A stretch of DNA of 64,000 nucleotides from a virus (taxonomy: Duplodnaviria; Heunggongvirae; Uroviricota; Caudoviricetes). Shown here piece by piece: positions 1 through 64,000 of this stretch (its first letter is position 1; every line of letters begins with the position of its first letter). The translations under genes and the position numbers were made by a program. The stretch lies in the IMG/VR virus record IMGVR_UViG_3300031344_000001; one strand, given 5' to 3'. The notes beneath the pieces are model-generated. The model was given only the letters and a program-made list of their open reading frames with translations. It ran no database searches and was not told the origin of the DNA.

Positions 1-693
1 CTTGCTGTGCACGTACCAACGCCCGTCTTCCCAAGGGTCCGCGACCCACTCGCCAACAGTCCCGTACGTGTCGTCCACGCCGTACGGACTGCGGCTGTCA
101 GGGTAGTGGCCGACGGGCGGCGGGTTGAGGGTGCAGTGCAGGAGGACGTGCTCTTGCGCGGGGACCTCGAAGTCCGAGAGGCTCACGTTGGGCCCCCGCT
201 GACACGTCGGGACGCTGTTCCCCCACGGGTAGATTCGATCGTCCGCGCTTCCTCGCGCAGCCTTCTCCCACTGCGCCTCCGTCGGGAGTCCCTCGCCGTG
301 CCAGGCGCAGTACGCGCGCGCCTGCGCCCACGTCACGACCGCCGCGACGGCGTCCTTCTCGGCGACGAAGATGTCCGGGCCTCCCCAAGAGATCACCGGG
401 GGCTCTCCGACACCCGGCTGGCAGGCCCCCGCACGAACGCACTGCTCGAACTCGCCCCGCGGTACTTGACGACTGTCGACCTCGAAGGACGAGAGCCAGA
501 CGCGCCGAGGGGGGCGATCGTCCACGCACTGCGCCAGCGTGGCGAACTGAACACCCCGGTACATGCCCGTGCAGCCCGCGGTGTACCAGCCAGCGGCGAC
601 GACGCGCGGGTGGTTCGGCGCGGCCTTCAACGGGGCCCGTGGTGTGCCCTGACCACACGCCGTACCTGCGACGACCACTAGCAGGAGGAGCAT
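1..693 (-). CDS. FGE-sulfatase/SUMF1-domain lipoprotein (runs off the window edge)
   Basis: Not in the ORF track. Hand translation from ATG 693 gives MLLLLVVVAGTACG (signal/lipobox-like), PPRRVWLSSFEVD, TWAQARAYCAW, LPTEAQWEKAARG, IYPWGN and SPYGVDDTYGTVGEWVAD, all FGE-sulfatase motifs. Confidence 0.85.
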   Translation of the reverse strand, partial: MLLLLVVVAGTACGQGTPRAPLKAAPNHPRVVAAGWYTAGCTGMYRGVQFATLAQCVDDRPPRRVWLSSFEVDSRQVPRGEFEQCVRAGACQPGVGEPPVISWGGPDIFVAEKDAVAAVVTWAQARAYCAWHGEGLPTEAQWEKAARGSADDRIYPWGNSVPTCQRGPNVSLSDFEVPAQEHVLLHCTLNPPPVGHYPDSRSPYGVDDTYGTVGEWVADPWEDGRWYVHSK

Positions 694-695
694 CC

Positions 696-2558
696 TCACG
701 CCGGTTCCTTCGACTCGCCCGCGCGCTCCGTCTCGGACTGCGGCGACGTGTCGTCACTCGTCACGGTGACGCCGCGCTGCGCGAGAGGTCGTGCCAAGAC
801 GAACGCGATGATCTCCTGCGCGCCGCGCTCGGCGTCGACCTCCACGAACTGCTCGGCGTTCGCGTCGGCGGGGACGTGCTCGTGCGGGAGCGCGCTGATC
901 GCCCCCTCGCGACCGGACTTGCCGTCGACGCGGACGCGCCCCGACTCGTCGCGCGTGATCACCCGTCCGCCGTTCACGACGATGCGCAGCGGGATCTTCG
1001 CTGAGCCGAGGTCGACGTCCGCGAGGCGGTGCGCGACCGCCGCGGCGACGCCGTTCACGCGCGCCTCGGTGATCTGGTAGGGCCCCTTGCCGCTGCCGTA
1101 CCCGAAGTCGGTGACGACGACGTCGAGGAGCCCAGCCGGCGCGTTCGCCGCGAGGTCGCCGTGACCGCCCTTGTCGTTGACCTTGCCGGCGTCGCGCAGG
1201 TCGGTAACTTCCGTCTCGGTGCCCGCTACCTTGGCCACGCCTTGGTGCACCCTGCCTTGGTAGGCCACCCAGGCAACGCTGGTGGCGGTGGTCTGCTTGT
1301 TGTGCGCGCCGTCCTTCGCCGCCTTGAAACTGTCTCCGATAGCGGTCATCGCGGCGGCTCCCATCGCAGGATTTGTGCGCAGCAGGGGACGCAACCTCTT
1401 CTTGGCGTCGAGGACGTTGTCCCCGTTGACGGCTTCCAGCGCGCGGAGCGCGGCCTTCTGGTGGTTGAAGAAGTCCACGATACCGTCGGTGGTCGCCTCC
1501 GATGGCTCCGGGTGATCCAACGCCATCTCGGCGGCCTTCTTGAGACCGTCCTCGACGGCAGCGGTGGCGCCCTCCACGATCAAGGAGTCCTCGTTCTCGA
1601 CAACCTTCGCCATCGCGCGGATCGCTGCCGAGGCCGTGGTGCTCTTCCCCGCGGACTCGATCACTTTCGCGATGTGCCCGACGAGGGCTTTGGACACGAT
1701 GCTGGCGACGCCCGCGGTCCCCATCGTGATCGCGATCTCGAGCAGGTCCTTCCACAGCGGCCCTGGCATGATCGGTGCGGTGTAGTGACTCGCTTCCATC
1801 GCCACCGACTCCACGGCATCCCCTTGCGTGTGGGCCAAGCGCTCGGCGGCCTTCTCGGACGCCGTGGAAGCGTCCTCGAAGGCGTTCACCGCGTTCTGCG
1901 GGTACGGCGTGGGGTCCTGCGCGTCCTTCGCCATCAGCTCCGCACCCTCGCGCTGCGCGTCGGCCGTCGACCTTGCTGCGCTACCGGTCGCGCCACCGGT
2001 CGCGCCACCGCTCGCCACCTCGTCCGCGCCCGCGGGCGCGTCGTCGATCTTGCGCGCGCGCCCCGTCAGCTCGGTCTTCACGTGCTCGACGTGGCCGTCG
2101 CTCCACATCGCCGAGAACGTCACGGTCGTGCCGAAGGCCCCGGTCTGCTTGGGCGCGAACAGCACGGCGATCGCTTGCTGGAACGCCGCCTTGGCATCGG
2201 CCGCGCTGGGCGGGACGAGGAACGTGTACGGCGCCCAGCTCGCGGTGAACGGCGTCCCGTCGGGCACGGTCACCGTGACGATCGTCGGCGGGCGCGTCCC
2301 CTCCAGCAACTCGGGGGGCTGGAGCGAGAACACCTGGCGGCTGCCGAGCACCTGCTCACCGACGTCGAGCGGCCGGCGGAACGTGGTCAGGCGCTGTTGC
2401 CCGAGCCCCCCGTCTCCCTGGTCGCGCGCGCGCTGACTGGAACGCGCGGCCAGGAGGTCGTCGACGTTGGGCGCGAAGCCGTTGGGCCCCGGAGCTTGGG
2501 CATCGACGAGCGGCGCGGCGGACGAGGAGTTGGGCTTGGCTTGCGGTCCGAACGTCAT
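696..2558 (-). CDS. Large Ala/Gly-rich hypothetical protein (about 620 aa), possibly an exported effector
   Basis: Long ORF with GAGG RBS before ATG 2558 and a central hydrophobic helix (IAITMGTAGVASIV). Lies directly upstream of the lipoprotein gene. Confidence 0.7.
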   Translation of the reverse strand: MTFGPQAKPNSSSAAPLVDAQAPGPNGFAPNVDDLLAARSSQRARDQGDGGLGQQRLTTFRRPLDVGEQVLGSRQVFSLQPPELLEGTRPPTIVTVTVPDGTPFTASWAPYTFLVPPSAADAKAAFQQAIAVLFAPKQTGAFGTTVTFSAMWSDGHVEHVKTELTGRARKIDDAPAGADEVASGGATGGATGSAARSTADAQREGAELMAKDAQDPTPYPQNAVNAFEDASTASEKAAERLAHTQGDAVESVAMEASHYTAPIMPGPLWKDLLEIAITMGTAGVASIVSKALVGHIAKVIESAGKSTTASAAIRAMAKVVENEDSLIVEGATAAVEDGLKKAAEMALDHPEPSEATTDGIVDFFNHQKAALRALEAVNGDNVLDAKKRLRPLLRTNPAMGAAAMTAIGDSFKAAKDGAHNKQTTATSVAWVAYQGRVHQGVAKVAGTETEVTDLRDAGKVNDKGGHGDLAANAPAGLLDVVVTDFGYGSGKGPYQITEARVNGVAAAVAHRLADVDLGSAKIPLRIVVNGGRVITRDESGRVRVDGKSGREGAISALPHEHVPADANAEQFVEVDAERGAQEIIAFVLARPLAQRGVTVTSDDTSPQSETERAGESKEPA

Positions 2559-3247
2559 GGTGACCTCGTGCGTGCGAGTGGGTGAGCGCGAGAATGAGGG
2601 ACTAGCGGCGTCCCGCAACAACGCCTGCTTAGCCGGTTGTTACCCACGAGGGTGCTTCTTCGCGTAGGCGACAGCGCAGACGGCTTGCGTAAGCGACAGC
2701 CCGAACTCTTTGTGAAGAAGCCGTGCCGGTTGATCGGGATGATCCTCGATCGCCATTCGCGCAAGCTCTACTTGCTCGTCGGTCAAGTAGATCTCCCGCC
2801 GTTGGTCCATTAGGTATGTAGGCACTCGTTAATCTTTGGGGTGTTAACCGGCTGAGCGTGCGAAGAACTAGCGGGAACGTGCAGCGGTGACAGCCACGCG
2901 GCGGCGCGCGGCGGCCAGGAAGGCAAGCAAGCGGTGCTGCCGATCGATCGTCAACCGCTTGAACGCCGCGGCGACGTGGTCCCCCTCTTGGGGCACCGAC
3001 AACCGCGCGTGCAACGCGCGAGACTCGGGCACCGAGAGCGTCGCGAACAGCGCGCCGATCTCGCGCTCCTTGCGCTGAAAGCCGACCATCGCGGGCTCGT
3101 TGATGAGCAGTGGCGCGGTGATGATGGCGACGACCGCGGCGCCGGGGTCAGGAGCCTGCGCGGGATCCTCGACGGTCGGCTGCTCCCGGCGCGCGACCGG
3201 CACCCGCCGACTGCCCGCCAGCGCCTGGTGGTCGAACAGCGAGGTCA

Positions 3248-3775
3248 TCACGGCACCACCTCGGCGTCCGCGTCGACCCAGCGCACGGAGCACAGGCGCG
3301 TACCGTACGCCGCGGCGGAGCACTCCGAGAGGCCGAACAAGTCGCACACACCCGCCAGCGCGCCGAGACTCGACGGCTCATCCCCGGCGAGCGTCACCTC
3401 GACGCGCTCGTGCGCGTGGTCCTTCCTGAGCGTGATGATGAGGCGTCGGCCGCGCTCACGAAACTTGCCGCTGAACCAGTGCGCGTAGATCTCGTCCGTG
3501 TCCTTGCTCGCGAAGACGTCGGTGACGTCGGCGACGTACCTCGCGTTCTGCCCGGTTGTATACCCAACGCCGTCGTCGGTCACCGAGATCCGCGGGGCCG
3601 CCGCGATCCACGCCTGGAGTTGGCCGCGCACGACGCCGATGCAGGCACGGGCCCCCGCGCGGCCAGCACCCGACTCCGCCTCGACATAGCCCGACGACGA
3701 CTTGAGGACGTAGGTCGTGTCCGCGAGGGCGAACGCAGGGCTGACCAGCAGCGCGAGGACGAGCACGATTCTCAT
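3248..3775 (-). CDS. Secreted hypothetical protein
   Basis: N-terminal signal peptide MRIVLVLALLVSPAFALA. Confidence 0.65.
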   Translation of the reverse strand: MRIVLVLALLVSPAFALADTTYVLKSSSGYVEAESGAGRAGARACIGVVRGQLQAWIAAAPRISVTDDGVGYTTGQNARYVADVTDVFASKDTDEIYAHWFSGKFRERGRRLIITLRKDHAHERVEVTLAGDEPSSLGALAGVCDLFGLSECSAAAYGTRLCSVRWVDADAEVVP

Positions 3776-3816
3776 GGCGTACCTTTCTTGCGGTGAATGA
3801 TCGAAGCGCCGCGGCG

Positions 3817-4017
3817 CTACTCGTCCTTGAGGAGTGAGAGTTGGTCACCAGAGACCGTCGGTGGCACCGGCCGCGGTGGCGGGACAGCCGCGAGATCCAA
3901 CCGCGTACGGATCCACTCCGATAGCGTCTCGTCGTCCCTCTTCGCAGCCGCGCGCCACATCTTCATCTGACGAGGGCGCGCTCGGATGTTGACGTTAACC
4001 GAATGAGCTGAGGCCAC
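3817..4017 (-). CDS. Ribbon-helix-helix-like DNA-binding protein
   Basis: VNVNIRA...WRAAAKRDDETLSEWIR strand-helix-helix pattern. Divergent from the long plus-strand array. Start codon uncertain. Confidence 0.55.
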   Translation of the reverse strand: MASAHSVNVNIRARPRQMKMWRAAAKRDDETLSEWIRTRLDLAAVPPPRPVPPTVSGDQLSLLKDE

Positions 4018-4284
4018 AGAGATCTGTTTACAGTGGCGCTTTACGATTGTCAATACAGATGCACTCGTGCTACCTGTCTTCTCCCATGAGCCGCTGGTTA
4101 TCTGGAGACGTCGCCACCATGACGCTCGGCGCGATCGAAGCCGAGATCTCATCCATCGAGAGGACGCCGATGCGCGACCGATCCGTCGCCGACGTCGAGC
4201 GACTCGCCGACCTACGCTCGGCCCAGCGCCGGATCAAGGGCGTCAAGGGCGGCTCGCGCAACTGCTTCTGGAGCTGACCCCGAC

Positions 4285-5196
4285 GTGCACCTGTTCGTCG
4301 TGACAGACTGGGACGAGGGTTTCGCTCTCGCCCCAGCGGCCGAGGCCCTCGCCGACGTACCGTCGGACGGCGAGTACGCCGTCGAGTGCGTTGCACCGCA
4401 CTTCGGCGTGCTCCAGGACGTCATGGTCCGAGGCTTCGCACTCGATCGGCTCTACATTGACGACCGGTTCGTGCCCGTCGTCGAAGCGCCTGTCACGACC
4501 ACCGCCCACAGCGAAGACCATCACTACGACCTCACGCCCCCAATCAAGATCGAGGGCCACGCCGTCCGCGCAGTCCTCAGGAACACCTCCGACGCGCCGA
4601 AGAAGCCCAAGGTCGCCGTGCTGGCCCAGGGGCTCCAGGCCGCGGAGGGTTGGCGCGTCGAGGTGCACACCGGCAGCGCCGCGCGACCGCTCACGCCGAG
4701 CTGCCCGACGTGCGACTCACCCGAGCGCGACGTCCGTCGCCAGCTCACATGCGCTCATCAAAAGCCGTGCCCGCACCGGGGCCCACAGTACACGCCGGAC
4801 GAAGCGGCGCGCATCGCGAAAGAGACGGGGCACTATCCACCGAACACGGCGTGGGAGATCGTGACCGGTAAGGCAGCCGCGTCCGGCGTGTTCTGCGCCG
4901 ACACCTGGCACGACGCAGCCACGAAGCCCGCGCGGGAGTCCGTCGTGCACGCCCCCAAGCTCTCGCGCACGACCCACGAGGGCCCCGGCAACGCGACGCT
5001 CGTGCGAGGGTGCTCGTGCGGCGTGGAAGCCTCGACGCCCGAGGCGTTCGCCGCTCACGTCGGCGTTCCCGAGCGCGTCTTCACCGCGATGCTGGGCCTC
5101 GTCGGCGTCATCTACGACCTCTGCGACTCGGCGCAGGTGACGCGCGAGGAAGCCGCGCGTCGCGTCGCCCGCTGCCTGGAGTTCCCCTCATGCTGA
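4285..5196 (+). CDS. Hypothetical protein with a beta-rich N-domain and CxxC-containing C-region
   Basis: ORF track. N-domain resembles 5190-5552 (FALDRLYIDDRFVP...VRAVLRNTSDAP). Confidence 0.65.
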   Translation: MHLFVVTDWDEGFALAPAAEALADVPSDGEYAVECVAPHFGVLQDVMVRGFALDRLYIDDRFVPVVEAPVTTTAHSEDHHYDLTPPIKIEGHAVRAVLRNTSDAPKKPKVAVLAQGLQAAEGWRVEVHTGSAARPLTPSCPTCDSPERDVRRQLTCAHQKPCPHRGPQYTPDEAARIAKETGHYPPNTAWEIVTGKAAASGVFCADTWHDAATKPARESVVHAPKLSRTTHEGPGNATLVRGCSCGVEASTPEAFAAHVGVPERVFTAMLGLVGVIYDLCDSAQVTREEAARRVARCLEFPSC

Positions 5197-5552
5197 GCGC
5201 CTCGACGGGCCCCACCCGCGCAACGGCTGCCATGGCGCGTGTCCGCGTCAGAGACTTCGACGACTCTCCCGCCATCATACCCCCGGGCGAGACGTACGAA
5301 GCGACGTGCCACTCGATCGAGCGCCTGCACCTCGTCGAGGTCGTGACCCACGACTTCACGCTCGTCGCGCTGTACGTCAGCAACAGCTTCGTTCCGACGA
5401 AGGAGCGCGTGACCGTCGTCGGCGCGCGGGTGTACCAGCCCGGACCCGCAGGCGTGGGCATCCCCATGTGCTCGCGCGTCAGGGTCGTCCTCCGGAACAC
5501 GACCGATCACCCGCTTCGCGCCCGACTCGCGAACTTCGAGGGGCCCCGATGA
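5190..5552 (+). CDS. Hypothetical beta-rich protein, paralog of the upstream N-domain
   Basis: FTLVALYVSNSFVP...VRVVLRNTTDHP. Confidence 0.6.
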   Translation: MLSASTGPTRATAAMARVRVRDFDDSPAIIPPGETYEATCHSIERLHLVEVVTHDFTLVALYVSNSFVPTKERVTVVGARVYQPGPAGVGIPMCSRVRVVLRNTTDHPLRARLANFEGPR

Positions 5553-7724
5553 CGCCGGAGTTCGTCGGATGGCTCACGGACCGGGGATTCCTCGACAGCG
5601 TGAACAGCGCGCAGGAGGAGCGCCTCCGCGCCGCGACCGAGACCCCGCTCTCACCCGAGCAACAGCTGCGCTGGGTCGAAGCCCTCGCCGACCTCGTGGC
5701 CGAGAAGTGGGCCGCGACGGATCCTCCAGGGCTGGCGACCGCCCGGACCGCGATCACCTTCCTGAGGACGGAGGCCGCGGAGCGCGACCACTGGTGGCGG
5801 TCACCCCGAATCGAGATCGACGCCGTCGAGGACTACCTCTGCATCGCGATCGACCAGATCCTCGAAGACGAGGTCGACATCTCCAGCGAAATGCACCCTC
5901 TCGACCAAAGTCACGACGTCGCCGACCACGACGCGGAGGGATGCGCGGAGTGCCTCAAGCAGTTCGCCCTCCAGGACGCGCACATCGACGAGGTACGCGG
6001 GACCATCGCGTCGATGATCCTCCACGCTCACGACCTCGCCCTCGTCAGTCCCGCCTACGTCAGCACGGAGGAGTCCTGATGAACCTCTATGACATCTATG
6101 AGCGCTTCCGCAAACGCGCGAAGGACCTCCGGGCGTGCGCCGAGTTGGTCGGCAACCTGAAGCAGCTGCCTGAGCGCGTGGCCCCGAAGGACTTCGAGCA
6201 GGTGGTCGACCTCATGGCCGGCGCCGCGAGCGACATCGAGATGCTGGTCAAGTCACGGCCGATCGGCTGCATCTGCCGTTGCATCGAGGGCGAGAACTTC
6301 GACTACTTCGACTACGTGGAAGGCTGCTTCCACCACAGCCAGCTCTACCAGCTGCGCGAGACGCTCAAGGCCGACTACGCCAAGATGGAGCGTGCGCTCA
6401 AGAACGAGGCACGGATGAAGCTCGTCGCCGCGGCACTGGCGGGCGCCGCGACGCTGCCGAACTACACCGCCCACGACTACGCCAAGCGAGCGGTCGAGAT
6501 CGCAGACGAAACGATTCGCAGGATCACGGAGACGACGTGAAAACCTACCGCCACAAGCACGGCGTCGAAGCGATGCGCTGGACGGGCACCCCCGAGGACC
6601 GCGCGCGGTTCACCGAATGGTTCGGCGGCCACGACATCATGTTCAAGACGCACGGTTCCGAGATCGTCCTACCCGCGATCCACGGCTACACGCGGGCCGC
6701 CGCCGTCGGCGCGTGGATCCTCCACGCCGACGGTGAATTCCTCGCGATGGAGGACGCGGTGTTCACCGCCACCTACGAGGAGGTCGCGAAGACACTCGAG
6801 ACCGCGAAGACGTTCGGTCCAGGCTTAGCTGGACGTGCGGCACTCGTGGAGTACCTCAAAGGGGTGGACCCTGCGAAGGCCTTGCTCGTGTGGATCCGCA
6901 CGGCTGTCGACACCTTCTTGCGCGACACGGGCGCCGTACAAAACGCGGTCGAGGGCTGGGACGTGTTCTTGGGTTGGGTCAAGGGTCACCGCGGGCGACC
7001 GGACCTCAACCTGGAAAGTCCAGCCGAGCGCGTCCTGCAACGAATCACCGCGCGCGCCGAAGAGGAGATCCGTCAGGCCGCGCTGTCACGCCCCGTGGCG
7101 GACCTGCGCGTCGTAGAGCCCTGGATCGACGAGTTCTTCACCCACGAGTCCCTTGCGTGAGCCCCGAAGTGTCCCACGTCGCCGCGCAGCACGCGAAGCT
7201 GCGCGCTCTGGGCGCAGAGGTCGCGCTCGCTGGTGCGCATGACGCGCCGGTCTTGCACGCCATGCTGCGAACACTCGTCGAACTGGTGTGCTCCGCGCCG
7301 GAGCCATGCTCCGCAATGCCCAACAACGTGGAGCTCTACGAGGGCGTGCTGCGAAGACTGCGAGAGGGTGGAGCGTGACACGCAAGAAAGCACCGACGAC
7401 GGCTACGCTTGCGGGTGCCACGCACGAAGCGCTTGCGACGTCCCCCCGGGCGGCGATCCACATCGTTCGTCAACGTGCCGAGCGCGCCCAAGCGCTACGC
7501 GAACGACCGTCGCACACGGTACCGCGCAAAAAGCACGAGTCCGACGCCTACGAAGTGACGCTCCGTCGTGACGTGCAGCAGGTAGCGCTCGTCCGCCTCG
7601 AAGCATCAGCGCCCCAGGAGGCGATCAACATCGCGGAGGCGAACGCCGCCGAGGACGAAACCGCGTGGAAGATCGAAGAGTACATCGGCTCCCACAAGCC
7701 CGAAGTCCGCCGCACGAGGCTCCG

Positions 7725-8102
7725 GTGAAGGCCGTGAAGATCACGGCGGCGGACTGCCGGTCGTGCGGCGCGTGCTGCGTCGCCACCGGCGACGGCAGTG
7801 AGGTGCTCACCTACGGCTACGCCGACCTGACTTCCAAGGACGTCAAGCGGATGACGCCGCACGTGCGTCGACAGCTGTACGAGTTCTTCATCGGCGGCGA
7901 GACCCGGCACGCGACGCGCGCCAAGCAACTCACCTCCGGCGCGGTCGGCTGCCAGTACCTGCGGGGCACCCCGGGAGCGCGCTGTTCGTGCTCGATCTAC
8001 GAGACGCGGCCCGAGGTCTGCCAGAAGTTCCGCGTCGGCGGATCGACGTGCAAGCTCGCGCGTGCGGCCCTGGCGTCACGCGAAGAGGACACCCGCACGT
8101 GA
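7725..8102 (+). CDS. YkgJ-family cysteine-cluster protein
   Basis: CRSCGACC...CQYL...CSIYETRPEVC motif. Confidence 0.85.
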   Translation: MKAVKITAADCRSCGACCVATGDGSEVLTYGYADLTSKDVKRMTPHVRRQLYEFFIGGETRHATRAKQLTSGAVGCQYLRGTPGARCSCSIYETRPEVCQKFRVGGSTCKLARAALASREEDTRT

Positions 8103-8169
8103 CGCTGTCCCGTCAAAGATTTCTACCGCCTGATGATCCCCGTACCCCCACGCAGAAGGTGAATCGCGC

Positions 8170-8502
8170 ATGACTCCCACGACCACGACCACGTCTCCGA
8201 CCATCCGCCCCCTCCACGACCGCATCCTCGTCAAGCGCCTCGAAGCCGAGGAAAAGACGCCCGGCGGCCTCTTCATTCCCGAAGCCGCCAAGGAGAAGCC
8301 CGTCGCGGGAATCGTGGTCGCGATCGGCGACGGCGCTCGCGACAAGGACGGCCAGCGGATCCCGCTCGACGTCAAGACCGGCGACCGCGTGCTGTTCGCC
8401 AAGTACAGCGGCACCGAGGTGCAGACCCTCGGCGAGGGTCACGTGATCTTGCGTGAGGACGACGTCCTCGCCGTGATCGGTGACGCGGGGCAGGAGTCCT
8501 AA
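8170..8502 (+). CDS. groES: Co-chaperonin GroES
   Basis: IRPLHDRILVKR...TPGGLFIPEAAKEKP...VKTGDRVLFAKYSGTEV...ILREDDVLAV. Confidence 0.97.
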   Translation: MTPTTTTTSPTIRPLHDRILVKRLEAEEKTPGGLFIPEAAKEKPVAGIVVAIGDGARDKDGQRIPLDVKTGDRVLFAKYSGTEVQTLGEGHVILREDDVLAVIGDAGQES

Positions 8503-8503
8503 C

Positions 8504-9049
8504 GTGGCCGATCCCCTGACCAACTACGTCGACCTCCTCGGGCGCAACGGCCACGATCGCGTGACGCGCTTCGAGGGCGCCGTCACCAGCGTCACGTTCG
8601 ACCTCTACGGCTGCATCCAAGTGTCCGTCCAGCCGCGGGTCGACAAGGACGGCAAGCTGCCCGACGGGCGCTGGCTGGACGTCCATCGTCTGGAGCCCGA
8701 CGCCACGCGGGCCATGCTCGTCCCGGACTTCAGCTCCAATGCGCCCGCGATCGCGATCCTCGGGCGCTGGGGGCGTGACCGGGTGTCCGGCTTCGAGGGC
8801 ACCGTCAGCTCCATCGCGTACCACCTCAGCGGCAAGGTGGAAGTCGCGCTGTCACCACGCGTCGACAAGGAGGGCAAGGTTCCGGAGGGCCGGTGGCTCG
8901 ACGCCGCGCGCGTCGAGCTGATCGGCGACACGCGCGCGATGGAGGCCCCGAAGTTCACGCACGCGCCGGGCACCCTCGCGGTGGACCCCCACCAGCACGA
9001 GCACGGTCCCGCCGAGAAGCCCTCGGCGGACGCGGGCCCCCCGGTCTGA
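8504..9049 (+). CDS. Hypothetical protein with two tandem copies of a ~65 aa domain
   Basis: LLGRNGHDRVTRFEG...PRVDKDGKLPDGRWLD and ILGRWGRDRVSGFEG...PRVDKEGKVPEGRWLD. Confidence 0.75.
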   Translation: MADPLTNYVDLLGRNGHDRVTRFEGAVTSVTFDLYGCIQVSVQPRVDKDGKLPDGRWLDVHRLEPDATRAMLVPDFSSNAPAIAILGRWGRDRVSGFEGTVSSIAYHLSGKVEVALSPRVDKEGKVPEGRWLDAARVELIGDTRAMEAPKFTHAPGTLAVDPHQHEHGPAEKPSADAGPPV

Positions 9050-9713
9050 CACCACAAGCCGATGACGCGCCACTACGAGACCACGTTCCGCGAGTCCGGC
9101 ACCGGGCGCACGCTGGTGCTGCGCGGGCAGGGCAACACGCGCACGAGTGGCGCGCGGGCAGCGCGGTGGCAACTGCGCCGCATCGTCGGAGACATGTCGG
9201 GCTGGTACGAGGTCGAGACGCACTTCGTACCGCAAAAGGAGGCCAGGTGATGTTCGGAGAGCCCGAGGACCTCGAGAGCGCGTGCAACGCGCGCCTCTTC
9301 AGCGCAGACAACTACGGCGACGGGTCGGCGACGATCCGCTGCCAGCTGTCGCCGGGGCACGACGGCGTCCACCGCGAGCAATTCGAGTGCGGCCTGCCTC
9401 CCACGACGCACAACCGTGCGCCGACGACCCCGAACACCGAGAGTACCCCGATGCCGATCACCCCTGCACAAGCGCGCGAGGCCAGGAGCACCGCGGCCTC
9501 GCCCGCCGTAGCTGACCTCGTCGAGAGGATCGACGCCTACCTCAGCGCGACACGATCGACGCTCAACCACGAGTGGTTCTTCGCGATCGCCGGTGCCACG
9601 GACGACGCTGTCGAGGACGTGATCAAGCTCTACGAGAGCGCGGGCTGGCGCGTGCGCAGGATCTACGACCGCGAAGGACACGCGCTCGTCTTTAGCGAAG
9701 GAGTCGGGCGCTG

Positions 9714-10310
9714 ATGCTGGCCTTCCTCGACCTCGAGACAACGGGCCTCGACAGCGAGAGCGACGACATCCTGGAGGTCGCCTGCGTCGTCACCGAGGAC
9801 GATCTCCAGGAAGTGGCCCGCTACCACTCCGTCCTCGTGGCGCACCGTCCCTTCCATCGCCTGCCGGAGGTCGTGCGCGACATGCACGCCAAGAGCGGCC
9901 TGTGGGACGAGGCGACCGGCGGGTCGAAGAAGGCCGCCAAGACCCTCGGTGCCGTCGACCAAGACCTGTCGACCTTCCTGCGCGCGCACGCAGTCAGGAT
10001 CCAGAAGCGCGACGACGGCACCCCTGTGATCGAGCGCGCGCAACTCGCCGGGCTCGGCGTCTACTTCGACCGCATGTTCATGAAGCGCTGCCTGCCGCGC
10101 GCCGAGGCCGAGCTGCACTACCGCCAGCTCGACCTCACGGGCGTCAACGAGCTCTTCGCGCGCTTCCGCCCGAGCGTCTACGAGGGTCGTCCCAAGCACC
10201 CCGTCGTGCACCGCGCGATGCCAGACGTCCTGGAGGCGATCGACGTCGCACGCTACTACGGCGCGTGGATCGGGAGCCCGGAGCACGGCGCCAACACGGG
10301 AACGCCGTAG
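9714..10310 (+). CDS. orn: Oligoribonuclease-like DEDDh exonuclease
   Basis: FLDLETTGLD...ILEVACVVT, MHAKSGL, FDRMF, LHYRQLD and HRAMPD motifs. Confidence 0.88.
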   Translation: MLAFLDLETTGLDSESDDILEVACVVTEDDLQEVARYHSVLVAHRPFHRLPEVVRDMHAKSGLWDEATGGSKKAAKTLGAVDQDLSTFLRAHAVRIQKRDDGTPVIERAQLAGLGVYFDRMFMKRCLPRAEAELHYRQLDLTGVNELFARFRPSVYEGRPKHPVVHRAMPDVLEAIDVARYYGAWIGSPEHGANTGTP

Positions 10311-12104
10311 CGATGGGGGCTCCAGAGGACACCACCAGCGTGCCGTTTGAAGGTGCCCGCGTGACGAACAACGCAGGGCCGTTCAAGAAAGTGCGTGCCT
10401 CGTGCCCGCTCTGCCGTCAGGAAGTGACCCTTGAGATCTTCGAGCGAGATCTTGCGTCGTCACGTCGTAACCGCACCGAGATCTCTCGCTTTCCTGTGCA
10501 CCCAATCCCGCTGATCGCCGTGTGCGACGAACGCCTTGGCCTCCGCTGCCCCGCGTCGTACCGAATGGTGTTCCTGCTCTGCGACAGAGTCCACGTCCGC
10601 CCCACGTGCTTGGACCCAGAGTGCTGGTTGGAGGAGCCTTGACCATGAGCGTCTCGACCAACGCAATCTTGTTCTACGGCTACTGCTGGGACGACGAGGC
10701 TGAGCACCCGTGGCCCGACGGTGAAGGTGAGGTCCTCGATGAGGATGAGGACGACAACTGGGAAGATCGCTACGCGCGTGCGCGTGGTTGTCTGCCTCCC
10801 GACGCGGAAGCCTCCGCGCGTGAGCACAAGAAGTACGAGACCGCGAAGAAGAAGCTCGTCGCGGCCTCACGCTGCCGCGTCGACACGCACTGCATGACCT
10901 CGTGCCCGATGCCCTACGTGGCCGTGGAAGCGTCCGTGACGATCAGCCACCGGGGCTACCCAAGCACGGTCACTTCCATCGACGTTGACCCCACCTGGGA
11001 CGAGGCCCTCACCGAGTTCTGCAAGACGCTGGGGATCAAGGTCGGCAAGAAGAAACCAAGCTGGTGGCTGGTGAGCGACTGGAGCGAGTGATGACTACCC
11101 CCACGACCCCGTCGAGGATCTCATGACCACTACCGCGAAGCCCTGCACAAACCACACACCCCCATGGTTCACCGGGCGCTGGCAAGACTGGCACCGCGGC
11201 CACGGCTGCGCGCAAGACGACGGCAAGCCGCGATCGCCAGAAGCGCTGATCGAGGTCACCCAGCACGAAGCCAACAAGGCAACGGGATACCTGACCGACG
11301 CCGAGCTGAGCTTCCTGCGGGCGCGTACGACGTCCGGCGACACGCTGCTCGTGCGCGCGCTCGACGAGCTGAGGGTGCGCCGTGCAACCGCGAAGGACGC
11401 GGGCTGAATGGCGTCTCCGCTCCACAAGATGATGGGACCGCCGGGCGAGCGCTGCTCGTGCGGCGCCAGTTTCGACGACTACGCCTCCTTGGCCGAGCAC
11501 GTGCGCCTGGACATCAAATGCCCACGCTGTGGCGCCCTCGCCGCTGACCAACTCGCCGCTGAGGAGGGCTTCAGCTGGCAGTGCGGTCACTGGATCGCGC
11601 GAGGGGACTTCTCGGCAACACTCCGGGAAGCAGGCGACGCTTTGGAGCACTACCCAACGTACGGACCAGACGCGAACCACGTAGCCTGCGCCTGCGGCCA
11701 CACAGAGCGCATCGAGGACAACATCGAGGACAGCATTGAAGTGCGTGCGCGACAGTGCGCTGCCGCCATCAAGCGCGTAGAAGCCCACGTACGACAGTTC
11801 AAGGTTCAAGGAGCCCGCGTGCGCGGCGATAACCCGTGATCGACGCCCGCGTCATCGACGTCCAGCCGCACCCCGACCAGGCCACGAACAACCCTGGCTG
11901 CTGGGCGGTTCAGTTCCGCGTCACCCACGCGGGGCGCTCGCGCACGTTCTGGCGCTGGCACACCGTGCGGAAGCTCAACGCGAACGGTGCCTGGGTCGCT
12001 CCCGGCGACGCCCCGCCATCGCACGAGGAGATCCTCACGCGCTTCTGGGACGACACCTTCGGGGAGCTTCACGGCTTCTCTTTCACTCCTGACGAGGCAC
12101 ACCC

Positions 12105-12656
12105 GTGACGAGCGCCGAGCGCCAACAGCTCCGAGCGACCTGCGCAGCCGCGACGCCCGGCCCCTGGTTCCTCGCCTACGCGACCGTGCATGACGGGCCG
12201 CGCACGCGCGAGTACATGCGCGTCGAGCGTGAGATCCCAGACGACGCACCTGAGGAGGCGTACGACGCGCTGCCGAACACCGCCATCTGCCACGTGCCCG
12301 TGATCGCGGGCGACACGCCGACCACCCAGGGCGCGCACGACGGCGAGTTCATCGCCGCCGCACGGACCGCAGTCCCGCGGCTCCTCGACGAGGTCGACCG
12401 GCTGCAAGTCCTCGCGGCCGATCGCTGGGCCCTCAAGGCGTTCCGCGACACCGTGGAAGAAGCGGAGGCCCTGATCAAAGAGCGAACGCGCCTAAGGACA
12501 GAGGTGGACGAGCAGCACAACGCGATCACCTGTCTTCGTACGGCGCTCGCCGAGGCCCTCGACCTCTTCGACGCCGTGGGGGGCCCCGAGCACGCTCCCC
12601 GCCCCGAACAGCTCGAGCGCGCCGCGGCGCTGAGGGCGTTGGTGCCCCCATGCTGA
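12105..12656 (+). CDS. Ead/Ea22-like phage protein
   Basis: AATPGPW...EFIAAARTAVPRLLDEVDRL. Confidence 0.75.
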   Translation: MTSAERQQLRATCAAATPGPWFLAYATVHDGPRTREYMRVEREIPDDAPEEAYDALPNTAICHVPVIAGDTPTTQGAHDGEFIAAARTAVPRLLDEVDRLQVLAADRWALKAFRDTVEEAEALIKERTRLRTEVDEQHNAITCLRTALAEALDLFDAVGGPEHAPRPEQLERAAALRALVPPC

Positions 12657-12858
12657 CCGCACCTGCGTACTACCCCGAGTACGAGCCCAAGGACGTGGAC
12701 AAGTTTGCAACGATGGAGAAGCTGCTCGGCACCGCGACGGACCCCGCGATGCTGCGCAAGCTCGTGCTGCTGTACACGTTCGACATGTCCTACGACCGTG
12801 GAGACATCCTCGTGGCGCTTGGCCGTGTGGAACGCGCACGCGGCTGGAAAGTCGACCC

Positions 12859-13248
12859 GTGACGACCAATCGGGCGACGGCGCCGAGCGCCAAGATCCGG
12901 CGCCCGTGCGCCAATTGTCCCTGGCGTGTCGACGCGCCGCGCGACTACTGGGACCCGCAGCACTTCATCGACATCTGGCGGAACTGCCAGGACGACGGCC
13001 TGAACATCATGCTCTGCCACAAAGCCGGGGCGCTGCCCGAAGAGGAGCGCGGTGGTGTGCCGTGTCAGGGGTGGATCCGCGTCATGGGCTTCGACGCGAT
13101 CGGCGTGCGCATCCTCGTCTTGCAGGGCCGAGCGACTCCGGAGGAGGTTAAGGACCGCAAGGGGCCCGCGCTGTTCCTGACGTTCACCGCGATGATGCAC
13201 GCGAACAAGATCAAACTGCCCAAGCGATCGAGGAGAACGCCCCGATGA
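12859..13248 (+). CDS. DUF6283-like Cys-rich phage protein
   Basis: PCANCPWRVD...CH...CQGW pattern. Confidence 0.6.
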   Translation: MTTNRATAPSAKIRRPCANCPWRVDAPRDYWDPQHFIDIWRNCQDDGLNIMLCHKAGALPEEERGGVPCQGWIRVMGFDAIGVRILVLQGRATPEEVKDRKGPALFLTFTAMMHANKIKLPKRSRRTPR

Positions 13249-14045
13249 GCACTACCCCCAGCACCCTCGACTGCACCCCCGCGTGCGAGGCAGCGCCCGC
13301 CTGCACCGTCTGCCACAGGCCCAAGCGCCCGCACGGCCGGAGCGTCTCACCCGAGCGGGAGCACGGGCTGTGCGGTCTCGACTGCTCCGGCTACGCGCTG
13401 GCCCCGAGGGCGGGGCACCTGTGGCCGGGGGAGCTCAAGGACGTGCAAGAGCGCCAGCGCGCCGGCGTTCAGGCCACCGAGATCCGCATCCTCGAGTCCT
13501 TCCTCGTCCACGCGGTCACCGGCACCTCTGACGTGAGGTGCCGCGGCGATCACCTGCGCTACGAGCGCGCTGGTCGACAATTCGAGTTGCGCGTCGCGGT
13601 GATCGAGGACGACGCATGAGCACCGAGGGCGTCGCCGTCATCGGAGCGCAAGAGAAGACGTACAAGCGCACGCGCACGATCTACGTGATCGGCGACGTCG
13701 CGTTCGTGGCGAACCCGGCGTCGCGCAGCTCGTGGTGGAAGACGCACGTCTCGGTCGCGATCGCAGCCTGTCCCACGTGCGGGGCGCCAATCGGCCAACT
13801 CTGCAAACCGGCGTTCGGGTTCTGTCACGGCAGTACGCACGGGGCCCGCAGGCGCCTCGCGCGTGGGCGTGACCAGGTCGCGATGCGGGTCGACGTCCAG
13901 CAGGTGGCACCGTGAGCGCGCTCCAGGCACGCCAGCTCCGTCGCGCGAAGAAGGACCTCCGCACGACCCAGGACGACATCGCAGAGCGTCAGGTGGACCT
14001 CGTGAAGGTCCTGGAGAAAACACACTCGAAGGAGACGAAGCTCTC

Positions 14046-14393
14046 ATGACCGAACTCGAACTCGACGTCATCGCCGCACTCAAGAAGCTGGCAGAGGCGG
14101 CCACGCCGGGGCCGTGGCAGACCACCACTGAAGTGGACAGGCCCGTCGGCCTGCACGTGAACGGGCGCTCGCTCCTCATGCGGGACAGCGACGGCCTGGC
14201 ATGCGTCGACAGACGTGAGGACGCGGCCTTCATCGCCGCCGCCAATCCCACCGTCATCCTCGCGCTGATCGCGCTGATCACCGAGCCACTGATATTCCTC
14301 AAGCCGGGATCGCTGATCGCGAGCGGTGAAGCGATCGAGAGGCTGGAGAGAGACGCAACCCCGAAGGCCGCGTCTGAGCCGGAGTGTCCATGA
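14046..14393 (+). CDS. Ead/Ea22-like phage protein
   Basis: LAEAATPGPW...DAAFIAAANPTVILALI. Confidence 0.75.
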   Translation: MTELELDVIAALKKLAEAATPGPWQTTTEVDRPVGLHVNGRSLLMRDSDGLACVDRREDAAFIAAANPTVILALIALITEPLIFLKPGSLIASGEAIERLERDATPKAASEPECP

Positions 14394-15758
14394 CGAAGAT
14401 CCTCGAAGCGGTCGGAACGCTCCAACTCATCGACACGGGCAAGCGCTGCTCGGTGCGCAACGTCCGCATCCTGCGCGTGCACTGCACCGCGGGCTGCGGC
14501 GACGACTTCCTGCACGATGCGATCGTTGCCCCCTACTGGAACACGGTCAAGATGCTCGACGGCTACCACCAGGGGTGCGATCCGAACTCCGCGTGGAGGA
14601 AGGACCCCGTCGGCAGAAAGCTCCGGCATGACGCGAGCAAGTCGCTGCTCGACAAGAGCGCGGCCGGCGCATGCATCGCGTGCGACGAGCTCAACTGCAC
14701 GGGGGCGGGCCCGAACACGACCGCACCTGCCAACTAGGACGACGGAGACACCAGCGTGCCTGACATCGCCATGTGCAAAGGAGACGACTGCCCGAGGAAG
14801 GCGGAGTGCTACCGCCACCGCGCGGTACCGACGCCGCGACGGCAGTCGTACTTCGCTAAGCCGCCCCTGCACGCGGACGGGTCATGCACGGACTTCCTGT
14901 CGCTGCGGAAGGGCGACCGACTCGCGGACGGTACCCTCGTCGGAATGGAGGAGGCGTGACCGCAGAGTTGACGCACTGTCCGACCTGCCGATCGACCTGC
15001 CGATCGACTCATCCGCGCCCTCACACGGCAACGCTGAGGGGCCTTTGGGACGACTACTGCTACAACCCGTGGCACCGAGGGCTCGTCGTACACTTCACAC
15101 GCACGCCGTTCAGCACGCCCAACACCGCGGTGTGCGACGCGAAGATCGACGACCCCCGGCTCCAGTTGACGAAGAGCTGGACATTCGTCTCGTGCCCGCG
15201 CTGCATCTCCACGGCCCCAACGTGCGACCGATCGCACCCGGCCCCCTCGTGCGCGGACCCCGCGTGCTACCGCGCGGAGGCTGCACGCAAGGCCGCCGAG
15301 TCCTTGCCGAGCCCGGGCCTCAGGAACCAGGACAAGCGCGACCCTGACACGATCAACGGGGCCTACGAGATCGCGCCGCGCACGCGCGGCGACGACAACG
15401 TCCCGTCCATCGCCGAGGACTTTGGCGGCGGCGAAACCAAGGTGCACTACCTGCCGAACGAGCCCAAGGCCCCCGCGCGCTCCACCTCGAGCTTCACCGA
15501 ACCAGATCCAACGCCCGCACCTCTGCCGCCCACGCCGAGCGCACCCCACGAGATCTCCTGTCCGCTCTGCACACAAGGCCCGACCGTCCAGGACCTGCCC
15601 GAGATCACCGCGTGGTCCTGCGGGCACGAGATCCTCAAGCGCCCACGCTCGATCGCAGCGTTGTTCCAAGACATGCTGCGAAGCGCCTACCAAGCAGGCG
15701 TCGCTTCCGCGACGACCGGCGAGACCTTCGAGGCATGGTACCAGCGCGAGGTATTACG

Positions 15759-16505
15759 ATGAGCGACGAGAACACAACCGAGATGAAGACAGCCCCGAAC
15801 GGCGTACCGAACGGCGTGGTGAACGGTACGGCGAGCGGTGACCTGCACGACGGAGAAAAACCAACGGCCGCGACCGACGGCCACAAGGCGGACGAGACCG
15901 TGTCCAACAAGAAGAAGCACAAGCATCGTGGCAAGCCGGTGCCCACCGTCGACACCGCGCCACCAGCCACCGGCGCAGCAGAGGCCCCCGCGTCGATCGA
16001 CACGGACACCCCAGAATCGACAGCGCCGTCGCAGGCGTCGACGTCGATCGAGGCGTCGTCAACGCCACAGGAGCCAGTCGAGCTGTTGCCGCAGGAGACG
16101 ACGACTCCGGAGGAGACGGCTCAGGTGGAGCCCCCGCAGGAAGCAACGGCTCCGCAAGAAGCTCCGGCTCCGGCAGCGCCCCCGCAGGAGGCGACGGCTC
16201 CGGAGCGTGAGGCGCCCGCCGAAGATCTCCGGCTGCGCACGAAGGTCTGGACCAACCCCGCAACCGGCAAGCGCTACCTGATGCCGACCGCGTTCATGCG
16301 CGACGTCGTGAACGGCCAGCCGGTCAGCGACGTGATGTACGCCTACGCGATGCGCGACGACGACACCCAGCTCGTGACGCTGACGGCGCGCGAGTGGAAC
16401 GCACTGCCATTCTTCTACTTCAAGGAGGACGGTCCGGCGCCCCGCGCGACCGCGCGGCCCGTCGACGTGGTGCCCGGGCGCCGCCGCACACGAGGGGCCC
16501 GGTGA
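15759..16505 (+). CDS. Hypothetical protein with an acidic Pro/Ala/Thr/Glu low-complexity repeat region
   Basis: Repeated PQEATAP-like units followed by a globular C-terminal domain. Confidence 0.7.
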   Translation: MSDENTTEMKTAPNGVPNGVVNGTASGDLHDGEKPTAATDGHKADETVSNKKKHKHRGKPVPTVDTAPPATGAAEAPASIDTDTPESTAPSQASTSIEASSTPQEPVELLPQETTTPEETAQVEPPQEATAPQEAPAPAAPPQEATAPEREAPAEDLRLRTKVWTNPATGKRYLMPTAFMRDVVNGQPVSDVMYAYAMRDDDTQLVTLTAREWNALPFFYFKEDGPAPRATARPVDVVPGRRRTRGAR

Positions 16506-17210
16506 AGTTCGAGGTCGCGATCGGACTCGATCGACGCGTCGCGCTCCAGATGCCAGGGGCCGTGTGAGCTGGTCGTCGACGACGCGCTAGGACACGAGAG
16601 CGAACATCAAGAAGGGACTCGAAATGATGGGTGATGATTTTGCAGAGCGTAAGAGCGCCGCGGCGGCGCTGGAGAACAACGGCTTGCACACGGCCCTGAA
16701 GAATCCGCCCTCGGTGATCTCTGGTCAGCTCCGCGACGAGCTGATCAGGATCCTCAGGACGGGCGACGACAAGAGGGAGGGCGCGTTCACCGTCGCCATT
16801 GCCGCCCAAGTCGAGAAGTTCGCCGTCGCCGCGCGAGAAATCCTGATGACGGAGAACCTCGCCCAGCAAGACCTCGCGTCCCTCATGATGATGCGCAAGC
16901 ATCAGATGGGCTTGGGCGGTCCGTACAGCGTCGTCGGAGGCGGCCTCAGCAGCCTCAGTAGCGACAGCCTCATGTCCATGCCATACGGCGGCACGGGTCC
17001 GATCAACAACGAGAATTTCGGCGTCCAAGCCGTCAGGCAGATCGTCGATGCGGCCCGGACGATGGGCGAGTCACCCGCGAAGCTCGTCGAGGCGCTCGCC
17101 GTCGCGCGCTCGAACAACCTCGCCGACGTCGCCGCCGTCCTCGAGAAGAAGCTCGGCGTCTCGAAGGCCGAAGCGCCCCTCGAAGGCGCAGCGCCCGAAG
17201 GGCAGACGTC

Positions 17211-18053
17211 GTGAAGTTCTACATCCCGTCGTGGAATGGCGACTTTCGGCTCGAGGCCGACGGCGAAGGGTCGAAGCTCGTCGTCCACGACCCGACTCCG
17301 CACGAGCAGAAGATCATCGGGGAGTTCTTGATCAGGGCCGAGGCCGAGGGCTGGATGAGCAAAGCGGCGATCAAGAGCTTCGGCCTGAGCGGCAAGAGCG
17401 AGGTGTCGATCTCCGCGTCCCTGGCGAAAGCGGCGAAGATCCTCCTCAAGCTCGCTAGGCCGAAGAAACAGACGTTGACGGCGATCTGGTTCTCCGATGG
17501 AGTTCTAAGCGTCATCGAGGGTGCCGACGAGGCTGCCGCCGAAAAGGTCGAGAAAGCCGTCGAGAAAGCTGTGGCGACCGAGGATCCGAAGCAGCCCGCG
17601 AAGGCCGCGAGCGTGCGGCGCCCAACGCCTTGCTGCCCCGACTGCGAGATCGGATCCGTCGCGCCCGCGAACGAAGTGCTGCTCTCATTCTTGAATGACG
17701 AAGAGCACGAGACGTGGGCGCGAGAGCGGGCCATCATCGTGACGGGTGGCCTCACCGGCCACCGCTACGTCCTCGCCCACAGGCAGAGTGCCCTCGCCGC
17801 CTACAACACCAAGGTGTGCTTCGACCTGGACGACGGGCAGGTCCTGCATTTCCACGACAACAGCGTGCCCCCCGAGGAGGAGGTGCTCGCCGCGAAGTTG
17901 ATCCTCGAACATCGCGAGCCGTGGCTCCGCAACGAGGCAACGCTCCTCGAAGGCACCAACATGAAGTTCAAGAACCCGTTCGGCGATCTCGCCGACGGCA
18001 CCGAGACCGCCGCCTTCGTGGGCCAGCTCGGCCGCTTGTTCAGGGGCGCCTGA
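17211..18053 (+). CDS. Hypothetical phage protein
   Basis: 280 aa ORF with PCCPDC and PPEEEVLAAKLILE. Function not recognised. Confidence 0.7.
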   Translation: MKFYIPSWNGDFRLEADGEGSKLVVHDPTPHEQKIIGEFLIRAEAEGWMSKAAIKSFGLSGKSEVSISASLAKAAKILLKLARPKKQTLTAIWFSDGVLSVIEGADEAAAEKVEKAVEKAVATEDPKQPAKAASVRRPTPCCPDCEIGSVAPANEVLLSFLNDEEHETWARERAIIVTGGLTGHRYVLAHRQSALAAYNTKVCFDLDDGQVLHFHDNSVPPEEEVLAAKLILEHREPWLRNEATLLEGTNMKFKNPFGDLADGTETAAFVGQLGRLFRGA

Positions 18054-21000
18054 GGACTCGGCATGACTCAGCCTGACTCGAACCCGGACCCGGGCCTGCT
18101 CGACGAGGTGACGAAATTCGTCCGTCTCGCAGAAGAGGCGCTGTCGGACGATGAGGAGCAAGAACCCGGTCCCTGGACGACGGGTACCTGCATGAGTGGA
18201 GAGGCGTGCTGGTGCCGTACAGTGATCTCGTCGCGTATTGACAACGACTCGCCAATCAGCAGCGAACGCGGTAAGCCCGCCTGGGTCGTTGGAGACGCTT
18301 CGCTGGACAGAGCTGTCGCCGAGTACATGACGCGAGTCCGCACCCGCGAACCGCAGCTCGCCCGCGCGGTGATCGAGTTGAGCCTCCTTCTCGGCTACAG
18401 CCGGGAAGGCGTCGGCCACTGGACGCGCGAGGCAGAGAGGCTGATGCACGAGCGTGACGCGGCGCTGGCCGACGTCACCAAGCTACGTGCCGCGCTCTCA
18501 CAGACACCAATGTGAAGGAGATCCAGCCGTGATCATCGTCCGACATACCAAAGAGTGCGCCGGCAAACCCGACGCGAACGGGCGCCTGACCGGGAGGTGT
18601 AACTGCAAGACCGCCAAGCTCGACGAGTCCGCGATGAAGCGGCTGCGCCTACTGCTTGGCACGCTTGCCGGCGAGTCACTCAAGGCAGGCGAGGAGTCCG
18701 AATATTTTGCGCTTCGTCTCGACGAGCTTGCAGATCAGATCGCGAAGGACGCGCGCGGCGTGCGCCGGACCGCGAAGCGATCGGATCTCACGACCCGAAG
18801 AACTGCGCATCATACGGCGGTGGCCTTAAACCGCTGAGCACGGAATTAACAATGACGCCCAACGACGACAACGCCGCGCCTCTCGGTACGGTCCTCCAGT
18901 ACGCTGCCCTGCCGACGGCTTCCGGCATGGACGCGATCGAAGCGCGCCTGGTCCCCGTGCAGGAGGTCCCGCCCAGGGCAGAGGTCCACTTCTACGCGCT
19001 TCGCGGAGGCGCAAGAGAGCGCCTGACCACCGCGGAGGCAACCGCGGTGCTGCACGAGCTCGTGCCGCAGAAGGCCATCAGCACGTTGTCCCACGTCGAG
19101 CTGCTCGTGGAAGTCTCGGTGCTCCGCACCGAAGTGGCACGCTTGCGACCGATCTACGCGGCGGCGAAGGCGTGGAGGGCCGGCCGTGCACCGCGCGCGG
19201 TGGCGGAACACCAAAGCTCCACGGAGGAAGGGCTGATCGAGGCCGTCGACACCGCGACCAGCGCAGCGGGGACCTCCTCGTGACGACGACCGTCGATGCC
19301 ACGTCCGTCGCGTGCCCCACGTGCGACGCCTGGATCGGCTGGGCCTGCGAAGGTGCGGACTACGGCTACCACGCGGCGGGTTACCACCCCGCGCGCGAGG
19401 AGGCTGCGGTTCGTGCGGCCACGTCCACACAAGTCAACACGTCCACCGAAACGAAGGGCGCGCCATGAGCACAGGAGTCGTCAAGGTCGACCCGACCACG
19501 TACGTGATCTTCAACCTCAGGTTCCAGCCGTGACCCGCGAGGACTCCATCCGACCATGACGACCAAGACCAAGACGACTCCGGCACCCAGTGTCCAAGCC
19601 CACGAGATCACGATCCACCGCGTGCCCCCCTCGCACGAGGGCGTGCTCGTGCTCATGGGCGGTCACCGCGCGAGCTGCTCGTGCGGCTGGGGCAGCGACT
19701 GCTACTCGCAACTCTCCGACACCGAGCGCGCGATCGACGTCCACCTGCGCCGCGCAGGGCGCCTCGACCTCGACGCGCTGATCGCCCGGTCGTCGATCGG
19801 CGCCGCGGTCGCCGACATCAAGGCCCGCGGGATCGACGCACACCTGGTCGACCTGGAGCGCGAGATGAACCGCCGCCCGACGAAGACGAAGAGGTCCGCA
19901 AAGAAGGAACTCTCCGTCAAGGATAAGGCGTTCATGCGCGGATTCGGCATCGCGCTCGCCTCGATCTGGAGTTGCCACCACGACGGCCAGATGGTGCGCT
20001 GCCTGATCAAGCAGAACGGCTTCACCCTGTCCTCGTTCCGCGACGTCGACATGCTCGACGGTGACTACGCGGCAATCTGCGCGGCGGTGCGCCAGTGAAC
20101 AATCACCAGAAGGACCTCCTCCGTCGCGAAGCGTTCGTGCACGGCTTCGTCGCCGGGCGCGACCCCAAGACCCCGCGAGACACACTCCTCGTGCTTGAGG
20201 AAGCGGAGCGCGCGTGGGGCGTCCACCTCACACTCAGGGAGGAGGCCGCGCGTGGCTAGGATCCAACTAGAGACCGTCGGACTGGAGTTCGAGGAAGACG
20301 GCAACACGATCTGGGTCCACGGATCGGAGGGCACGGTCCTGCGCATCAAGTGCTCCGGTCGGATCACGACGACGCGCTGCTCGGCGCCGGGTCCGCACTC
20401 CGACGTCCTCGTCCACGGGGACATCGAGTTCTGCTTACCCGCGAGCGTGCTTGGCGAGGACACCGAGCCCAAGGAGTTGGTCCATTGATGCCCTCCGCGC
20501 CACCGGGCAAGAAGCTCCTGTTCTGGGACGAGCTTGCCGGCGAGCTCCAACCGCTACTCGACCTACTCAACGTGATCCCCGGCGGTCGTCGGCACGGCCA
20601 ACCCCGGGATCACGTCAGGCGAGACGTACCGCGCACTGACCGCGAGGCGCTGGCCCGCGCGCTCCAGCTCCGGTCCGCCGCGAACCCGTCGGGCGGCGAC
20701 GTGCTCATGGGGTACATGGGCTGGGCGGACTGCCGGATCTGCGGCGAGCGCCTCGGCACGCGCGACTTCTTCGGCCACGGCTTCGTGTGGCCGGAGAAGG
20801 CCGACCACTACGTTCTCGTCCACGACGTCTGGACGCCCGAGTGCTCCGAGCTACTCGCGGTCCTTCGCCGAAGTTCGCGGAGGGCCCCGTGACGCTGCTC
20901 CCGTTAGAGCAGAGCGCCGTGCCGCTGCGGTGCGCCGTCTACGCCCGCCACGCCGTACTGTGGAACTACTGGCTGCTATCAGACAAGCGCGTCAACGGCA

Positions 21001-23153
21001 GACGATTCACCGTCGAGCAATACGGCAAGGCGCGGGACTGGGCCGAGCCCATCGTCTACGGCACCGACTACGTCATCGACGGCGTCTACGTGACGGCGGC
21101 CGAGTTCGACCGCGTCATGCGCCTCGAAGGGATCCCGTGACCGTTCAGAACGCAGCAAGGAGCGCTACATGATCGAGTCCGGTGCTCTCGATCTAACAAC
21201 CACGGTCACGGTCACGTACACAATCGGTGGCAGCGGCGGACCTGTCTATCGCGGCATTCCGTCACTCGACGCGGCGATCTCCATGCTGGATGACCTGGTG
21301 CGCTACGACGATACAGACGAGGCGATCGTGCGCACCTCGCTTGAGGTATCGTTCGACTACGTCGAAGACGCCCCCGAGAAATACTGGCAGGTAGCCGACG
21401 AAGACGGTCGTCCCAATCTGGTCATCAGCGAAGAGTTCCGTTGTGGCCATTGTGGAATGCGGAAGCCGTGACGTTCCACGACGAAAACGTGCGTCGCTGC
21501 CCATGGTGCGCGGAGGTCGTCGCCCCCGGTGACCTCACGCACTCACTCCTGCCGGGCTACCACTACGCCTGCGCTCTCCGATCCGCGATCGGCTCGATCG
21601 GCCACGTCCGCGGCACGTGCAGCTGCTACGTGAAGGACGGCACCGCAGAGGAGGATCCGCCCGGGCTCAGTCGACGCCAGGCAGCTCGGCTCGTCGCTGA
21701 CTACGTACGCCAGCAACAGGCTCTCGCGCCTTCGCCAGGGCGGAACTGATGCGCGCCCAAGGAAGGGGCCACAAAGCATGAAGGAGAGCGAAGCGAAAAC
21801 GTGGAAGGCAGAGACCGGCATGATGCCGTGCTGGATCATCTGGGAAGCCGCCTCCGACGGCGGTCGCCCCTACCTCATCGCCATCGACACGAGCGAGGAG
21901 CAGGCGAACCTGCACGTCCGCGCCAAGCGCGAGGAGGCGCGGCTACTCGACAGACCGCCGCCGCAGATCCGCGTCGAGGAGAGCTACCTCGACCACCTCT
22001 ACGGTGAGTCGATGACCAAGACGTTCGACGAGGCCAAGAAGATGATGAAGGACATCTTGCGCGCCCAGATCGTCGACCTGAAGGCTCGCCTCCGCTGCGC
22101 CGTCGACCTGGCACGCGACGCCGTCAAGCACAGCCACCTCCACCGAACCTCTGCGCAGGAGGTCCTCGACGCGCTCGCCAAGCTGGAGAAAGGGCTATGA
22201 CCACGCTCCTCACCGACCGCGTCGAGCAAGCGCTCCGACGCGCACACTGCTCGCACGCCGACAGCGCCGACCCTGAACACCAGTGTGTCGGCAGCTGCCT
22301 CATCACGCCCCAGGGGGTGAAGCTGTCCTGCAAGGCGTGCGGTGACGACGATCGCGCGATCGCGCCGTCCGACACGCTGCCGGAAACGAGACTCGTGCGC
22401 GCCGTGCTCGACGCGCTCGGCATCGCATACGACGCGCTGTCGCCCGAGTACAAGGTGCGCGCGGCGGAGACCGCAAAACGCTGGATGGGAACACGGAGAT
22501 ACTGATGAGCGACGACCCCAGAGACGAGAAGCGCTTGCACGGCCTGAACGCCGCAAGTGCCGGCAACCTAGGCAGCATCGACACGGGCAGTCTCCTGGGA
22601 CCGTGCCCGAGCTGCGGCGCCGAGTTGCACGACACCCACGTCAAGGACCCGAGGACCGGCCGTGTCGAGCGCGGGATGGTGCACCCGGTACCATTCTGCA
22701 CGTACTTCGGCGAGACCGACCCCGCGGTCATCGAGCGTGACGTCCGCCGCGCGCAGGAGGCTTCATGACGACAGCCACGATCACCCAATTATGCGCGGAG
22801 CACGCGGCGTTGACCGCGGTCTACCTCGCCGCCGCCAACTTGCGCCAGTTCCCGGTCCCCTTCGACGCACACTTCGAGTTGGTCGGTGCTGTGGACCAGT
22901 GCCGCGCCATCCTGGAACCCGCGCCCGAGGAGGATCCACGGTCCGACTGGCGGAAGCACGTCGCGGCGTACCCGCGCGAGGAGTTCCTGGCCACGTTCCG
23001 CGAGGCACACGCCACACTCCACCGCCTGTGGTCGGCAGCTGTGGGCACGGAGGGCTACGACAAGGAGGCGTGGAAGACGCTCGACAACGCGCTCGCGTGT
23101 TTCGCGCGTGACGCCTCCGAGAAGTGCGGCCTCGATCGATCGGAGCCACTCCT

Positions 23154-23606
23154 GTGACCGCAACGACCAGACCCCTCGTCGGCATCTCCGTCCTCATCCT
23201 GAAGGAAGGGAAGCTGCTCCTCGGCAAGCGTCGCGGTTCGCACGGCGCCGGAGAGTACGCGGCACCCGGCGGTCACCTCGAGCACCTGGAGAGCTTCCAG
23301 ACCTGCGCCACGCGCGAGGTTCTCGAAGAGGCCGGGATCGAGGTCGGCCCACTGCGCTTCCTGTGCGTGCGCAACGCCACGCAGTACGCGCCGAAGCACT
23401 ACGTCGAGATCGCGTTCGTCACCGAATGGAAGGCGGGCGAGCCAGAGGTCCGCGAGCCGGACAAGGTCGACCGCTGGGACTGGTACGCCCTCGATGCGCT
23501 ACCGTCCCCCCTGTTCGCGCTGCTACCGGGAGCGATCGCGATCCTGCGCGACGGCGGTCCGCCCTGCCAGGACGCTCCATGCGCGGTCACGGACCCGCGT
23601 ACGTGA
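23154..23606 (+). CDS. NUDIX hydrolase (MutT/NUDT15-like)
   Basis: LLGKRRGSHGAGEYAAPGGHLEHLESFQTCATREVLEEAG Nudix box and EPDK..W.W. Confidence 0.92.
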   Translation: MTATTRPLVGISVLILKEGKLLLGKRRGSHGAGEYAAPGGHLEHLESFQTCATREVLEEAGIEVGPLRFLCVRNATQYAPKHYVEIAFVTEWKAGEPEVREPDKVDRWDWYALDALPSPLFALLPGAIAILRDGGPPCQDAPCAVTDPRT

Positions 23607-24352
23607 CGGCCGCAACCTTCGCGCGCCTGATCCCGCCCGCGGTCCTGCGACGAGTCCCTGATCGTACGGCCTTCTTGAACGAGACCGCGCACTACATCGC
23701 AATGGGCGATGACGCACTCCTGCGTGCGACCCAAGTCTGCCTGCGAAACTTGGAGCGCCTCGACGACCTTACCGGCCCCGACGCCGCCCTCCAGCTCGTC
23801 CTCGTACCCGAGCTTTGGGAGCGCCTCCGATCAGGTACACGAGACGCACTCCGCCGCATCTCGTCCACGCTGGCCGAATACGACCCTGACCCGGCACGCC
23901 CCTCGATCTTCGTACGGCGACTGGCACCGGAAACGTACGCGCGCCTGCGCGAGGACGCGGATGCGCTGCGCCAGTACGTCGCGCGCACCACGCCCCTCGA
24001 CGACAAATCCCTCGTCGAGCAGGTACGTTTCGCGATCGCGGGGTCGCGCGCTACCGACCGCTGGTCCCCCGCCGACTTCGTGTACGAGCCTGGGTTCGTC
24101 TACCGCCTGGTGCCCGCCATCGCGTGGCGGGTGCTCGTCCGCGATCACGACCACCAGAGGCAGCGATGATCGACGTGCTCGGACCCGTGACTGCCGCGAC
24201 GCATGGCGGCTGCATGGAGTGCGACCCGCACGACGACCGCGGCGACGACCTCTTCGTCTTCCAGCTCGGAGGCTTCAAGATCCGGCTCTGCCGTCACCAC
24301 CTGGTGATGCTGCGAGAGAGCCTCGGGCGCGTCGAGCTGCGCGCCTGAGAAG

Positions 24353-25138
24353 CTAGGCCAGCTTCTCGATGATCAACTTCTGCGCGTAGGCGTGCGTCAG
24401 CGATCCGTCTGCCGGCGTGACAGTGAGCGCGGTCGAGTTGCCCACGGGGTTGATCACCGCGAGCACCTGGCCGCCGCCCGACGGGACGGTGACGACCGCG
24501 TCGATGACGATCGGGTGGCCGCCCGAGGTCGGGTTCGCGTTGCCGAAGGCGGAGTTGTCGACGGCGACGCCGGCGAGCTCCAGCTCCAGCTGCCCCGGCT
24601 CCGTCGTGTGCACGGTGGCCGTCACGCGGTAGGTGCCAGGCGCGAGGGTGAAGGACGAGGCATCCACGCGCGTACCAGCGCCCGTGGTGGGACCGTTCTG
24701 CGGGAACGGGACGCGCCCCGTGCCCGCGGAAGTCTTGACCGGGATCGTCGCCGGGTAGTCCGTCGCGCCGCCGTTGCCCGTCCCGGCCGTGAGGCCAAAG
24801 AACATGCTGACGAGGCCGCTGGCCGCGATGCCCGTCGCGCCCGTCGCGCCGACCGAGCCCGTCGAGCCCACCGCACCGGTCGCACCAGCCGTACCCGTCG
24901 GGCCCGTCGCGCCCGTTCCGGTGGCTCCCGTCGGACCCGTCGGGCCCGTCGGGCCCGTGGTACCCGTGGGTCCACCCGAGGGGCCCGTGGGGCCCGTACC
25001 ACCAGCACCGGTCGGTCCGACGGGGCCAGGAGGCCCATCGTGCCCATCGTGCCCACGATGGCCACGCTTGCCGCGCTTGCCACGCTCGCGCTCGCACTCG
25101 TCTTCGCAGCCGGGGATGCCGATGCTGATGTCCGCCAT
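24353..25138 (-). CDS. Collagen-like (Gly-X-Y) protein with a C-terminal beta domain
   Basis: GKR/GHD then GPT/GAT triplets, followed by a ~135 aa beta-rich C-domain. BclA/BclB-like architecture. Confidence 0.85.
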
Positions 25139-25255
25139 AGGTCCCGACTCTAAGCTCAGCGCAAGGGCACGTCCAAAAAATGGCATGCGGGGGTCGCGGA
25201 GATCTACCCGAGACCGAGCGCCGTTCTCGACGGAGGCCCGTGATAGGACCTGCCG

Positions 25256-25864
25256 ATGCAGATCTTCCTACGAATCCTGCTCGCGATCCTGACACCTGCC
25301 AGCGACGCGAACGTCGCACGCCACCTCGCCCCGAACGAAGTGACCGCCCAGGGCCAGGACGCCTACCGTCATGGACAAGCCTGGGCAGCGCATGTAGTGA
25401 CCGCGGTCTACGCCAACGCCCCGATCGCACTCCTCCTCCGCGCCCTCGACCAGCCTGACGTTCAGCCCCGCGACGTCGCGATGGCCTGGGTGGCCGCCGA
25501 GCTGGAGGCCACCCCCCACGCCGACGCGCCACTCCTCATGGCCCTCATGTGGCCCGAGAGCCGGTACCAGTCAACGGCCGGCCCCGCGTGCGGCGTGATG
25601 CAAGTCTACCCCCACGACCTCGGCCTCGACGACGCTTCCTCGTGCGCCCTGTGGAAGCGCGACGTGCTCGCGGGCGTTCGCGCCGGCGTGCTCGAGATCG
25701 AGACGCTACTCGCCGACCACCGCGTCCATAGCCTGAGGGAAGCGCTGCTCTACCGCGCGTGCGGGAACAAAGCGTTCACCAACGAGTGCGACAGGGACGG
25801 CTGGGTCAACGCGGTGTTCGCGCGTCGCATGTACCTCGTCAACGGCGGACGCCCGAAGGTGTAG
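25256..25864 (+). CDS. Lysozyme-fold/lytic transglycosylase-like protein with a signal or anchor sequence
   Basis: LMWPESRY (putative catalytic ES) ...ACGVMQV, with a hydrophobic N-terminus. Confidence 0.6.
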
Positions 25865-26055
25865 CGCGCAGCGCGCTTGCTCTCTGTCTGTTGATCATGT
25901 GAGGCTCCCGCACAGGCGAAAGGTAATACACGGTCCCTCTGGACGAACCTCCTGGACGATCAACGGGGTCGTCTCACGTCAGTAGGCCACGGGCCGTTGA
26001 ACGCGAGTAGCCTTCTTTTTCCTTCGACCGCGCGGCTGGAAGTAAGATCGATCCC

Positions 26056-26262
26056 ATGCCGCTGACGACCTACCAAAAGTCGAGACTCCTGTGGATCGGA
26101 GGCGGCCTCCTGGGCGGCGTCATCGGGTACGCGGTCACCAAACGTCCCAAGGAGGCCCTCCTGTCAGGGGCCATGGGATCGATCCTCGTGGGCGCGGTAG
26201 GGGACAAGGTGCTCGAGCAGCATCAACGCACCGGCGTTTGGTCGCTACTGCCCGTCCGCTGA
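26056..26262 (+). CDS. Small two-helix membrane protein
   Basis: Glycine-zipper-like hydrophobic segments. Confidence 0.6.
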   Translation: MPLTTYQKSRLLWIGGGLLGGVIGYAVTKRPKEALLSGAMGSILVGAVGDKVLEQHQRTGVWSLLPVR

Positions 26263-26283
26263 CCGCTGAGCACCGCCGAGCCG

Positions 26284-27168
26284 TCAAGCAGGCAGCGATC
26301 GCACGTGCACCGCGTTCGTGCCGTAGCAGGCCACCGCCATCAGACCGTGGTTGACGTCGACGCCGTGCGGGAAGTCGTAGCCGTCGACCTGGTCCACCTG
26401 CCGGAGCGTGCGCGCATCGACCACGAGCACTCGGCCCCCGGGGCTGTCGACAGCGAACAGGCGGTCACCGTAGGCGGCGACGGAGTCGAGCTGACCGGCG
26501 TCGTACGACTGCCTGTTCAGCAGGCGATGCTTGCCACGGCCGATGTCGAGCTCGACGAGCAAGATCTCGGAGGCGTGGCGATCGCTTGACCTCTCGGCCG
26601 ACGGCGCGCCGTCGGTCGTCACGATGGCCGCGCGATCACCCGGCAAGAAGCAGACGTCCTTGGCGAGCCCTGCCGTCTCGATGTAGAGCAGTTTCCTCAT
26701 CGTCGATAGGTCGAAGAAGTGGACGCCGCGCGGGGCGCGGAGCGCCGTGGCGGCGACCACGTCAGGGCCGCAGAACCGCGCGCCGTGGCAGTAGTTGCCG
26801 GCGAGCCCCGTGGCCAGGTCGCGCTCGTGCCGCACCTCGTCACCGATTCTCCGGTAGAGGCTCATGCTGCCGCCGTCGCAGTTGCTCGTGACGATGAGCC
26901 CGCTCGCGTCCGCGTCGCAGAGGTCCGTCTCGACGGGGCTGCCGGCGTGCGTGGTCTCCGAGCACCCGAGCACCTCATGACTGCCCCGCGCGAGGTCGAA
27001 GCGGATCAAGTAGATCTTGTGAGCGAGGAGCGAGCAGCAGACGATCGTGCACGGGTCGAGGAACCGCACGGCCGTGGCCGTCGCGTAGCGCGCGCGGTCC
27101 CCGACGTAGAGCGGTCGCCACTCGGGGCGCCGGAGGTCCTCGAGCTGCACCTGTAGAGTCATCGTCAT
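26284..27168 (-). CDS. Beta-propeller protein
   Basis: Repeated blades CHGARF, AKDVCF and FPHGVDV. Confidence 0.65.
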   Translation of the reverse strand: MTMTLQVQLEDLRRPEWRPLYVGDRARYATATAVRFLDPCTIVCCSLLAHKIYLIRFDLARGSHEVLGCSETTHAGSPVETDLCDADASGLIVTSNCDGGSMSLYRRIGDEVRHERDLATGLAGNYCHGARFCGPDVVAATALRAPRGVHFFDLSTMRKLLYIETAGLAKDVCFLPGDRAAIVTTDGAPSAERSSDRHASEILLVELDIGRGKHRLLNRQSYDAGQLDSVAAYGDRLFAVDSPGGRVLVVDARTLRQVDQVDGYDFPHGVDVNHGLMAVACYGTNAVHVRSLPA

Positions 27169-27191
27169 CGACGGCTGTACGATAGCCGACG

Positions 27192-27887
27192 ATGGTCATC
27201 GAAGCAGCGCCCTCGATCGCGATCGCAATGACGACGGCCCCCCGCCCGCACCCGACGCTCATCCGCGCGCTAGCGAGCCTGCGCGGCGCGGGTTTCTCCG
27301 AGGACGTGCACTTGTTCGCCGAGCCCGGCACGCTCGCCCGCCGCCTGCACCCGAGTGCCGAGCACGACCGCACGATCGTGCACGTCAACTCCTCCAGGCG
27401 CGGTTGCTTCGGTAACTGGAAGCAGGCGATCACGCAGTTACTGTTGAAGACCGAGGCCCGCTGGCTCTTGGTCGTCCAGGACGACGCGATTTGGGCCCCC
27501 GGGTCGGCCGACATCTTGCGCGCGCAGACGAGCGTCCGGCAGGCGTCGCGAACCGGCTTCCTCTCGCCCTACGTCACTGACAAGGACGCCGTCGAGTCAG
27601 CGTTCGTCGACGGCTGGAACGAGTGCCGCATCGGGTGGACCTTCTGGGGAGCGATCGCCTTCTGCGTGGAGCGCACCGCCGCCGCGGAGTTGCTGAGGCA
27701 CCCCCGGTTCGCCCAACACCAGGGGACGCAGCAGGTCGACGCGGTGGTCGCGGCGTCGATGCTCGACCTCGCGCGCCCGAGCTTCGTGCACGTGCCGAGC
27801 CTCGTGGACCACGTCGGGAACACGAGCACGGTAGGACACGACGACGTCGCGGGGAGGCTCCGCGGGTACCGCTTCGGCGAGCGCTAA
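27192..27887 (+). CDS. Glycosyltransferase-like (GT-A fold) protein
   Basis: WLLVVQDDA (xDD motif) and VPSLVDHVGNTSTVGH. Confidence 0.65.
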   Translation: MVIEAAPSIAIAMTTAPRPHPTLIRALASLRGAGFSEDVHLFAEPGTLARRLHPSAEHDRTIVHVNSSRRGCFGNWKQAITQLLLKTEARWLLVVQDDAIWAPGSADILRAQTSVRQASRTGFLSPYVTDKDAVESAFVDGWNECRIGWTFWGAIAFCVERTAAAELLRHPRFAQHQGTQQVDAVVAASMLDLARPSFVHVPSLVDHVGNTSTVGHDDVAGRLRGYRFGER

Positions 27888-28406
27888 CGCGCGCCCTCAA
27901 CGATACGTTCCCCAGCCACTCACACGCGCTTGTCGGAGGGCGGCAATTTCCTTTTCCACAGCACAAAGCCTGGAAAATTGGTAAGTGCTGATGAAGAAGA
28001 GCGTGGCTATCAAGAAGAGCGGAAGGGCTTGCATGGCCTTTCGAGTCTACCTTCTGATGCTTCTGATGAGCAAAGCCGCTGACGTGCTGATTATCGACGG
28101 CCTCCGCGGATGTCGCTTCGGCGAGCGGCGAGCGGCGAGCACTTGCCACGCGGAACTTCATTTTTGTTCGAGCCGCCGGTAGGCTTGGCCCATGGGCTTC
28201 AAGAGCAGCGGGACCTACGTCGTCAAGTCGTTCCGCGATCGTGGGTTGAACGTGGAGATGCCGTCGTTGGCCTTGGCCAAGAGTTCCGCTCGCGATCTTG
28301 CGAGCATGCCATTGCGCTGGAAAAAGGAAGAGGTCTTAGACGCCAGTGGCGATCCACTTCGCACGACGTACTACAACGATGGCGACTTCTACATCGAGTT
28401 GCGCAC

Positions 28407-28862
28407 GTGAGCGCGAGCGTGACGGCCAAGCTGTCGCGCGCCGACCTCGACAAGGCGATCCGCGAGGCCGAGACGGCACTCGCGCGTTTTGGGGTGCAAG
28501 ACCGCTTCACCGTGAAGATCAAGCCTGCACGTAAGGGCGAATGGATTGGCATGTATCGAAGTCGGACCCAATTTCACGGGCACCGGCTGCCGATCTTCTG
28601 GATCAGCGAAGCAGCCCCACGGATTGCGAAGGCCACAGGCTGGTCTCTCCACAGGGCGCTGGTCTCAACGCTCCTGCACGAGTACGGGCACGTGATTTAC
28701 GAGTGGGCGAAGCTCGAGTCCCCCGCCCTGATGCAAGACATCGAGAACATCACCGACGATGAAGAAGACTTCGCGGAGACGTTCGGCATTGCCGCTATGA
28801 ATGGAGCGTCATCGCCAGCGTACAGAAAGATCGCGGCGCGTTATTTCGAGGAGGCTTCGTGA
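28407..28862 (+). CDS. Zincin-like metallopeptidase (HExxH)
   Basis: TLLHEYGHVIYE...EEDFAETF. N-terminal ADLDKAIREA resembles the shared tag. Confidence 0.75.
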   Translation: MSASVTAKLSRADLDKAIREAETALARFGVQDRFTVKIKPARKGEWIGMYRSRTQFHGHRLPIFWISEAAPRIAKATGWSLHRALVSTLLHEYGHVIYEWAKLESPALMQDIENITDDEEDFAETFGIAAMNGASSPAYRKIAARYFEEAS

Positions 28863-28874
28863 ACACGCACACGA

Positions 28875-29738
28875 TCAGCGAAAGGTCACAAAGCGCCCGC
28901 TCGGGTGAACGTAGCCGACGAAGCGCCCCTTGCTGACGCTGTAGACCCCCGCGGGTGCCCCCATCTCCTTGGCCACGCGCTTGGCGTCGGTGAGGTCGTA
29001 CGGCCGCACCGCGCCGCCCACGCGGCGCATCGGGACCTTCACCGAGCGCTCGGCGTGGCGGTGCGTCGCCTCCGGGTAGACGACGTACTCGTAGTCACGA
29101 GTCGCGGGCGCGATCGTGCTGTGCGCGAGCCCCCCTCCAAGCCTAGCCCGATGCTGTTGGTACACCGCATTGATCTCGGATTGAGCGATTCCGGTCCTGC
29201 TTGCGTAGTAGGCACCCATTCCAGTCCAGGGCTTCATCATCACGCGCCAGATTTCTGCCAACTCGTCGGGTGTATGCGCCTTGCTGAAATGTCTGTGCGC
29301 CCACGCAGCAGGTGCCCCCGGTGGCAGACTGATCTTGGAAGTCGCGATTGTGCTGTGCCCGCCGGGACCTCCGTGCTCCCCGCCGCCCGCGAGCGCCTCG
29401 GTGATCTCGGCGTCGAGCTGCGCGGGCGTCTTCTTCACCGGCGTCTCGCTCACCTCGCGCGGAGGCTTGCGCGCGCCGGGACGCTCGTTGATCACGTAGC
29501 GCTGCCACAGGTTGTAGCCCTGCCGCCCACCGACGCGGATCTGGACGCTACCCTTGCGCGCGCTGCCCACCACCGAGCACGCCTTGTGGCTCCTGCGACA
29601 CGCTTGCGCGGCGTGCTTCACTTCCTCGGCGAGCGCCTTCGCGGCGGCCTCCTTCGAGTGGAACTCGTGCGGACGTCCCGTGACCTCGTCGACGAGGTAG
29701 CCGCGCTGCGTCGCGATGATGTAGTGCTTGCCGGCCAT
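28875..29738 (-). CDS. Modular basic protein with the QLDxEI tag and two HSTI linkers
   Basis: KKTPAQLDAEITEAL, GGHSTI and LAHSTI. Confidence 0.75.
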   Translation of the reverse strand: MAGKHYIIATQRGYLVDEVTGRPHEFHSKEAAAKALAEEVKHAAQACRRSHKACSVVGSARKGSVQIRVGGRQGYNLWQRYVINERPGARKPPREVSETPVKKTPAQLDAEITEALAGGGEHGGPGGHSTIATSKISLPPGAPAAWAHRHFSKAHTPDELAEIWRVMMKPWTGMGAYYASRTGIAQSEINAVYQQHRARLGGGLAHSTIAPATRDYEYVVYPEATHRHAERSVKVPMRRVGGAVRPYDLTDAKRVAKEMGAPAGVYSVSKGRFVGYVHPSGRFVTFR

Positions 29739-29781
29739 GTGCGTCATCCTTGCAGGCTTTTGTCGTCGAAAGTCGAGCGCT

Positions 29782-30582
29782 TCAGCCCTGAGTGGCCGCG
29801 AGGTACCGCGCGACAATCTTCGACGCGCGATCCGGCGTCGTGCGACTGCGACTCGCACTCTTGATCGAACGCAGCCCATTGTCGTGAATGAGCACGTCAA
29901 CGAGGTCATACCCAAGCTTGTTCTTGGGGTCGGGCACCTTCACGTTGTAGTTGGTCCCGTCCGAACGCATCGAGATCGCGAGGATCTCGGGGAACTCCTC
30001 GCGGCGCTGGATCGTCTGCACGTGACGGCGTGCCTCCGCCGTCGGGTACAACCCCCCGTCACGGTTGATCGTGCTGTGAGCCTTGCGCCCGCGCTTCTTC
30101 AGCGCCGCGTCCTCCGCCGCCAGCTCCTGCGCGATCTGCTTCGCGATCCCGATCTGTTCCCGGTACTGCTTCTCGGTCAATCCAAGCTCAGCCGCCGTCT
30201 TGTTGCCGAGGTTGTGCTCGTGCCGATAGCGCAGACAGTTCGTGCACAGCGAGCCGGACAACGGACAGTGCTTGCCTGGCGCGTAGAGGATGGCGTCGAC
30301 CTCGCGACCGATCTTCGCGTGCTGACGCTTGGGCTTCTTCGCGCCACGCGACAGCCCCAGCTTCTCCACAGCCTTGTAGATCTGCTGCGCGTCCTCGGCG
30401 TGAAGTGCCGCGGAGTTCGCGTGCATCGACCTATTCGTCATGATGTCGCTGCGCTCCGCGTCACGGTGCACGTCGGCGGCATCCATGTGGTCGTCGGCCG
30501 TCCAGTCCCCGAAGTTCGGGTGCAGCTGGTAGGCCGCGTACACAGGCTTGCCGCTGCTCGTGTGTCCGATCGTCTTGGGCAT
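29782..30582 (-). CDS. Modular basic protein with HAKI and HSTI linkers
   Basis: MPKTIGHTSSGKPVY start, RQHAKI and KAHSTI. Confidence 0.7.
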   Translation of the reverse strand: MPKTIGHTSSGKPVYAAYQLHPNFGDWTADDHMDAADVHRDAERSDIMTNRSMHANSAALHAEDAQQIYKAVEKLGLSRGAKKPKRQHAKIGREVDAILYAPGKHCPLSGSLCTNCLRYRHEHNLGNKTAAELGLTEKQYREQIGIAKQIAQELAAEDAALKKRGRKAHSTINRDGGLYPTAEARRHVQTIQRREEFPEILAISMRSDGTNYNVKVPDPKNKLGYDLVDVLIHDNGLRSIKSASRSRTTPDRASKIVARYLAATQG

Positions 30583-30584
30583 CG

Positions 30585-31151
30585 CTAGATCCTCTCGTCG
30601 TAGAAGCCCTGGAGCTTCTCCGCGAGCGCGGCGGCGGCCAACGGGAACGGCGAATGCCCGCCCTCCGCGTCGCTGTCCACGTCGTCGGTCCACTGCCACA
30701 TCTCGGACTCACTGAACGCGACGCTCCCGTCCTCCGAGGCGTGCGCGGCGAGCATGTCCGGCCAGGCGTAGCGCCCACGCGCGAACTCGACCGCGCGCAG
30801 CTCGCTCGGCGTGAGCTGGAGCCGGTAGGCGACCCGAGACGGCGGCTGCTTCTTCCGTGCATGGCTCGAGGTGCAGGCCCCGCACGGCGACTTCTTCACC
30901 AGCGCGCCCGCGATCTCGCGGTCCAGCTGCGCGGGCGTCTTCTTGGCAGTCGCCGCCTTCGCGTGTTCCGCAGCCGCCGCCTTCGCCTTCCGCTCCGTGG
31001 GGAACGTACCGACGTGCTCGTGCTTGCCCGGGGGACGGAACGAGACCGTGTGCTGGTCCTTGCGGTGCGAGATCACGTAGTCGTGCTCGGTACCCCCGTG
31101 CGAGATCGGAGCCTGGATGCCGGGCATCCCCGGCTCCTTTTTCCACTTCAC
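30585..31151 (-). CDS. Modular protein with the QLDREI tag
   Basis: KKTPAQLDREIAGAL and SSHARKK. GTG start overlaps the upstream stop. Confidence 0.72.
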   Translation of the reverse strand: MKWKKEPGMPGIQAPISHGGTEHDYVISHRKDQHTVSFRPPGKHEHVGTFPTERKAKAAAAEHAKAATAKKTPAQLDREIAGALVKKSPCGACTSSHARKKQPPSRVAYRLQLTPSELRAVEFARGRYAWPDMLAAHASEDGSVAFSESEMWQWTDDVDSDAEGGHSPFPLAAAALAEKLQGFYDERI

Positions 31152-32191
31152 TCGAAGATCTCCGCGTAGCGCGTGATGCCGGGCGACGCCTCCAGCCAGT
31201 CGAGCAGGCGCCCCACCGCGCCGCGGTAGCCGGTCCACTCGACCACGGCGTAGCGCGCGTCCTTCGGCCGCCGGTATGACCGCCCGCGCGCCAGCTCCGC
31301 CTCGGCGAGCGGGACGCGGTCGTCGCGCCACGTGGCGTCGGCCGGGAGGTCGCGCCCGCGATCGAATTCGCGCGGGTCGATCTCGACGGCGAACAAAGCG
31401 CTCGCAGCCTTCGTGGCATGTGCCGTCCTACGCCCCGGACGCGATCCGCGGAGAGCCTCGGTGATCTCGCGATCGAGTTGGGCTGCCCGCGCCCTCAGCT
31501 TCGGATCGCGCTTGATCCGCTCGACGGCCTTGATCGCGGCGGCGATGTCCTCCACCACCTCGTCATCCACGGACTTCCTCTTCCTCGCGTGATGCACCGA
31601 ACTGCCAGACGGCCCGAACCACCGCCCGTCGCTGGTGACCGCGTGCCCCGCCCGATGAGCGCGCTCCAGCGCGTAGCCCACGCCCAGCACATCGGCACCT
31701 CCGATGGCGCGAGACATGCCGTGAGCGTCGATCTCTGTGCCCGGGCGCATGTTGCTGAGATGGGCCCTCACGCGCGCGTCGAGGTCCATCGTCGCGTGCG
31801 CGCGGGGCGGCACCTTGTAGCCCTTCGCCCGCGCCTGCGAGAGCCCGATCGCGATCGCCTGCTCGCGCGAGGTGACCTTGGCGCCGCTGCCGCTCTTCAG
31901 CTTGCCGCGCTTGAACTCGTGCATCGTCCGCCCGACCTTCTCGGACGCCTTCTCACTGTACTTCGTCGCATGCGTGGGCGCGTCGGCGTCGGCCCTCTTC
32001 GCGCTGAACTTGAAGGCCCCGGCGCTCGAGACCGCGCCGCGGAGCTTGTACTTGGCCTTGGCGATGGCCGCCGCGGATGTGGTGGCCGCCTCGTAGTACG
32101 TCTTCACGGGGGCTCCCCCCACAGTGACGTCCACTCTCCAACGCGGGACTTGCAGCATCTTCTTGTCCTCTCGGGTCATCGGCGCATCCAC
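31148..32191 (-). CDS. Five-module polyprotein-like protein containing a DUF6496-like module and the tag
   Basis: HATK, HATM, HARK and HATK linkers. Module KYSEKASEKVGRTMHEFKRGKLKSGSGAKVTSREQAIAIGLSQAR. Tag AQLDREITEAL. Confidence 0.8.
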   Translation of the reverse strand: MDAPMTREDKKMLQVPRWRVDVTVGGAPVKTYYEAATTSAAAIAKAKYKLRGAVSSAGAFKFSAKRADADAPTHATKYSEKASEKVGRTMHEFKRGKLKSGSGAKVTSREQAIAIGLSQARAKGYKVPPRAHATMDLDARVRAHLSNMRPGTEIDAHGMSRAIGGADVLGVGYALERAHRAGHAVTSDGRWFGPSGSSVHHARKRKSVDDEVVEDIAAAIKAVERIKRDPKLRARAAQLDREITEALRGSRPGRRTAHATKAASALFAVEIDPREFDRGRDLPADATWRDDRVPLAEAELARGRSYRRPKDARYAVVEWTGYRGAVGRLLDWLEASPGITRYAEIFE

Positions 32192-32811
32192 TCGTACGGA
32201 CGGCGGGCCTCACGCTCTTCTTCTTGAAGGCGCTTGGACTCCTCACGATATCGACGGTAGTTCGCTTCGTGACCGTGCTCCTGGGCCTGGGCCCACGTGC
32301 TCGACACCAGCTCATCGCGCTCGCGCTGGAGCGCGCGGATCGGCTCGGACTCGTACGCCGGATGCCCAGGTACGTACGGCACGTGTCCCCCCGCCTCGTA
32401 GATCATTTTGTCGAGGGCGTCGCGTGTGCGCGCCATCTTGAGGTGGCCCTCGTCAGTGTAGGACGCCTCGACGGAGGCCACGGCGCGCTTGTACGCGGCG
32501 ACCTTGGACCGCCACTTCTTCATGACCTCGACGGGGAGACCGAGATCGACGGCCTGCGCGATCTCCCTGTCCAGTTGAGCGGGCGGCGTCTTCTTCGTCG
32601 CATGGTGCGTGCTTCCCACCGCCTGGCGTCCCACCCCGGTGACCTTGAACAGCGGGCGGAGTCCGAGGAAACCGTCCGGCTCGATGAGCCCGCGCGCGCG
32701 CAGCACCTCGCGGGTGCGTTCGTCACCCCCGACGATCCGACCGAACATGTGGCGACTCGCCGCTTCGAGGATGCGACGCTGCGCGGGCGTCAGCTTGGCG
32801 GACGTGGTCAC
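32176..32811 (-). CDS. Winged-helix-like N-domain plus tag plus helical C-domain
   Basis: KLTPAQRRIL...LRARGLIE...KVTGVGRQAV, then HHATKKTPPAQLDREIAQAV. Confidence 0.72.
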   Translation of the reverse strand: MTTSAKLTPAQRRILEAASRHMFGRIVGGDERTREVLRARGLIEPDGFLGLRPLFKVTGVGRQAVGSTHHATKKTPPAQLDREIAQAVDLGLPVEVMKKWRSKVAAYKRAVASVEASYTDEGHLKMARTRDALDKMIYEAGGHVPYVPGHPAYESEPIRALQRERDELVSSTWAQAQEHGHEANYRRYREESKRLQEEEREARRPYEWMRR

Positions 32812-33032
32812 GGGCTCAGCCTACCAGAACTACTACCGGCACCGACGGCGGCGGCGGGTCCCGAAGCACGGCAGCGCGCCCTGGCAGTCCGGCAAGGGGC
32901 CCGTGTCCACGCTCAGCATCGTGACCGAGCTCGTGGTCACCACCCGCGGGTTCGGCGGGCACGCGCCCGCGGGGATGCAGATCAGGTTGGTCTTGACCAC
33001 GGGCTGATCGTAGCAGTCCTCACGGCGCGACC

Positions 33033-33434
33033 TCAAGAAAGTGGCCTCACGAGACGGCGGCCGGCGAAGCGGCGCAGCACCTTGCGGTGTAACGGGATCA
33101 GGTCCCACGTCCACGCGACCTCCCGGGGCACCCATGCCGATCGCGTGTTCTCGCCGTCGAGCAGGCGCACCAGCCCGTTCCAGTCGTCGGCGTAGAGTAC
33201 GTCGAGCCTGCCACCACCCGGCACGGCCACCTGCGTGAGCGGCGAAAGCGCGTAGACACGGAGACCCGCCTCCTCATGCGACTCACGCATCGCGGCCTCG
33301 GTGACAGACTCACCGTTCTCGATCCTGCCGCCCGGGAGGTTCCATCGTAGAGGCATCCACGGATCGGTGGGCCCGCGCAGAAGAAGCAACACACGCCCGC
33401 GACCATCCTCGAAGATCACCGACACGCCGCGCAT
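33033..33434 (-). CDS. NUDIX hydrolase
   Basis: [27 protein letters not shown] Nudix box. Confidence 0.9.
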
Positions 33435-34242
33435 GCGGTGAACTTACACCGATCTTCGCAGCCTCTCCCTGGACCTTCGTTGTAGAAAGCACCCATGCGA
33501 ATCGAACTCTCCGAAGGCGAAGCCGTCGTCGTCACGTTCCGAGGCACCGACGGTGAAATCACCGTCGCCTTCAAACCCGAAGACGTGCAGATCCTCACGG
33601 GCTGCCGCGAGGACGTAGCGCGTGAGTTGCCCTACGGCATCAGCGTCCACACGGATATGCCCGACACGGCCAACCGTGTCGGCTTGATCTACAACGAACC
33701 TCTCGCCACTCGACCCCCCAAAGAAGGCGTGCCCCTCGCCTGAGGGACGCCTCAGCTCAGTGCCCTCGTGACACCCTGAGCGAACCCGCGCTACGATCAC
33801 CTCGTGGCCACACGCCTCTTCTATAACGCCGACCTCGTCGAGCAGCTGGCCGCGTGCGGGATCACGGCGCGCCGACGCTCGTCGGCCGACGCCCCCGCGG
33901 CGGGTTTCGTGATAGAGGGACGGCGCGCTCCACTGCGAGCACGCCAGGCCGTAACCAACGTGATCGCCGTGCGAGAGCACGTGACGATCACGGGCCCCCG
34001 CCAACTGACGGCCCTCCCCCCGCCCCTGGCCCTCCCCGCGTCGACGGCGCCCGGGCCCCAGACGGCGCTCGAGCTGGTCGAGGAGTGCGCGCGCCTCCGC
34101 CGTGACAACCAGAACCTGTCGAACGAGGTCACGCGGTTGCGCGCGGAGATCAACCGCCTGACCGCTGGACCCGCCGCGCCGCCGCCGCGGGATCCGCCCG
34201 ACGACGCTTCGACGCGGTTCTCACTGCTGGAGTTGAGCTGAC

Positions 34243-34683
34243 GTGAGCCTCACGCCGCGAACACTGCGTGAGTTGGAGGCACGCCTCCTCCGTCTGGAGG
34301 TTCGCGTCGAGATGCGCCGCCGCCTGCGCCCCGAGGTCTGGGAGGCACGGAAGGACGGCCCGTGGACCGAGGCCGACTTCTACGACTGGGAAGGTCCCTG
34401 CGACTTCCTCATCGACGTCGACGCGGTCGAGCACGCGGACGGGCTGATCCTCTTGTGCCCCGCGTGCTACGACGACCCGCCCGTGGGGCCCGTCGGCACG
34501 CACAGCGTCGTCTGCTGGTCGCCGAAGGTCAGCCAGGACCACGACCCGAAGCCCGGGCGCTGGGACCTCGTCGGGACCTCGATCGACGACCTCACGCTCG
34601 TCGCCGGGTCGTCGAGCGTCTTGCTCCAGGGCGGCTGCAACGCGCACTTCTTCGTGCGTCAGGGGCGCGTCGTGCCGTGCTAG
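34243..34683 (+). CDS. DUF6527-like protein
   Basis: LCPAC...H...WDLVGTSIDDLTL...SVLL..GCNAHFFVRQGRV. Confidence 0.6.
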   Translation: MSLTPRTLRELEARLLRLEVRVEMRRRLRPEVWEARKDGPWTEADFYDWEGPCDFLIDVDAVEHADGLILLCPACYDDPPVGPVGTHSVVCWSPKVSQDHDPKPGRWDLVGTSIDDLTLVAGSSSVLLQGGCNAHFFVRQGRVVPC

Positions 34684-34988
34684 CGTCGCGTACGGTGGCT
34701 GTCGGCGACTACGCGAAGCTCGACCGCGCTCTTCGGGTCCGCGTGGAGGCGTCGACGAAGCACGCTCTACTACGGCTCCAAAGAAGAGCACGCGGCCACG
34801 GAGCGCGTCCCGCCGGTTCTTGCGAGATCACGGTTGAATGTTTACTCTTTGGAAAGTCCCATTTCTGGGGGTTGAAAAATGAGCACCGAGACGATCTGAT
34901 CTAAGCTGTTGGAACCCCGTCGACGATCCGCCGTTGCTGCGGGCCGAAGAAGTCGCATTTCATCCACAGCGTCAGTAAGATCCGCCCG

Positions 34989-35468
34989 ATGGGCACGACC
35001 TACATGGACTTCGGTACCGGCGTCTTCCACGTAGACGGCGACGCGCCGCTCACCCAGGCCCAAGTCGACTCCGTGTGGCGGCACCTGCCGACCACCGGTG
35101 CGAGCTGGGTCGAACGGGGACGCCTCTTCGCGCAGCAGTCCGACGGCGCGCCAGCGTTCAACCTCGGACCCGTCGAGCGCGGGGTCAAGGGCGTCTCCGC
35201 CGATGTACGGCGGAATCACGCGACAAAGAAGAAGCCCACAGCACCTTCTCAGTTGGACCGCGAGATCGCCGAAGCCTTGTCGAAGGACTATCGCGTCACG
35301 GTGCGTGTGGAAGGGGCCCCCAAGCCGGTCCACGTTTCCCCTTGGATGACGCGCGCGCAAGCCGAACACGCAGCCAAGAATCACAAGGCTCTGATCCGAG
35401 ATCGTGGTTGGACGCAGGTTGTCGAGATCGAAGACAAGAGCGGAGCTGTTACGCGACTTCCACGCTAG
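34989..35468 (+). CDS. Two-module protein with a central HATK linker and tag
   Basis: NHATKKKPTAPSQLDREIAEAL. Confidence 0.75.
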   Translation: MGTTYMDFGTGVFHVDGDAPLTQAQVDSVWRHLPTTGASWVERGRLFAQQSDGAPAFNLGPVERGVKGVSADVRRNHATKKKPTAPSQLDREIAEALSKDYRVTVRVEGAPKPVHVSPWMTRAQAEHAAKNHKALIRDRGWTQVVEIEDKSGAVTRLPR

Positions 35469-36570
35469 TTCAACGTTCCGCCTCGGTGCGTGCAGCTCGG
35501 AGAGATCTCTCTTTGTTGGCGGGTCGCCAGCCTCGTCGGGTAGGATGACCCTCGTGCACTCCGCGACCGTCCACGCCCCCAGCGCCGTCAAGCCTCCGTT
35601 GAACGACGACCGCCTGCCCCGCCGCTGGGAGCGGATCGCGCTGGAGGTCCGCTCGTGAGCGACGTGACGTCGCCCGACGCCGCCCCTCCGTCGGCGGACG
35701 ACATTGCGCACCTGCTCATGGGCTCGGGGATCCCGATGCCCCCGCCGCCGTCGAACAAGGGGGCGCTGCGCCGCAAGCTCCTGGCGGCCGTCCTGATCGC
35801 CGGCGTCGGCGTCGGCGCGTCGGTCATGTCGTGCGTCGGCCAGTCGTTCAGCTACCGGCAGGCACGCGCGCTGGAAGGTATCGAGCAGCAGCTCCGGGAG
35901 GTCCGCGCGAGCTGCCCCTCGTACGTCCCCGCGCCCCCGAGCGCCGGTGCGAAGATGCCATGAGCCGGACGAGGACGAGGCACCGTGACCCGATCTCTCC
36001 GAGGCGCTACCTCCTCAAGGACTGGCCCCCGCGACGCCGTGCCCTGCGCACGAGCTGGCACCTGCGCGACGCGATCGCGAACCTGAGGACACCGTGAACC
36101 GCGAGGAGGCCGCGCGCGCGATCGAGACCCTCGCGGCTTCACCAGCCGCAAGGTGGATCGGCAACAGGCTCATCGGCAACACGCTGCTCCAGAAGTGCTC
36201 GCTTTGCGGCGCGGAAGAGACGCTGGAGGTCCCGCCGAACATCCGCGGTCCCGGCGACGTACCGGCAGGCTTCGACGAGACCCTGTTCGCGTGGAAACGC
36301 TCGTTCCAGGTCACCCACGAAAGCTGCGCCTCGTGAGCGCTGCACACCCGACCTGCGAGGACTCCAGCTGCGCGATCTGCCGAGAGCGCGTGCGCCTGGT
36401 AGCCCTGAAGATCGAGCGCGGACTGCGCCCGGCAGGGAACTCCCGGCTCATCATCGCGAGGATCAAGGAGCGCGTACGCCGCCTCCAGGCCCAAGGGCGC
36501 GCGTGAAGTGACACCGAGCGCGGCACTGACCGACAATTCGACGAGACTCACCTACCGACAGGAACGAACC

Positions 36571-37068
36571 ATGGCGAAGCGCTACTCGGGCAACCTCCAG
36601 ATCAGCGTCGTCTACGACGACAAGGGCCACTACCGGACGTCGGTGAGCAGCGGCGGCAAGCACCTGTGGAGCGGCGTCGTGAACCCCGCGCCCGCGGGCT
36701 TCGGCCCCGGCATCGCGTACGACTCGCCGAAGGCGTACGACGAGGTAGCCTCGAGTGCGCTCGCGTTCGCCGACGACGAGGAGCACGGCATCGCCGACGA
36801 GGCCGAGTTCGACGAGGACCTCACCGGCTATCTGATCCGACGATCGCCGCCGTCAAAAACCAAGACACCGCGCCACGCGACGAAGCTCGGCGGTGGGTCC
36901 GCCCCGTGGTACCGGTGGCTCGTGAACTACCGCGACAGCCGTGGCAAGATTCAGCAGACGCAGGTCGACTCCACGACGCGCCGAGACGCGATCGCTGCCG
37001 CAAGCGTCGGCCACCCGACGGGGCGCGACTTCACGGCCGCCAAGCTCTCAACCAAGCCGCTGAAGTAA
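36571..37068 (+). CDS. Two-module protein separated by HATK
   Basis: MAKRYSGNLQI...YDSPKAYDEVA domain, RHATK linker, then a second small domain. Confidence 0.72.
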   Translation: MAKRYSGNLQISVVYDDKGHYRTSVSSGGKHLWSGVVNPAPAGFGPGIAYDSPKAYDEVASSALAFADDEEHGIADEAEFDEDLTGYLIRRSPPSKTKTPRHATKLGGGSAPWYRWLVNYRDSRGKIQQTQVDSTTRRDAIAAASVGHPTGRDFTAAKLSTKPLK

Positions 37069-37079
37069 GAAGATCCGTC

Positions 37080-37532
37080 ATGGCCGTCTGGGGCACGAAG
37101 GTCACCAAGCAGAAGATCGAGCAGCTCGCTCGCGCGTTGTTCCCGAAGTACGGGATCAAGGACGTGCCCAACCTCCTCGCGACGATCGTCAAGTACCGTA
37201 GCAACGACGGTCACGTGAAGATCTGGCGCCCGGAGGGCGGCTGGGGTTGGTTCGCGACACCGGCCGCGACTGTCGTCACCCCGAGCCTCGTCACCCTCAA
37301 GTTCCCCGCCGACTACCGGCGCACCGCCGCGATGGCGCGCGACGATCTCTACCGCCAGCTCGAGAACGCCACGCTCAGCGTGCTGTCGGAGGACGAGGTC
37401 GAGGCCGCAATGACCCGAGCCAGCGCCAGCGCCAGGCCAACGACGCCGCAGCACTCGACGAAGAAGGCCCCCGCCCAACTCGACCGCGAGATCGCGGCGG
37501 CGCTCCACAAGAACCGCAAGAGTCGCCGGTGA
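37080..37532 (+). CDS. Hypothetical protein with a C-terminal HSTK linker and tag
   Basis: QHSTKKAPAQLDREIAAAL. Confidence 0.75.
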   Translation: MAVWGTKVTKQKIEQLARALFPKYGIKDVPNLLATIVKYRSNDGHVKIWRPEGGWGWFATPAATVVTPSLVTLKFPADYRRTAAMARDDLYRQLENATLSVLSEDEVEAAMTRASASARPTTPQHSTKKAPAQLDREIAAALHKNRKSRR

Positions 37533-38096
37533 GCACGCGCAAGCCGAGGGAAGCGCCCATGGACGCGGGCGCTTCCACAGCCCCAAGCGAGAGCGCTGGT
37601 ACAACGACGCGGTTCTCGCCGCCGCCTCCTCCACCCCGCCCGCAGAAGAAGTCATCCCGCGGACCTCGCGTCCGTCTGACCCACTTCGAGATCCGCCGCG
37701 GCGAAAGCCTCCGCCTGCGGATGTCGGTGGCCGACGACGCGCTCGCCGAGGTCGGCGACGAGCTGGGCGCGCTGGTCAAGAAGATCGTCCCTGGCGTGCG
37801 GGTCGCCACCAGCGTCGCGCCAGAGCAGCAGCTCGTCTCCGAGTCCCAGTCCCACGTCCCCGAGCACGCGGACTTCATCATCTCCCCGCAGCATGACGAC
37901 AACGACGCGGCCTACCACGAGACACTGCGCGAGCACATGACCGCGCTGTGCGGCTCCCTCTGCGACGAGTCGCTCGCCGACGTGCTCAAGATCGCGCGCG
38001 ACGAGAGCGCACGCCGCGCGGAGGGGCGCAACTGAGAACGCCAACGTCGACCGTTCTCCCCGCGGCGCGACGCTTGGCGTAGTACGATCAGACGCG

Positions 38097-38471
38097 ATGA
38101 TCCTCGTGAAGAAGCAAGGCCCCTTCGAGGTCTTCTCCCGTGGCGTCGAGGAGCCCTGGACGGTCTGGCGCGACGGACAGCCCTACCGCCAGGTGTGGAC
38201 GTGGAAAGAAGTCGACGAGATCTTGCGCGAGACGGTGGTGCCCAAGGCCAGCCACCACCACGCCACGACCAAGAAGACCGAGGTCGTCCTCGCGAAACGG
38301 AACCGCCCGCGCGCGGGCGTCGGAGAACCGCGCCACTACGCGACGCTCGTCGACAAGGACAGCGGTCGCCACGTCTACAGGTCTCCGGTGAAGGGCACCC
38401 CGGAGGAGGCTGCCGGCCTCGCCGAGGCGTTCGCCGCGCGGCGAGGGCTCACGATCGCGGGGCGTGTCTGA
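38097..38471 (+). CDS. Two-module protein separated by HATTKK
   Basis: SHHHATTKK linker between two ~55 aa modules. Confidence 0.65.
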   Translation: MILVKKQGPFEVFSRGVEEPWTVWRDGQPYRQVWTWKEVDEILRETVVPKASHHHATTKKTEVVLAKRNRPRAGVGEPRHYATLVDKDSGRHVYRSPVKGTPEEAAGLAEAFAARRGLTIAGRV

Positions 38472-39744
38472 TGTCGGGCGTGCGTAGCCTCACGACCGAG
38501 CTCTCGGCGAGGCCGCAACGGTGAACTACCTGTTCCTGATCACGGTCTTCGTCGTGGCAGCCGCCCTCGGTGCCACAGGCTCTCCGCGCGAGACGCGCGC
38601 ACGCGACAAGGAGAAGCACGGCCGATGAGCCGCGCTCCTTCACCGAAGCGCCCGCGACGGCCCAAGATTCCGACGACGTTCGCGTGGCAGCCGCTGTCCT
38701 TCCTCGGGACGAGCGTGTCGCGCAGTGACGGCCGCGAGCTGTTCCTGAACGTCGCCGGGGGTGCCGAGCGGTGGTTCGCGCTTGCGTTCGAGGGACCCCG
38801 TGATGCCTCCCCCTTCACCTTGCTCGACGATCACGCCCACCGGCTCATCGGGGAGTTCGCGAACCCCGCCGCGGCGCAGCGCGCGGGCGAGGGCTTCGCG
38901 AAGCGCTGGCTGCGCGGGGTGAAGATCGACGAGTGCCGCTGCCTCGACATCGGTAAGAAGCGCGACGCTGTACGGGCGCGACGCGCGATCCGCGGCTGAT
39001 CCTCCCGAAGAGGCCCGTCGAAAATTGGCGCGTGCACCGACGCCAGACGAGGATGTCGACGAGGTTCCTCATGGAGACGATCGACGGGATCAAGATGCAC
39101 GAGGTCATCGTGCTCTGCCGCGAGTTGCACGCCCTGCCGCCAGACGACCCGCACTGCCAGGACGTGCGCGAACGGCTCGAGCGCCTCTGGCGATCGCTCT
39201 CGCCGACGGAGCAGGACGAGGTGGACCGGATCCTGGGGCACGGCTTCTCGGTGAGGACGCGCGCGAACGGGAGGACAAATGCGTGACGATGATGACGATG
39301 ACGACGCCACCCCAGTGACGCGGGACCAAGCACGAGACCCCCGACTCCTCACACTCCTCGACGCCGCGAGAGCGTTGGCCTCGCTGGAAGACACCGACGC
39401 TTACCGCTCGCGTGCAGTCCAGGCACTGGCCCAGGCAGCCACCGCCTGGGCCTCCGACCCGTGCTCGATCTGCGGGCGCCGCGGCGACCACGAGTGGGAA
39501 GAGCTGACCACGGCAGAGCGGATCGCGCACGAGGCGGAAGCCTCCCGCCAGGGGGCCTGATGCGCGCGAAGCCGTCCACGCCGTTCAGCGCCCCCGACGA
39601 CCCGAACTGCAAGCACCGCAGCCACTACGAGTGCGTGAAGTGCCGCAAGCTCGTGTGCGCGCGCTGCGGCGCTCAGCTCGCCGCCTCGACCGACAACTGG
39701 CAGACGATCGGCTACTGGTGCCCCGATTGCCGCGCGCAGGTAGA

Positions 39745-39792
39745 ATAGGCTGCCGGCCTTCGGACGGTATAGGCTGCCGGCCTTCGGACGGT
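39745..39792. repeat. Perfect 24-bp tandem duplication
   Basis: ATAGGCTGCCGGCCTTCGGACGGT occurs twice in tandem, just upstream of the rtcB remnant RBS. Confidence 0.95.
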
Positions 39793-39810
39793 ATCTCCGG
39801 AGGAGCCCTC

Positions 39811-40171
39811 GTGTCGGTTACCAATCTCGAATCAAGCGTCCACCGCGTGGACGAAACGACCTCATCGATTTCCAACGTTCACGGCGTGCCGATCACGCTG
39901 TTCGCCAACCGCGATGTCCCGATTGAACTCGAGGCGGTCGAGCAGGCGCTCGGTTTCGTCGACGTGCAGGGTACGATCGATACGATCTGGCGCGCCGACC
40001 GCACCTGACGTCCGCCTCCGCCGCGACGTTCTCGCCGAGTACCACGATCGCCTCAAGGAGGAGGCGCCGTACGCTTACAAGGACATCACGCCGGTCGTGC
40101 AGACCGTCGAAGACGCGCGCGTCGCAAAGCGCGTCGCCCGGTTGTGGCCGCTACTGACGGTCAAGGGCTGA
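39811..40171 (+). pseudogene. rtcB: RtcB RNA ligase remnant (presumed N-terminal and clear C-terminal fragments, large internal deletion)
   Basis: GGAGGAG RBS plus GTG open a 65 aa fragment. An out-of-frame fragment, LKEEAPYAYKDITPVVQTV...VARLWPLLTVKG*, matches the RtcB C-terminus. Confidence 0.8.
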
Positions 40172-40236
40172 CGCGGTACGAGCCGCGATCGTTAGGCGCA
40201 CGCAGCCTCAGATGCGCGGCGCGCGCCGGTCGCCGG

Positions 40237-41229
40237 TCAGTCCTCGTCCTTGAGCAGGAAGTCGTTGTTGATCACCTTGAACGACAGCCTCCCGCCGAGT
40301 ACCGCCGACGGCATCTCGACCACCGGCCGAACCACGATGCCCTCCTTGCGCTGCTGCGTGCCGCCGTACAGACCCCGCGCCGCCTCGAGCCAGCCGTCGA
40401 GCGTATGCACGAACGTCGCCGCCTCCTCGCCGCGCACGACGCGCTCGATCGGCACCGTGCGCAGCCCGTGCTCAGCGCAGAACGCGACGAACGCTTCGAG
40501 CCCGAGGAACGCGCCCGCGCGCATGTCGTAGACGTTGAACACGAACAGGTCGACGTCGTCGAGCTTGAGCAGATTCTTCTGGATGCCGGGGCCGCAGATC
40601 TCACCCTGGATCGCGAAGTCGATCGGCAGCTTGGTCTCGAGCGCGTAGCGCGCGGCGAGCCGCCACACGGGGTTCTCGCCGCGGACCAGCGCCCAGTTGC
40701 GCGAGCACGCGACGAAGCCGTCGGCGTCGTGCGCGTAAGTCGCAGACGTGCCGTCGAGCTTGGTCGTGACGAACAGCTCGTGACCGCGCAGCTCGTCGAG
40801 CACGCCGATCGCCGATTGCAGGCGGATCTCGTCGGTCTTCGGCACATGCGGCGCGAATGGTCCGGCGATCTCTCGCGTGTCGGGCACCACCGCCTCGAAC
40901 TTGGTGACGCCGAGACGATCACGCAGATCGACATCGCGCGACGATTCACCGTCGAGGATCGCGATCGGCAGCGCGAGCCCCTGCGATAACACGCCGCGCA
41001 GCTTGAGCGTGCGCACGCGAAACTTGCGCGCGCGCATGAACTCCGACCACGCAGGCCCGTCGGGGAGCACGCTATCGATCTCGAAGAACACGCACGGATC
41101 ACCGGGCGCGAATTCGTCCTTCTTGACGACGACGGTCCAGCCCAGAACGCGGGCCTGCACGATGTTGTCCGCGCCAACGATGGCAGCGATCGAGTCGATC
41201 GTCTGAATCGAAACTAGCTTGCGTTCCAT
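40237..41229 (-). CDS. ATP-dependent RNA ligase, Rnl2/DRB0094 family
   Basis: N-terminal RKLVSIQ..GADNI..VVKKDEF..FFEIDSVLP..LRGVLSQGL domain. Ligase motifs TKLDGTS, QGEICG, EGIVVR and FKVINNDFLL. Confidence 0.93.
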   Translation of the reverse strand: MERKLVSIQTIDSIAAIVGADNIVQARVLGWTVVVKKDEFAPGDPCVFFEIDSVLPDGPAWSEFMRARKFRVRTLKLRGVLSQGLALPIAILDGESSRDVDLRDRLGVTKFEAVVPDTREIAGPFAPHVPKTDEIRLQSAIGVLDELRGHELFVTTKLDGTSATYAHDADGFVACSRNWALVRGENPVWRLAARYALETKLPIDFAIQGEICGPGIQKNLLKLDDVDLFVFNVYDMRAGAFLGLEAFVAFCAEHGLRTVPIERVVRGEEAATFVHTLDGWLEAARGLYGGTQQRKEGIVVRPVVEMPSAVLGGRLSFKVINNDFLLKDED

Positions 41230-41488
41230 GGCATCACCTCCACAAGTCGAGTTCGTCTGAAGTGCCAACCGTCAACCGCGTGCCCCCCACAATACATCAC
41301 GCACCCCAGTGTGACGATCGGCGTGTCGTCGACGGGCGCGAGCGTCATCGGCTGCCACGCGAACTGCATCGAGTATCGTCCCCGTTCAAATACAAAGACC
41401 GGCCGTGAGCGAGATGCTACGGCCGGTCGATGCGGTGCAATCGTGGAGCGAAACGCTCTACGGATCTCTACAGAGCTAGCGCAGTCGT

Positions 41489-42640
41489 CTACACGCCCTG
41501 GCAGCAGCCGCCGGCAGCCGGGCCCGAGTCGGCTGGCGCGAACTGCTCGAGGTAGCCAGTGCCGACGACCGGCCACCCGTTCTGCGTACCGATGGTGACC
41601 ATCGCGCCCTCGACGAACGGAGAGAACAGGCCGCCGGTCATGATGATCTGGTTGGTCCGGAGAAGCGCGACGATGACGTCGAGGTGCTCCTCGGGGATCG
41701 TGAGGCGGACCGACGTGTCGAGCGTGGTCACCGGCGGCCCTGCGTTGACGACGGTGGCACCAGTACCCACGACCGAGAACGCCGTGATCGTCTTCTCGGT
41801 GCACGCTGGCGCGGGGCCGATCTCGTTGATCGTACGGACCAAGCTGTTGCCGGTGTCGTCCGCCTTCATGTCCCAGAGCATGTAGTCCGAGCCATTCGAC
41901 AGGTGCAGCGAGACCCAGTGCCAGTTGACGTTGTTCTCCTGCGAGCCCGGAGTCCCGATCACGGTGCCGAACTCACGATCGTACCAGCCGTCACCGGTGA
42001 GGATGTTGACCTCGCGCTTGCCGGGCCGCGAGATCGACCCGGTCACCTTCATGCTGCGCCGGTTGTAGTAGAACTGCTTGCCGTGGTTGGTTCCGGTGAC
42101 CGGGTCGACGAGGCTCGCCTGACCGTTGTGCCACGCCGGTGCCGGGTTCTTGCGACCATCGAAGTGGAGGTCGACCACCGAGCCGTCATCGTAGGTGAGC
42201 GACAGATCGTCGCTGCCACCGCCGCCGATCGCGCTGAAGCTGCCGCCCGCGTCGGACGCCTCCAGGTCGAAGGCATTGGCGATGTGCGGATACACGCCGC
42301 TGCCGAAGATGAGCTGGCTCTCGTACGTGTTCGCGGTCGCGTCCGTCAGCGCGATCTGCACGACGGTGAACGTCGGGATGAAGCCGAACGCGAACTGGAA
42401 CGGGATCGTCTCGACGCCGTAGGTGTGGCCGTCGTCGGCGATCACCACCGCGTTCCAGTACCACTGCTCGTAGGCGTACTTCGACGAGCCGTCGGGGTTG
42501 AGGTGCACGGCGTCGTCGGCGGGGATCGACACGGCGGCGCCGGTGTGCGGGTTGGGCGCCGCGCACGAGTTGTGAGCGTCGTCCGCGTGGGCGGACGCGG
42601 CCATCATGGACACGAGAGCGAGAGACAGAAAAAACTTCAC
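41489..42640 (-). CDS. Secreted AttH/CrtC-like lipocalin-fold protein
   Basis: Signal peptide, EQWYWN, WYDREFG, WHWVSLHLSNG and GTGYLE. GGAGG RBS. Confidence 0.75.
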   Translation of the reverse strand: MKFFLSLALVSMMAASAHADDAHNSCAAPNPHTGAAVSIPADDAVHLNPDGSSKYAYEQWYWNAVVIADDGHTYGVETIPFQFAFGFIPTFTVVQIALTDATANTYESQLIFGSGVYPHIANAFDLEASDAGGSFSAIGGGGSDDLSLTYDDGSVVDLHFDGRKNPAPAWHNGQASLVDPVTGTNHGKQFYYNRRSMKVTGSISRPGKREVNILTGDGWYDREFGTVIGTPGSQENNVNWHWVSLHLSNGSDYMLWDMKADDTGNSLVRTINEIGPAPACTEKTITAFSVVGTGATVVNAGPPVTTLDTSVRLTIPEEHLDVIVALLRTNQIIMTGGLFSPFVEGAMVTIGTQNGWPVVGTGYLEQFAPADSGPAAGGCCQGV

Positions 42641-42776
42641 TTAGTACCTCCTGCGAACGTTCTAACGGTATATCCGGAATAATTCAACAGGAACGGAACG
42701 TGATCTCGCCGAAAGTCGCGAGCACTCGTTCGCACTCAATCGCACTCGCACGCACTCACCATCCGGTTTGCCGGGC

Positions 42777-43252
42777 CTACCAGTCACCGCGTGCGTACGC
42801 CTTGAACCGCCACGTCCGGCCGTCAACGTGGTCGACCACCTGGTCATCCTGCGTGCGGATCGTCCGGCGCTTGTCGCCGCGCATGCCCGATCCGACCTGC
42901 CGCCGTCGATCAGCAGCACGCGCGCCCTGCGCGGTGGACCGCGCCAGCTCGGCGACGCGCGCGGCGAGGACCCTCATCGCCAACGCGCGGTTCAGGTGCT
43001 GCGATCGCTCGGACTCGCAGCGGACCTCGATCCCGGTCGGCCGGTGTCGAGCGCGCACCGCCGAGTCCGTCTTGTTCCGGTGCTGGCCGCCCGCGCCCGA
43101 CCCACGCATCGTCTCGACGTCGACGTCCTCCGCGCGGATCACGAGTTCAGCGAGCTGGGGCTCCTCCAGCACCGCGACCGTGATCGTGCTCGTGTGCACG
43201 CGCCCGCGTTTCTCGTTCGGCGGCGTCCGCTGCCACCGGTGGATGCGTCCAT
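42777..43252 (-). pseudogene. Peptide chain release factor-like (RF-1 domain, GGQ), N-terminally disrupted
   Basis: HRWQRTPPNEKRGRVHTSTITVAVL, GSGAGGQHRNKTDSAVR, ERSQHLNR and GSGMRGDKRRTIR. The RBS-linked ATG at 43252 is out of frame with this domain. Confidence 0.8.
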
Positions 43253-43264
43253 AGCTAGCCTCCG

Positions 43265-43350
43265 CGGAAGACGGCGGAGTCGAACCGCAACCCCTCACGG
43301 GGTCCATCCGTTTAGCAAACGGCTCTCGCGCCACCGCGAGTTCATCTTCC
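43265..43350 (-). tRNA. tRNA-Ser(GCT)
   Basis: GGAAGAT/GTCTTCC-G acceptor, loop TTGCTAA, long variable arm, GGTTCGACTCC T arm. Confidence 0.85.
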
Positions 43351-43355
43351 ATGCG

Positions 43356-43440
43356 CGGAGCATTTGGGAATCGAACCCGGACCGTTTCCGGCCTCCCCGT
43401 TTTCGAGACGGGTGCCCACGCCATGCGGGCCTCATGCTCC
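43356..43440 (-). tRNA. tRNA-Ser(CGA)
   Basis: GGAGCAT/ATGCTCC-G acceptor, CCCGT-CTCGAAA-ACGGG anticodon arm, long variable arm. T stem has two mismatches. Confidence 0.75.
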
Positions 43441-43523
43441 AAATCCAGGAGTCGCTCAGTAGCGGGTAGCTACGAGCGACTGCGACTAGACGAGAATGAG
43501 AAGAACGACGTCATCGAAACACT

Positions 43524-43601
<78 letters not shown>

Positions 43602-43606
43602 CCAAG

Positions 43607-43635
43607 AAGCTATGCGACTACAACAGCCGCGTCAA
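43607..43635 (-). promoter_or_regulatory. Sigma70-type promoter for the Met/Ser/Ser tRNA cluster
   Basis: TTGACG-17 nt-TAGCTT immediately upstream of tRNA-Met. Confidence 0.6.
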
Positions 43636-44149
43636 GCCCTATCTGAGGATCGATTCTTGTGAAAAATGTAATGCGCCGCGCCAACGGACACCCGGTACTT
43701 CGCTGCGAGATCTCGAAATTCCATTCCTGCCCGTCGGTCAGCGCAGAGCGCAACCTCGTCTTCATCGGACAGCCGCCGTCGCCTCAACGAGGCGTGTACG
43801 GCCATCGATCGGCGAACTTCCGATAGACGATCCATGCTGTTTTGTCGCGGGGTGCCAAGAACCAAGTTGGTGGACCTATTGTTCGTGCAATCCCCATCGA
43901 GGTGACGCACCTCAAGACTCTCCTGAAAGACGGCCTCTCCATAAAGCTGATAGGCCGCAATACGGTGAACTTCGACGTTCATCACACGCCCCTCAATCTT
44001 CAAACCAATGGCACAGTACCCACTACCAGCCCTACGCGAGAGAGAGAGAGCCTTCGTCCGTTTGGACCAAACACGTTTCCGTCCCCATCAACGGTATAGC
44101 CGCGACGGATCGCTTCTAGTAACAGTTCACGTCCTCGCAACGTGCTCAT
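43632..44149 (-). pseudogene. HNH homing endonuclease, frameshifted at a (CT)6 tract
   Basis: N-part MSTLRG...GYTVDGDGNVFGPNGRR starts at ATG 44149. C-part GY...VHRIAAY...VRHLDGDCTNNRSTNL plus an HTH-like tail. Removing one CT unit joins the two frames. Confidence 0.8.
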
Positions 44150-44261
44150 AGCCACAGACTAAACCCGCCGCACCGAAAACACCGAAGCTCAGAAGCCACA
44201 ACGATTAACGCTTGACTGAATCTTGGAGGAGCCTGCATAGTGCCTCGTTCTCTGAAAACTT

Positions 44262-52939: not shown

Positions 52940-53811
52940 GCGGGCCTACGCACACGCTCTTGATCTGCTCGACTGTACGCGATACGGGGAGTGGACTCCA
53001 TGCCCGAACAACCACCCGAGTGCACCCGCGAGCAACTCCTCGCCGTCCCGTGTCCAACGTGCGGCGTGCCGGCTGGAGCCTACTGCGAGAAGAGCCCCGG
53101 GAAGGTGCTGCTGTTGCAGTACCACCACGCCGAACGGTTCTGGGTCGCGAGGGGCGTCGACGCGATCACCAACTAGGCGGACCCCATGCACAAGCGTTCC
53201 GACGAGGATTTCCAGCGGCTGTTCGATGAAGCCCTGCGTAACGACGACCCGACCACGGCGCTCGGTCTCGCGCTCGAGCACAGCGGCGCACGTGTGACGT
53301 TCGACCCCGACCGCTCGATCGCGAAACCGTGCGTCCGCTGCGGCACCACGAGCACGCCACGCGACCTCGTGACGATCGCGACGTGGACCCGCAGCGGTAT
53401 CGGCGGTCACCAGGCCGGCGACGCGCTGACGCGCCCGCTGTGCGCGCCGTGCGAAGATGCGACGATGCCCGACAAGACCGCCAAGACACCCAAGGTCGAG
53501 GACCTCACGCGCGTGCCGGAAGCAGCGCGCACGCACGTCCTCGACGTGGAGCTGAGCGCAGCGCAGGCCGCCGTGCTCCAAGAGAAGTCCGCCGCGCGCG
53601 GCGTGACGCTGGAGGAGTACGCGCGCGGCGTGATGCTCACCGCCGCGGCCGTCGAGAACGCGGGCGGCAGCTCGTCGTCCGGCGGCGGCACCGCGTGAGC
53701 CCGAAGCCCGATCGGGACTAGGCCGTACAACGCCAGCGCCAGCCGTCGTTTCGGCCGAAGGAGGACGCTTACCTGATCGCGGCGCCGAAGGTGTGCGTGG
53801 TCAGGGTCAAA

Positions 53812-54525
53812 CGCTAGGCTTTCGCGTTCGCTGCGCCGAAGTCGCCGCGCTACGCCTCACATAACGAAGCAAAAAATCCGCGTTTTGTTACCGCCTTCGA
53901 TAGACTCGAAGGAGCATGGCAAAACCGGTCAAGGCCAAGGAACAGATCAGGTTGGGCACCGGAGAGGTGATGACGCTCGGCGCGGCACTGGATCGCGGAC
54001 TCGTCACGCTGGGGACAACGGAAGAGCCGGCCCTCCGAGGCGAACGTCTCACCGTGCGCACGTACTACGCCAAGGACCCCGTAGCCGATGAACTGTGGCC
54101 GGTGAGTCGCGCGTTATTCGAGAGCCGCTCCACAGGAACCTTCAAGCCAGGTTCATCGGCACCTCCAAAAATAAGTGTGCCGAAAACCCCTCGTGCGCCT
54201 GTTGTTACAGCCACGACTACGCCCTTCATGGTGGTTTCAAACGGCGATCACGTCGGCGACTATGCCGATTTGCCGAGTGCAATCGCGGCGGCCGATCGCT
54301 GGCTAGAGGAGTACGACCGACACGTCCAGATTTTCAAAGGCTCTCGGGTGCTGTCAAAGAAAGAGATCGACGCTGCAAGGGCTCCCGCCAGCGCGCACAT
54401 GCACGCGGAGAAGAAGTCCCCATCGCAGCTCGACCACGAGATCGCCACCCTGGTGCCTTCGTGGCGCAGCGTGGTCAAGCGCTAGGCGCTAGGCGTTCGC
54501 GTTCGCTGCGCCGAAGTCGACGCGC
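53812..54525. repeat. 39-bp direct repeats (53812-53850 and 54487-54525) flanking the 53916 gene
   Basis: CGCTAGGC[T/G]TTCGCGTTCGCTGCGCCGAAGTCG[C/A]CGCGC, 37 of 39 positions identical. Confidence 0.9.
53916..54485 (+). CDS. Modular protein with a C-terminal tag
   Basis: AAGGAG RBS. Ends HMHAEKKSPSQLDHEIATL. Confidence 0.78.
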   Translation: MAKPVKAKEQIRLGTGEVMTLGAALDRGLVTLGTTEEPALRGERLTVRTYYAKDPVADELWPVSRALFESRSTGTFKPGSSAPPKISVPKTPRAPVVTATTTPFMVVSNGDHVGDYADLPSAIAAADRWLEEYDRHVQIFKGSRVLSKKEIDAARAPASAHMHAEKKSPSQLDHEIATLVPSWRSVVKR

Positions 54526-54836
54526 ACGCGATGCCACGAGACGACGTGGCTCCAGTCCGTCGCACCGCGCAGGTAGCCGCCGAGCATCTCGAACAGCTCG
54601 TCAGCGGTCACGCGACGGTCACCACGGTAGTGCTCACCCGCGCAGCCGTCACGCCGCTCGACGATGAAGTCCTCGCCGACGGTACCGGCGCCCTGGACGT
54701 ACCACTCGGAGTCCGGTGTGTCACTCATGATGACGTACGCCTCGCCGACCGCGGTGAGCCCCGCGACCGCCCGCGTGACGTCCTCGATCGTCGCGGGATC
54801 CGCGAGCAGCCCTTCGTGCGTCTCCAGCCTCATCAA
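54489..54836 (-). CDS. Hypothetical protein
   Basis: 115 aa ORF (YVQGAG...FIVERRDG...YLRGATDW...W). Confidence 0.65.
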   Translation of the reverse strand: MMRLETHEGLLADPATIEDVTRAVAGLTAVGEAYVIMSDTPDSEWYVQGAGTVGEDFIVERRDGCAGEHYRGDRRVTADELFEMLGGYLRGATDWSHVVSWHRVRVDFGAANANA

Positions 54837-55025
54837 GCGCGATTGTACCTGACGCCTGGACGCTCAGTGCACGGTGTCGCCGTCGCCGTCGCCGTCGCCG
54901 TCGCCAGAGGCACCGTCAGAGGCGAGGATCTCGCGTGAAGTCAAATGCAGCCCCGCGCGAACGAACAAGGCCAGCATGCTCTCGTCGACGCCCTCAGCAG
55001 CTCCACCAACGAGCCAGAGGCGCGT

Positions 55026-55168
55026 CGCGAGGTACAGCACGACCGAGAGGAGCGGCATCCGAAGCATCGACCGACGCTAACGCATCAGGTCTGCAAGTAG
55101 TAGGGGGCCACAGGCACGGGCGCGTACCTCGCCGCGAGGTACAGCACGACCGAGAGGAGCGGCATCCG
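55026..55168. repeat. 36-bp direct repeat (55026-55061 and 55133-55168)
   Basis: CGCGAGGTACAGCACGACCGAGAGGAGCGGCATCCG occurs twice and encodes RMPLLSVVLYLA on the minus strand. Confidence 0.9.
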
Positions 55169-55293
55169 TGACATCCCTCAACGCTAGCACCTAGCACCTC
55201 AGGTCTTCAGGCAGGTGCGCAGCGGAGCGGCGGGTGCCAAGGCGCGCGGGCGCGCACCTCGTACCCTCGTACCTGATCGAGGTTCGAGCACCA

Positions 55294-56100
55294 TCAGGCC
55301 GCTGGCCGCCACGCAGACAGCCGACGCCCCTGCTGCTGAATCTCAAACTCCAGCGCGCGCATCCGTCCCTCCAGCTCGCGACGCCGCTGCTCCTCCAACT
55401 TGTCGAACCCCACCGCGCCGCGCGCCACCACATCCACGCGATACTTCGGCCACCCGTGCTCCACGCCGATGAGGACCTGTCGGTTCAGCTCCGGGAGGCT
55501 CGGCAGCTCGACGAGCTGCGCGCGCACGCGCCCCAGGTCCCCGATGAGGACCACATCGATGAACCAGCGCAAGCGTTCACAGCTGACCTCGTAGGGAGGG
55601 TAACCCCGCCCGTAGCACTCGCCCGCCACCGCGCCGTCACCGGGGCGCTCGTAGCCATGGAGCACGAGCAGCCCCTTCTGCACGATCTGACGGTTCGCGC
55701 AGACCTGGCACTCACCGTCACGCCCCACACGCGCGGCGGCGCGCGCTGCGATCTGCTGCGCGGTCGCGCGCGCGCGGCCAGCTTCGCGGCCGAGGCGTCC
55801 GAGGAGCTTCACGACCTTGGTGATCGTGCGCGTGAAGCGGTGGCCCTGACGCGTTTGGTCCATGCCCACCCTCACGAGGCCCCCCGGCTGCACCGACCAC
55901 CACTCACTCTGGGGCTCGACCAAGAGCTTGAGCAGCAACTCGTCACGGCACGTCGCGATCACGACGGCCGGCTGGTGCTTGGTCATACCGTACGACTTCA
56001 CGTCGACGCGGACCTGCGGCACCGGGACCCAACGCTTGGGCCCCAGCATCGGCTGCGGGTTCACGGTAGCGAGGTCGAGCAGTTTGAGCTTGAGCGTCAT
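55294..56100 (-). CDS. Phage hypothetical protein with a CxxC/HGY/C zinc motif
   Basis: GECQVC...LHGYERPG...GECYG. Confidence 0.65.
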   Translation of the reverse strand: MTLKLKLLDLATVNPQPMLGPKRWVPVPQVRVDVKSYGMTKHQPAVVIATCRDELLLKLLVEPQSEWWSVQPGGLVRVGMDQTRQGHRFTRTITKVVKLLGRLGREAGRARATAQQIAARAAARVGRDGECQVCANRQIVQKGLLVLHGYERPGDGAVAGECYGRGYPPYEVSCERLRWFIDVVLIGDLGRVRAQLVELPSLPELNRQVLIGVEHGWPKYRVDVVARGAVGFDKLEEQRRRELEGRMRALEFEIQQQGRRLSAWRPAA

Positions 56101-56108
56101 CGGGTCCC

Positions 56109-56849
56109 CTACGCCAGGAGCTTCTGCTCGGAGACGATCTCCGCGTCGACCACGTCGTCAAGCGTCGCGCGGCGCCACGTCGTGACGACCGCACCACTCA
56201 CGTGTACCGGCCCACGCGCACGGCGCGCTGGGGGAACGGACGCGGGCGCGGACGGCGTAGGCGTAGACGCGGGGGGCGCGGAGGGCTGCCCTTGCGGCGC
56301 AGGGACGTATGGCGCGTACCCTGGGGCCACGGGGCCGACAGGGCCACGGCACGCCCGGCTGCGCGCGCGCGTCGCCGCGCGCCGCGCGTCGGCCTCGCAA
56401 CGACGCTTCGTCGCGTCACGGGCGAGCGCGATCACCGAGCCGTTCGCGACCGCGTTGATCGCGACCAGGACCGCGAGTGCGACGGCGCTGGTGGCACCAT
56501 GCGACACCAGCATGACGCCCTCCAGGGCGAGCACGAACCCCAGCGCCTTGCGCGAGTCGCCGAACGCGGCGCGCCCGAACTTGTAGACGGAGATCGCGCT
56601 GAAGCACGCGCATCCCAGGACGACCGCGACCATCGCCGCCGCCAGGCCGTGGTTCCCGGCGGTCCAAGACGATGGGATCTCCTCATGCGCGAGCGTACGC
56701 CCGAACCACGGGACGAGGCCGCCGATCACGGCGCCGATCGCCGCGGCGTGGGGGTTCTTGACCGCGCACTCGAGCTGGGTGACGACGTCGGTGATGACCG
56801 ACCGGTCGCTCGTTCCGCGGCGGGACTTGCTGTGCTTGGGCTTGCTCAT
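56109..56849 (-). CDS. Multi-pass membrane protein
   Basis: About four hydrophobic segments followed by a Pro-rich tail. Confidence 0.7.
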   Translation of the reverse strand: MSKPKHSKSRRGTSDRSVITDVVTQLECAVKNPHAAAIGAVIGGLVPWFGRTLAHEEIPSSWTAGNHGLAAAMVAVVLGCACFSAISVYKFGRAAFGDSRKALGFVLALEGVMLVSHGATSAVALAVLVAINAVANGSVIALARDATKRRCEADARRAATRARSRACRGPVGPVAPGYAPYVPAPQGQPSAPPASTPTPSAPASVPPARRARGPVHVSGAVVTTWRRATLDDVVDAEIVSEQKLLA

Positions 56850-57010
56850 CGCCAGATAGCTAGAGCAGCCCTCGTGCCGGCCGTAGAGACACCGCAAGCA
56901 CCGCAAGTGCCCGGTGGTACAGCGTGAGTAGTCACGCACCCAGTGTCCGCGAGAGGCACGCGTGCCCTGCGCGATACGGGTGGAGGACTACCCAGGGAGC
57001 GCGGCAACTA

Positions 57011-57586
57011 CTAGAACGGCAGCCGCACCGCATCCTTCACGTCAACACCGAGGCTCGCTAAAGCCTTCTTGATGTTGGTGACGGCCTCAGCCTTGGTGTA
57101 CTCGACTCCCTCGGCGAGGGTGTCGGATCCAGTGCCCCAGGTCGTCTGACCTTCCCGCAACTGCTCGACCACCCATGACCATTCATCATCATCAATCGCG
57201 GACAGTCCATAGCCGATCTTGCGGGGCTTGGTGAGCGCCTCGGCGATCTCGCGATCTAGCTGCTTCGGCGACTTCCTTGCCTCCGGCGGCTCCGGCGGCA
57301 ACGTCACGCTGATGTTGACCCACTGGTCTACGACGTTGACGCTTGTGCGCGCACCGGGCACGGCCTGTTCTACTGCGCGCGCGTGACCTTTTGCGGACTG
57401 CACGAACTTGCGGCTTGCTGGCGTGTCGGCATCTGGGTGGGTTCTGCCTGATGTGTTGTCGGCGGCCGAGAAGACGAAGTCTTCGTTTTCGGCGAACCCC
57501 GCCGTGCGCATGATGCGGCGGATTGTTTGCGCAGCGATCGCTTGGTTCACGCTGTCCAGTATAACCGCCGTTTTCGGGATTTTCAG
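57011..57586 (-). CDS. Two-module protein with a central tag; probable CTG start
   Basis: GAGGAG-5 nt-CTG AAA ATC. RKSPKQLDREIAEAL lies between the modules. Confidence 0.65.
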   Translation of the reverse strand: MKIPKTAVILDSVNQAIAAQTIRRIMRTAGFAENEDFVFSAADNTSGRTHPDADTPASRKFVQSAKGHARAVEQAVPGARTSVNVVDQWVNISVTLPPEPPEARKSPKQLDREIAEALTKPRKIGYGLSAIDDDEWSWVVEQLREGQTTWGTGSDTLAEGVEYTKAEAVTNIKKALASLGVDVKDAVRLPF

Positions 57587-58087
57587 CCGCGCTCCTCTGA
57601 CGGAGCGCGGAGCACCGCCCGGATCTGCGTGGTGATGACGAGCACCTGCACGATGATCTGATCGTCGGTCATGCCGTTGTCTCGAGAGGATCGCTCCCAC
57701 GCCGAGCTTCACCGACGCCGGCATTGACCACCGACCACGACGGCTCCAGCGACGATCAACCGGTAGCGGGGGCACCCCCACCCGCGGCTCGCCCTCATCG
57801 ACGACGTAGCGCAAGAACCACGGGGCCGGCAGCGCCCCGTCGTTCACCGCGCGAATGACGGCGGCGCGCGCGGTGGCGCCCATGCCCCCGAGGTAACGCC
57901 CGGGAAGGTACTTCTCCGGCACCGCAGCGCCGCGGCGGCGACACCCGCGTGGGCCTCCGTCAGCGCAGAGGCTGGAATACAGCGCGATGTCCCCGAGCAA
58001 GGCATGGCCGTCCATGCGAAGGAGCATACATCGAGGGGCCAGTCGCGAGCTGTCGCCTAGCGCCCAGAAGGGCAGTTAAAAAATAAG

Positions 58088-58207
58088 AGCAGCCGAGTGA
58101 AGAGTGCTTGGATGAATGCAGGGAGTTTTGAAATCCCAACCTTCGGCTTCGTAGGCCGACGCTCTACCGTTGAGCTATGCGTGTGAGCACTCTAAGGATT
58201 GGCTGCT
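58088..58207 (-). ncRNA. tRNA-Arg(ACG)-like domain on a long extended stem
   Basis: TAGCTCAACGGTAGAGC D arm, TCGGC-CTACGAA-GCCGA, degenerate T arm. The acceptor is replaced by the stems AGAGTGCT/AGCACTCT and AGCAGCC/GGCTGCT. Confidence 0.65.
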
Positions 58208-58212
58208 TCTCG

Positions 58213-58335
58213 AGGCGGATCTTGGAGTCGAACCAAGCGGCTTGTAGACATTCGACGTGTGTCTCCTCGCGGAGACGAGTGCCGCTGTCGGGATTTCTTC
58301 CAGTAAGAAGTGGGACACCGCGTCCCTTATCCGCC
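58213..58335 (-). ncRNA. tRNA-like RNA with a ~55-nt variable region containing GTCGAATG
   Basis: GGCGGAT/ATCCGCC acceptor, GGGAC/GTCCC D stem, CTTGG-TTCGACT-CCAAG T arm. Confidence 0.7.
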
Positions 58336-58343
58336 AAAAACTA

Positions 58344-58480
58344 GGCCGCCGAGTTGAGAGTCCTGGATGCTTTTCAGCCTGTTTACGAGACAGGTGCCGG
58401 AACCGACCGGCGTTCAGATCCTCTTTCGAGGACTTGTGGGAGTTGAACCCAAGGCTTGTGAGGACTCTCGGTTGGTGACC
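58344..58480 (-). ncRNA. Circularly permuted tRNA-like RNA on a long closing stem
   Basis: 5' to 3' order: stem GAGAGTCCT, T arm TGGG-TTCAACT-CCCA, acceptor closed by GAAA, D arm GCCGG/CCGGC, arm CCTGT-CTCGTAA-ACAGG, stem AGGACTCTC. Confidence 0.7.
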
Positions 58481-58491
58481 GAGCGAGTGGG

Positions 58492-58520
58492 ACTTTAACC
58501 AATAGGAGGGTCGCTGTCAA
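58492..58520 (-). promoter_or_regulatory. Sigma70-type promoter for the ncRNA cluster
   Basis: TTGACA-17 nt-TAAAGT about 12 nt upstream of the first ncRNA stem. Confidence 0.75.
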
Positions 58521-58525
58521 GCAAT

Positions 58526-59095
58526 TCAGACGGCGACGACGCTGACCGGCGAGATCGAAAACCCGACCTTCTTCTTGTCCTTCAAGAAGAGCTGGACCGA
58601 GCGCGCCATGCACGCCGCCGTGAGTGCGATGAAGGGTAGGAACTCTCCATCCTCACACGTCGCGGCGCCCGCGCCGACCTCGCTGTCGATGACGAAATGA
58701 TCGTCCCAGATCGAGCGACCGAACTCACCGCCCGGCGCGAGCGCACCGTGGAGACAAGGCACGTTGTGCTCGCGCACGTAGTCCTGCACGAGCTTCCGCG
58801 ACGCCCCATTGTCGAGGCAGTCGACGACGAGCTCCGCGTCCTTCAGCAGGACGTCGACGTTGTTCTCGACGAGCTTGTGGCTCACGACCTGGAGGTTCTT
58901 CTTGAAGAGGAAGTCCATCACCTGCTTCAAAGCATCGACCTTGCTCTTCCCGACGCCCGGCTTGCCGTGGAACTGCGACATCACGTTCTTTTGCTCGACG
59001 CGGTCGAAGTCGACGACCTTGATGTCCGCCTTCTCGTTACGGATGAACTGGACCAGGTGGCTGCCCAGCGCGCCGGCTCCGACGATGACGATCAT
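58526..59095 (-). CDS. ThiF/E1-like adenylyltransferase
   Basis: IVGAGALGS, DFDRVEQKN, GKSKVDAL, VVDCLDN..SR and a candidate catalytic Cys in ATCE. Confidence 0.92.
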   Translation of the reverse strand: MIVIVGAGALGSHLVQFIRNEKADIKVVDFDRVEQKNVMSQFHGKPGVGKSKVDALKQVMDFLFKKNLQVVSHKLVENNVDVLLKDAELVVDCLDNGASRKLVQDYVREHNVPCLHGALAPGGEFGRSIWDDHFVIDSEVGAGAATCEDGEFLPFIALTAACMARSVQLFLKDKKKVGFSISPVSVVAV

Positions 59096-59107
59096 GGGTG
59101 ACCTTCC

Positions 59108-60067
59108 TTAAAGGACATCTCGGTAAATCTTCCGATTGACGATGTTACAGATGGTCACCTTGCTGACACCGTAATGCCGGCCAAGAGCTGCTGCCGAAAC
59201 ACCCCGCGCATTTGCCTTGCGCACACGTCGCACCTGCGTAGGCGTCAAACGACGTAACGCGCGTCCTCTTGGTATCGCCGGGCGCACGTGTTTCAACTTA
59301 TAGGCGCAGCAACGTGGGACGTAGGGCCGGATCAGCTGGTTGAGCTTGAAAGCGTCATCCCGTCGATTAATTCTGACGACAGGCCCGTCCGTTGCCTGTC
59401 CTACGCTTGCGTGCACGTGGAAGATCTTCGAGAGACTGCGTGCAAGTCTACAAACGTCGATCCTCAAAAATCCTTGTGTACAAAACGCCATGGTCCCATT
59501 CGCGGAACCGGTGCCGTCACCGCAGTACCACAAGGCGACTGAGAGCGGCGTAATAGCGAGATCCTGCGGGACACGCTTCGCGCCATGCGGGTACCAACGA
59601 AGGCGCTGCTCCTTCGTTTCTTTGTACGTATGCGTGTAAAAAGTTCGATGCGCCCCGCTGCGCACCTGTCTACCTTTGATGACCGCTGCACGTTTTGGTG
59701 CACACGCGGGCGTAATTCCACACGCGATCTTTAAGTCAACGCACCGACGCAGGATCGCCCGAAGCCATCCAGCACGCCGCACTGACTGCGGCACCTGAAG
59801 TGCGCCTGCACGGTTGATACAACCATCACCTAGTAGGAGACCATCAACAAGCTCTTTGAACCTAGCCTCCTTGCTGGGGCTCAACCGCAACTCCTTGACG
59901 GTGTGCCGTTCTCCGGATGGTCGAATCTTCACGCCTGCCTCGCGCAGACGTTGAAGCACCGTGTTCAACGAACAGTGGTACCGCGGCGCTAGTTCCAGCG
60001 CGCTCGTCCCACTTTGATACGCGACGATGAGTGCGTTCGGATCTAGGAGCAGGCGCCGACGTGTCAT
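59108..60067 (-). CDS. Free-standing LAGLIDADG homing endonuclease with HTH-like ends
   Basis: LVDGLLLGDGCI and LSVALWYCGDGT, KRVP and FCTQGF. Visibly lower GC than the neighbouring genes. Confidence 0.88.
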   Translation of the reverse strand: MTRRRLLLDPNALIVAYQSGTSALELAPRYHCSLNTVLQRLREAGVKIRPSGERHTVKELRLSPSKEARFKELVDGLLLGDGCINRAGALQVPQSVRRAGWLRAILRRCVDLKIACGITPACAPKRAAVIKGRQVRSGAHRTFYTHTYKETKEQRLRWYPHGAKRVPQDLAITPLSVALWYCGDGTGSANGTMAFCTQGFLRIDVCRLARSLSKIFHVHASVGQATDGPVVRINRRDDAFKLNQLIRPYVPRCCAYKLKHVRPAIPRGRALRRLTPTQVRRVRKANARGVSAAALGRHYGVSKVTICNIVNRKIYRDVL

Positions 60068-60312
60068 CAGACGCCGAAGGGCGTCTTAGGCCTAAGCACC
60101 AAGCGAGCTGGAAGACCATCCCTCTCCGCGAACCGATCCACGACAAAGTCATGAAAATCAGCATTGGGGTCCGCGTCGATCCCGGGAATGCCGCCAGTGC
60201 GCACGGTTTCAGTCGCCCACGCCTTGACATCAGCGTCTGTCGCGTCGAAGGAGACCGGATCTCTGAGATCGCCGTTTTGACCGTTCACCGTAATGTTCAG
60301 CAACGCTTCCAT
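60067..60312 (-). CDS. Ubiquitin-like (beta-grasp) protein
   Basis: 81 aa, LNITVNGQNGDL...LVLRPKTPFGV*, located between the JAB and E1 genes. Confidence 0.7.
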   Translation of the reverse strand: MEALLNITVNGQNGDLRDPVSFDATDADVKAWATETVRTGGIPGIDADPNADFHDFVVDRFAERDGLPARLVLRPKTPFGV

Positions 60313-60406
60313 GAGAAAACTCCCGATTGCAGGTTCTAGCACGTCATGTTTACGGACATCAAGGTCAGGTCAAGGGCAAAGGCCAAGGTCAGATCGCCTT
60401 GCAGCG

Positions 60407-60793
60407 TTACCCTGCGTTCACATTCGATAACCGCCGCAATTCGACAAGCCAACCAGGCTCTTCTGAAACGACCGTGACCCGATAGGAAATCTTGTCAGGT
60501 CCACCCCAGCGGAGCAGGACCACGTGGTCTGAACTGATGATCCACCAGTCGAGACGCTTGCCAAGCGCAGCCTCGATGGCCGCGAACGTGGTGACGTCCG
60601 AATACGAGGGGTCCGGAATGCCGGAACCCGGGTGACTGTGCGCGAACCCGAGCAGCTTGTCTTCCTTGAAGGCGTCCCAAAGGACCTGCCACAAGGTCCG
60701 GCTGTCGGGAAGACTCCCCGCCGTGCGCCCCTCGGGCAGATGCCAGAACAACGGGTTCCCGCTCTTGTCGATGACGACGCCCGCCTCGATCAC
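60407..60793 (-). CDS. JAB/MPN metallo-isopeptidase
   Basis: N-terminal EAG and GFAHSHPGSG.PDPSYSD (HxH-x7-S-x2-D). Confidence 0.9.
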   Translation of the reverse strand: MIEAGVVIDKSGNPLFWHLPEGRTAGSLPDSRTLWQVLWDAFKEDKLLGFAHSHPGSGIPDPSYSDVTTFAAIEAALGKRLDWWIISSDHVVLLRWGGPDKISYRVTVVSEEPGWLVELRRLSNVNAG

Positions 60794-60795
60794 GG

Positions 60796-61377
60796 CTAGC
60801 GATCCTTCACGACGGGGTTGCGCGGGATGCTGGCGAGCGTGTCGGCGACGCTCCGGTTCAGCTCCTGGTACGCGTACGAGACCTTCTGCGAGACCTCAAC
60901 GTAGTAGGGGTGCCGGAGCCACGCCGCGTAGGCCGTGTCCCCACGAACCTTGTTGCACTTCCGACAAGCCGCGACGAGGTTCGCCTCGATCGTGGGACCG
61001 CCGTCCTCCCAGCGCACGAGGTGGTCGACCGTGAGCGGCAGCTTCTCGGTGCCGCAGTAGCGACACATGAAGTTGTCCCGACGGTAGACGTTCCACTGGA
61101 CCTGCGTGTCGACCTGGCGCTGCGACTTGCGCGCGATCGCCTTGTACAGATCGCCGTCCTTGCGCTGACCGAGCACCTCGGTCTCGACGAGGTCGGCCTG
61201 CCGAAGCATCGCCTTCCAGTCATCGTGGGTCATCTCGACGAGCGTCGGGTCCTTGCCCTCGTCACGCGCCGATGGAAACGGGAAGTAGAACCCCGCGCCG
61301 TTCGAGTCGGTGTAGACCACGCCGACCATCTGGATGGTAGTGCCGATGTCCGTGAGCTTGATGTCCGAGAACTTCAT
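60796..61377 (-). CDS. HNH endonuclease
   Basis: VYRRDNFMCRYCG...LTVDHL....GG.....NLVAACRKCNKVRG. Confidence 0.9.
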   Translation of the reverse strand: MKFSDIKLTDIGTTIQMVGVVYTDSNGAGFYFPFPSARDEGKDPTLVEMTHDDWKAMLRQADLVETEVLGQRKDGDLYKAIARKSQRQVDTQVQWNVYRRDNFMCRYCGTEKLPLTVDHLVRWEDGGPTIEANLVAACRKCNKVRGDTAYAAWLRHPYYVEVSQKVSYAYQELNRSVADTLASIPRNPVVKDR

Positions 61378-61386
61378 GACCTCACC

Positions 61387-61956
61387 CTATTCCGGGATGT
61401 AGTGCCTGAACGTCAGGCTCACGCGGGGCGCCATCTTGCGATCGCCCTTCGGGATCTTGTGGAAGTAGCCGCGCTGGAAGAGCGTCGGCATCACGAACAG
61501 CGCGCCGTGCCCGAGGAGCTGTCTCTGGTCGGCAGGAATCTCCCCGGTCGCGCTCTGCGGCTTCCACCAGATCTCTCGCGCCTGCCCGAACGAGACCACC
61601 GCGATGGGGTGCTCGTGGTTCATGCCCGGCGAGTCGTCTGCGTGCCACCCGAGGTGCTGACCCGCATCCGCGTAGCGGTTGAGGAAGCAGACGTTGTACT
61701 GGCGCTCCTTGACCGCGAGCCCGAGCCCGTCGTGGATCAACGGCGCCGTGTTCAGGTGCTGGCGGATCACTTCGACCCAGGGCAAGAACGGCGTCGAGGC
61801 GTACGTGCGCACACCACGACCAGAGCCGTAGGTGTAGGTCAGCGGCGTCAGCGCCATGAAGCACTCCTGACGCGCCTCGGTGAACGTTCCCCAGGGGACG
61901 CTCGCGAGGTCTGCCGGCGAGGCGTCGGCGTAGTCAGTCACGTAGACAGGCTTCAT
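61387..61956 (-). CDS. alkB: AlkB-family 2OG-Fe(II) dioxygenase
   Basis: FLNRYADA..LGWHADD...IAVVSFG..R...LGHGALFVM...HKIPK...RVSLTFR. Confidence 0.92.
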   Translation of the reverse strand: MKPVYVTDYADASPADLASVPWGTFTEARQECFMALTPLTYTYGSGRGVRTYASTPFLPWVEVIRQHLNTAPLIHDGLGLAVKERQYNVCFLNRYADAGQHLGWHADDSPGMNHEHPIAVVSFGQAREIWWKPQSATGEIPADQRQLLGHGALFVMPTLFQRGYFHKIPKGDRKMAPRVSLTFRHYIPE

Positions 61957-61964
61957 GGCAATCC

Positions 61965-64000: not shown

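Follow-up and report, generated by a model that had tools for sequence, protein, structure and literature searches.

Prohead proteases recognise sites with Glu as the last residue ([LI]-x-E for T4, [AGS]-x-E for the phiKZ group) and remove the targeting peptide; in T4 the protease is gp21 and the targeting peptide is an N-terminal capsid targeting sequence. In large viruses with jelly-roll capsids, adenovirus AVP, ASFV pS273R (acting on pp220 and pp62) and poxvirus I7L, which are Ulp1-like cysteine proteases with Gly-based sites (GG↓X, AG↓X), process basic core proteins or polyproteins at a short consensus and yield several mature products from them. Cis-autoproteolysis, as in the GAIN/GPS (H-L↓T) and Nup98 or PIDD (H-F↓S) proteins, takes place inside folded beta structure and needs its nucleophile. 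In T-even tail-fibre adhesins, His boxes (G-x-H-x-H) flank swappable segments and act as structural metal ligands. The polyvalent proteins of phages and conjugative elements, reportedly described by Iyer, Burroughs, Anand, de Souza and Aravind in 2017, are said to join small unrelated domains, including ParB-like nucleases and zincin peptidases, and to have been proposed to undergo co-delivery with DNA and processing into effectors. We know of no prohead protease with a His-Ala-Thr site. Giant phages process many of their head proteins at one short consensus, and a propeptide is cut in several places (PMC10052503).

The locus described here lies in a window of 64 kb (the whole stretch of DNA that was analysed) from a 461-kb contig, the structural genes of which are outside the window. 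It encodes small proteins in which the motif H-[AS]-[TR]-[KIMT] recurs, often together with a QLDxEI tag. As in the prohead processing of phiKZ, 201phi2-1, SPN3US (gp175, gp245) and T4, a short site is repeated in many unrelated proteins. The propeptides or tags of prohead-protease substrates target proteins into the particle; here, in contrast to the prohead systems, the His-Ala/Ser-Thr-Lys core is upstream of a shared helix, so that the helix would stay. The proteins resemble polyvalent proteins in being strings of small domains, among them a tagged protein with a ParB N-terminal domain and a YgjP-like zincin whose N-terminal modules are set apart by HARK and HAKK, but they differ in size, being 100–400 aa long where polyvalent proteins are very large, and in sharing a separator motif, which has not been described for polyvalent proteins. 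Like the His boxes, the motif is short, contains His and edges units exchanged by recombination, although His boxes occur within one fibre and the motif connects unrelated globular modules. No published mention of the His-Ala/Ser-Thr-Lys motif was found in the literature.

Occurrence of the motif and tag in the window

A total of 13 matches to H-[AS]-[TR]-[KIMT] were found in the 17 called proteins (2726 aa) of positions 28875–38471, whereas 200 shuffles that kept the composition of each protein gave 0.43 on average and never more than 3. The remaining 87 called proteins of the window (13,800 aa) contained no match, with 1.36 expected. In an unbiased tripeptide scan of the same region, QLD and HAT ranked highest for enrichment. 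Six of the 10 tagged ORFs in the window carry the motif, as opposed to three of the 94 untagged ones (Fisher p = 1e-5); this enrichment had been named beforehand as a check by the sequence-only reading, and all of the motif instances which that reading gave were found in the genes it named.

On the minus strand, the 290-aa gene (28875–29747) encodes a folded N-terminal module, the tag KKTPAQLDAEI (29403–29420), HSTI (29346–29357), a 78-aa cassette, a further HSTI (29112–29123) and a C-terminal module. The 266-aa gene (29782–30582) contains HAKI (30310–30321) and HSTI (30067–30078), both following basic linkers, and in the 188-aa gene (30585–31151) HARK (30852–30863) is located 17 residues past the tag (30912–30929). 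The 347-aa product of 31148–32191 consists of five modules and carries HATK (31961–31972), HATM (31787–31798), HARK (31580–31591) and HATK (31409–31420), with the tag at 31463–31480. Two domains of the 211-aa protein (32176–32811) are joined by the composite HHATKKTPPAQLDREI, made up of HATK (32593–32604) and QLDREI (32560–32577). Two tagged genes on this strand have no His-Ala site: the 120-aa gene (48744–49106), with a C-terminal tag (48765–48782), and the 179-aa gene (57011–57550), with an internal tag (57245–57262), which belongs to a recurrent 'VTLPPEAKKSPKQLDREI' family.

Among the genes on the plus strand, HATK (35217–35228) is followed by the tag (35250–35267) in the 159-aa gene (34989–35468), and HSTK (37452–37463) by a C-terminal tag (37476–37493) in the 150-aa gene (37080–37532). 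A stand-alone HATK (36874–36885) is situated behind a Ser/Pro/Lys linker in the 165-aa gene (36571–37068), while HHHATTKK (38259–38270) separates the two small modules of the 124-aa protein (38097–38471). The 85-aa gene (54228–54485) has the variant HAEK (54402–54413) and then the tag QLDHEI (54426–54443). The claim that the site stands just before QLDxEI in four genes was hence borne out by those starting at 32176, 34989, 37080 and, as HAEK, 54228.

Module 2 of the 347-aa protein (residues 77–130) belongs to DUF6496 (PF20106), as evidenced by a Pfam match of E = 1e-18 and 67.8 bits against a gathering cut-off of 24 that covers model positions 1–57 of 58. Ordinary phage or bacterial DUF6496 is a free protein of 60–70 aa without His-Ala-Thr, and only in this clade is the domain flanked by two His-Ala-Thr sites.

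A conserved separator at module boundaries

Among more than 350 related metagenomic proteins, copies of the H-[AS]-T-[KR]-K core numbered up to six per protein. The homologue sets were collected via DUF6496 or via the tag and are thus not an unbiased sample; in 106 non-redundant tag proteins the motif occurred 165 times, against 30 expected from composition-keeping shuffles. Of 222 ATK tripeptides, 180 have His directly before them, and the x of H-x-T-[KRMIV] is Ala in 252 and Ser in 45 of 320. The logo built from 227 stand-alone sites and 78 sites linked to the tag gave the core R-[AS]-H-[AS]-T-[KR]-K, with Arg preferred at -2, Lys at +3 and +4, and Ala, Ser, His or Gly at -1. It contains no conserved Glu, which sets the sites apart from T4- or phiKZ-type prohead substrates, and, unlike the sites of AVP, pS273R and I7L, it shows no requirement for Gly. 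Thr dominates position 3 (75–87%), and roughly one site in four has Arg or Lys there instead (13–38%, depending on the set). Sequence information is limited to approximately seven residues (-2 to +4), a span that matches the footprint of a protease cleft or of a short linear motif.

A total of 209 homologues of the DUF6496 motif protein (31148–32191) were found on many contigs of 0.1–0.5 Mb. H128, A129, T130, H197, A198 and H254 of the 347-aa protein are invariant or nearly so in 20–120 homologues, and the linkers around these sites differ in length and sequence. HARKK before the tag is nearly fixed in the DUF6496 family. The motif bearers are a clade of giant (0.2–0.5 Mb) uncultured phage-like elements from soil and sediment.

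The AlphaFold model of the 347-aa protein displayed five independent folded modules (mean pLDDT 85, pTM 0.37). Values of pLDDT below 50 were confined to residues 195–198 and 250–255, that is, to the sites at H197 and H254; confidence also dips at H70 and H128, so that the sites cover all four inter-module minima. In agreement with this, the 12-residue stretch at 122 stand-alone sites had a local hydrophobic fraction of 0.03–0.10, compared with 0.265 overall, and the segments had a median size of 85 aa (interquartile range 62–108). Model, composition and segment sizes thus place the site in linkers between modules, as had been proposed from the letters, and the accompanying prediction that it would not sit inside folded domains also held in this model. 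As in polyproteins generally, the model and sequence portray independent folding units in one frame, joined by exposed linkers with a common site. Modules of motif proteins are also found free-standing elsewhere; nearly all are ORFans, flanking modules are of unrelated folds, and one module gave weak winged-helix matches. Sites are scarce at both protein ends: the C-terminal 25 aa hold 7 of 423 sites, though they make up 11.5% of residues, and the N-terminal 30 aa hold 12 of 423, though they make up 13.7%. A few proteins begin M-x-H-A-T-K-K, where a cut would take off merely 2–8 residues.

Where the same modules occur free-standing, their start Met coincides with the His of the motif to within about two residues. 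Free-standing DUF6496 proteins start MARKY, and fused copies have HATKY or HARKY at that place; likewise, N-terminal tags start MARKSPAQLD or MAKKTSAQLD, with HATKKSPAQLD as the internal counterpart. The modal distance from Met to Gln equals that from His to Gln, which is 8, and His lies 8–9 residues N-terminal of the Q of QLDREI in 51 of 57 cases. A second site within 45 aa downstream of the tag was seen for only 23 of 105 tags, and 15 of the 105 are C-terminal. This geometry is at odds with the earlier proposal that cleavage clips off the tag; with His 8–9 residues upstream and few sites downstream, the helix would in most cases become the N-terminus of the downstream module after a cut. Since 30 of the 105 tags have no upstream His-Ala, and His-Ala before the tag was gained and lost among orthologues, tag and site are separable.

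Gain and loss of modules follow the same boundaries. Among 82 indels of at least 40 aa between homologues, 73 had one or both ends at a site, whereas random placement put both ends at a site for 4% and one end for 26%. A recent case is found in the window: the homologue P0209, 80% identical to the 290-aa protein, lacks exactly the cassette between both HSTI sites. This 78-aa cassette of 28875–29747 has a GC3 of 0.67 compared with 0.92 in its flanks and is edged by a 15/16-nt direct repeat coding for HSTIA. GCG is over-used for the Ala of the sites, with 32 of 41 codons against 51% overall. Synonymous codons differ among the sites and within the tag, which speaks against a DNA repeat. The sites differ little from background in codon use, and Ala and Ser are switched via unrelated codons, which indicates selection on the peptide; selection is on the protein, not on the DNA. 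The motif, usually after R-[AS], is a protein-level separator that marks the N-terminal edge of each 50–110 aa module.

Proposed cleavage and alternative explanations

The simplest reading of the separator pattern is a processing site, and the explanation we favor, with somewhat less than even confidence and from sequence patterns, is that a putative endopeptidase cuts the modules apart at the motif. This enzyme, from the element or its host, would cleave the His-Ala bond or one beside it and so break small basic bead-on-a-string polyproteins up into single modules. In fusions of the motif to KKxPxQLDREIAEAL, cleavage would turn an amphipathic helix into the new N-terminus, the same end as in proteins beginning M-A-[RK]-K-x-P-A-Q-L-D-R-E-I, and the downstream module may keep this helix as a shared peptide for docking or assembly. 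Several observations argue against cleavage: orthologues sometimes lack His-Ala before the tag, position 3 is often Arg or Lys, some proteins start M-x-H-A-T-K-K, and the basic carriers would also fit a nucleic-acid-binding motif. Of the original idea of a candidate protease site defining polyproteins, a specific separator in disordered linkers at module boundaries, enriched with the QLDREI tag, has stood.

The zincin-like gene adjoining the cluster (28407–28862, plus strand) was examined as a candidate protease and carries HEYGH, an HExxH motif. It gave no Pfam, NCBIfam or PDB sequence match, and Atlas comparisons offered leads only (a feature score of 0.90 to ATLF-like clusters; TM 0.48–0.53 to Zincin_1 and YbeY models). 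Only eight homologues were found, on short contigs, as opposed to more than 200 for the putative substrates (209 for the DUF6496 motif protein), and none of the eight is in the 22 related loci or on the other motif-bearing giant contigs; the gene is not co-conserved with the motif. No prohead protease of the S77, S78 or S80 type was recognised among the scanned proteins of the window (64 of 461 kb).

We consider it rather improbable that the motif is an uncleaved short linear motif, read intact for partner docking, modification, or AT-hook-like minor-groove or nucleic-acid contact, with its Thr in a basophilic R-x-x-x-T-K-K context and the basic proteins coating or condensing the genome. Such a role would suit the strongly basic carriers (median pI 9.6 vs 6.0, p = 3e-4), the Arg at -2 and Lys at +3/+4, the weak winged-helix matches, and the five to six copies that can occur per protein in flexible linkers; AT-hooks are likewise repeated in flexible linkers of HMGA proteins. 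It would also suit the M-x-H-A-T-K-K starts, where cutting seems pointless. However, it leaves unexplained the C-terminal avoidance, the N-terminal-edge placement and the coincidence with start Met; the replacement of Thr by Arg or Lys in ~25% of sites argues against an obligatory phospho-acceptor, and the motif has no Gly or Pro core of the AT-hook kind. A chance effect, or one of composition in linkers rich in His, Ala, Thr and Lys, has in turn a negligible probability of being the explanation: the linkers are indeed rich in Ala, Ser, Arg and Lys, but both sets of shuffles and the positional coupling refute it, and alignment conservation speaks against it as well.

The 73 motif-edged indels, the foreign codon usage and direct repeat of the 78-aa cassette, and the over-use of GCG could also be accounted for by a cassette-exchange junction, at which linker-coding DNA would provide microhomology for in-frame insertion, deletion and swapping. 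We deem this improbable: the shared DNA amounts to only 9–12 nt, and the coding of Ala/Ser and of Thr/Arg/Lys through unrelated codons, together with synonymous variation, makes for weak DNA homology while the amino acids are conserved. A junction accounts for placement, not for the near-invariance of His-Ala-Thr in long-diverged orthologues, and recombination is more likely a consequence than a cause of a functional separator. Self-cleavage, with His as base and Thr as nucleophile and no separate protease, seems very improbable. The motif shares with GPS/HFS sites a His two residues before Thr/Ser, in keeping with their arrangement of His at P2, any residue at P1 and Thr/Ser at P1' and with the prevalence of Thr at position 3 of the motif; yet the known cases need a strained turn in a folded domain, whereas the sites here lie in low-confidence, hydrophobic-poor linkers between unrelated folds, and roughly one in four of them has Arg or Lys in place of the nucleophile, including HARKK of the DUF6496 family. 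With a nucleophile that is not obligatory and sites outside folded domains, the motif does not match the GPS/HFS-type autoproteolytic sites.

Implications for giant phage-like elements

Extending the processing-site reading on the basis of the sequences, a clade of giant bacterial viruses may encode dozens of small basic strings that would be released by a dedicated His-Ala-Thr protease, with the exposed helices docking the fragments to one partner, a picture we hold to be tentative and somewhat unlikely. If true, His-Ala-Thr would be a previously unknown protease specificity, and the docking could serve, for example, to load fragments into the particle or to place them on the genome. With each module bringing a separator along, additional modules could be acquired in frame in cassette form, which would make the system a loading platform, able to evolve, for proteins of host takeover or genome packing.

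Enrichment and conservation of the motif

The sequence-only reading had listed recurrent copies of H-[AS]-[TR]-[KIMT] at domain boundaries, and all of the listed instances were found, in real codon-biased genes. The 17 called proteins of region 28875-38471 contain 13 copies, against 0.43 expected from composition-preserving shuffles (n = 200, maximum 3), and none was seen in the remaining 87 proteins of the window. An unbiased scan of the region returned QLD and HAT as the two most over-represented tripeptides. The supposed association with the QLDxEI tag was likewise borne out, as the motif is present in 6 of the 10 tagged ORFs of the window versus 3 of 94 untagged ones (p = 1e-5). Synonymous codons differ among the copies of both motif and tag, and codon use at the site is close to the genome background; these observations argue for selection on the peptide and rule out a DNA repeat as the source of the motif.

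The five-module protein encoded at 31148-32191 has 209 homologues, many of them on contigs of 0.1-0.5 Mb, and nearly all carry two to six H-[AS]-[TRK] sites. In the alignments, residues H128, A129, T130, H197, A198 and H254 are invariant or nearly so, and the Pro/Gly/Ser/Arg linkers flanking the conserved His-Ala-Thr vary in both length and sequence. A total of 165 H-[AS]-[TRK] sites occur in 106 non-redundant tagged proteins (30 expected), 108 of which are not the site immediately preceding the tag. The residues are also coupled: His precedes ATK in 180 of 222 cases, and in 297 of 320 instances of H-x-T-[KRMIV] the variable position holds Ala or Ser. The logo derived from 227 distinct stand-alone sites reads R(-2)-[AS](-1)-H-[AS]-T-[KR]-K, with scant information beyond positions -3 to +4. 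The motif observation is confirmed and extends to the whole clade.

A separator between modules

The AlphaFold model of the 31148-32191 protein, built on a 120-sequence alignment, displayed five separately folded modules (mean pLDDT 85, pTM 0.37). Values of pLDDT below 50 were confined to residues 195-198 and 250-255, which correspond to sites H197 and H254, and the model's two other confidence dips coincide with the remaining sites, H70 and H128. The model of the 28875 gene product (28875-29747, minus strand), based on four aligned sequences, had a mean pLDDT of 52 and was uninformative on its two sites. A search of the Atlas with the C-terminal module of the five-module protein identified a generic ferredoxin-like or ACT-like fold. 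Across 122 stand-alone sites, the hydrophobic fraction is 0.03-0.10 at positions -6 to +5 versus 0.265 overall, and is normal on either side. Sites also avoid both protein ends, with only 7 of 423 lying within 25 residues of the C-terminus (about 49 expected) and 12 within 30 residues of the N-terminus (about 58 expected). Among 82 indels between homologues that span 40 residues or more, not all of them independent events, both ends fell at a site (within 8 residues) in 38 and one end in 35; random placement gives 4% and 26%, respectively. The motif marks off one module from the next.

In the 28875 gene, a 78-residue in-frame cassette (29112-29357) separates the two HSTI sites; it is missing in P0209, a homologue that is 80% identical. 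Its GC3 of 0.67 versus 0.92 in the flanks denotes foreign codon usage, and it is bounded by 15/16-nt direct repeats encoding HSTIA; its absence from P0209 makes it a recent module capture. Recombination of cassettes at the motif is real, as evidenced by the motif-bounded indels and by this cassette with its direct repeat. However, such recombination seems to follow from a functional separator, since only short stretches of DNA are homologous and the conservation resides in the amino acids.

The His occupies the place of a start Met. Free DUF6496 proteins start with MARKY in 65 of 120 cases; the corresponding alignment columns of fused copies hold HATKY or HARKY. An internal tag has the form (H)HATKKSPAQLDREIAEAL, whereas a tag at the N-terminus is MARKSPAQLD, MAKKTSAQLD or MTKKTAAQLD, and the commonest Met-to-Gln distance, 8, is also the commonest His-to-Gln distance. 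In a systematic comparison, resting chiefly on two module families, relatives that occur free-standing began no more than about two residues from the His. Since a change from Met to His takes three base changes, the His is selected and is no relic. Removal of a Met that precedes Ala, Ser, Thr or Pro would give the free proteins the same start as a cut beside His-Ala.

Processing, competing explanations and the tag helix

To our knowledge, the consensus is unlike every known prohead-protease site, and we put the prospect that the motif is a protease site at a little under even. The simplest explanation is a trans-acting endopeptidase reading about seven residues in exposed linkers, because the protein-level signal always lies between two substantial units. 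The feature is best classed with viral polyprotein or multi-site processing, and multi-site cutting has a precedent in giant phages (PMC10052503). A serious alternative is that the motif works intact in the linkers of genome-associated proteins, either in the manner of an AT-hook or as a target of modification. The carriers are indeed basic, the motif or tag proteins of 28875-38471 plus the tagged genes at 48744 and 45825 having a median pI of 9.6 versus 6.0 for the rest of the window's proteins, and a Foldseek search with the five-module model gave matches, all weak, to winged helices for one module. An intact motif nevertheless leaves unexplained both the avoidance of termini and the match to the start positions of free proteins. 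Self-cleavage at H-x-T, which would dispense with a separate enzyme, is unlikely since the sites are disordered and the nucleophile is absent from a quarter of them.

No protease for the motif was found among the candidates examined in the window. The zincin-like HEYGH gene adjoining the cluster (28407-28862, plus strand) was rejected for lack of co-conservation: its homologues number only eight, and the related loci contain none of them. It is one of four small metal-protease-like genes; the other three lie within 45825-47545, where one is YgjP-like (HELTHH), another SprT-like by Pfam match, and the third has an HEIVERH motif and ends in the tag variant QMDREIAEVL (45861-45878). In locus L116 the YgjP-like domain carries N-terminal modules with HARK and HAKK as separators.

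The sequence-only reading is partly supported in its interpretation, and its proposal that the site serves to clip off the tag agrees poorly with the geometry. The site lies upstream of the tag helix at a fixed distance of 8-9 residues (51 of 57), a second site occurs within 45 residues downstream in only 23 of 105 tags, and 15 tags are C-terminal; a cut would thus leave the helix as a new N-terminus in most proteins, and not remove it. Since 30 of 105 tags lack His-Ala, one recurrent family lacks it altogether and orthologues differ, site and helix are separable. T4-like I-x-E cleavage within the tag was discarded because the Glu is not conserved. The beta-clamp-binding motif is QL[SD]LF, and the tag has Arg at position 4 instead of a hydrophobic residue, which excludes it from that class. 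The REIAEAL segment of the tag helix (the helix lies, for example, at 35250-35290) resembles the designed coiled-coil heptads EIAKALR and EIAQALK of CC-Hept and CC-Type2 in the PDB. The match is weak (E = 0.01); it is compatible with an amphipathic helix that docks or self-associates, and hints at no more than helix-helix docking or oligomerisation. In the 29782 protein, whose gene has no canonical tag, HAKI is followed by GREVDAIL (30282-30321), which resembles a degenerate REIAEAL helix.

Distribution, genomic setting and significance

A profile made from the nine window tags identified 130 proteins by word search; among 1.84 billion representatives it matched at least 247 clusters (50% identity). 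Almost all carriers are ORFans that lack a Pfam domain. When 118 tagged proteins were scanned against Pfam, only single matches came up, most of them weak, and DUF6496 was the only known family recovered from Pfam, PHROGs and NCBIfam. In ordinary phages DUF6496 is a free small protein lacking the motif, and IMG/VR scans using the 31148-32191 protein and alignment A1 returned ordinary free DUF6496 genes only. The pattern AQLDREIAEA, one common tag variant, had four matches in 185,579 GTDB species genomes, none of them genuine, and the protein P0223 had no match in GTDB genomes. A DNA pattern for the QLDREIA tag gave 22 matches in IMG/VR, one of them genuine (locus L092, with an N-terminal tag), and the KKxPAQLDREIA pattern identified 22 soil and sediment metagenome loci. 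Phage GenBank records gave no DNA match. The literature search returned no paper with QLDREI or DUF6496 and only irrelevant matches to HATKK and HSTKK; the motif was found in none of the papers searched.

The window has a G+C content of 66-69% and dense small ORFs, the majority without a Pfam family match, and the protein database assigns its proteins to a contig 461,400 bases long. Genes for an RNA ligase, HNH, 2OG-oxygenase, ThiF and VWA proteins are also present, along with three further HExxH genes. Eleven tRNA genes, including five consecutive tRNA-Leu, and a tmRNA gene lie at 43264-45818, 51568-52034 and 58113-58184, the tmRNA (44262-44616) encoding the tag ANDNGAVAFAA; this set resembles that of huge phages. 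Five motif-bearing genes (28875-32811, minus strand) follow one another head to tail, neighbours either overlapping by 4-16 nt or standing 2-34 nt apart, a tight packing that suggests translational coupling of the entire string. Within the cluster, the small ORF 33033-33356 (minus strand) has a Nudix-box-like sequence, spotted by eye only, that includes GGRIENGES.

The motif can already serve structure prediction and annotation, by dividing these genes into their real functional units. The shared separator and helix offer an entry into these ORFan proteins. They predict where mature proteins start and which proteins cooperate, and also that all share a single enzyme and a single receptor. Should cleavage be confirmed, the protease specificity would be new, and a bacterial virus would provide an unusually clear example of polyprotein use together with in-frame cassette capture.

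Follow-up and report, generated by a model that had tools for sequence, protein, structure and literature searches.

A conserved His-Ala peptide at the module joints of a shuffled protein family from very large soil virus-like elements, possibly a polyprotein processing site

Most genes of huge phages are without known function. A gene on the minus strand at 31148–32191 of the window (the whole stretch of 64,000 nucleotides that was analysed) raises the question of whether a short peptide, repeated along a protein, can mark the joints between small domains, and what such a peptide would do there. An earlier note on this DNA had read the product as five modules, among which a segment at 31799–31963, taken for a usually free mini-protein of the DUF6496 family, lies exactly between two His-Ala-Thr (HAT) sites, HATK and HATM, and had seen in HAT the mark of joints between captured mini-genes. 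Our analysis places the gene in a family that points to a principle of organisation, in which dozens of unrelated mini-domains are swapped as cassettes at one peptide joint, so that domain limits become readable from the sequence. This modular grammar is real and unusually clean, and from it we infer a biochemical meaning of the motif, which is weighed below against its alternatives.

The gene, its modules and the DUF6496 domain

Translation of the window DNA gave 347 stop-free codons counted from a GTG, with a third-position GC of 0.89, typical of coding DNA in the window. The likely start, read from the window DNA, is the ATG at 32179–32177, which overlaps the TGA of the upstream gene as ATGA and yields a 343-aa product, P0002; a further ATG at 32158–32156 agrees with the N-termini of those relatives that have the first module, M1, in first position. 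A protein look-up recorded P0002 with identical sequence on 21 metagenome contigs from several soil samples, hence the reading frame is no assembly accident. One of these contigs is 302.7 kb in length and the longest reported is 461.4 kb. P0002 is a genuine protein, encoded by an uncultured, very large virus-like element from soil.

The window encodes 11 tRNA genes and a tmRNA, together with RNA ligase, RF-1-like, HIT, ThiF-like, HNH and 2OG-oxygenase genes, an RNase T-like exonuclease and two NUDIX genes, a content that fits a huge phage-like element. A megablast comparison of 28.0–38.5 kb of the window with phage records returned no match, and a search of IMG/VR with P0002 returned only four matches, all of them short and all to DUF6496.

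Residue numbers follow the 347-aa translation from the GTG. An AlphaFold model of the whole protein, built with a 69-sequence alignment, had a mean pLDDT of 84, a pTM of 0.38 and five folded pieces, the two scores together indicating well-folded pieces whose mutual arrangement is not fixed. Confidence dipped at four joints, namely HATK (74), HATM (132), HHARK (200–204) and HATK (258). The protein is therefore predicted to resemble beads on a string, with five small autonomous domains, in agreement with both the number of modules and the structural independence that the earlier note had expected. Module M1 (residues 12–70; 31982–32158, minus strand, as for all features of the gene below) is modelled as beta-beta-alpha-beta and belongs to no Pfam family; many relatives carry it at the N-terminus, others internally after HATM, HSTM or HSTR. 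Module W (residues 135–196; 31604–31789) is winged-helix-like, its predicted secondary structure agreeing with a three-helix bundle and a beta-hairpin wing, and its best Foldseek matches among solved folds are weak ones to MarR-, CRP- and GntR-type regulators (E 2e-3 or weaker). Module M5 (residues 265–347; 31151–31399) has a predicted ferredoxin/ACT-like alpha-beta fold, with a TM-score of ~0.62 to ACT domains (Atlas), and no relatives of it were found in IMG/VR or in GTDB species genomes.

The fourth module (approximately residues 207–250; 31442–31573) is a predicted helical hairpin whose second helix is a tag, AQLDREI-EAL, common to nine window proteins. Within these nine the position of the QLDxEI tag varies between N-terminal, internal and C-terminal, and the QLDREI helix, which is basic, is usually bracketed by two His sites. 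T4-type capsid targeting sequences are confined to the extreme N-terminus and removed by the prohead protease; the tag is not so restricted.

The remaining module, D (residues 77–130; 31802–31963), is a complete DUF6496 domain (PF20106), matched by Pfam over profile positions 1–57 of 58 with an E-value of 1e-18 and 67.9 bits (cut-off 24). HAT at residues 74–76 and 132–134 brackets it as claimed. The domain is modelled as helix, beta-hairpin and helix, and takes the same fold when modelled alone (pLDDT 81). No significant match to a solved structure was found for this fold (best Foldseek E ~1; best VIA Z 4.1, to generic helical hairpins), which does not make the fold new. DUF6496 is a small basic bacterial protein family with no function assigned in Pfam, and a literature search found no paper that mentions it.

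The family does commonly occur free, as 63 of 150 listed representatives are proteins of ≤120 aa with the core motif. Free proteins start MAKYS- or MARKY(S)- and end -KVP followed by a basic tail, and the limits of the window domain (start -KYSEKASEK-, end -KVPP) coincide with those of the free 60–110 aa proteins, such that stand-alone homologs with matching boundaries, which the earlier note had proposed to look for, do exist. Whereas free members are small (~60–110 aa), the window copy is internal to a 343-aa chain with His-Ala-Thr on both sides, hence it belongs to DUF6496 at the level of the domain only. The motif is almost absent from the free proteins (4/63), and where more than 30 residues extend beyond the DUF6496 domain, H-[AS] comes after the domain in 133 of 144 cases. 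Copies from giant elements form a subgroup of their own, with 69–84% identity to the window domain versus 56–67% for free forms. Pfam, PHROGs and NCBIfam found no family other than DUF6496 in the protein, and nothing significant was found in the neighbouring motif-bearing proteins scanned (five with Pfam and PHROGs, seven with NCBIfam). DUF6496 is the clearest internal evidence for joints, as the earlier note had judged it to be, since no other piece of the protein belongs to a curated family.

The His-Ala peptide at the joints

Three HAT sites occur in the protein, at residues 74–76 (31964–31972), 132–134 (31790–31798) and 258–260 (31412–31420), against 0.088 expected from composition; three or more were reached in just 10 of 200,000 shuffles, hence the three sites are not due to chance. 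All three (HATK, HATM and HATK) are joints, and to this extent the reading of HAT as the joint stood; the other joint, however, is HHARK, and the similar HAV at residues 183–185 is no joint. The latter lies inside the wing of W and its His column is variable (L 17, V 7, H 5 and F 5 of 41), hence it was rejected.

Joint 1 (residues 74–76; codons CAT GCG ACG), which falls in a pLDDT dip, stands in the alignment opposite the Met-Ala-Arg with which DUF6496-first relatives open, and its His column is filled by the initiator Met in 32 relatives. Joint 2 (residues 132–134; CAC GCG ACG) is directly followed by Met135, and its columns hold H in 39/42, A in 38/42 and T in 35/42 sequences. Joint 3, the His-Ala-Arg of HHARKRK (residues 201–203; 31583–31591), lies in the stretch of lowest pLDDT, with H in 47/51 and A in 48/51. 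At joint 4 (residues 258–260; CAT GCC ACG) the counts are H 41/55 (75%), A 37/55 (67%) plus S 10/55, and T 42/52. A short conserved motif is found at the unit boundary at all four joints. His and Ala are kept at ≥90% at joints 2 and 3 and at ~70% at joint 4 while the surrounding linker residues vary, a pattern in the alignments which implies that the His-Ala peptide is under purifying selection.

The motif is also confined within the window, with 10 occurrences of H[AS][TR][KIM] in the 2,480 coding residues of a cluster at 28.8–38.5 kb versus none in 10,615 coding residues elsewhere. In the consensus, H is preceded by S, G, A or H and followed by A (S being much rarer), next by T or, less often, R or K, and last by K, M or R; the third motif position is T in 246 cases, R in 75, K in 58 and A in 33, besides others. 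Among relatives H-[AS] was observed 532 times versus 253 expected. It lies ≤10 residues upstream of 64% of local-alignment starts versus 17% of random positions, and within 14 residues ahead of 325 of 382 internal module starts (85%); these counts rest on related, non-independent sequences, the effect nevertheless being large. The residue after H-[AS]-x is Met at 149 of about 530 sites, most joints having Lys or Arg instead. At the DNA level, the codons at 16 motif sites in the window vary synonymously (CAC/CAT; GCG/GCC/GCA/AGC/TCG; ACG/ACA), hence selection acts on the peptide and not on the DNA.

Module exchange among relatives

An exhaustive HMMER search with the protein retrieved 2,328 representatives at E 1e-3 or better. 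Their matches form discrete blocks of the query (residues 12–79, 75/76–130/134, 135–208 and 235- or 264–347) that begin and end at HAT/HAR sites, very often from residue 1–4 of the other protein. Homologs that extended across the HAT sites would have spoken against the joints; here the result is divided, with blocks ending at HAT/HAR but many homologs aligning uninterrupted over the HATM joint.

The architectures of 186 relatives of ≥120 aa were recorded with nine reference modules and the tag, and 68 different architectures were observed, including D-W-B, D-W-q-M5, M1-q-X, G-D-W-B, D-D-W-q-M5 and D-W-B-I-K-Y. That of the window protein, M1-D-W-x-q-M5, was unique among the 186 sampled. Approximately 100 relatives open with DUF6496 followed by W over the HAT-M joint, and this D-W adjacency is kept. 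In the census listing, M5 and Y close every architecture in which they occur, and B is at the C-terminal end in 29 D-W-B proteins. DUF6496-wHTH-QLDREI tag-M5, of ~250 aa, is the conserved core architecture of the family, and what the window protein adds is probably the N-terminal M1, turning the MARKY- start of the family into HATKY-. The proposal that HAT joints separate captured mini-genes is thus upheld as regards the joints, with H-[AS] ahead of most internal module starts, but not as regards a recent capture of DUF6496, since ~100 relatives already have DUF6496 joined to W.

Modules can also be found at the start of, or outside, such chains. P0160, P0147 and P0150 carry a W that starts with its own Met, precisely where the earlier note had placed the start of the next module, at the Met of HATM. 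More generally, internal W, M1 and B keep their own first Met directly after HAT, and this Met is also where the module starts in relatives that have it at the N-terminus. A genuinely free M5, immediately preceded by a stop codon, is encoded in L016 (P0170), and P0135 has M5 as its N-terminal module. Tandem identical modules occur as D-D in P0004 and W-W in P0031. The G module is a separate gene just upstream of a D-W-q-M5 gene in L020 and is fused to D via HATKK in P0032 and P0062, hence an apparent exchange of modules between neighbouring genes by fusion and fission is visible. The family shuffles its domains freely, with break-points at a short conserved peptide in variable disordered linkers.

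Three further candidates for separate modules were rejected. P0132 (86 aa), considered as a free M5, is a truncated gene call whose reading frame runs off the contig and in which HSTKAM precedes the called start; in L019 the neighbouring DUF6496 and wHTH genes look like a disrupted fusion and not a clean split; and the 69-aa gene before P0003 is not M1.

Possible roles of the joint peptide

The reading we favour, although we hold it to be somewhat less than evenly probable, is that the gene encodes a small polyprotein, which would be processed at [SGA]-H-[AS]-[TRK]-[KM], a putative cut site. A dedicated endopeptidase would recognise the His-Ala peptide and cut one translation product into mini-proteins. 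Among the released units would be a counterpart of the free bacterial DUF6496 mini-protein, and the QLDREI helix would serve as a detachable tag or spacer with a possible part in targeting or packaging. Processing is favoured because the motif falls at domain limits in module pairs that are unrelated, because tandem identical modules occur (D-D, W-W), because giant phages are known to have short, repeated protease motifs, and because proteolytic domain release has been proposed for phage polyvalent proteins; in addition, internal modules have their own Met right after the motif, such that cutting nearby would leave natural N-termini. Some serine proteases prefer Ala-X-Ala-type sites, which the S, G or A before the His and the A or S after it may resemble. 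Against processing, the third motif position is variable, hence no single scissile bond is obvious, and the cleavage products and a motif-linked protease are both putative. Proteins ending in His showed no enrichment over expectation (10/258), which gives no support for a cut directly after the His. The only peptidases found in the window are the SprT-like (46523–47182) and YgjP-like (47183–47599) zincins of two adjacent genes on the minus strand, 15 kb from the gene and with intact HExxH; as the enzyme that would cut the motif they are candidates only.

The main rival, possible but in our view doubtful, is that the chain stays uncut as a multi-domain adaptor and that the motif is a docking or hinge linear motif. 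In such an adaptor the His-Ala-Thr/Lys peptide and the QLDREI helix would bind a capsid, scaffold or transport partner, nucleic acid or metal, with repeats raising avidity. Strong conservation at the peptide level in disordered linkers suits any linear motif, an extra His often stands before this one (at −1 in 67 of 532 sites) with basic residues after it, and the QLDxEI tag is found at all three kinds of position in the nine window proteins. The fixed order D-W, with M5, Y and, in the 29 D-W-B proteins, B at the C-terminus, suggests a function in cis; likewise, the adjacency of D and W and the final place of M5 and Y in the listed architectures indicate that some modules may act together in one chain, which counts against processing. 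However, a binding motif has no need to coincide with domain limits, and here H-[AS] stands ahead of 85% of internal module starts. A docking role also leaves the initiator Met of internal modules after the motif unexplained, and its partner is hypothetical.

We regard it as unlikely that the joint is an evolutionary seam only, that is, a permissive linker inherited with each cassette as it is swapped between neighbouring paralogous genes, with recombination in similar linker or tag DNA doing the shuffling and the peptide having no biochemical role. Fusion and fission of neighbouring genes is indeed seen, as in the G module, and one pair of tag copies shares an exact run of 20 nt. The nine copies of the tag in the window nevertheless average just ~60% nucleotide identity and the motif codons vary synonymously, a poor fit to a seam, hence a DNA-level recombination site was rejected as the main cause of the conservation. 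The retention of His and Ala while their flanks drift likewise implies purifying selection on the peptide. Internal translation starts, by which the Met after HAT would initiate and modules would also be made separately from one mRNA, are very improbable: Met does follow H-[AS]-x at 149 of about 530 sites and relatives begin at exactly the Met after HAT, but most joints carry Lys or Arg and only a minority would be explained, no GGAGG-like ribosome-binding sequence precedes the ATG of HATM (by eye, at this one site), and the conserved His-Ala is left unaccounted for.

Processing at the joint, if real, would amount to a new protease specificity, provide compact delivery of many small effectors from few viral genes and open a first route to the function of DUF6496, a bacterial mini-protein that is widespread. 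Even in a chain that is never cut, the joint is a linear motif under strong selection with a partner worth finding. Extended to the whole clade, processing would mean that, in giant virus-like elements of soil, gene clusters encode mini-proteins in shuffled strings, to be cut apart by a dedicated His-Ala-specific endopeptidase, with QLDREI as a portable targeting tag and the free bacterial DUF6496 as a cargo unit taken from, or aimed at, the host. This would be a polyprotein strategy so far undescribed for bacterial viruses, and we put it forward as speculation that is rather unlikely to hold in full.

Precedents exist for parts of such a system. In viral polyproteins and polyubiquitin-type precursors, independent units lie in one chain with a short conserved site at each junction, and polyubiquitin units keep their own first Met. 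The window protein shares the units in one chain, the junction site and the own first Met, whereas its units are heterogeneous and shuffled, the cognate protease is only a candidate and the host is presumably bacterial.

Among giant phages, the prohead protease gp245 of SPN3US cuts head proteins after AXE, with several cuts per protein (PMC10052503), and related rules occur in phiKZ and T4 (PMC10052503, PMC5694885). The cuts identified in SPN3US remove N-terminal propeptides and follow Glu, except for the self-cleavage of the protease (PMC10052503, PMC5694885). In the present family, too, several proteins of a single giant phage repeat one short conserved motif, but it is centred on His, is placed between folded domains and is a putative cleavage site.

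Polyvalent proteins of phages and conjugative elements carry many unrelated domains per polypeptide, are mosaic, and have been proposed to release domains by proteolysis (Iyer, Burroughs, Anand, de Souza, Aravind 2017, PMC5512222). The window protein shares with them a mobile-element polypeptide of two to fifteen distinct domains and mosaic relatives, having five modules and, in its family, 68 architectures among 186 relatives. Polyvalent proteins are large, with recognisable enzymatic or anti-restriction domains and often an in-chain zincin peptidase; the window protein, by contrast, is small, with modules of 45–85 residues, no in-chain peptidase and a conserved joint motif. Of the domains typical of polyvalent proteins in conflict systems (zincin MPTase, methylases, ArdC-N, ParB-like and others) none was detected by Pfam, PHROGs or NCBIfam, which found only DUF6496. 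The word 'linker' occurs 0 times in the main text of that study, and no description of a conserved joint motif was found there (PMC5512222). Modular and polyvalent proteins of mobile elements are already known, and what the family adds is the conserved joint motif, with possible polyprotein processing. The contigs reach 302–461 kb and carry tRNA, tmRNA, RNA ligase and RF-1-like genes.

His-motif gene cluster and its possible synteny

Between 28875 and 38471 of the window, H-[AS]-[TRK] linkers (the His motif) separate small modules in the five-module DUF6496 gene (31148–32191, minus strand) and in eight others, located at 28875, 29782, 30585, 32176, 34989, 36508, ~37080 and 38097. Two related proteins, P0059 and P0147, both end in the same module as the C-terminal one of the 30585 gene. 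Gene order in the short related contig L015 (features at 419–1138 and 1057–1305) matches that of the window, running from a gene ending in the ferredoxin/ACT-like module M5 to a 239-aa protein, which contains HATR...HATKK and the QLDREI tag, and then to a homologue of the 28875 gene. This preserved order suggests the His-motif cluster is syntenic across relatives.

The window also encodes two NUDIX hydrolases (33033–33434, minus strand; 23112–23606, plus strand), one of them directly adjoining the cluster. In related locus L021 and on the contig of related protein P0150, the DUF6496-type gene is likewise preceded, at a distance of no more than a few kb, by a NUDIX gene.

A recurrent QLD-x-EI tag

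A basic, amphipathic tag (consensus KK-x-P-[AS]-QLD-x-EI-x-x-AL) recurs nine times in frame in the window, at 29444, 30953, 31504, 32601, 35226, 37452, 48806, 54402 and 57286, each in a different protein and placed N-terminally, internally or C-terminally. Mean nucleotide identity among these copies is only ~60%, hence the tag is conserved at the peptide level.

Zincin and translation-related genes

Two zincin metallopeptidase genes with intact HExxH motifs lie side by side on the minus strand (46523–47599), one SprT-like (46523–47182, Pfam E = 6.5e-06) and one YgjP-like (47183–47599, E = 1.4e-29), and are candidates for enzymes that may process the His-motif proteins. Eleven tRNA genes, among them a run of five tRNA-Leu, and a tmRNA gene (44262–44616, tag ANDNGAVAFAA) occupy 43264–45818, 51568–52034 and 58113–58184, with an RF-1-like gene (42777–43469) adjoining the tRNA/tmRNA genes.
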